DNA of 32,805 bases from a virus (lineage: Duplodnaviria; Caudoviricetes): positions 1 through 32,805 of IMG/VR virus record IMGVR_UViG_3300005077_000068. One strand, given 5' to 3'. Shown in pieces: positions 1-32,805 of this stretch (positions within the stretch are counted from its first letter, which is position 1; each line of letters opens with the position of its first letter). The translations under genes and the position numbers were made by a program. The notes below the pieces were generated by a model. That model was given only the letters and a program-made list of their open reading frames with translations, did not search any database and was not told the origin of the DNA.

Positions 1-68
1 AACAAGCGCAGCGCTGGACAGGTTGAGCGTGCTGTTGACTGGCAAGCCACTGACGGCAGGAGATGGCC
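1..68. repeat. Terminal direct repeat (assembly overlap), identical to 32738-32805
   Basis: AACAAGCGCAGCG...GGAGATGGCC occurs identically at both ends, and an ORF reads through the junction. Confidence 0.97.
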
Positions 69-193
69 CAGCATCGTTCCTCGACAGCGTCGAGGCAAAT
101 GCAGATGTGCCGCCGACGCCATTGCCACTGTGGACCCTCTGCCTTGGCTTCCATACCTGGTACTTCCGGTGGATCGGATGGAGGAAGCCATGA
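1..193 (+). CDS. 3' part of a hypothetical protein spanning the circular junction (starts at ATG 32727)
   Basis: Reads MSEQTSAALDRLSVLLTGK...WYFRWIGWRKP; TGA 191-193 overlaps the next ATG (ATGA). Confidence 0.7.
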   Translation, partial: TSAALDRLSVLLTGKPLTAGDGPASFLDSVEANADVPPTPLPLWTLCLGFHTWYFRWIGWRKP

Positions 194-477
194 CCCTCTT
201 GGACCGCCTCGCCGACCGCGCCATCGTCGATCGCTGCCCGCCGATGTGGCTGCGGCATCTGGTCCCGTGGTGGCTGATCTACTGGACCGAACGACGGGTT
301 GGGCTGTGCCGGTGCGGGATCGTGATGTGGAAGCTCGGATACGACGAGTGGCCGTGGCATCGGCCGAAAGACGACTGCTTCTGCGGACCTACGCCGACGA
401 GTATGTGCTACTGCGGGAAGTTCAGACGAGACGCCAGTGGCAACGTGGTGGAGAACAGGGAGGATCCCAAGCCATGA
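190..477 (+). CDS. Hypothetical Cys/Trp-rich protein
   Basis: ATGA coupling at both ends; GGAGG upstream; CRC, CFC and CYC motifs. Confidence 0.65.
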   Translation: MTLLDRLADRAIVDRCPPMWLRHLVPWWLIYWTERRVGLCRCGIVMWKLGYDEWPWHRPKDDCFCGPTPTSMCYCGKFRRDASGNVVENREDPKP

Positions 478-770
478 CCGACTCCCAGTGGTCCCGCTGG
501 CGCTTTGCCATCCTCGCAGTGTGCGTGGCGGTGGTAGCTATCGCCGTGCTGCGCGTCGAGTGCGTCGTGAGGTGTGACGCCGCCAGGCCGCGCGTGCTTG
601 TGGAGTATCGGTGGCTGGATAGCCACTGCATACAGATCGGTGACTGGGGAGATAGCATCCAAGCCCGCCCCGCAGGCTATTACGTCACCGGCCGCGCCAC
701 CGTCGAGGATCGCGGGGACACCGTGGTTGTCAGGTGGGAGAAGAGCGGATTGATGGAGGTGATGAGATGA
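474..770 (+). CDS. Hypothetical membrane-anchored protein
   Basis: RBS GGAGG; N-terminal hydrophobic segment FAILAVCVAVVAIAVL; ATGA overlaps. Confidence 0.65.
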   Translation: MTDSQWSRWRFAILAVCVAVVAIAVLRVECVVRCDAARPRVLVEYRWLDSHCIQIGDWGDSIQARPAGYYVTGRATVEDRGDTVVVRWEKSGLMEVMR

Positions 771-1063
771 TGACCGACCTGGCGTTGTGTCCTAGCTACC
801 CGCACACGCAAGCAGTGTCGGCTCCTAAGTCCCGGTTGAGGGCCGAATCGGACGAGGCCGCGATGGCTTACCGGACTCTGTACATATTCCTGGCCATCGG
901 GACTCGGCCCCTCTGTCCTGCGGAGGGATGGAACGAGCAGTACGCGCGCGACTTGTTCGAGCGTGGGGGCTTCCACTACCCGGTGCGATGGATGCCCCGC
1001 ATCGGGGACGGATGGAGACGCCTCACTTACTGCGAGTTCTGCGTGTGGTACGGGCTGTGCTGA
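767..1063 (+). CDS. Hypothetical protein
   Basis: RBS GGAGGT; ATGA coupling. Confidence 0.6.
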   Translation: MMTDLALCPSYPHTQAVSAPKSRLRAESDEAAMAYRTLYIFLAIGTRPLCPAEGWNEQYARDLFERGGFHYPVRWMPRIGDGWRRLTYCEFCVWYGLC

Positions 1064-1329
1064 TCCACTGCCCCGCCGTCCTCGTCGAGCGATCGGCCTG
1101 CCAGGATGCGCCGGCCGACACGGTCGCCGTCACCTTCCCCTTGCCGCAGATCGTCTACGGGATGCCGCCCGGCTGGTACGAAGTCAGCCGCACGACAGAC
1201 GCTGGCCATAGGTGCGTGCCGTTTCGCAGGCTCGTCTTGCGCGACGGCACGCTCTGCTTCCTCGCCAGCGGTCCCGGAACCTTCCGCATCGCCAACTGGA
1301 CCGGCCGGACGGGATGGCTTGCACGCTGA
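1057..1329 (+). CDS. Hypothetical protein
   Basis: GTG start overlapping the upstream stop; fills the gap in the operon. Confidence 0.5.
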   Translation: MLIHCPAVLVERSACQDAPADTVAVTFPLPQIVYGMPPGWYEVSRTTDAGHRCVPFRRLVLRDGTLCFLASGPGTFRIANWTGRTGWLAR

Positions 1330-1396
1330 CACTTGACAGCACCGCAGCCGAAGGAGGACAGTGCCGTTGTCCGACCGGCCATCAAAAGGAGAGCCC

Positions 1397-2110
1397 ATGA
1401 AGATCAAGCGCGTTCCGATCGACACGCTGAGCTTGGATCCCGCGAACCTGCGCCTGCACGATGAGCGCAACGTCGACGCGGTCAAAGCAAGCCTGCGTCT
1501 CTTCGGTCAACAGAAGCCCATCGTGGTAAGCAAAGCGGGCGTCGTTGTCGCAGGCAACTGCACACTTCAGGCAGCGAAGGCTTTGGGATGGAGCGAGATC
1601 GACACGGTGGAAACCGAGCTCGCCGGGCCGGAAGCCATCGCCTACGCGATCGCGGACAACCGGACAGCAGAGCTCGCCGAGTGGAGCGACAAAGAGCTTC
1701 ACGATCAACTCTCATCGCTTGCGGACTCCGGAGTGTCGATCGAAGACCTCGGCTGGAACGAAAGCGAGTTCGACAGGCTTCAGCGGGAGTTCGACCCAGG
1801 AACGATCGAGGACAAAGGGAACGACGCGCAGAAGATCTCGGACATCGTGGAAGCAACCGCGCCGCTCGAACATGGCGAGGTCTGGAAGCTCGGCACGAGC
1901 AAGCTCGTTGTGTGCAGTCCGGTGAAGGACGTTGCGCTGTGGCGGCCGCTGCTCGACGAAGGCACAGAGGAGTTCGTTCCGTGGTGCGGGTTCCTCGCGC
2001 CGCAAGCCGACAAGTACGCCGGTCGACGCGTCCTCTTCGTGCAGCCAGACCGGACACTAGCTGCGATCGCGGTCGCGCTGTATCCGGGAGCCGAGAGGAT
2101 CAAAGCATGA
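1397..2110 (+). CDS. ParB/Srx-like N-terminal domain protein with a methylase-like C-terminal remnant
   Basis: PANLRLHD...SLRLFGQQKPIVV...VVAGN...IADNR is the typical phage ParB-like domain. GEVWKLGTSKLVVC resembles the GDxWxLGxHRLxCGD linker of ParB-methylase fusions. An alternative GTG start lies at 1361. Confidence 0.8.
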   Translation: MKIKRVPIDTLSLDPANLRLHDERNVDAVKASLRLFGQQKPIVVSKAGVVVAGNCTLQAAKALGWSEIDTVETELAGPEAIAYAIADNRTAELAEWSDKELHDQLSSLADSGVSIEDLGWNESEFDRLQREFDPGTIEDKGNDAQKISDIVEATAPLEHGEVWKLGTSKLVVCSPVKDVALWRPLLDEGTEEFVPWCGFLAPQADKYAGRRVLFVQPDRTLAAIAVALYPGAERIKA

Positions 2111-2940
2111 GCACGAAACAAACTGGCGGCACATGGGACCCGAGCGCGCCGCCGATGTACTTCGTCGCCATGACCACGATGTACGACGACGTTCCTGCGC
2201 TCGTGGAGAACGTGCTTCTTCCTGTGACGAACGCCAAAGCGCCCGACGCTCAGGTGATGTTCAACAGCGGGCGACGCCTCAACATCCTCGTCGACTCTGG
2301 CGTGTTCGAACTGGCCGCAGCTCACGCACGCAAGAACAATCTCACGCACGACGAAGCGCTCAGAGCGCCGATCGACGAGATCGAAGGCGCGCTCAAACTG
2401 CTCGACTCCTACGCGGAGTTCGTCTCGCAGCGTGGCGACGAGCTCTGGGGATACGTGGAGTTCGACATCGGTGGACGCGAGCAGAAGATCAAGACGCGAG
2501 CCAAGCTGGAGTCCGCCGGACTGCGGCCGATCCCTGTGATCCATCCGTTGAACGACGGCTGGTCGTACTTCGACGAGATGGCCGACAAGTACGACCGGCT
2601 CTGCGTGGGCAACCTCGTGGGAGCCAGCGAGTCGGTTCGCCGACGCATCCTGTTCGAAGTGCAGCGCCGCAGGCAAGGCAAGGCGGTGAAGTGGATTCAC
2701 GCGCTCGGCGTTACGCCGTCCTCGCTGTGGATGTCGCTGCCGACGGAGAGCTGCGACTCGTCGTCGTTCGCAAACATGACGCGGTGGGGCGGCGAGGCGC
2801 GCGACTACGCTGCGTTCGCACAAGTGCCAGTCGGGATCAAACAGATAACAACGAAGGGAATGATCATGTATAAGATCGAAGTGGCGATCGGTGGCGCGTT
2901 GGGGAGCGCGACAACCGCCGCGCGGCAGGAGATCGGATGA
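2107..2940 (+). CDS. dpdA: tRNA-guanine transglycosylase-like 7-deazaguanine DNA insertase (DpdA family)
   Basis: TGT-fold motifs LVDSGVF, VEFD, PIPVIH, IHALG and SCDSSS; adjacent to folE/queD/queE. Confidence 0.85.
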   Translation: MSTKQTGGTWDPSAPPMYFVAMTTMYDDVPALVENVLLPVTNAKAPDAQVMFNSGRRLNILVDSGVFELAAAHARKNNLTHDEALRAPIDEIEGALKLLDSYAEFVSQRGDELWGYVEFDIGGREQKIKTRAKLESAGLRPIPVIHPLNDGWSYFDEMADKYDRLCVGNLVGASESVRRRILFEVQRRRQGKAVKWIHALGVTPSSLWMSLPTESCDSSSFANMTRWGGEARDYAAFAQVPVGIKQITTKGMIMYKIEVAIGGALGSATTAARQEIG

Positions 2941-3266
2941 GCCTCAAAGTCTACTGCACGACAGCCTTTCGCGGATTCCACAGGTGGGCCGATGCGCCGA
3001 GCGAGGTAAACTACCTCGCCAGCGTTCATCGGCATACTTTCCATGTGCGCGCCGAGTTCGCTGTGCGGCACGGCGGCAGGCACATCGAGTTCATCACGAA
3101 GCAAGCGGAGATCGACAAGGCGATCGCCAGCTTGCGTGTCGAGCCCGATGTCCTTCTGTGGTCGTGCGAGATGTGGGCGGAAGCCATCGGGATAGCAGTA
3201 GGGGCCGACAGCGTGGAAGTGAGCGAGGACGGCGAGAACGGAGCCGTTTGGACAAAGGAGGAGTGA
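2937..3266 (+). CDS. QueD-like T-fold protein, DpdL-type (candidate CDG decarboxylase)
   Basis: GFHRW...LASVHRHTF (LxxxHRHxF in place of the QueD CxxxHGH), SCE and EDGENGA; second QueD paralog in the cluster. Confidence 0.7.
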   Translation: MSLKVYCTTAFRGFHRWADAPSEVNYLASVHRHTFHVRAEFAVRHGGRHIEFITKQAEIDKAIASLRVEPDVLLWSCEMWAEAIGIAVGADSVEVSEDGENGAVWTKEE

Positions 3267-3634
3267 TGTTCACCATCTCAAAGACGTTCGCATTCTGCGC
3301 GAGCCACCGGCTTGAGGGATTGCCTCCGGGGCATCCGTGCGCGCGGATGCACGGCCACAACTACGTCGTCGAAGTCGCGGTGTCCGCGAACGCGTTGAAC
3401 ACAGTGGGCTTCGTGATCGACTATCGCGATCTCGCGCCGTGCCGCGACTTTATTGACAGCAAGTTGGATCACCGGCACCTGAACGACTGCCTGCCTGAAG
3501 GGGTGAACCCCACAGCGGAGGAGATCGCGCGATGGCTGCACGGCGTGTTCTGTTCTCTGCTACCCGTTCCGCCGGCCAATCTCGCCGTCGCTGTTTGCGA
3601 AACACCGAAGACGCGCGCCGAGTACCGGCCATGA
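3266..3634 (+). CDS. queD: 6-carboxy-5,6,7,8-tetrahydropterin synthase
   Basis: FCASHRL, CARMHGHNY, LDHRHLN, NPTAEEIA, ETPKT. Confidence 0.95.
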   Translation: MFTISKTFAFCASHRLEGLPPGHPCARMHGHNYVVEVAVSANALNTVGFVIDYRDLAPCRDFIDSKLDHRHLNDCLPEGVNPTAEEIARWLHGVFCSLLPVPPANLAVAVCETPKTRAEYRP

Positions 3635-4329
3635 TGATCAGCGAAATCTACGGGCCGGTACCGCAAGGTGAAGGACCGGTCGCCGGGATCTGGTCGATCA
3701 TGCTGCGCACCGGCGGCTGCGACTTCCGCTGCGCGTGGTGCGACACGCCGCACGCCGTTCTTCCGGAGAACAAGGCGAGCTGGCAGGAGATGTCCGCGTC
3801 TGACGTCGCACGCGAAGTCGATGCGATGGATCCCAAGTCGCTTGTGCCGCTCGTTACAATCACCGGCGGAAACCCTGCGCTTTGGGAGATGGATGAAGCG
3901 GTTGAACTCCTGCACGCGCAGGGGAGGCTGGTGGCGGTCGAGACTCAAGGCAGCGTCTGGAAGCCGTGGATCGCCAAGTGCGACTTCATTGTTGTCGCGC
4001 CCAAGCCGCCGTCGTCCGGCCATACCCCTGACGATCATCGCGCGATGCCTCTCTTCTTCGACCAGCGCGCCGATCACGCAAGGCAGACGCACATGAAGCT
4101 CACGATCGACCCGAACAGCGAAGACGATGTGCGGTGGGCGATGGACCTCGCTGATCACGTGTGCAAGGACAAGTTCATCGCGTTCGTGCAGCCGGTAACG
4201 CAAGCCGGAGGCGATCCGGTTGCGGCGCTCAGGGATCTCCACCGCGTCATGGTGGAGCGGTCGTGGTACTCAGCGGTCGTGCTGCCGCAGATCCACGCTG
4301 TCTGTCACGGGAGGAAGCGTGCGACATAA
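3631..4329 (+). CDS. queE: 7-carboxy-7-deazaguanine synthase (radical SAM)
   Basis: QGEG, RTGGCDFRCAWCDT (CxxxCxxC), TGGNP, VETQG, PQIH. Confidence 0.95.
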   Translation: MMISEIYGPVPQGEGPVAGIWSIMLRTGGCDFRCAWCDTPHAVLPENKASWQEMSASDVAREVDAMDPKSLVPLVTITGGNPALWEMDEAVELLHAQGRLVAVETQGSVWKPWIAKCDFIVVAPKPPSSGHTPDDHRAMPLFFDQRADHARQTHMKLTIDPNSEDDVRWAMDLADHVCKDKFIAFVQPVTQAGGDPVAALRDLHRVMVERSWYSAVVLPQIHAVCHGRKRAT

Positions 4330-4885
4330 CATCGACATGAAAGCAATCGAAGCAGCAACCTCGGCGATCTTGATCGCAATCGGAGAGGACCCCAGCCGCG
4401 AAGGACTCCGCGACACTCCTGCGCGTGTCGCGCGGTGGTGGCAAGAGTTCATGCTGCGCGAGCGGGAGTCCTCGTGGACTTCGTTCTCCGCAGAGAAGAC
4501 GGACCAGGTAGTCGTTGTTTCCGGCATCCGCGTCTGGTCGCTGTGCGAGCACCATCTGCTTCCGTTCTCGTGCGACTTGACAGTCGGCTATCTGTGCCGC
4601 AAGAAGGTCATCGGGCTGTCGAAGATCCCGCGCGTCTGCCACCTGTTTGCTAGCCGCCTCCAGTTGCAAGAGAGAATGGTAGAGCAGATCGCGGACGAAG
4701 TTGAGCGCATGACCGAGTCCGAGGACGTTGCGGTGATTGGAAGCGGGCGTCATCTGTGTTGCCTCATCCGAGGCGTGAAGACGGACGCAGTCATGCACAC
4801 GAGCGCCATTCGAGGGAGGTTCCGCGATGCCGTCATCCGGCAGGAGTTCTTCGCGCTCGCGCAAGGCCAGCAAGGCCAAGCCTAA
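4319..4885 (+). CDS. folE: GTP cyclohydrolase I
   Basis: GEDPSREGLRDTPARV, SLCEHHLLPF, GLSK, RLQLQER, HLCCLIRG; start is GTG 4319 or ATG 4337. Confidence 0.95.
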   Translation: MRHNIDMKAIEAATSAILIAIGEDPSREGLRDTPARVARWWQEFMLRERESSWTSFSAEKTDQVVVVSGIRVWSLCEHHLLPFSCDLTVGYLCRKKVIGLSKIPRVCHLFASRLQLQERMVEQIADEVERMTESEDVAVIGSGRHLCCLIRGVKTDAVMHTSAIRGRFRDAVIRQEFFALAQGQQGQA

Positions 4886-5315
4886 GCCTTTGCACGCTGG
4901 CCGGCCCGCGATAATCGAAACGGATCGCGGTGCGGCTGTCGTGGAGCGGCTCATCGCGTGCGCGCGTGCGTTCGCGCCCTACGAAACCTGCGCCGCCTAT
5001 GCGGGCATCAACAAGGACACTCTCATCCAATGGCTCAAGCGTGGCGCGCGTGAACTGGACGAAGGCATTGAATCGCCTTACGTGTCACTTCACCGCGACT
5101 TCACGATCGCCCTTGCCAATGCGGAGACCCGTCTCCTCGCTGTGATCCAAACGGCGGCGGCGAAGCAGTGGCAGGCAGCAGCGTGGATCTTGGAGCGGCG
5201 GAAGCCGGTGATCTACGCGCGCCGGTCGTTCGTCGGCCCGGTCGAGGACGACCACGAAGACGAGGAGATCGTCCTGCGCTTCAGCGACGGGCGCACGCTG
5301 GAGGACATTGAGTAG
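4827..5315 (+). CDS. terS: Terminase small subunit
   Basis: GRP motif, HTH-like CAAYAGINKDTLIQW and WQAAAWILERR; directly upstream of terL; GGAGG RBS lies inside folE. Confidence 0.8.
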   Translation: MPSSGRSSSRSRKASKAKPKPLHAGRPAIIETDRGAAVVERLIACARAFAPYETCAAYAGINKDTLIQWLKRGARELDEGIESPYVSLHRDFTIALANAETRLLAVIQTAAAKQWQAAAWILERRKPVIYARRSFVGPVEDDHEDEEIVLRFSDGRTLEDIE

Positions 5316-6555
5316 GCCACCGGCAACGCTGCCGGATCTGCACGCCGGCCAGATGAGCGTGCTCACTTCGCGGGCGCGCTTCCGGCTCGTCGTGTGCGGA
5401 CGACGATGGGGGAAGACCCGGCTTGGCGCGGTCATTGCCACGATCGCGGCGGCGCACCGCAAGCGCGTGTGGTGGGTCGCCCCGACCTACACCGACACCG
5501 AGGTCGGCTGGCGCGAGATCCGCTCGCTGACCGAGCCGATCGGGGGCCGCGAGGCGAAGGGGATCCGCACGATCACGCTGCCGGGCGGCGGCTTCGTGGC
5601 GCGGCGGTCTGCTGACCGCGAGAGCAGCCTGCGCTCTGAAGGGCTCGACCTGATCATCCTCGACGAGTGCGCGTTCATGGAGCGGGCGCGCTGGGAGTAC
5701 GAGCTTCGCTATGCGCTGACGGACCGGCGCGGCGGCGCGCTGTTCATCACGACGCCAGATGGTATGAACTGGATCCACGACCTCTGGGTTGCCGCCGAGC
5801 AGAACCCTGACTGGCAGCGCTGGCAGATGCCCACCTGGACGAACCCGCTCATCCATCCAGACGAAGTCGAAGACGCACGCCAGACGATGGCGACGCTGTC
5901 GTTCGACCAGGAACTCGGCGCGGAGTTCGTTGCACGCAAGGGGATGGCATTCCCTGACTTCAACCTCAAGCGGCACGTGCGCAAGCTGGAGATGGATCCC
6001 GGCCGCCCGCTCTGCCTCGGGCTGGACTACGGCTACCAGACCTTCGCTTGGGTGCTGTTTCAATGGATTGTTGACACGAAGCCTCGCGTCAGTATCCTTG
6101 CCGACGGTGAGTGGCACAACCTCACCACGGAGCAGGCGATGAGCCGTTTGAAAGAACAGCCGTGGTCCGAGAAGGTAGCCGAGATCGGATGCGACCCGGC
6201 AGGCAACGCCCGCACAGCGCAAGGCATCGCTGACGTCATCACGACGCGTGAAGCATTCCCGAGGGCATCGGTGCGCTACTCCTCGGCATCCCGCCATCGG
6301 TCGCCTGAGTGGAGAGCTTCGCGGTTGCGCGATATGCTGTGGAGTTCCGTTGGCGGTGAGAGCTTGCTCATCGACCCGAAGGCAACGGCCACGATCAAGA
6401 TGCTCACGACCAGCCGCTACGTCGGCGCGACTCCATCCGAACCGGAGAAGGACGGCATCGTTGACCACATCCGCGACGCGCTCGGATACGGATTGGTCAA
6501 TACCGTTTGGACAATGGCGAAGCAAGGTGTCGAGAGGAGGACACGCCCGTGGTAA
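5308..6555 (+). CDS. terL: Terminase large subunit
   Basis: Walker A GRRWGKT, Walker B IILDE, ITTP, nuclease GLDYG and DHIRDALGY. Confidence 0.95.
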   Translation: MSRPPATLPDLHAGQMSVLTSRARFRLVVCGRRWGKTRLGAVIATIAAAHRKRVWWVAPTYTDTEVGWREIRSLTEPIGGREAKGIRTITLPGGGFVARRSADRESSLRSEGLDLIILDECAFMERARWEYELRYALTDRRGGALFITTPDGMNWIHDLWVAAEQNPDWQRWQMPTWTNPLIHPDEVEDARQTMATLSFDQELGAEFVARKGMAFPDFNLKRHVRKLEMDPGRPLCLGLDYGYQTFAWVLFQWIVDTKPRVSILADGEWHNLTTEQAMSRLKEQPWSEKVAEIGCDPAGNARTAQGIADVITTREAFPRASVRYSSASRHRSPEWRASRLRDMLWSSVGGESLLIDPKATATIKMLTTSRYVGATPSEPEKDGIVDHIRDALGYGLVNTVWTMAKQGVERRTRPW

Positions 6556-8117
6556 CGATCTATCAGAACAAACCTGCGCCCGCGTACTTCGAGTCGATGA
6601 CCGAGGCGATCATCCTCGCATCGCTGCGGGACTTGGAAGCCAACATCGACGCGCGCATGGCGGCGGTGTATGACGAATACGAGGACTGGTACCTCGGCGG
6701 CAACCTTGTGCAGCAATACCTCTACCGCAACGACAAAGAGAGCGACGACTCGTACTCGGCGCGCGTGCGGCGGCTGGCCAATATCAACTACCTCGCGCGC
6801 ATCGTCGATGAGCTTGTGGACGACGCCTACGGCGAGGAGGTCACGCGCCACTACGGCGAACCGGCAACGCCCGCGCACGAGGAGACGTTGCAGGACTGCC
6901 TCAGCGAGTCGCACATTATCGAAGAGCAGCAAGACTACGCGCGATCCATCGTGCTCTTCGGGAAGGGCGTGGCAAACGTCAGCTTCGACGAGGACGACGG
7001 GCTCGTGAAGGTGCGCGCCGTGCATCCGGGTCAGGTGGCGTACCGCACGCACCCGAACGACCCCAAGCGCATCGTCTCGCTCGTGGAGCGCCGTAGCGCG
7101 TTCGGGCTTGGTGGCTCGAAGTTCGAGGAGGTGGAAACCTTCTGGATCTGGACTGAAACGGAGTTCTGCCAGCTGGACACCAAGCGGCGGTTCATCATCC
7201 CGCCGACGCCGCACCGATACGGGCGCGTTCCATATGTGGTCTTTCGTGGGCGCGGCGTCGTGGGCGAGCGCGAAGGCATCTCCTACGTGCGCGACGTCAT
7301 CGGGATCCAGCGGCTACTCCTCAACCGTGTGAGCGACATCGACAAGCTGACTCGGTATCAGTGTCACGGCGTGCTGGTGATCAAGGGCATCGACGACCGC
7401 GCGGTCACGACCGGCGCGGACTCGTTCATCCGGTTGACGAACCCGGAGGACAATGCCTTCTTCATCTCGCCGAACGCGAACTTCGCAGCGGCCAACGAGT
7501 CGGTCGAACGGCTGGCCGCGATGCTCTTCGAGATCAGCAACGTGCCGCAATCGCTGGTACGCGGCGGGCAGGCGAGCAGCGGACTCCAGCTGGCCATCGA
7601 GATGCGGCCGCTCGTGCGGACCGTGCAGAGCTTGCGCATCCGCTCGTCTGCGGGCGAGCGCGATCTGGTCTGCTGTGTCGCTGCCGTGGGCCGCGCGCAC
7701 GACCCGTCGCGCTACCCGGACCCCAACGCGATCACGCCCGAGGTGACCTTCAAGGACGACTTCCTGCCGTCGGACAAGAACGAGGAGCAGGACCGCGACC
7801 TCGTGCTGTTGAACAACGACCCGCCGCTGATGACCGTGCGGGCGTTCATCGAGAAGCACAACCCGGACATCGCTGGCGATCCGGGCAAGATCGACGAATA
7901 CCTGCGCGAACTGAAGGACGAGGCGGCTGCGCGCGGGCTCGGTGCGATGTTCGGTACGCCGATCAAGACCAGCGCATCGGCGGCAAGCGGCGGCAGCGGT
8001 GAGCCCACGCCGCCGGGCGGTCTCAATCCTCCGGGCGAGCACGAGCTTCCGGGCGGCAAGACGCCCGACGTTGAGCAGGATCCTGACGCTGGCGGCGACT
8101 CGTCGGAGACGCTGTGA
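6549..8117 (+). CDS. Portal protein (SPP1 gp6-like)
   Basis: Follows terL; NYLARIVD, YGRVPYV and SGLQL motifs; acidic tail; GTG start with GAGGAGG RBS. Confidence 0.88.
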   Translation: MVTIYQNKPAPAYFESMTEAIILASLRDLEANIDARMAAVYDEYEDWYLGGNLVQQYLYRNDKESDDSYSARVRRLANINYLARIVDELVDDAYGEEVTRHYGEPATPAHEETLQDCLSESHIIEEQQDYARSIVLFGKGVANVSFDEDDGLVKVRAVHPGQVAYRTHPNDPKRIVSLVERRSAFGLGGSKFEEVETFWIWTETEFCQLDTKRRFIIPPTPHRYGRVPYVVFRGRGVVGEREGISYVRDVIGIQRLLLNRVSDIDKLTRYQCHGVLVIKGIDDRAVTTGADSFIRLTNPEDNAFFISPNANFAAANESVERLAAMLFEISNVPQSLVRGGQASSGLQLAIEMRPLVRTVQSLRIRSSAGERDLVCCVAAVGRAHDPSRYPDPNAITPEVTFKDDFLPSDKNEEQDRDLVLLNNDPPLMTVRAFIEKHNPDIAGDPGKIDEYLRELKDEAAARGLGAMFGTPIKTSASAASGGSGEPTPPGGLNPPGEHELPGGKTPDVEQDPDAGGDSSETL

Positions 8118-9007
8118 AGAAGCTGAGCAAGGCCGAGCAAGCCAAGCTGATGAAGCTGGCGCAGGAGCACGCGAAAGAACTCGCGGCAATCGAGGCGCGG
8201 CTGAAGCGGCGCGTCACCGCCTCGGCGCTGAAGCAGCAAAAGGAGATACTCGGCGCGATCGCTCAGCTATCCGGGACCGTCGATCAGGCGACGCGCGCAA
8301 GGATCGCTGGCGTGGTGAACACAACGATCAAGCGCAACGGCATCGAAGCGGTGAGCGGCATCCTCGAAGAAGCCGGGTCCGCAGCGGCGTCAGTTGGCAA
8401 GATGGCAGCGGCGACCGCGCTGCTCATGGGCCGGAACGATCTGGCGAAGCGCACACTGGCGAACCTCGCGCGGTCGGAAGCGACCGGGCAGTGGCTGAAG
8501 AGCGAGACAGCGAACCGATACGCTGCGGCGTTCGCCGAACAATGGGAGGCAGCGTTCGGCGGCACGCAGCGAGGCTTGGCTCAGGTGTTCACGCGTGCAG
8601 CCTACGGCGGGCTGGACTGGCGCGACGTCTCGCGCAACATCACCGGCGGCATGGGCGACATCAAGGTGCCGCAAGGCATCAACCCGGCGACGTTCGCCGA
8701 GGCGTTCGCGCGCACGAAGGTCGCGGAGATCGCCAATGAGTCTGCGCTGGAGAACGCCCAGGAAGGCGGCATGGAACTGTTCATCAATGTCGGCGTGGTC
8801 GATGAACGCCAATCGGAGGAGTGTTACGACGCGTGCAACGCAGGCGCGATGACGCTCGCCGAGTGGGAAGCGAGCGACTACGGCGTGCCGCCGCGCCATG
8901 AGTTCAACTGCCGGTGCGATCTGGTCCCGGTGCCGTTCGATCCCGAGCTGAAATGGGAGAACAAGACACTTGACGAACGGCGAGAAAGGAGGGACGCTGC
9001 GGAGTGA
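8114..9007 (+). CDS. Minor head protein (Mu gpF/SPP1 gp7-like)
   Basis: C-terminal DER..C..C...PPRHEFNCRC; follows the portal. Confidence 0.85.
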   Translation: MKKLSKAEQAKLMKLAQEHAKELAAIEARLKRRVTASALKQQKEILGAIAQLSGTVDQATRARIAGVVNTTIKRNGIEAVSGILEEAGSAAASVGKMAAATALLMGRNDLAKRTLANLARSEATGQWLKSETANRYAAAFAEQWEAAFGGTQRGLAQVFTRAAYGGLDWRDVSRNITGGMGDIKVPQGINPATFAEAFARTKVAEIANESALENAQEGGMELFINVGVVDERQSEECYDACNAGAMTLAEWEASDYGVPPRHEFNCRCDLVPVPFDPELKWENKTLDERRERRDAAE

Positions 9008-9099
9008 TCAGCGACACCGGGTCTCACCCCGGGCGGCGACCGGCAGCCAAGCGCCGGGATGAAGCGCGAAACCCGAACTGAAGATGGAGGGACAATCCC

Positions 9100-9570
9100 A
9101 TGAAGAGACTCATCCCGATCTCGATCGGCGCGATCCTCGCTGCGGTCGTGATCATCGGTCTGCTGCTGCCTGTACCGCAGGTGGATGCTGCGACCGGATC
9201 GAGGGTCGATCGTGTCAAGACGTCCGGCACCGACTCGCTCGCCGTCGCGACCATCGACACGAGTTCGACCTTCAGCATCAAAGGGTTGAAGAACATCGTG
9301 GTCGCGATCGAGTACGATGGCGACTCGGCGAAGGCGTACGTGGACTACTCGTTCGACAATACGCATTGGACGAACATCGTCGGCGCGACGCAGTTGAACG
9401 GAGCGCCGGGAACGACTGCCGTGCAGTTGTCGCGCGTGCTGACGCAGACGGCATCCGGTGGCGCGGCGTATCTGCCGTCGTTCATCGGCTACCAGCTTCG
9501 CGTGCGCGTGAACAACGACGACTCGGCGAGCAAGCTGACGAACCTGCGCTACTGGGTAATGTACGAGTAA
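9100..9570 (+). CDS. Signal-peptide-bearing beta-rich protein in the head module (possible decoration protein)
   Basis: MKR plus hydrophobic core plus VDA/A cleavage-like site; beta-strand-like mature part. Confidence 0.75.
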   Translation: MKRLIPISIGAILAAVVIIGLLLPVPQVDAATGSRVDRVKTSGTDSLAVATIDTSSTFSIKGLKNIVVAIEYDGDSAKAYVDYSFDNTHWTNIVGATQLNGAPGTTAVQLSRVLTQTASGGAAYLPSFIGYQLRVRVNNDDSASKLTNLRYWVMYE

Positions 9571-9588
9571 CCCAGGAGGAGACGGACG

Positions 9589-10200
9589 ATGAAGGACGAA
9601 GACGACCGCAACGCGGGCGGGAGCGACGGCGAGGACAACGCTGCCGCTGAAAGCCGTGGGAAGCTGTCGGAGCGTGAGCAGCAGATCGCCAACCGCGCGG
9701 AGAAGCGCGAGCGTCTGCGCCGGGAAGCCGCCGAGCGCAAGCTCGCCGAGCTGACGGCCAAGCTCGACACGCTGGACAAGGAGAAGCTCACCGAGTACGA
9801 ACGCCGCGAGAAGGAAGCCTACGAGCGCGGGCGCATGGAGGCCGAGGAAAAGCTGAAGGCGCAGACGGCGCGCGAGCGGAAGCTGTGGAAGGCAGAGCGT
9901 GCTCTGCTCTCCAAGCGGGCTGACCCGGACGCCGCGAAGCTGATCGACCTCGACGATCTGGCCGAGGACGACGACGTCGCGGAAGCTGTGGAAAAGCTGC
10001 TCGAAGCGAAGCCGCACCTGATCCTTCAGCAAGCCGAAGGGCATCCGGCTCAGGGCGGAACGCCGGGCCGCAAGAGCAGAGCGGAATCCGGCGGCGCGTG
10101 GACGCGCGCGCGCATCCGGTCGGTGATCGAAGCCGGTGAGTATGACAAGTACAGGGACGAGATCGCCAAGGCGAACCGCGAGGGACGAATCGTCGGGTAG
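9589..10200 (+). CDS. Head scaffolding protein
   Basis: Charged coiled-coil; C-terminal KPHL...REGRI; directly upstream of the capsid gene. Confidence 0.85.
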   Translation: MKDEDDRNAGGSDGEDNAAAESRGKLSEREQQIANRAEKRERLRREAAERKLAELTAKLDTLDKEKLTEYERREKEAYERGRMEAEEKLKAQTARERKLWKAERALLSKRADPDAAKLIDLDDLAEDDDVAEAVEKLLEAKPHLILQQAEGHPAQGGTPGRKSRAESGGAWTRARIRSVIEAGEYDKYRDEIAKANREGRIVG

Positions 10201-10226
10201 ACGCCGAGGCATGAGAGGAGATACGC

Positions 10227-11159
10227 ATGGCTGGGACTCAGGTTAGCGACGTTGGCAACATCATCCCCGAAGTCTGGTGCGGTGATGTCTTGACCGTGTT
10301 GCGGAAGGCTCCACCGCTGACGAAGTACATCAGCACGGACACCGACTTCGGCGGCGCGGTTGCACAGGTCGGAACGGTCATCAACGTCCACTACCCGGGA
10401 CCGATCGCTGCGGACACGAAGACCGCAGGCCAGGACTACGCGCTGGCGGTTCCGGCTGACGACAAGCTCGCGCTGTCGCTCAGCACTCTGGCGCACGTTA
10501 CGTGGATGTTCGAGGATCCGGCGGCGGTCGCGGTCAACCCCAAGGTGCATCAGGCGTACATCGACGACAGCGCGAAGGCTCTGGCGGAAGCCGTGAACAC
10601 GGCGATCTGCGCGCTGTACAACTCCACCGGCGGGCTCAGCGGCAGCGCGCCGTCTTCCTGCGGAACCGGCGGCGGCGGCGGCGTGCTGTACGCCGACGTC
10701 CGCGAAGCGGCGGCGAACCTCGACAACGCGAAGGTTCCGGACAGCGACCGCTACCTCTTCATCCATCCGACCGACATCGAAGCTCTGCGCGGCGACTCGT
10801 CGCTCGCGTCGTACTTCGCGATGGGTGATCCGGAAGCGATCCGCACCGGGAAGGTCGCTCAGCTCGCGGGGTTCGGTCTGGTCAAGTGTCCGCAGGTCGC
10901 TACCGGCAGCGTGCCGGGCGCGGGCTCGCGGGAGAACCTCGCCGTCCACAAGCGCGGGATGATCTTCGCGTCGCGGCCGCACGCGATGGCGGATATGCCG
11001 GGCGCTGAGTCGTACGCGATGAGCGACCCCGAGAGCGGGCTGGCGGTGACGGTCGTGAAGCAGTACAACATCCTGAAGGGCGGCCTCATCGTGTCGGTGC
11101 GCTGTCTGTACGGCGTGTCGATCCTCGACGATGCCGCTGTGGAGGTTGTTGCCGGATGA
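10227..11159 (+). CDS. Major capsid protein (HK97 fold)
   Basis: IIPEVW, GTVINV, LDNAKVPDSDRYLFIHP, G.V..LAGF and LYGV motifs. Confidence 0.9.
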   Translation: MAGTQVSDVGNIIPEVWCGDVLTVLRKAPPLTKYISTDTDFGGAVAQVGTVINVHYPGPIAADTKTAGQDYALAVPADDKLALSLSTLAHVTWMFEDPAAVAVNPKVHQAYIDDSAKALAEAVNTAICALYNSTGGLSGSAPSSCGTGGGGGVLYADVREAAANLDNAKVPDSDRYLFIHPTDIEALRGDSSLASYFAMGDPEAIRTGKVAQLAGFGLVKCPQVATGSVPGAGSRENLAVHKRGMIFASRPHAMADMPGAESYAMSDPESGLAVTVVKQYNILKGGLIVSVRCLYGVSILDDAAVEVVAG

Positions 11160-11500
11160 CGATGCAGGAACAACGCGACGCTCTGCGTGGTCGTTTCGTG
11201 TGGGTCGCTGACGTACACGGGTACCAGCAGGGCGTCGATCCTGCGCTGGTGGAGATGATCCTCCAGCGCGAGAAGGGATGGCGCAGGCTCAGCGACGAAG
11301 AGGTCGAAGCGCTCATGCTCGTCATGCTGCCGGATCCACCGGCTGACCTTGGCGCGCTGGTCGTCGATCCCGACACGCTGACGCCTGCGGAACAGGAAGC
11401 GGCTGGGTCGTTGGAGCAGGAGGCGGCGAGCGAAGAGCCTGAGCGAAAGCACGGGCGGAAGCGCCGTGACAGCGCCGAGACCGCGAACCCGGCCGAGTAG
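11156..11500 (+). CDS. Hypothetical protein (post-capsid)
   Basis: ATGA coupling; acidic and basic low-complexity tail. Confidence 0.7.
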   Translation: MTMQEQRDALRGRFVWVADVHGYQQGVDPALVEMILQREKGWRRLSDEEVEALMLVMLPDPPADLGALVVDPDTLTPAEQEAAGSLEQEAASEEPERKHGRKRRDSAETANPAE

Positions 11501-11512
11501 CAGGAGGCACCC

Positions 11513-12166
11513 ATGGCGCGGAATCTGTACCTCGCGGAAGCGGACCTGACCGCTGGCTTGCCGACTGGTCACGGGATGAGCACGGCAACGCTGACGGACA
11601 TCCGCACGAAGGCGAGCGACTGGATTGACGCTCAGTTCGGCGTCAACTACTGGGTGCCGTTCGCAGACATCGCGGCCACGCCGAGCACGCCCGCGCCCGT
11701 GCATGAGCTGGCCATGCTCTACGCGCAGTGGTACGGGCGTTGGAAGCTGGCACCGGCACATCGCAACGTCGCGGACACCGACCTGACCGCGATGCGGTTG
11801 CACATCGACACGGAGGTTGCCAAGTACCAAGGCGACGCGCCGAAAGCCAAGCTCGGTCCTGTGCAGGTATCAGCCGAGGCGATCACTTGGGGAGTCGGCG
11901 ACTACGACGACTGGGCGCTGCTCTCCAGTGGGAACAAGGACGTTGACGGCGAGTCGGCGTCGATGACGAGCGCGGACGGCGCGACCGTCTACCTCGCCTA
12001 CACGGATTTCCGCATCGGCTACAGCCACGAGTACCGAAGCTACTACGTGCAGCGGATGAGCAGCGAAACGCCCGACGGCGTGCTGCTCACCTACTGGTAC
12101 AGCCTGATCCGGCGGCGCGAGACCGACACGGCGCGCCCGCCTGAGGGAAGGGTCTACCTGTCGTGA
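11513..12166 (+). CDS. Head-tail adaptor/connector
   Basis: Position; Y..EADL...ASDWIDA...Y.VPF...P..V pattern of gp6/gp36-like adaptors. Confidence 0.7.
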   Translation: MARNLYLAEADLTAGLPTGHGMSTATLTDIRTKASDWIDAQFGVNYWVPFADIAATPSTPAPVHELAMLYAQWYGRWKLAPAHRNVADTDLTAMRLHIDTEVAKYQGDAPKAKLGPVQVSAEAITWGVGDYDDWALLSSGNKDVDGESASMTSADGATVYLAYTDFRIGYSHEYRSYYVQRMSSETPDGVLLTYWYSLIRRRETDTARPPEGRVYLS

Positions 12167-12633
12167 TCGGGCTCGACCAAAAGAGCGAGTACGCTTTGGT
12201 CCAGCTTGGGCCGAAGTTCGCCAAGTACCGCAAGGAGATCGGCAACGCCACGAAGCCGTTCATCCGCGTCTTCCAGATGTGGAAAGCGCTGACCGCTAAC
12301 GCATGGTCGAAGATGCGCAGGCAGGGCGGGATGTTTCGCGGCGAGATCTCGTGGGACGCGCTGAAGGACACGACGCGCCCGAAGCAGAAGGCAGCGATCA
12401 TTAATCAGGACAGCGGGCGGTTGAAGTCGTCGGTCGTGCAGCAGAAGATCGACATCCGCGACGAAGGGCGCGAGCTATGGATCGGCGCGCAGATGGTGGA
12501 GTACGGGCAGCACGCCTTCGGCATCGGCGGGCGCAACGTGCTCGTCTGGACGGCGCAGGATGACCGGAACGCTGTGAAGGTCTTCGACGGCTTTCTGCAG
12601 GAGAAGGCCGACAAGATCTTCGGGGGGCGATGA
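12163..12633 (+). CDS. Neck/virion morphogenesis protein (Mu gpG-like)
   Basis: W.AL...T and QDSGRLKSS motifs; position. Confidence 0.7.
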   Translation: MIGLDQKSEYALVQLGPKFAKYRKEIGNATKPFIRVFQMWKALTANAWSKMRRQGGMFRGEISWDALKDTTRPKQKAAIINQDSGRLKSSVVQQKIDIRDEGRELWIGAQMVEYGQHAFGIGGRNVLVWTAQDDRNAVKVFDGFLQEKADKIFGGR

Positions 12634-13121
12634 TGGCTTGGGCTGACTGGCGCACCTACCTCGAAGTCGCCATCGTCACGGCGATCAATGCGGACGCGTA
12701 CCTCGCCGTCGGCAGCGAGGACCCTGACGCCTACGATGTGAAGACCTTCACCTCGCTTCTGCCCACGATCGACGGCGTCGAGATGGAAACCTATCGCGGG
12801 CAGATGCCCTTCATGGCTTTTCGCGCGCTGCCGTCAGGAGACGTTGAACCGATGGGCGCGGGTTCGTACAAGTACCCGCTGGAAGTGGCGTTCCTGATCG
12901 CCTGCGAAGGTCATCCGGTCACGACGCCGCAAGAGCTTGTCGCGAAGATCCAATCGCGGACGATCCATGTCTTGCACGGCATCAACGGCGACGCGCTGGG
13001 TTGCGGTCACCAGATCGTCTTGGCGGATGTCAGCGGCGGCTTGCCGTTCATCAACGAAGGAGACCCAACGGTGGTCTTCGGTCGTGTGTCAGCAACGTTC
13101 CATGTAGTCTACTTCGCATAG
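12630..13121 (+). CDS. Putative tail terminator/completion protein
   Basis: Size and position before the tail tube gene. Confidence 0.55.
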   Translation: MMAWADWRTYLEVAIVTAINADAYLAVGSEDPDAYDVKTFTSLLPTIDGVEMETYRGQMPFMAFRALPSGDVEPMGAGSYKYPLEVAFLIACEGHPVTTPQELVAKIQSRTIHVLHGINGDALGCGHQIVLADVSGGLPFINEGDPTVVFGRVSATFHVVYFA

Positions 13122-13130
13122 GAGGGAGCG

Positions 13131-14291
13131 ATGGCTCTGGTCACTCTCACGAACCCGAGGCTCGGGCAGTCCCGCAAGCTGTACGTCAGCGCGGCGTACG
13201 AATCGACCTACGGCAGCGCGGCAACCCTGAGCCATATCATCGCGCACGATTGCTCGGCGAAGCCGCTCATGGAAACGCCGATCATGCTGCGCGACAACGC
13301 ATGGGCGAGCGGGAACCTGTCCGCGTCGGCGCGGCGCGCGTTCCGGCAGAAGGTGCTGGCGAACGGATCGTTCCCGGGGATCTTCGCCAGCATGGACGCC
13401 CTCGCCATCTTCATCAGCAAGCTGTTCTCCGACGACGACGTCGGCTCGCAGATCGGCGCGACCGGGTACTACCCGCACACAATGAAGATGAAGGACGCGC
13501 CGTACTTCCTGCACGGGATGACGATGGAGGAGCACCGCAACGGCGACACCGCCGACAGCGGACACGACATCCAGCTTCAGGGACAGGCGATCACCGGGCT
13601 GACGCTTCAGTTCGGCCTGACCGACTTCGGCAAGATCAGCATCGACTACCTCGGCAGCGGGCGCGTGAACAGCGCGCAGGACCGCACCGATGGCGACTTC
13701 ACCTACCCGCAGAAGTTCCTGTCGATGGATCGCGTGAAGGTGTACTGGGCTCCGATCGTCACGCAAGGCGACACGATCTGGGCCGGGACCTTCTCCACCG
13801 GATCAACGCAGGACGCTGGCGTGTTCGCGACTGCACCGTCTGGTGGCTTCACGGACATCAGCGGGCTGATCACCGGGCTGACGCTGAAGCTGCAGACCGG
13901 AGCGAGCGACGACAGCCGTGCCGGTGGTCAGTCGGCGGATTCCGGGTTCTACGGCGGGCCGCCGCTGGCGCGTGAACCGCTGGCGTTCCTCGACCTCGAC
14001 TTCTACAGCGGCGACACGCTGGAGGCTTGGCTGCGCGACTTCGCCGGGCAGACCTTCGACGACATGAATCAGGGGACCTTCGTCATCGACCTCGCGGGAA
14101 CGGTCGATGAGGAGTACGGGCAGATCGTGATTCCGGTGGCGACGCAGATCGGCGAGCCGGGCGGCGGCACCGGCGTCGGCGTGGTCACGCATACGGCGTC
14201 CTTCGCTGCGGACAAGGGATACGCGGGCACGATCGAGCAGCCGGTCGAATGCTCATTCCAGATCCACACGATCACGGCGCTCGGCGCGTAG
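13131..14291 (+). CDS. Major tail (tube) protein
   Basis: Position before chaperones and tape measure; G/T/D-rich beta composition; YPHT motif. Confidence 0.7.
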   Translation: MALVTLTNPRLGQSRKLYVSAAYESTYGSAATLSHIIAHDCSAKPLMETPIMLRDNAWASGNLSASARRAFRQKVLANGSFPGIFASMDALAIFISKLFSDDDVGSQIGATGYYPHTMKMKDAPYFLHGMTMEEHRNGDTADSGHDIQLQGQAITGLTLQFGLTDFGKISIDYLGSGRVNSAQDRTDGDFTYPQKFLSMDRVKVYWAPIVTQGDTIWAGTFSTGSTQDAGVFATAPSGGFTDISGLITGLTLKLQTGASDDSRAGGQSADSGFYGGPPLAREPLAFLDLDFYSGDTLEAWLRDFAGQTFDDMNQGTFVIDLAGTVDEEYGQIVIPVATQIGEPGGGTGVGVVTHTASFAADKGYAGTIEQPVECSFQIHTITALGA

Positions 14292-14299
14292 GAGGCAGC

Positions 14300-14641
14300 A
14301 TGGGGTCGCTTCGGCTGAAGGTCGATGTTGAGTTCGAGACCTGCGTGGTGACGTTCCTCGCGCCGCTGCGGGACACGGTCGTGAAAGGAGCCGAGCTGAT
14401 GCGCGAAGATTCCGCCGCTGACCCGATGGAGGTGCTGAAGCGCAACGACACGGCGTGGGCTCTGCTCGCGCCGCTGGTCGTGTCGGCGCAACCGAAGGAC
14501 GGCGGCGAACCGCTGGAAGGGAAGGCGGCGGTCGCGGCGCTCGAAGAGGACGGCGTGATGGGAGGCATGGCTGCGATGCAAGCGCTCGCCATGCTCATCT
14601 TTCGGGGTCGAAGAGCGCCTGTGCTCCTTGGTCTCGACTGA
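14300..14641 (+). CDS. Tail assembly chaperone (gpG-like)
   Basis: Between tube and tape measure genes; RBS GGAGG. Confidence 0.65.
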   Translation: MGSLRLKVDVEFETCVVTFLAPLRDTVVKGAELMREDSAADPMEVLKRNDTAWALLAPLVVSAQPKDGGEPLEGKAAVAALEEDGVMGGMAAMQALAMLIFRGRRAPVLLGLD

Positions 14642-14924
14642 TCTGGACGACATGGCGCACGACCGCGAGATCATCGACGGGCGCAAGAGCGGCGGGTTGC
14701 GGCTGTTCCACAGCGACCATCCGTGTCCTGCGCCGTCGATGTGCAAGATCGAGCGCGGCGTATGCCAGACTTGCAAGCGGCGCAACGTGTCGCCGCTGAC
14801 GATGCTGGTCTCCAGTCTGGCGCGGCTCTCGTTGGCAGGTGCCAGCGTGGGCGTTGACGACTACCCGATGGCTGTGTGGGCCGCGATGAGCATCGTGGTC
14901 GCACGGTCGAATGCGAGGTTGTGA
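14601..14924 (+). CDS. Tail assembly chaperone extension (gpT-like), probably reached by frameshift
   Basis: Overlapping +1 frame open from TTC 14601; no strong RBS of its own; Cys cluster CPAPSMC...CQTC. Confidence 0.55.
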   Translation, partial: FGVEERLCSLVSTDLDDMAHDREIIDGRKSGGLRLFHSDHPCPAPSMCKIERGVCQTCKRRNVSPLTMLVSSLARLSLAGASVGVDDYPMAVWAAMSIVVARSNARL

Positions 14925-16396
14925 TGGCTGTCGTCCCGCTGAAAATCCGCTACGACGGCAAGGACGCCGAGCGCGGCCTTGCCGGAATGACTGGCGAACT
15001 GAAGAAGCTCGCCGGTGCAACGCTCGCGTTCGTCGCTGCGAGCAAGGCGATCGGCTTCGCTAAGGACCAGTACCTGTCGTTCGTCGATGATGCGCGTGGG
15101 GCGAAGCTTCTGGACACCGAGATCAAGAAGCTCGGCGGCTCCATGTCGCTCTACAATCAGCAGCTTGACGAGATCCATAAGCAGACGTTCAAGCTGGCGA
15201 TCGACGACACGAAAATGGCCGACGCGCTGCGCGAAGTGGCGACCAAGACCGGCGACGCGGACAACGCGATGAAGTCGTGGAAGCTGATCCTCGACATCGC
15301 GAACAAGGAACAGATCGACTACGCGGCGGCGGCTGACATCGTAACGTCGGCGATGGTCGGCAATATGCGCGCGCTTGGCGCGCTCGGCGGCGAGTTCAAG
15401 GTGTTCGCCAAGGAGAACGTCGACCTTCAGCACACGTTCGAAGGCTCGCAGAAAGCCATCGACTTGCTAATGGAGAAGTACGAAGGCGCGAGCGAAGAGC
15501 GCATGGAAACGGTCTCCGGGCAGATGGACCGGATCAAGACCACGTGGAACGAGATACTCGAGCAGCTTACAAGGCTCGCGACCGGCGACATGGACAAACA
15601 GCTTGAGTTCTGGAAGTCGATCGGCGACCTGATGGAGCGTTTCGCGCTTGCGCTGGACCGCATCAACGCCAGTAAGCTCGGGGAGGTGATACGAGCGATC
15701 GTGGCGCTGCACAGTCTGTGGTCCAACACGTTCGGGCTCAACCGAATGTTGAACACGTTCCTGCCGCCGATGTCCGACGTCGAGGACCGCAGGCGCGACA
15801 ATCAACCGCCGCCGAAGCCGGACCCGGCGCGCGTGCCGCGACCTGCGATGCCGCAGCGCCCGGTGTTTGACTTCGGCGAGTTCGAGATGCACGACCTGAC
15901 CGACAACTCGTGGGAGTCCGGTCACGCGATCAATCAGCAGCGGATCGCTGAGCAGAAGGAGCTTCTTGATCAATGGCATGAGTCGATGGCGAAGGAGCTA
16001 GAGGCGAACAAGAAGATGCTCGACGATCTGGCGGCAGCGTACCAGGAAAAGCTGGAGACCGTCGCCGGGTATCTCGAAGGCGCGTTCAACGTGCTGTTTG
16101 CCAATATGCGCGACGGCTTCAAGGCAACCGTGGACGCGATGGCGAACTACTTGTTTCAGCAGATCACGGCGGCAATCGCGAAGATCATGGCGCGGATGGT
16201 GGCGACGAAGCTCCTCGGCTTCATGTTCGGCGGTCCGCTGGGCGCAGCCGGTGCCTCTGCCGCGACGAGCGCCGGATCGTCCGCGCCCGGTGGCGTCGGT
16301 GGCGGCTGGGGAATGTACGGCTCTGCGCCCGGCGTCTTCTCTGGCGTGAGCGCGGCGCGCACGGGAAGCCTCATCGCACGATCGGCAAGGTGGTGA
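14924..16396 (+). CDS. Tape measure protein (short, ~490 aa)
   Basis: Helical A/K/E/L-rich sequence with a Gly-rich C-terminus; position. Confidence 0.8.
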   Translation: MAVVPLKIRYDGKDAERGLAGMTGELKKLAGATLAFVAASKAIGFAKDQYLSFVDDARGAKLLDTEIKKLGGSMSLYNQQLDEIHKQTFKLAIDDTKMADALREVATKTGDADNAMKSWKLILDIANKEQIDYAAAADIVTSAMVGNMRALGALGGEFKVFAKENVDLQHTFEGSQKAIDLLMEKYEGASEERMETVSGQMDRIKTTWNEILEQLTRLATGDMDKQLEFWKSIGDLMERFALALDRINASKLGEVIRAIVALHSLWSNTFGLNRMLNTFLPPMSDVEDRRRDNQPPPKPDPARVPRPAMPQRPVFDFGEFEMHDLTDNSWESGHAINQQRIAEQKELLDQWHESMAKELEANKKMLDDLAAAYQEKLETVAGYLEGAFNVLFANMRDGFKATVDAMANYLFQQITAAIAKIMARMVATKLLGFMFGGPLGAAGASAATSAGSSAPGGVGGGWGMYGSAPGVFSGVSAARTGSLIARSARW

Positions 16397-16399
16397 CGC

Positions 16400-17260
16400 A
16401 TGGGAAGCTGGAAGCTGTGCGCCAACGATCTCGGGTTCCGCCAGTACGCGGCGCTGTCCGCGACGGCTGGAACCGATACTGTGAAGAACACCGCTGACGG
16501 CGACCCGGCGTCGAAGTGGCTGGTCGCCGCGACTGGCGCAACGATCACGCGCACGACTGGCGGCGCGTACACGTATCGCGGGTTCGGCATCGCTGGATCC
16601 AGCGGGCTCGCTGGCGCGCAGCTTGTCTTCGAGACCTACGCGAGCGGCGCGTGGACGACGCGCAAGACGATCGCGTCCGGGCTCGTGCCGGGTTACGACT
16701 TCGCGTGGATCAGCGACACCGGCTACAGCGCAACGGCTGTGCGCCTTGTGATCAGCAGCGCCGGGAACCCGTTCTCCATCGGATGCGTCGGCTGGCTCGG
16801 CGACTACGGCTACAACTACCTCGGCGCGCTGACCAACGCCAGCGGCTACGGCATCCTCGCGCTTGGCGATGTCGCGACGCCCGGTGGCGTCCGCTACCCG
16901 ATCGTGAAAGGGATCGACTCTGGAGTCGTCCACGTGCAATCGGCCGGCGGGTTCATCCAGTCGCAGCTTGTGCGCGGAAGCTCGAAGGAGATCCAGCTCG
17001 CGCTTCAGGACATGCAGGGCGCGCGCGGATACGCGTTCGACAAGATCATGCAGTCCTTCTTCCCGTCCGTGCCGGACGACTCCTACACAAACAGGGGATG
17101 GGCGAAACCGTGCTGGCTGATCAGCGATGAGTGGACCGACGATGCCAACTACGCAGCCGACCACGTGATCGCCGCGCCCGGCTTCTCGCTCGGGTATCAG
17201 GTTCACTCGCCGAGCGGGCTGGTCTCCTGCTCGCTCGTTTTCAGGACGCTGCCGCGATGA
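16400..17260 (+). CDS. Putative distal tail protein
   Basis: Follows the tape measure gene; G/A/S/T/Y-rich. Confidence 0.6.
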   Translation: MGSWKLCANDLGFRQYAALSATAGTDTVKNTADGDPASKWLVAATGATITRTTGGAYTYRGFGIAGSSGLAGAQLVFETYASGAWTTRKTIASGLVPGYDFAWISDTGYSATAVRLVISSAGNPFSIGCVGWLGDYGYNYLGALTNASGYGILALGDVATPGGVRYPIVKGIDSGVVHVQSAGGFIQSQLVRGSSKEIQLALQDMQGARGYAFDKIMQSFFPSVPDDSYTNRGWAKPCWLISDEWTDDANYAADHVIAAPGFSLGYQVHSPSGLVSCSLVFRTLPR

Positions 17261-20130
17261 GCATACCAGCTGACCTCAAGGACCAGGGACACCTGAGCAT
17301 CGTCGTGTGGGCGACGGTCAGGACGAATGCTGGCGATGTCACGATGAACAACCGCATCATCTACCTCTGCACCGCTGGTCGGCAGATGAAGGCTCCGGCC
17401 TACCCGTACCAGCCGCTGATCGTGCAAGTCGAGGACATCGTGACCGACGTTGGCGAGGGCTCGTCCAGGCTGGCGTTCACGCTCGCAGCAGATCGCGGCG
17501 TCTACTGCTACAAGAGTGGCACTAGTCCATACTGGGAGCACTTCGACAATCTCCAGACGCTTCTGCAGGCGTACCCGTCCTTCAGCCGTGCGGAGGTCGA
17601 GATCGGCGTTGAGCTGCACGACTGCGTTTCCGCTGGCTCATCCGCCACCAGCTACACGCTCTGGCAGGGCGTCGTGCGGAAGCTGAGCGGCGTGTCGCCA
17701 ATGAGCGTGACCTTCGAGTGTGAGCAGGACGTTGCCGTGCGCGACAAGATCATCCCTGCGCGCACGCTCGACGAGGTCTACGACTGGCACGGCCATCCAG
17801 AGTCGCGGCAGGACCCGTCGGCCAAGGGCCAGCCGAGCCTTGCCAGCTTCGGATCGTTCCTGCCTGACGTTGAGTGGGCGTCAATGTCCACTTGGCAGAA
17901 GCGCAACGTGCTCGGCGTCTGCGGTCTCGACATTCCGCTGGCGAACCTTGCGCATTGTGGCGTCATCAGCCAGTTCGTCACGGCTTACGGGTACGAGCTA
18001 CTGCACGACAACGAGATCCCGATTTCCGGCTCGCTTGAAAGCGGCACCGATTGGGGCGTGTATCTCAACACCGGCGGATCGAAGCGCGCGCGCCTGTACA
18101 ACAAGTGGGAGGATCTCAACGGCACGACGCATAACGGGCAGACGATGTACAGGGCGGCTGGCACGCAGGTGAGCGCGTTCCTCACGCCGACATACCCTTG
18201 GGTGCAGCTTCCGATCGTCCCGTCCCTGCCAGACGGCGTGGACGCGTACTGGTACAAGGCGATCGACGGCAATCCAAACACCTACACGATCATCAACCCG
18301 CTGACGCACGCCTACTACATCCTACCGTCGGTGTCGCTGCCGGGTTCGCTGTCGATGAACAGCACGGACGCAGGCACCGGCACCTACGATCACAGCGGCG
18401 CGGGCGCGCCCGTAGGGCTAAAGCTGGTGGCTCTGCTGCGAAGGAACCCGTCCGCGGTGAACGGCGTATTCGAGCTTAGCCTCGTCACGCCCGGTGGCGC
18501 GCTGTGGGGCGGGCTGCCGTACGCGGCGACGACGTTCAACATCCCGTACTCTGGCACGACCGATTGGAAGCTGTGCCAAGTGAACCTCCCGTGCGACAAC
18601 GGCGTGACGCCCGGCACGGCTGGCTCTGGCTGGATCGGTTCACACTTCCACAGCGGGAACTTTGAGTCGAGTACCGAAGTGGACGGGCCGGACGGCTCGC
18701 TGTTCTGGAGCCAGAACAAAGTCGAGCCGATGATGATCAAGGTGAACAATACATCGAGCGCGCAGGTCTGGCTCGTTGCGCTTGCGCTGGTCGCGGGCTG
18801 CCGTGTGAACGTGGAGGCGAACCCGCTCATCACCTTCCTCTACAGCCCGGAGGCAGAGCGCGAAGCGTGGGCGGATCGCGAGTCGTCGCGGACGCGCGAC
18901 GCTCGGCCGTATCGGGTTGGCATCTCGGCGTCCGGCGGGCGCGAGTACCTTCCGCGCGATGACGGCAGGCGCGACGCGTGGTCTAACTCGGTTTCGCGCA
19001 CGCAGAAGAAGAGTCAGTACGACGTCAAGATGCCGCCGACGGCTTTCGCTGCGAGCGCGGCAACGGTCAAGGCTCCGGACTCCTTCATCACCGGGACAAG
19101 CGGCGAGGTTCTCCGCGACCCGATCCACCATATGTGTTTCGCACTGTCGTATATGCGCGGCGAAGAGGTCGCCGAGGGAACTGAGTTCGGCTCTTACACG
19201 GAGGCGAGGACGCTGCTGACGCGCTGGTGGAGCGGGAGCGCAGCGAACCCGCTCCATACGTGGGACATGAACGAGCAAGCCGGGAAGCCGTCGCCGCTCG
19301 GGACGTTCATCGACGCAGGCTGCGCGCCGGTGATGGATCTCAAGGTGCGGCGGCTGCGGAACGGCAAGTGGGGTTTCACGATCTGGGGACCGTGGGCGAT
19401 GCTCTCCACATCGCTCACCTCGGTGGTCTACATCAGCGGCAGACCGACTGTGCTGATCGAGCCGATGGAGCACGTGCTCGCCGGGGACGGCGGCGCGGCT
19501 ATGTCGATGAGCGCAGATACGCAGTCCGTGCGCAACCTGATCAACATCAGGTACGGGCAGAACCTTCAGTACGTGGCGCGCTGCTACCAGACGGGCGCGA
19601 GCTTCGCGACGGACAACGGCGTGGGCGAAGCGTGGTGCGCTGGCAGCGGCGGCGCGATGCCCTACGGGAGCACGAACACGCCGGTGGACCTCGCCGAGTG
19701 GTCGTACAGGATGTTCGGGCTGTCCGAGCTTTTCACGATCGACGTCCCGTTCGTGGACTCGCCGCGCGTCGCCGCGATGATCGGCGCGTACTACCTTGCA
19801 CGGTACTACAGACCAGAGGTTGTCCTGCGCTTCTCGGCGAACGCCGGGCTGCTGGATATGCATCCGGGCCACATCTTCTTTATGAAGAACGACCTCTGGT
19901 CAAAGCTGGCATGGCGCTATCTGCTCGGCGGCGACTATAACGCTGACCCGTCGTGGGACACTGTGGCGTGGATGGTCACGCAGATCGACACGATCGGCGG
20001 ATGCGGCGAGCCGTTGACGCACGAGGTTTCAGCCATCCTGCTCCCGACGCAGTTCGGCACGGAACTCGTCAGCGGCAACATCATCGGCGGGACAAGCGAA
20101 GATCTGCTGCTCGCGTCGAGCGGCACGTAG
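17257..20130 (+). CDS. Large tail tip/baseplate hub protein
   Basis: 957 aa; RDPIHH, VRNLINIRY and LLDMHPGH (hub-like C-terminus); ATGA coupling. Confidence 0.7.
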   Translation: MSIPADLKDQGHLSIVVWATVRTNAGDVTMNNRIIYLCTAGRQMKAPAYPYQPLIVQVEDIVTDVGEGSSRLAFTLAADRGVYCYKSGTSPYWEHFDNLQTLLQAYPSFSRAEVEIGVELHDCVSAGSSATSYTLWQGVVRKLSGVSPMSVTFECEQDVAVRDKIIPARTLDEVYDWHGHPESRQDPSAKGQPSLASFGSFLPDVEWASMSTWQKRNVLGVCGLDIPLANLAHCGVISQFVTAYGYELLHDNEIPISGSLESGTDWGVYLNTGGSKRARLYNKWEDLNGTTHNGQTMYRAAGTQVSAFLTPTYPWVQLPIVPSLPDGVDAYWYKAIDGNPNTYTIINPLTHAYYILPSVSLPGSLSMNSTDAGTGTYDHSGAGAPVGLKLVALLRRNPSAVNGVFELSLVTPGGALWGGLPYAATTFNIPYSGTTDWKLCQVNLPCDNGVTPGTAGSGWIGSHFHSGNFESSTEVDGPDGSLFWSQNKVEPMMIKVNNTSSAQVWLVALALVAGCRVNVEANPLITFLYSPEAEREAWADRESSRTRDARPYRVGISASGGREYLPRDDGRRDAWSNSVSRTQKKSQYDVKMPPTAFAASAATVKAPDSFITGTSGEVLRDPIHHMCFALSYMRGEEVAEGTEFGSYTEARTLLTRWWSGSAANPLHTWDMNEQAGKPSPLGTFIDAGCAPVMDLKVRRLRNGKWGFTIWGPWAMLSTSLTSVVYISGRPTVLIEPMEHVLAGDGGAAMSMSADTQSVRNLINIRYGQNLQYVARCYQTGASFATDNGVGEAWCAGSGGAMPYGSTNTPVDLAEWSYRMFGLSELFTIDVPFVDSPRVAAMIGAYYLARYYRPEVVLRFSANAGLLDMHPGHIFFMKNDLWSKLAWRYLLGGDYNADPSWDTVAWMVTQIDTIGGCGEPLTHEVSAILLPTQFGTELVSGNIIGGTSEDLLLASSGT

Positions 20131-20138
20131 GAGGAACG

Positions 20139-21404
20139 ATGCGGCTGATCGCTTGGCTGATCCTGATCGCGCTGCTCTGCACAGTCGCGGCGTCGCTGGC
20201 AGGACCGGCGTCGCCGAAGTACACTTCGCTCTGGCGGCGCGCGACTTCGACCGGATTCCAATGGCTCGACTCGTCGAACGCCGTGCTGTACGCGTACCCT
20301 GCGACCGGCGACACGACCGGCAAAGGGAAGCCGCTGACCTACATCGGCAACTACCTCTGGCTGTTTATCCCTGACTCGACCTACGTGTACGACATCGTCG
20401 AGACAACGGGCATCGACTCGCTCGTGCTCGGCGGCGACAACGTGTCGTACATGGGACCTGAGCTTGTCGTGGCGGATTCTGCTGTGACGACGAGCGCGCT
20501 GCGCCCGGACCCCGACGGCCGCTTCCGCTTCACATCGACGCCCGAAGCGGAGAGCTTGCTCGTGAGCTACATCGAGCCGGACAGCGCGGGCCGCTGGCTC
20601 CATCTCGGCGGTCACGTGTACACTGACTCGCTGACGGCGGCGGCTTACCTCGGCGCGGTGCTCGGCGCGTTCACTACGGCGACCGCCGACACGATCGGCA
20701 TCAACGGCAACCTCGGCGCACAGATCGTGCGAGCGGAGTCGCTTGATGTTCGTGCAGGCGCGGCGGGCAGCGGCGGCTCTTACGCGGCGGTTCACACTGG
20801 ACCGCGCGGTGTTTTCACCGATGAGGCAACGATCGGCGACAACGGCGTGGGCGACGGGCTGGAGGTACTGGGAACGCTCTCGGTTGATGGCACCAGCACG
20901 CTCAAGGGATCGGTGGACACCGAAGGCAAGCTGACCGTGGGCAACGCTGGCACGGACTCGCTGAGCGTGTTCGGTGATCTGCGCGTGCGCGGCGGTGACA
21001 TCGTGGCAGGCACAGCCGGTCAGGCTGGCACCGTGGCCCTGAGCGACGGGAGCAGCAACACAACCACACTCACCCAGGCGGCCTGGGGTTCCAATGTCAC
21101 GGTCACGCTGCCGATGTTCTTCGTGGACTTCGAACCTCCTGATCCGTGGTCGTCGATCGACGGCACGGGTATGCAGACCAGCTTCTACGTCGCAGGCATC
21201 GACACCTCATGGGTGGCGATCCCGGTCCGCTCTGCGGACTACGACGGCGATCCGGACTATCCGACAGGCGCGGCCGCCGCTGCGGTGACTCGCCCGTACT
21301 TCACCTATTGCAAAACGGATTCGGTCGTTATCACCAGCCATGCGTGCTGCGACTACGACGGCCACATCTTCCTCATGGTCGCCAAAAAGAACCTGTGGAG
21401 GTGA
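20139..21404 (+). CDS. Tail-fibre-like protein with an N-terminal signal peptide
   Basis: MRLIAWLILIALLCTVAASLA (AxA cleavage site); G.L.V.G repeats typical of beta-helix fibres; strong GGAGG RBS. Confidence 0.7.
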   Translation: MRLIAWLILIALLCTVAASLAGPASPKYTSLWRRATSTGFQWLDSSNAVLYAYPATGDTTGKGKPLTYIGNYLWLFIPDSTYVYDIVETTGIDSLVLGGDNVSYMGPELVVADSAVTTSALRPDPDGRFRFTSTPEAESLLVSYIEPDSAGRWLHLGGHVYTDSLTAAAYLGAVLGAFTTATADTIGINGNLGAQIVRAESLDVRAGAAGSGGSYAAVHTGPRGVFTDEATIGDNGVGDGLEVLGTLSVDGTSTLKGSVDTEGKLTVGNAGTDSLSVFGDLRVRGGDIVAGTAGQAGTVALSDGSSNTTTLTQAAWGSNVTVTLPMFFVDFEPPDPWSSIDGTGMQTSFYVAGIDTSWVAIPVRSADYDGDPDYPTGAAAAAVTRPYFTYCKTDSVVITSHACCDYDGHIFLMVAKKNLWR

Positions 21405-21407
21405 TCC

Positions 21408-21755
21408 ATGCCCAGCTTCAGGAACCTGACCGGCCACCAGCTGACGATCTGCAACGTCGAAGGCACGACCGTGCAGGCGCGGCTGGAACCCGATCCGCTG
21501 GTCATCGGCCTCGTCGATGATGGCGGCACGCTGGAGCAGTTCGCTGGGGTCGATGTTCTGACGATCCGGCTCAACGCTGTGGTCGCGAACCTGCCAGCGC
21601 GCGTCGCTGGCGTCGGGCTGATCCTGCGGCGCGAGGTGCTGGAGACGCTCGCAGATCGCGGACTCAACCGACCCGATCTGTGCGCGCCCGCGCGGCGGCG
21701 CATCGTGATCGACGGCGAGATGTGTCACCGAGGACTGATCCGTTACCTAGACTGA
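21408..21755 (+). CDS. NLTxH-family small protein (candidate Crn4-like ring nuclease)
   Basis: NLTGH, LPARVAGVGLIL, RPDLCAP and DG...RGL match the recalled NLTPH...LP....G..YIVS...R.DL..P...DG family pattern. Confidence 0.5.
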   Translation: MPSFRNLTGHQLTICNVEGTTVQARLEPDPLVIGLVDDGGTLEQFAGVDVLTIRLNAVVANLPARVAGVGLILRREVLETLADRGLNRPDLCAPARRRIVIDGEMCHRGLIRYLD

Positions 21756-21768
21756 GGAGGGCTGTGCC

Positions 21769-22107
21769 GTGCCTGAAGGCTTCGATTTCAACAACCCGCT
21801 CGCCATCATCGGCCTGCTCGCGGTGGTCGTGTTCATGCTCCTGCGGCTGCTCCAGTCTCGGAAGCAGCACAGCGAGTCGATGAACGGCGAGAACCCGCAG
21901 ACGCAGCTACTGCGCCGGATCGTGGTGATCGGCGAAGACCAGACCACGCTGATGCGAGCGCACAACGAGGTCATGGCCCGCGAGCACGAGGCAACCCGCA
22001 AGACGATCGGCGATCTGGCGGCGGCGATCCGCCAGCACGATGAAGCCTGCGACACCCGCTGGACGAAGGCGCGGAAGCTGATCCGGGAGCAGGGAGACGG
22101 GGAGTGA
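21769..22107 (+). CDS. Holin-like/membrane protein (1 TM plus coiled-coil)
   Basis: TM segment LAIIGLLAVVVFMLL; located in the lysis module. Confidence 0.6.
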   Translation: MPEGFDFNNPLAIIGLLAVVVFMLLRLLQSRKQHSESMNGENPQTQLLRRIVVIGEDQTTLMRAHNEVMAREHEATRKTIGDLAAAIRQHDEACDTRWTKARKLIREQGDGE

Positions 22108-22442
22108 GCGAAGACAAACAGGGCGGCGAAGTGATCGCCGACCCGGTGCCGATCCTTGGCTGGAGGGATCGGCTGATGCTGAGGCTGGCGGCGCGGCGCG
22201 CTGTCGCGATCGCCAAGGAGATCCGCCAACGAAGGGAGGAGAAGATGCCGCCGACAACGGCTCAGAGCTCGACGAAGAAGTGGGCCGCAGTGGGAGCCAT
22301 CGTGATTGCCTGTTTGCAGGGCGTCAAGCTCCGCTGGCCCGAACACGCGATCTGGATCGATCCTGCCACCATGATCATCGGCGCCGTCACCGGGGCTGGT
22401 GTCGCCTACGGCGTCCGCAACGCGATCGCCAAGGGCAAGTGA
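22104..22442 (+). CDS. Holin (2 TM) with a second in-frame start at 22245
   Basis: Two hydrophobic segments and a basic GVRNAIAKGK end; directly upstream of the endolysin. Confidence 0.7.
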   Translation: MSEDKQGGEVIADPVPILGWRDRLMLRLAARRAVAIAKEIRQRREEKMPPTTAQSSTKKWAAVGAIVIACLQGVKLRWPEHAIWIDPATMIIGAVTGAGVAYGVRNAIAKGK

Positions 22443-22909
22443 GCCGGAACGCCGAACATCTGGAGCGCACTGTGCGCGAGCGGTTCAACCTGGGCTGCTC
22501 GCGCTATCGTGCGCTGCACGGCGATCGGTTCCTCATCATCGTCACGGAGACATGGCGCGATGCCGCCGCGCAGGATGCCGCGAAGAAGAACGGCAAGAGC
22601 AGCGCGCGTGCTGGTCAGTCGCTCCACAACCCGGTCGATGAACACGGACGCCCGCATTCGTACGCGATCGACTTCATGCTGCTTGACACAGAGACGCGGC
22701 GGTTGTTGCACGGCACGAGCGACGAAGAGTGGAAGAGATACGCGGAAGCGGCGGCGTGCATGAAGGCGGTCGGGTTCCGCTGGTCTGGAGATTGGACGCA
22801 GCGTCGAGGCGTGCCGCGCGAGTGCGGCCACGTGGAAGCGCCGATCCGCTTGTCCGACGCCCACGCGGGCCTCGCGCCGAGCTGGCCGGAACTCTCTGCG
22901 CCGCAATGA
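22439..22909 (+). CDS. Endolysin, M15 family peptidase (L-Ala-D-Glu type)
   Basis: TETWR...Q, QSLHN...AID, WSGDW and GHVE zinc-peptidase motifs. Confidence 0.88.
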   Translation: MSRNAEHLERTVRERFNLGCSRYRALHGDRFLIIVTETWRDAAAQDAAKKNGKSSARAGQSLHNPVDEHGRPHSYAIDFMLLDTETRRLLHGTSDEEWKRYAEAAACMKAVGFRWSGDWTQRRGVPRECGHVEAPIRLSDAHAGLAPSWPELSAPQ

Positions 22910-23789
22910 GTTGCGCGTCCATCCAACTTGCTTGTGCTGTAAGTGCCAGCAGCGTAACGGATTGCGCCGTTCATTCAACCCCTCGCGCGTCCACCCAACT
23001 CGCTGCGCGCGCGCCAGCCTCCGGTGCGCAAGCTCTTGCGCGGCCGTCGCTTGCGCGTTCATCCATCCCGTTGTCGCGCTAAGTGGCTGCGATCTGGCCG
23101 CTTGCGCCGTTCATCCATCCCGTGCAGCGTTCATCCATCCTGCTCGGCGGCGCGGCATCCTCTTCGAGTGTCGTCGGTTACGCTGTTCATCCATCCGCTC
23201 GCCTGCCCGTTCGCTTGCCTCTTGTCTCCCAACGGGTTGCGCGTCCATCCATCCGCGCGCCACGGCAATCCGTTGCGTCACAGGCAGTTGCGGCGTTCAT
23301 CCAACTCAGCCAACCCGCCGTGCTTCCCCTTGAAGCGAAGCTCTTGCGCGACAGTCAGTTACGCGTCCATCCATCCGCTCATCCCGGCAACCCGTTGGGA
23401 TGCGGCCAGATAGCGCGTCCAGCCATCCCTGCGTCCGCTGGAAATCTAACCGGCCGCAAAATCGCCACTTACGTGCCCAGCCATCTAGCCATGCAGGCAA
23501 CCCCAGTGGCCACAACCGGTTACGCGTGGAGCCGCCCGCTGCCGCCCATAAGTACCTAATGCGCCGGAAGTTGCGCGATCCAGCCATCCCGCTCACGCGG
23601 GCCTTCCCGCCCGGCCCGCTAAGTGGCCGCGAGGCGGTCGGTTACAGCGCTCAAAATAGTTCGCAAAAAGTTGCGTCGCGTGACGTCCGCGTAACCGGCG
23701 GCGGCGCGGAGACTTACCCTGGGTCCGCAGGGAGCGTCGAAAAGCACGCTCTAGAGGCCAGCTATCCTCTTCGCGCGCAGCGAGTTGCC
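22887..23789. repeat. Array of ~15 imperfect palindromes (Y)AAS-N17-STT(R) with 14 interspersed CGTYCAKCCAWCY boxes
   Basis: Left-arm triplets (mostly AAS) at 22890, 22941, 23030, 23081, 23157, 23216, 23267, 23338, 23389, 23448, 23499, 23550, 23621, 23693 and 23764, each with a right arm exactly 20 bp further on. Confidence 0.9.
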
Positions 23790-23801
23790 GCGCCGGCTAC
23801 G

Positions 23802-23830
23802 TTGCGCGTATGTCCCCAAGCCTATATGCT
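23802..23830 (+). promoter_or_regulatory. Putative sigma70-type early promoter
   Basis: TTGCGC (23802)-17 bp-TATGCT (23825), upstream of the first early gene. Confidence 0.6.
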
Positions 23831-23879
23831 TCCCCTGTAGTTGGAGTTCGGTCGGGCGGCGGGAAACAGGAGGCACAAG

Positions 23880-24206
23880 ATGACGAAGCGGACGAAGCGG
23901 ACGAAGCGGACGACGTGCTCGCATTGCGGCACGATCTTGGATAGCGCGCCGGACGCGCGCGGGCGTTGCGACGACTGCGAAGCACTGTTCGCGGCGATCG
24001 ACTTGCTCACGGACAGCTTTGGTCCGGATGCGCGTCGCGCGCGCAAGCTCATGGACAAGATCGGCGCAGCGCTGAGCGCGCTGAAGGGAAGTTACGAGGG
24101 GATTCCGGCGGCGGTCGCGCGCGAGAAGAACGACAAGATGGTCAACACGCTCGTCGATCGCGTGATCGACGCGGTCGAGGCGTACTGCCCAGTCCGGACG
24201 CTTTAG
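23880..24206 (+). CDS. Hypothetical early protein with a CxxC...CxxC zinc finger
   Basis: CSHC...CDDC; RBS AGGAGG; N-terminal 9-bp repeat (TKR x3). Confidence 0.75.
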   Translation: MTKRTKRTKRTTCSHCGTILDSAPDARGRCDDCEALFAAIDLLTDSFGPDARRARKLMDKIGAALSALKGSYEGIPAAVAREKNDKMVNTLVDRVIDAVEAYCPVRTL

Positions 24207-24208
24207 CG

Positions 24209-24267
24209 CGTCCGTCCGCTGCTATGTCGCAGCGCTGATGAGGCGGCAGTCACCGCCGAAACGGACG
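24209..24267 (+). ncRNA. Type III hammerhead ribozyme (HHR1)
   Basis: Stem III CGUCCGU/ACGGACG; GUC cleavage after 24216; stem I CGCUGC/GCAGCG; core CUGAUGA; stem II GGCGG/CCGCC; GAAA. Confidence 0.93.
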
Positions 24268-24287
24268 ACCGAAACAGGAGGCACGCA

Positions 24288-24812
24288 ATGTCCAAGAAGA
24301 GCACGAAGACCAGCAGCACGAAGGCTGATCGCAACGCGAAGAGCGCCGAGTGGCGCAAGGCGCGGGCCGCGCGCATGGCGCACGAGCTCGGCGAAGTGAG
24401 CGACAACTACTCGAGCACGATCGACTTCGTGGCCGCCGAGGTGCAGCGGATCATGGACGCGAACGAGATTCCCGCGCGGCTGCGGCCCGCGTTCATCGGC
24501 GCGGTTCGCCGCGCGCTGAAGGCCAGCAACGGCGGCAGCAAGAAGATCAAGGACGCGAACTTCTGGACGCGCGAAGACGGCAACACGCTCTTCACCGGCA
24601 ACACGGTCGGCGTCGCGGTCCGCGCGAAGGACAAGGTCACCGGCAAGTGGATCGTCACCGAGTGCGACGCGCTGTTCGCCAAGTGGACGAAGAACGGTCG
24701 CGCGGCCAAGGCAATGCTCTCGCAGGCGATCCCCTCCTGCGGCATCGAGGTCGGCGACATGAAGGTCGGCCGCGTCGTCGAGGTCAACGGCGCGCGCAAG
24801 GGCAACGAGTAG
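24288..24812 (+). CDS. Hypothetical basic early protein
   Basis: RBS AGGAGG; strongly biased codon usage. Confidence 0.8.
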   Translation: MSKKSTKTSSTKADRNAKSAEWRKARAARMAHELGEVSDNYSSTIDFVAAEVQRIMDANEIPARLRPAFIGAVRRALKASNGGSKKIKDANFWTREDGNTLFTGNTVGVAVRAKDKVTGKWIVTECDALFAKWTKNGRAAKAMLSQAIPSCGIEVGDMKVGRVVEVNGARKGNE

Positions 24813-24886
24813 CAGCGCACAACGCACAACGAACAACCCGCGACGCCCGGACTCTTCCGGGCGTCGCGTTCGTCAGGAGGCACGAC

Positions 24887-25165
24887 ATGGCGAAGATCAG
24901 CGCGAAGGGATGCCGGAAGGTCGCGGAGGCGCGCCGGTCCGGATCGTTCCAGAATGAGCCGGACGTCACGTTCGAGGATGTGTACGTGCTTCGGAGTGAC
25001 GGCGTCACGTTGCGCCGCACGATCTGGAGGGAGAACGGACGCGCGCGGACGAGCGGATACGTCACGGCGTCGGTGAAGAGGGTGAAGATGGACATGAGCG
25101 GTCTGGAAGAGTGGGAGCGCACGATGGAGGCGCGCGGCTTCGAGATGAGTTCGTTTCCGTACTGA
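24887..25165 (+). CDS. Hypothetical early protein
   Basis: RBS AGGAGG after a hairpin. Confidence 0.75.
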   Translation: MAKISAKGCRKVAEARRSGSFQNEPDVTFEDVYVLRSDGVTLRRTIWRENGRARTSGYVTASVKRVKMDMSGLEEWERTMEARGFEMSSFPY

Positions 25166-25190
25166 TCGACGAACGACAACGGACCGAACC

Positions 25191-25220
25191 GAACCCGCCC
25201 GCGATTGCCGGGCGGGTTTT
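25191..25220 (+). terminator. Terminator-like hairpin
   Basis: AACCCGCCCG/CGGGCGGGTT stem followed by a short T run. Confidence 0.5.
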
Positions 25221-25233
25221 CATTGGAGGAGAG

Positions 25234-25725
25234 ATGAAGAGGTACACGCAGAGTCACGCCGACTTCCGAATGGTCCGCCGCGAAGGCGGCGACTGGGTTC
25301 ACGCGGACGCCGCCTGCTCGCTGATCGAACGCGAGATGAACCGAGTCGGTGACCGGCTGACCGGGTACAGCTTCCCGCTGCGCTACAGGTGCAGCGCGTT
25401 CGACGGACGCGTCTACGCGACGCCCGGTGGCCACTGGTCGAAGTACGCGGAGGTGCTGCAGATCCTCCGCGAGATCGCGGCGCAGCGTCCGCACGCGAAG
25501 GACAGCGACTGCACGGTAGTGGACGGCTGGTGCATCATCTGCGGCGCCGAGCACGGCGAAGGCTGCGAGACGTGCGGCGGGCGCGGGTTCCACTGGCCTG
25601 CGTGTCCCGACGGTCCCGATGTCCGCGACTGGGGTGGTCCCGGTGAGGATGGCGAGCCGACGTCGATCGCCGAGCACGCAGGCTGCGGCTATCCGCGACC
25701 GGACGACTGCGAGGTGACCCGATGA
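25234..25725 (+). CDS. Hypothetical Cys/His-rich early protein
   Basis: RBS GGAGGA; H...DC...CIIC...CETC...H...C. Confidence 0.75.
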   Translation: MKRYTQSHADFRMVRREGGDWVHADAACSLIEREMNRVGDRLTGYSFPLRYRCSAFDGRVYATPGGHWSKYAEVLQILREIAAQRPHAKDSDCTVVDGWCIICGAEHGEGCETCGGRGFHWPACPDGPDVRDWGGPGEDGEPTSIAEHAGCGYPRPDDCEVTR

Positions 25726-25922
25726 TCCGCGTCGGCGACAGGGTTCGCTGGTGCGTGGAGGATCTGGATCGGCTGTCGATCCCGTCGGCCGATCCTATCC
25801 GCGCTCAGCGTGGTCACGTGCGTGAGTTCATCGACCGTGGCCGGATGGCCGTGGTCGTGTGGGAAGGTGGTCGCGAGCAGGTGACCGCCGTCGTGAAGCT
25901 GGAGCGGGCGACGTCGCCATGA
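25722..25922 (+). CDS. Small hypothetical protein (SH3/KOW-like)
   Basis: IRVGDRVRW...G.V...A.V.W pattern; ATGA coupling. Confidence 0.7.
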   Translation: MIRVGDRVRWCVEDLDRLSIPSADPIRAQRGHVREFIDRGRMAVVVWEGGREQVTAVVKLERATSP

Positions 25923-25929
25923 GCGGCGC

Positions 25930-25987
25930 GCCCGTCTGTCGCTTCTTCGCGGCACTGACGACGACGGCAGCAACCGTCGAAACGGGC
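25930..25987 (+). ncRNA. Type III hammerhead ribozyme (HHR2) with an extra C after the core
   Basis: Stem III GCCCGU/ACGGGC; GUC cleavage after 25936; stem I UGUCGC/GCGGCA; CUGACGA plus C; stem II GACGG/CCGUC; GAAA. Confidence 0.88.
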
Positions 25988-26001
25988 AAAGGAGGCACAC
26001 G

Positions 26002-26229
26002 ATGACGAGGAGCGAGTACCACGCGACGCTCGCGGAAGCGATCGCGTGGACATCCGGCGAGGGCCGGACCGCAATGCTCATGCGTGCCGGGTCGCACGGG
26101 TTCGCCGTGACGATCACGGCGCTCGCGTTCCACGGGCCGAACTGGCGCATGGTGAGAGTCACCCTGCGCGACGAGCAGACGAACGCCGAGGTCACGACCT
26201 ACGGCGTCGAGCAGGAGGTGGTGGGATGA
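26002..26229 (+). CDS. Hypothetical early protein
   Basis: RBS AAGGAGG directly after HHR2. Confidence 0.75.
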   Translation: MTRSEYHATLAEAIAWTSGEGRTAMLMRAGSHGFAVTITALAFHGPNWRMVRVTLRDEQTNAEVTTYGVEQEVVG

Positions 26230-26627
26230 GGACCAGCTTCAAGTACTTCGAGACTAGCTACAGCAACGACGTTCACCGGGCTTCGCTGCAGGTGGAGACG
26301 ACAGAGGCGGTCGGGATCATCCCGGTCGTCCGCGACGGTCGCGAGATGGCGAGCTTCGCTTTCGGCATCGCGTGGGGCGGTGACGCTTCGGAGCGCGATC
26401 GCAATGTCGTGGAGGTGATCGCTGATCTTCTCGCGATGGTGAAGGAGATCGGTGAGAAGAGCACGATGACGCACGAGATCGCTGCGCTGCTCGCGAACGC
26501 GGCGGATCACCTGACCGTCGGCGCGATGAAGGAACCGCCGCCGGTCGTGCGGATGGATTGCGACAACGGATCGTTCCTGGAGGAACTCGTCGGAGACCAG
26601 AAGGAGGCCAGCGATGGTGATGCGTGA
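26226..26627 (+). CDS. Hypothetical protein
   Basis: RBS GGAGGT; ATGA coupling. Confidence 0.7.
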   Translation: MRTSFKYFETSYSNDVHRASLQVETTEAVGIIPVVRDGREMASFAFGIAWGGDASERDRNVVEVIADLLAMVKEIGEKSTMTHEIAALLANAADHLTVGAMKEPPPVVRMDCDNGSFLEELVGDQKEASDGDA

Positions 26628-26922
26628 GACCGGGAGCGCCGGCAACGGCGGCAAGCCGGACGAGGCGATCGCGGCGATCCGTGAGGCTGTCACGATGTAC
26701 GCCGTCACGATGCGGTCGGCCGTCATGCAGGCGGCGTGCTTCGCGGCGGTGGCCGACAAGATGGATCGGACCGACGCTGATGAACTGGCGTTCCGCATGA
26801 TCGCCATCGCTCGCGGCCATATGGCGGCGGCGTCGTTCGGCAAGGCGCGTGCGGAGAGGTTCGCGCAGACGCACCCGAACCGCGCCGCGCAGATCGTGAT
26901 CGAACTCAAGGACTCCGTTTGA
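26614..26922 (+). CDS. Hypothetical protein
   Basis: RBS AAGGAGG. Confidence 0.7.
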   Translation: MVMRETGSAGNGGKPDEAIAAIREAVTMYAVTMRSAVMQAACFAAVADKMDRTDADELAFRMIAIARGHMAAASFGKARAERFAQTHPNRAAQIVIELKDSV

Positions 26923-26972
26923 CAATCGAACCGCCGGGGCGTCGGGAACGGCGTCCCGGCAAGGAGGCACAG

Positions 26973-28016
26973 ATGCACAAGGGAACGAATCTGTCTGAGC
27001 TTCTCGACCGGGTCGTCGAGGAGACGCAGACGAAGAAGGATCTGATCGTGCCGGGCAGCGCGATCCGGTTCGTGGACAGCAGTGGCACAGCGCAAGCGAT
27101 GATCGAGGGCGCGCGGTTCGCCGTGCGCGATCACGCTCACCGCCAGATCGGCGCGGCGACCGGCATCCCGCGCGAGTACTACGAGAAGATGAGCAGCGAA
27201 GCGCCGGATCTCCTCGTGGAGAACATCAACCGATGGCTTCCGCACCTGACGCCACGCATGGTGCGAACCGTCGCGCCGTCCGGCGTGCCGACGATGCGGG
27301 CGTTCCTGTCGGAGAAGTACCGACCGCTCGACAACTTCGACTTGATGGAGCACGTGCTTCCGGTGCTGAGTGCCGCGGGCGTGGAGATCCGTTCGGCCGA
27401 ACTGACCGACAAGCGCCTCTACATCCAGGCATCGCATCCGCGCGTCACGGCGGATGTCGGCGTCGGAGACATCGTCCGCGCGGGCGTGATCATCGGGAAC
27501 AGCGAGACCGGCGAGGGATCGCTGTACGTCATGCCGCTGATGGAGAGGCTTGCCTGCCTCAACGGCATGGTGATGAACGTCGGCGCGCAGCGGCGCGCGC
27601 ACATCGGCGGCAATCGCGGGCGGCTCGTGGCCGAGGATGGATCGTGGGTCCGCGACGAGACGCTCGCGATGGAGGACCGCGCGCTGTTCATGCGCGTGGC
27701 GGATTCCATCTGTGGCGCGCTCGACGAGGCGGTGTTCACGCAGCGCGTGGGCGCGTTCCGCGAGGTCGCTGGCGACCGGCTCGGTGACGATGTGCAGAAG
27801 GTCGTGGATGTCACCGGGCGCAAGCTCGGCCTGAGCGAAGGCGAGCGCGTGATGGCTCTGCGGAACCTGATCGACGGCGGGCTTCTGACCCGGTGGGGAC
27901 TGGCGAACGCTGTCACCGCGATCGCGAACGAAGACGCGAAGAGCTACGACCGCGCGGTTGAACTGGAGCGCATCGGCGGCGACATCATGGCTCTGCCGGT
28001 GTCGGCGTTGAAGTGA
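26973..28016 (+). CDS. DUF932-family protein
   Basis: RAFLSEKYRPLDN and NSETGEGSL...RLACLNGM. Confidence 0.85.
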   Translation: MHKGTNLSELLDRVVEETQTKKDLIVPGSAIRFVDSSGTAQAMIEGARFAVRDHAHRQIGAATGIPREYYEKMSSEAPDLLVENINRWLPHLTPRMVRTVAPSGVPTMRAFLSEKYRPLDNFDLMEHVLPVLSAAGVEIRSAELTDKRLYIQASHPRVTADVGVGDIVRAGVIIGNSETGEGSLYVMPLMERLACLNGMVMNVGAQRRAHIGGNRGRLVAEDGSWVRDETLAMEDRALFMRVADSICGALDEAVFTQRVGAFREVAGDRLGDDVQKVVDVTGRKLGLSEGERVMALRNLIDGGLLTRWGLANAVTAIANEDAKSYDRAVELERIGGDIMALPVSALK

Positions 28017-28222
28017 TCCGCGCCGCGCTCGTCGCCTCGTGGCGATGGCGGCACCGGCTTCGGGACACGCCCGCGATCGACGCGACGCTGTTTCCTGAAG
28101 CGTGGGAAACCCGACTGGTGGCCCGGCGTCATGCCGGGCCGCTGGCCTTGACGATGGAGGACGTTCATGCCTTACAACCCGGCGACCGATGTGGACAGAA
28201 GGAACCGCCTCGGCGCAAGTGA
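28013..28222 (+). CDS. Small hypothetical protein
   Basis: GTGA coupling; fills the gap, but overlaps the next gene by 56 bp. Confidence 0.4.
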   Translation: MIRAALVASWRWRHRLRDTPAIDATLFPEAWETRLVARRHAGPLALTMEDVHALQPGDRCGQKEPPRRK

Positions 28223-29126
28223 AGCGGCGGCGGTGCTCGGGCTCAATCCGTGGCGCTGCGCGCTCGAAGTCTACGACGAGAAGGTCGGTGAAGCGCCAGC
28301 GCAAGAGGAGACCGACGGCAACGCGCGGACCGACTGGGGACGCCGTCTGGAGCCCGTCATCCTCGAATGGTGGTACGACAAGAACGCCGGGCCGGTAACG
28401 GCGTTCAAGATGAACGACCGGCCGCTGGTGCATCCGGCGCATTCGTGGCTGTCGGCGACGCCGGACGGCATCGGCACGCTGCTACGCGGCAGCGGGCCCG
28501 ATGTCCAGCTACTGCGCATCGTGGTCGATGCGAAGGCGTCCGAGAGCCCGGAGCGATGGGCAAGCGGGTTGCCGCCGGACGTCGATGCTCAGCTTCGCGT
28601 GCAGATGGCTTGCGCGGACGCAGCGGAAGCATACGCGGCAGTGATGATCGGCCTTCGCGGCGCGGAGTTCGTCGTCGAGCGTGACCGGCGCATCGAGGAC
28701 GACATGATCGGCAGGCTGTCGGCGTTCTGGCATGATCACGTGCTCAAGCGTGTGCCGCCAGATCCCGATGGCTCGCCCGCGACGGCGGCGTACCTCGCGC
28801 GGCGCTACGGCGCGGCCCAGGTGGAGAAGGCCGCGCACGTGGTCGGCACGCTCGACGATGAGGAACTGATTCGCTACCTGCTGACGCTCAAGGACACGGA
28901 GCGCCAGTTGGACGCCGCGAAGGCGGAAGCGGAGAACAAATTGAAGGAGAGGATCGGCAACGCGACGAAGCTGGTCACGCCGAACGGCTTCACGGCATCG
29001 TGGAGCGTGGTCAACGGTTCGGTGAGCTACAAAGCGATCTGCGACGAGCTCGCAGTGCCGAAGGAGATCATGGAAGCGCACCGCGGATCGCCGTACAGGC
29101 GGTTCGCCATCAGCGTCCCGAAGTAG
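28167..29126 (+). CDS. YqaJ/lambda-exonuclease-family recombination nuclease
   Basis: RR..LGASEAAAVLGLNPW, WGRRLEP, SATPDG, DAK and Q...QM. Confidence 0.92.
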   Translation: MPYNPATDVDRRNRLGASEAAAVLGLNPWRCALEVYDEKVGEAPAQEETDGNARTDWGRRLEPVILEWWYDKNAGPVTAFKMNDRPLVHPAHSWLSATPDGIGTLLRGSGPDVQLLRIVVDAKASESPERWASGLPPDVDAQLRVQMACADAAEAYAAVMIGLRGAEFVVERDRRIEDDMIGRLSAFWHDHVLKRVPPDPDGSPATAAYLARRYGAAQVEKAAHVVGTLDDEELIRYLLTLKDTERQLDAAKAEAENKLKERIGNATKLVTPNGFTASWSVVNGSVSYKAICDELAVPKEIMEAHRGSPYRRFAISVPK

Positions 29127-29207
29127 AAGCATGGCGGCGGCGTGCTGCGGTCAGTTGGGTGCCTCCGGCTGGCTGTGGTGCGTCGCCGCCCCAACTGTGG
29201 AGGAGAC

Positions 29208-29441
29208 ATGGAACCGAAGACGAAGAGGCGGCGCAAGCCGTCACGCTCATCGAGCAGCCACTACTTCCTTTCGTGGGGACCGGACGGTCTCGGCGAGAAG
29301 GTGAAGGCGGCTGCGAAGCTGCGCGGCATGAACGTCGCAGAGTGGGTGCGGGATGCGTGCTGGCACCATCTCGTTCGGCAAGAACAGGCTCGCGACCAGC
29401 GGTTCGCGGACGCCGACAACTGGACTGGAGGTGCGAAGTGA
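29208..29441 (+). CDS. Ribbon-helix-helix DNA-binding protein
   Basis: KVKAAAKLRGMNVAEWVRDA is an Arc/CopG-like pattern; RBS GGAGGAG. Confidence 0.7.
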   Translation: MEPKTKRRRKPSRSSSSHYFLSWGPDGLGEKVKAAAKLRGMNVAEWVRDACWHHLVRQEQARDQRFADADNWTGGAK

Positions 29442-30220
29442 ACGAGTACACGGACCCGGCAACGGGAGAGGTGGTCACGATGCAGAGCAGCGGACTCATG
29501 TCGATGGCGACGGTCGATCCAGAGCGCGCGCTGGAGAAGCTGAGCGCCGTGGCGAACGCTGTCGCCAAGGTGATCCGGATGCGCGGACTCGCGGTCAAGA
29601 TCGGCACGAGCGAGCACGTTCGGATTGAAGGCTGGCAGTTCGCTGGAACCCTCCTCGGCGTCACGTGCCGAACCGACTGGGTGCGCGAGGTCACGACGCC
29701 CGATGGCGACGTCGGGTTCCGTGCGCGCGTCACGACGCTCTGGAACGGGCAGGAGATCGGCGCAGCCGAAGCCGTGTGCATGGCGAGCGAAGCTCTGCAG
29801 CGGCGCGACGGCCAGCGGGTCGCGCGATGGACTGAAGCGCATCAAGTCAACTCGATGGCGCAGACGCGCGCGCAGTCGAAGGCGTACGCGATGGCGCTGC
29901 GGTTCGTGATGGTGCTCGGCGGGTTCGCCGGGACACCGGCCGAGGAGATGCACGGCACGGCAGCGGACAACGGCACGCGCGACGAGAGCGGAGACCGCCC
30001 GATCACCGAAGCGATGGGCAAGCGCCTGTGGGCGATCGCGTACGAGCGTGCGCGGCACAGCGGCCACGATAAAGAGTGGGCGATGGGCAAGATGCGCGCG
30101 ATGTTGACGAAGCGTGGGCTCAAGCGCGTGGACGAGATCCCGGCCAGCCAGTACGACGCGGTCAGCCGCGAGGTCGATGGCTTCGGTCGCGGAGAGGAGG
30201 ACGACGATGCCCAATCCTGA
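29438..30220 (+). CDS. Putative single-strand annealing recombinase
   Basis: Next to the exonuclease; VRIEGW, SMAQTRA.SKA and TPAEEM motifs. Confidence 0.65.
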   Translation: MNEYTDPATGEVVTMQSSGLMSMATVDPERALEKLSAVANAVAKVIRMRGLAVKIGTSEHVRIEGWQFAGTLLGVTCRTDWVREVTTPDGDVGFRARVTTLWNGQEIGAAEAVCMASEALQRRDGQRVARWTEAHQVNSMAQTRAQSKAYAMALRFVMVLGGFAGTPAEEMHGTAADNGTRDESGDRPITEAMGKRLWAIAYERARHSGHDKEWAMGKMRAMLTKRGLKRVDEIPASQYDAVSREVDGFGRGEEDDDAQS

Positions 30221-30470
30221 TCGTGGAACGGCCGAGCGGGAACCCTTGCTCGGGCGGCGGATCCAGCTGATCCGCAAGGAGCACCCGGACTACATCGTGG
30301 AGCGCGACGCCTACGGCCAATGGTGGCGCGTGATCGTGAGCAAGGACGACGGCGTCGCCAGCACGCCGAGGATGTTGCCGGATCTCCACGACTCCGCGGC
30401 CAAAGCGTGGGAGGCGGTCGAACGCATGGAGCGTGAAGCGAAGGAGGCCAGCGATGACGGGCAACGGTGA
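30207..30470 (+). CDS. Hypothetical protein
   Basis: RBS GAGGAGG. Confidence 0.65.
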   Translation: MPNPDRGTAEREPLLGRRIQLIRKEHPDYIVERDAYGQWWRVIVSKDDGVASTPRMLPDLHDSAAKAWEAVERMEREAKEASDDGQR

Positions 30471-30825
30471 TCCGCGCCCGCGGTTCGCTGGCCGCAAGCC
30501 GAAGGCGAAGGGACGCGTCTACGAACGCGAGTTTCGCAAGCGCACCGGAGCGAAGCGTGTGATCGCCTCCGGTGCCTACGGACATCTCGTGGACAACGAC
30601 GACCTGAGCGCCGACGCCGTGCTGGATTCCAACGAGGCGCACCGCAAGCTGCGCGTCGAAGTGAAGTATCGCGCGCGCGGCGTGGCGTTCGGGCAGTTCC
30701 TGAAGCCGCCCGTCGATCTGGTCGCTGTGCGCACGGCAGGGAAGCAGTGGTATGTCGTCTTGACGCTCGACCGTTTCATGGAGGTATACGATGGCTCAGG
30801 GCTGGTACCGTCGACTGCACACTAA
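30454..30825 (+). CDS. Hjc-like Holliday junction resolvase (PD-(D/E)xK)
   Basis: KGRVYERE, SGA, AD and VEVK motifs. Confidence 0.8.
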   Translation: MTGNGDPRPRFAGRKPKAKGRVYEREFRKRTGAKRVIASGAYGHLVDNDDLSADAVLDSNEAHRKLRVEVKYRARGVAFGQFLKPPVDLVAVRTAGKQWYVVLTLDRFMEVYDGSGLVPSTAH

Positions 30826-31969
30826 GGTGTGGGACGATGAGAGGTTCCTTGCGCTGAGCCGAGTCGCGCCGTCCGGGCAGTCGTTGTGGCTGTGGCTCCT
30901 CTTGGGGCCGCACACGACGCCGCTGCCCGGACTTTGGCGTCTCAGCCGTGCGCAAGCGATCGAGGATCTAGAGTGGCCGGCGGATCGGTTCGACGAGTGC
31001 TGGCACGAGATCGAACGCAGCGGGATGGCGCAAGCTGACTGGCGGCGCAAGCTGGTCTGGATCCCGAAGGCGATCGAGTACGCGCTGCCGACGTCGCCAC
31101 GGAACGTCACCGGATGGGCGAGTCACTTCGTCACGCTTCCGGATTGCGATCTGTGGCGCGAAGCGGGCGCGTGCATCCGTTCCGCGTTGACCGACGAGGG
31201 ACGCGCAGCATGGGATCGCGCGACTGCACGGGCAGTCGGCTCTCCCCAAGGAGAACCGGTCTCAACGCCTAAGACACGATCGAAGCCCGGCCCGTGTCAA
31301 CCCCCCAACCCGGAGCCGATCGTTCGCCCTGACCCCCACTTCCAGGGGTCCCGGGCGGCTGTCCGCGACCCGAGCGAGCGGCAGAAGGAGCCGGAAACCG
31401 CCCGGAACGGCTGGCTGACTCCGGAGAACGGCGACCGGATCGCCGATCACATCGCCGATACGATCACCGATCCGATCACCGATACGATCGGTGACCCGAT
31501 CCAGAAGAGAAGAGAAGAGAAGAGAAAAGAAGAGCATAGGCGGCCGGACTCGGCAGCGTGTGCTTCGCACGACGACAAACCTGCAGAGGATCCCGAAGAA
31601 CAGACACGCCTCCGCAGCTTGCTCGCGCGGTTCGGGCGGCGCTATCCAGGTGAGCTTGAGCGTGTCGGTCGAGTGATCGCGATCTCGCGGAGATCAGGGG
31701 AACCCTTAGGTCCGCTGTGTCAAGCTCTCGCTGGAGTCGTCGCGGCAGCGGACAAAGGAACGCCGGTGAAGTACCCGGCGTCTTACATCGCCAAGGTGCT
31801 GCGCGTCGAGGTGCCGAACGAGTACGAGCGGCGCGCGGTCGCCAGGGCGAGCGGCATGAAGCAACTGACCGAAGGGCTGTCGCTGTCGTCGCTGGTCGAA
31901 GCGGCACGCAAGGCAGCGGGCAACGAAGGAGGCACGGACGATGAGCGGTTGCATCGGCAGGAGAAGTGA
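30791..31969 (+). CDS. Replication initiator protein (lambda O-like organisation)
   Basis: YR.L...VWDDERFLALS...LWLWLL N-terminus; low-complexity linker with DNA repeats; PASYIAKVL C-terminus. Confidence 0.75.
   Translation: MAQGWYRRLHTKVWDDERFLALSRVAPSGQSLWLWLLLGPHTTPLPGLWRLSRAQAIEDLEWPADRFDECWHEIERSGMAQADWRRKLVWIPKAIEYALPTSPRNVTGWASHFVTLPDCDLWREAGACIRSALTDEGRAAWDRATARAVGSPQGEPVSTPKTRSKPGPCQPPNPEPIVRPDPHFQGSRAAVRDPSERQKEPETARNGWLTPENGDRIADHIADTITDPITDTIGDPIQKRREEKRKEEHRRPDSAACASHDDKPAEDPEEQTRLRSLLARFGRRYPGELERVGRVIAISRRSGEPLGPLCQALAGVVAAADKGTPVKYPASYIAKVLRVEVPNEYERRAVARASGMKQLTEGLSLSSLVEAARKAAGNEGGTDDERLHRQEK
31438..31534. repeat. Iteron-like 12-bp repeats plus purine tract (candidate origin)
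   Basis: GATCGCCGATCA, CATCGCCGATAC, GATCACCGATCC, GATCACCGATAC, GATCGGTGACCC, then (AGAAG)n. Confidence 0.7.
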
Positions 31970-32237
31970 AGGGTTCACGGTGATGTGGCACGGGCTCAAC
32001 TACGCGATGCCGCAGCGCGGCGTGTCGTTCCACGCGGGAACGAAGGCAAACATCAACAAACGGCTGCGGCGCGTGATGGATGGATACGGCGACGGCCACA
32101 GCGGCGCGACGCCGTGCATCGGCAACGACCTGAAGGCGCTCGTGTGGTGCGGGATGCACGCACGCACGACCGGGCTGGATCCTGACTACTCCATCGAGAT
32201 CGGACCACGAGGAGGCATCCGATGGACGAAGGTGTGA
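31941..32237 (+). CDS. Hypothetical protein
   Basis: RBS AAGGAGG; IGPRGG end. Confidence 0.7.
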   Translation: MSGCIGRRSEGFTVMWHGLNYAMPQRGVSFHAGTKANINKRLRRVMDGYGDGHSGATPCIGNDLKALVWCGMHARTTGLDPDYSIEIGPRGGIRWTKV

Positions 32238-32428
32238 AGCGCATCTGCGCCAACTGCGGACGACCGCTGAAGCCGGATCTGCGCAAGACGCGCCGGTGCT
32301 GTTCCATCCGCTGCGCGAAGATGCTCGCGTTGTCGAAGTCGCCGTGGCGGAACGGCAACGGATTTTGCTTCCACAAGGACCCGGAGTTGGCGAAGCATCC
32401 GCTCGTCAGAAAGGAGGGAGCGCGATGA
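32222..32428 (+). CDS. Small zinc-finger protein
   Basis: CANCG...CCSIRC; RBS GAGGAGG. Confidence 0.7.
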   Translation: MDEGVKRICANCGRPLKPDLRKTRRCCSIRCAKMLALSKSPWRNGNGFCFHKDPELAKHPLVRKEGAR

Positions 32429-32724
32429 ACACGAAGACCCTCGGCAGCGTCGTTGTCCACGAGGCTTTCGCGCTGGCGGTCACCGCCGCCTTTCTCCGCG
32501 CGCTGCCGGACGAGTACTTTCCGCTCGGCGCGCTTCTGGTGCTCGGCTTCGCGTGCATCTGCGCGTTCCTTGTCCTCGGCGTGAAGTGGGAGTTCGAGTG
32601 GCAGGCGCAGGTTCGCCGCCGTCTCAAGCTGTCGTGGTGGGACCGCGATGGCTCCATGGAAGCGGCGGTCGCATTCCCGGTCGGTGCGTTACTCGGCACG
32701 CTGCTCGGCGTGCTGTGGAGGTAG
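32425..32724 (+). CDS. Hypothetical membrane protein (3 TM)
   Basis: Three hydrophobic segments; RBS AAGGAGG. Confidence 0.7.
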   Translation: MNTKTLGSVVVHEAFALAVTAAFLRALPDEYFPLGALLVLGFACICAFLVLGVKWEFEWQAQVRRRLKLSWWDRDGSMEAAVAFPVGALLGTLLGVLWR

Positions 32725-32726
32725 AG

Positions 32727-32805
32727 ATGAGCGAGCAAACAAGCGCAGCGCTGGACAGGTTGAGCGTGCTGTTGACTGGCAAGCCACTGACGGCAGGAGA
32801 TGGCC
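32727..32805 (+). CDS. 5' part of the hypothetical protein continuing to position 193
   Basis: GGAGGT RBS; the frame stays open across the terminal repeat. Confidence 0.7.
   Translation, partial: MSEQTSAALDRLSVLLTGKPLTAGDG

Follow-up and report, generated by a model that had tools for sequence, protein, structure and literature searches.

Two type III hammerhead motifs around a four-gene phage block suggest linear segmentation of a likely early transcript with self-capped ends

Hammerhead ribozymes in prophages were described in 2011 by Perreault et al., who reported that several of them flank single genes or short blocks of variable genes, proposed that they process transcripts to operon- or gene-sized mRNAs, and raised the idea of circles while detecting none (PMC3088659). 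In that report, tandem phage hammerheads cleaved ~2-kb polycistronic RNAs in vitro, and one set was active in E. coli as well (PMC3088659). According to a 2019 review, hammerheads have a largely elusive role in bacteria and phages, and the function of self-cleaving ribozymes in phages is an open question (PMC6765202); PMC13725137 is a further literature source drawn on here. The locus analyzed below has the layout described in 2011, with two intergenic motifs on the same strand round a short phage gene block. The layout is thus not new, and a circular product is unlikely. What the locus and its comparison set add is that type III hammerheads carry a hairpin before the cut whereas type I hammerheads do not, and that a minority of these hairpins cover the stop codon of the upstream gene and bury an arm of the ribozyme.

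The window, by which we mean the whole stretch of DNA analyzed, is an entire virus record of 32,805 bases with direct terminal repeats of 68 nt (1-68 and 32738-32805); CheckV estimates its completeness at 38%, so the record may be incomplete. Matches among the 48 ORFs scanned include terminase, portal, capsid, tape measure and endolysin. Further matches are queuine tRNA-ribosyltransferase-like, QueE-like and GTP cyclohydrolase genes, which lie together directly before the terminase (1588-4885) in what we take to be a likeness of a 7-deazaguanine DNA-modification cluster. The hammerheads sit among small orphan ORFs, with lysis genes on one side and recombination genes on the other; downstream of the region are a DUF932-like protein, a YqaJ/RecE exonuclease, and RusA-like and DnaD-like proteins. 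It is from this position between lysis and recombination genes that the operon is likely to be early, and a promoter scan of the region called no promoter. The terminase and DUF932-like proteins share just 26-39% identity with listed phage records, no close relatives were found for a synteny comparison, and none of four loci with a DUF932-like relative has a hammerhead. Two repeats were also seen: short units at 31425-31497 within the DnaD-like ORF 30791-31969, possibly replication-origin iterons, and a 9-nt unit in about three copies at 23883-23912, where the first early ORF begins (TKR-TKR-TKR).

Both motifs place the core elements CUGANGA, GAAA and NUH round a three-way junction with stems I and II capped and stem III open, and pairing is kept in the stems despite sequence change. 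HHR1 has a 7-bp stem III, GUC at the cut, a 6-bp stem I with loop UAUGUC, the core CUGAUGA, a 5-bp stem II with loop CAGUCA, and GAAA; HHR2 has a 6-bp stem III, a 6-bp stem I with loop UUCUUC, the core CUGACGA, a 5-bp stem II with loop CAGCAA, and GAAA. The contact between loops I and II is described as a pyrimidine at the 5′ end of loop I and a purine at the 3′ end of loop II (PMC3376415), and, judged by their letters, both motifs carry this signature as a U that starts loop I and an A that ends loop II. They are the sole structural matches in the window with both strands searched, 300 order-2 Markov imitations of the window gave no hammerhead match, and the isolated motifs adopt the hammerhead shape in predicted folds (z -3.2 for HHR1 and -2.6 for HHR2). 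The anatomy given by the first-pass annotation therefore stands: two complete sense-strand type III hammerheads, with stems that differ yet stay paired and 6-nt loops as listed, each starting within 8 nt of an upstream stop (which ends 2 nt before HHR1 and 7 nt before HHR2) and each ending just before a ribosome-binding motif. The latter, AGGAGGCAC, begins 8 nt after HHR1 and 2 nt after HHR2 and occurs 7 times in the window against 0.38 expected. The length of 1,720 nt and the four orphan ORFs that it assigned to the interval between the two cuts, 24217-25936, were likewise right (Table 1). The analysis confirms both as real type III hammerhead motifs and, by their sequence, as predicted ribozymes.

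Table 1. Features of the hammerhead region, window positions 23802-25998
Feature	Position	Strand	Remarks
Possible early promoter, TTGCGC-17 nt-TATGCT	23802..23830	+	Suggested by eye, below scan threshold; ~50 nt before first early gene
Upstream ORF, 108 aa, two CxxC pairs	23880..24206	+	Decoy 1 in last codons, stop in decoy loop; no PHROG or Pfam family
Decoy hairpin 1	24195..24214	+	24195-24201 pairs with 24208-24214 (6/7 HHR1 arm bases); UAG in loop; predicted fold -13.1 kcal/mol, z -2.2, 6/200 shuffles as good
HHR1, type III hammerhead, consensus core	24209..24267	+	Predicted cut after 24216
Ribosome-binding motif AGGAGGCAC	24276..24284	+	Cut message would carry 71-nt leader
ORF, 174 aa	24288..24812	+	Search for relatives retrieved only itself; no usable Atlas match
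Intergenic hairpin, 12-13 bp	24839..24868	+	z -3.5; after A/C-rich stretch, just before ribosome-binding site at 24875
ORF, 92 aa	24887..25165	+	One weak unnamed relative, 44% identity, E 3e-4
Intergenic hairpin within block	25191..25224	+	z -2.7; U-rich run follows; terminator-like by eye, uncalled by scan
ORF, 163 aa	25234..25725	+	C-terminal half Cys/His-rich; weak zinc-ribbon-like leads only (score 0.83)
ORF, 66 aa	25722..25922	+	Decoy 2 within last codons
Decoy hairpin 2, 13 bp	25904..25935	+	25904-25910 pairs with HHR2 arm 25929-25935; inner helix, UGA in loop; predicted fold -24.6 kcal/mol, z -3.1, 0/200 shuffles as good
HHR2, type III hammerhead, extra C at 25962 after A9	25930..25987	+	Predicted cut after 25936
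Ribosome-binding motif AGGAGGCAC of ORF at 26002	25990..25998	+	Cut message would carry 65-nt leader

Comparison motifs were collected by pattern scans of viral contigs, genomes and metagenomes followed by a custom structure-script filter, which gave at least 231 distinct type III motifs, or 141 at 80% likeness, with 123 coming from scans without decoy enrichment; kinship below 80% likeness stays in the set, so the p-values given below are optimistic. Overlapping calls at L217 (type I) and L155 (type II) were excluded before counting, and the genome-collection scan contributed 3 type III calls from 120 loci among the matches listed. The set also holds clusters of three or four hammerheads (L036:2697-4304, reverse strand in oriented coordinates; L147; L170), and the cluster in L147 mixes type III with type I. 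Searches from the window itself returned little: a scan with the exact loop-I pattern found no viral contigs, and a blastn search of cultured phages with HHR1 yielded nothing beyond short matches. The stems of 17 related motifs show 92 cells changed on both sides, a value reached in none of 500 shuffles, and their covariation exceeds both shuffled and slid controls; these 17 were chosen by the structure filter, which favors pairing, so that the covariation is a matter of consistency rather than proof.

The Rfam check proposed by the first-pass annotation came out in part. A search of the whole window reported no hammerhead, while in a 121-base piece Hammerhead_3 matched HHR1 along its full model length at 39.6 bits (E 8e-8), below the cut-off of 48.5 bits, and HHR2 was absent from the matches; a sub-threshold RF00008 score is a matter for the Rfam entry and leaves membership of the ribozyme class untouched. 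The first-pass annotation had overlooked that HHR2 carries an extra C between A9 and G10.1, which the predicted fold pairs with G12, a pairing that would count against cleavage there. This base, together with the missing Rfam match, is one ground for regarding one or both motifs as inactive passengers of a mobile intergenic cassette. The other is a near-identical copy of HHR1, with the same loops and stem II, at 71-130 of the metagenome contig L625; it precedes an unrelated gene there, which suggests that an HHR1-like unit moves. We consider inactivity very improbable, given cores that are otherwise intact and stems that have diverged yet remain paired. Among the matches listed, moreover, a core insertion at the site of the extra C occurs in 23 of 82 type III motifs with a pattern-free stem III (21 U and 2 A), with a C in L089, and the loop signature is that of most relatives, with loop I starting with U in 91 of 105 motifs and loop II ending with A in 119 of 141. 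The inserted C occupies what we take to be the position of the extra core base of a viroid hammerhead. Such a viroid motif, with one extra base in its core, is known (PMC3376415).

The headline of the first-pass annotation was that the 1,720-nt piece could be closed into a circle, whether through a rebuilt junction hammerhead or through host RtcB, and serve as a circular mRNA. The chemistry would allow it, as the predicted ends are a 5′-OH and a 2′,3′-cyclic phosphate (PMC6765202) and full-length hammerheads are far better ligases than minimal versions (PMC6155905). The count of 6 of 7 possible pairs between the HHR2 and HHR1 arms is also right, but such a match is ordinary, since among the matches listed 28 of 82 unrelated arms reach at least 6/7 with the HHR1 3′ arm and 62 of 82 reach 4 contiguous pairs. 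Across 40 neighboring type III pairs among the matches listed, arms do cross-pair above shuffled ones (p 0.0012; p 0.11 for the first 22); the junction that would not close a circle, however, shows the same excess (4.33 vs 4.35, among the matches listed), so that shared descent explains it. In the window, 6 contiguous pairs are possible at this wrong-way junction as against 4 at the circle junction, and the tandem repeated ends that rebuild a hammerhead in retrozymes are not found, the contiguous cross stem being 4 bp. When the two ends are joined in a folding model, the cross stem is given P 0.0 and comes out 6.3 kcal/mol less stable than a 13-bp self-hairpin of the HHR2 arm, which speaks against the rebuilt hammerhead. 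Many motifs have a neighbor of another type (35 of 84 pairs) or stand alone in their 8-kb locus (32 of 57), both counts among the matches listed. This record has no RtcB match, a limited point because the host may supply one, and Perreault et al. sought circular and spliced products and found none, as data not shown (PMC3088659). A circular mRNA is accordingly a very unlikely outcome.

A different regularity emerges when the sequence before each motif is folded. With the rule set at a hairpin of -6 kcal/mol or better that ends within 6 nt before the motif, such a hairpin is found at 80 of 123 type III motifs, compared with 3 of 35 for type I and none of 6 for type II, among the matches listed; in loci that hold both types the figures are 19 of 24 vs 1 of 36 (also among the matches listed), and the least pattern-biased scan has it before 26 of 50 type III motifs among those listed. 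Both upstream products in the window are predicted to end in hairpins. The rule, like the motifs and their positions, is an observation, made in other phage contigs. Its type specificity follows the topology of the cut, in that a type III cut would leave a bare arm on the upstream piece and a type I cut a stem III hairpin (as in 35 of 35 type I upstream products among the matches listed), so that the upstream piece would be capped either way. The simplest reading, which these counts suggest, is that selection supplies an upstream product with a 3′ hairpin in either type. If the hairpins served folding insulation alone, they would be expected before type I motifs too, and a type-specific rule argues for linear products. 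Start codons lie within 40 nt downstream of most motifs, both type III (45 of 54) and type I (14 of 16), compared with 5 of 54 for type III in the opposite-strand control, all among the matches listed.

We therefore favor, at somewhat better than even confidence, linear segmentation with self-capped ends. The likely early transcript would be cut after 24216 and 25936 into three linear messages: an upstream part, the 1,720-nt four-gene part, and a downstream part. By the folds predicted for precursors and products, the leftover stem III arm of the upstream piece would refold into a terminal hairpin with 1-2 bases unpaired, which would free the product, make re-ligation unfavorable and withstand 3′ nucleases. 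The 5′-OH at the start of the downstream piece would be paired in stem I, 65-71 nt ahead of the start codon, as in a natural counterpart of the RiboJ insulator. The likely gain would be that each gene block has its stability and translation set independently, with no need for a processing nuclease of the host. From this arrangement we infer transcription, cellular cleavage and stabilization, and host-independent segmentation or stabilization, the second option of the first-pass annotation, is supported by anatomy and comparison rather than by experiment. Protection of the 5′ end is not the general purpose of such cuts, because the downstream product of a type I motif keeps no ribozyme hairpin at its 5′ end. 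Two further hairpins within the block, one of them terminator-like, may shorten the 1,720-nt piece. These two and a third at 26933-26960 (z -3.6) are strong hairpins that stand just 5′ of the ribosome-binding site at early-region junctions without a hammerhead, and are possibly nuclease sites or 5′ stabilizers with the same job as the hammerheads.

Cleavage could have the opposite effect and destabilize or silence the downstream pieces, turning early genes off or setting a gradient along the operon, as when glmS cleavage is followed by decay (PMC6765202). The best predicted fold of the HHR2 product is compatible with this, since it hides its own ribosome-binding site by pairing it with loop I (mean unpaired 0.06; more stable than stem I by 3.9 kcal/mol); such pairing would oppose translation and argues against a purely protective role, and the terminator-like hairpin within the block points the same way. 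The pairing involves the HHR2 5′ end and loop I UUCUUC (25937-26002), a loop that L189 shares. Silencing is nonetheless improbable, if less so than a circle: the new 5′ ends would be paired from the first base and most type III cuts are preceded by a hairpin, both of which suggest protection, and an engineered hammerhead at the same position, RiboJ, boosts expression, giving about twice the mRNA and two to ten times the protein (PMC6206723).

The hairpins that would cap the upstream pieces have a second property, also overlooked by the first-pass annotation. Each stem III 5′ arm in the window has a rival partner among the final codons of the preceding gene, and the cap hairpin consists of these codons and the ribozyme's own arm, with a 7-bp decoy in coding sequence at both motifs. 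In unconstrained folds of both precursors P of stem III is near 0 (ddG 3.5 for HHR1 and 10.3 for HHR2), and because stem III fails to form, constitutive cutting is not assured; unconstrained folding is harsh on junctions, as 60 of 72 other motifs among the matches listed also have P <0.5. When stems I and II are kept fixed, the ribozyme fold equals or beats the decoy before tertiary contacts are considered (ddG -2.2 for HHR1 and 0.0 for HHR2); at the L189 4005 motif, by contrast, the decoy is the better fold by 6.3 kcal/mol, which makes it the sharpest case for comparison. Burying the arm gains -9.2 kcal/mol for HHR1 and -9.8 kcal/mol for HHR2. For HHR1, 46 of 1000 dinucleotide shuffles and 174 of 1000 synonymous recodings reach such a gain; for HHR2 the counts are 40 and 49. 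The unconstrained ddG separates the two motifs, being matched for HHR1 in 149 of 1000 shuffles and 229 of 1000 recodings and for HHR2 in 9 and 6 of 1000. Decoy length alone is matched by 92-133 of 1000 for both, and covariation between the two decoys and their arms is only half supported, the arm swap being one-sided (4 and 7 bp).

Stop-adjacent decoys recur in other phage and metagenome contigs. An arm burial of at least 8 kcal/mol is found in 10 of 123 motifs vs 1.8% of shuffles, and 18 of 143 representatives bury the inner arm and make up a decoy class, HHR2 inside it and HHR1 outside, from a pool that takes in two decoy-enriched scans (both counts among the matches listed). In this class the stop is no more than 23 nt from the cut for 12 of 17 motifs, vs 15 of 97 others among the matches listed; in the unenriched set, taken at ddG of at least 4, the link is borderline (3 of 16 vs 3 of 80, p 0.056, among the matches listed). 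The GA of the stop pairs with the UC of the cleavage triplet in 7 of 17 decoy-class motifs among the matches listed, and L406 retains this pairing with an altered stem; L189 and L557 share a stretch, so at most six of the cases are independent. A mask the size of a ribosome footprint was also laid over the precursors. It raises P of stem III from 0.00 to 0.93-0.99 in HHR1 with the A site 2-6 codons before the stop, and from 0.00 to 0.40-0.92 in HHR2 with the A site 1-8 codons before it. For 15 hand-picked cases (13 of the decoy class and both window motifs, HHR2 counted once), P is at most 0.02 in 13 of 15 unmasked and at least 0.78 in 14 of 15 with a mask at the stop or up to 2 codons away. 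The result is partly true by construction, because masking the decoy frees the arm.

A ribosome gate would account for these features as follows: the decoy forms first during transcription, a ribosome at the last codons melts it, stem III forms and the RNA is cut. The linear pieces would be identical, and cutting would report translation. We regard this as possible though doubtful. The shared 7-bp coding-sequence decoys and the rarity of the HHR2 ddG favor it, as do the excess of buried arms, the nearness of decoy-class stops to the cut, the stop-triplet pairings and the rise of predicted P under the mask. Against this, the HHR1 decoy is not rare and HHR1 stands outside the class, no thermodynamic block is seen in the window once stems I and II are held, a ribosome on the HHR1 stop itself would cover the arm (P 0.000), and the supporting pool is enriched, with the weak unenriched link, the built-in effect of the mask and the one-sided arm swap already noted. 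Moreover, the short gap between gene and ribozyme pushes any cap hairpin onto the stop codon, so the position is explained without a switch. Upstream structures have been studied for their effect on ribozyme assembly, reportedly with hairpin ribozymes and in yeast. That work states that they are able to block assembly in cells, which would favor a gate, and that adjacent helices swap quickly in cells, which would not (PMC2817708). The decoy facts fit a compact cap and product-release ratchet, as part of linear segmentation, and also a ribosome gate.

The broader form of the gate, a phage type III subclass of translation sensors in which a stop-codon decoy, sometimes with the stop pairing directly to the cleavage triplet, blocks the ribozyme until a ribosome ends the gene, with both window motifs as members, is similarly speculative and carries the same tentative weight. 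If true, gating would provide a natural translation-switched ribozyme and a compact part that couples mRNA processing to translation, and a phage message would be cut only where and when it is translated. Within the literature found, in which subscription papers are thinly covered, there is neither a description of a hairpin before phage hammerheads nor of ribosome control of a natural hammerhead. The main text of the 2011 report showed no mention of decoys or of a hairpin ahead of the ribozyme, nor of stop codons or ribosomes, and its supplementary figures may show such hairpins. The type-specific upstream hairpin and the stop-codon decoy are thus apparently new, with Figures S1-S3 of that report possibly bearing on the novelty of the hairpin.

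Among known systems, the RNase III sites of phage T7 are cut between genes of the early transcript and give hairpin-ended messages; unlike hammerhead cleavage, cutting there depends on a host enzyme and yields a 5′ phosphate. The Rfam family RF00008 shares topology, core and loop signature with the window motifs, and differs in that HHR1 falls below its cut-off and HHR2 has an extra core base. VIPR ribozyme-vrRNA arrays consist of GGY/NN repeats between hammerheads (bioRxiv 10.64898/2026.04.26.720920); the window has only five three-unit runs of such repeats, none of them sense-strand-adjacent to a motif, and this assignment was rejected. Retrozymes and viroid-like circles likewise have two type III hammerheads in tandem on one strand, but theirs are tandem copies that yield abundant circles, whereas the window motifs have diverged, bracket four ORFs and leave a 3′ end predicted to fold on itself (PMC7761336). 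The RiboJ insulator is also a hammerhead before a ribosome-binding site that fixes a hairpin-led 5′ end; it is synthetic, with its added hairpin downstream, while the window motifs are natural, lie within an operon and have the hairpin on the upstream product (PMC6206723). Finally, glmS is likewise a self-cleaving RNA before a gene and the one well-understood regulated case in bacteria; it is gated by a metabolite, with decay following, whereas the gate in the window would be the ribosome (PMC6765202).
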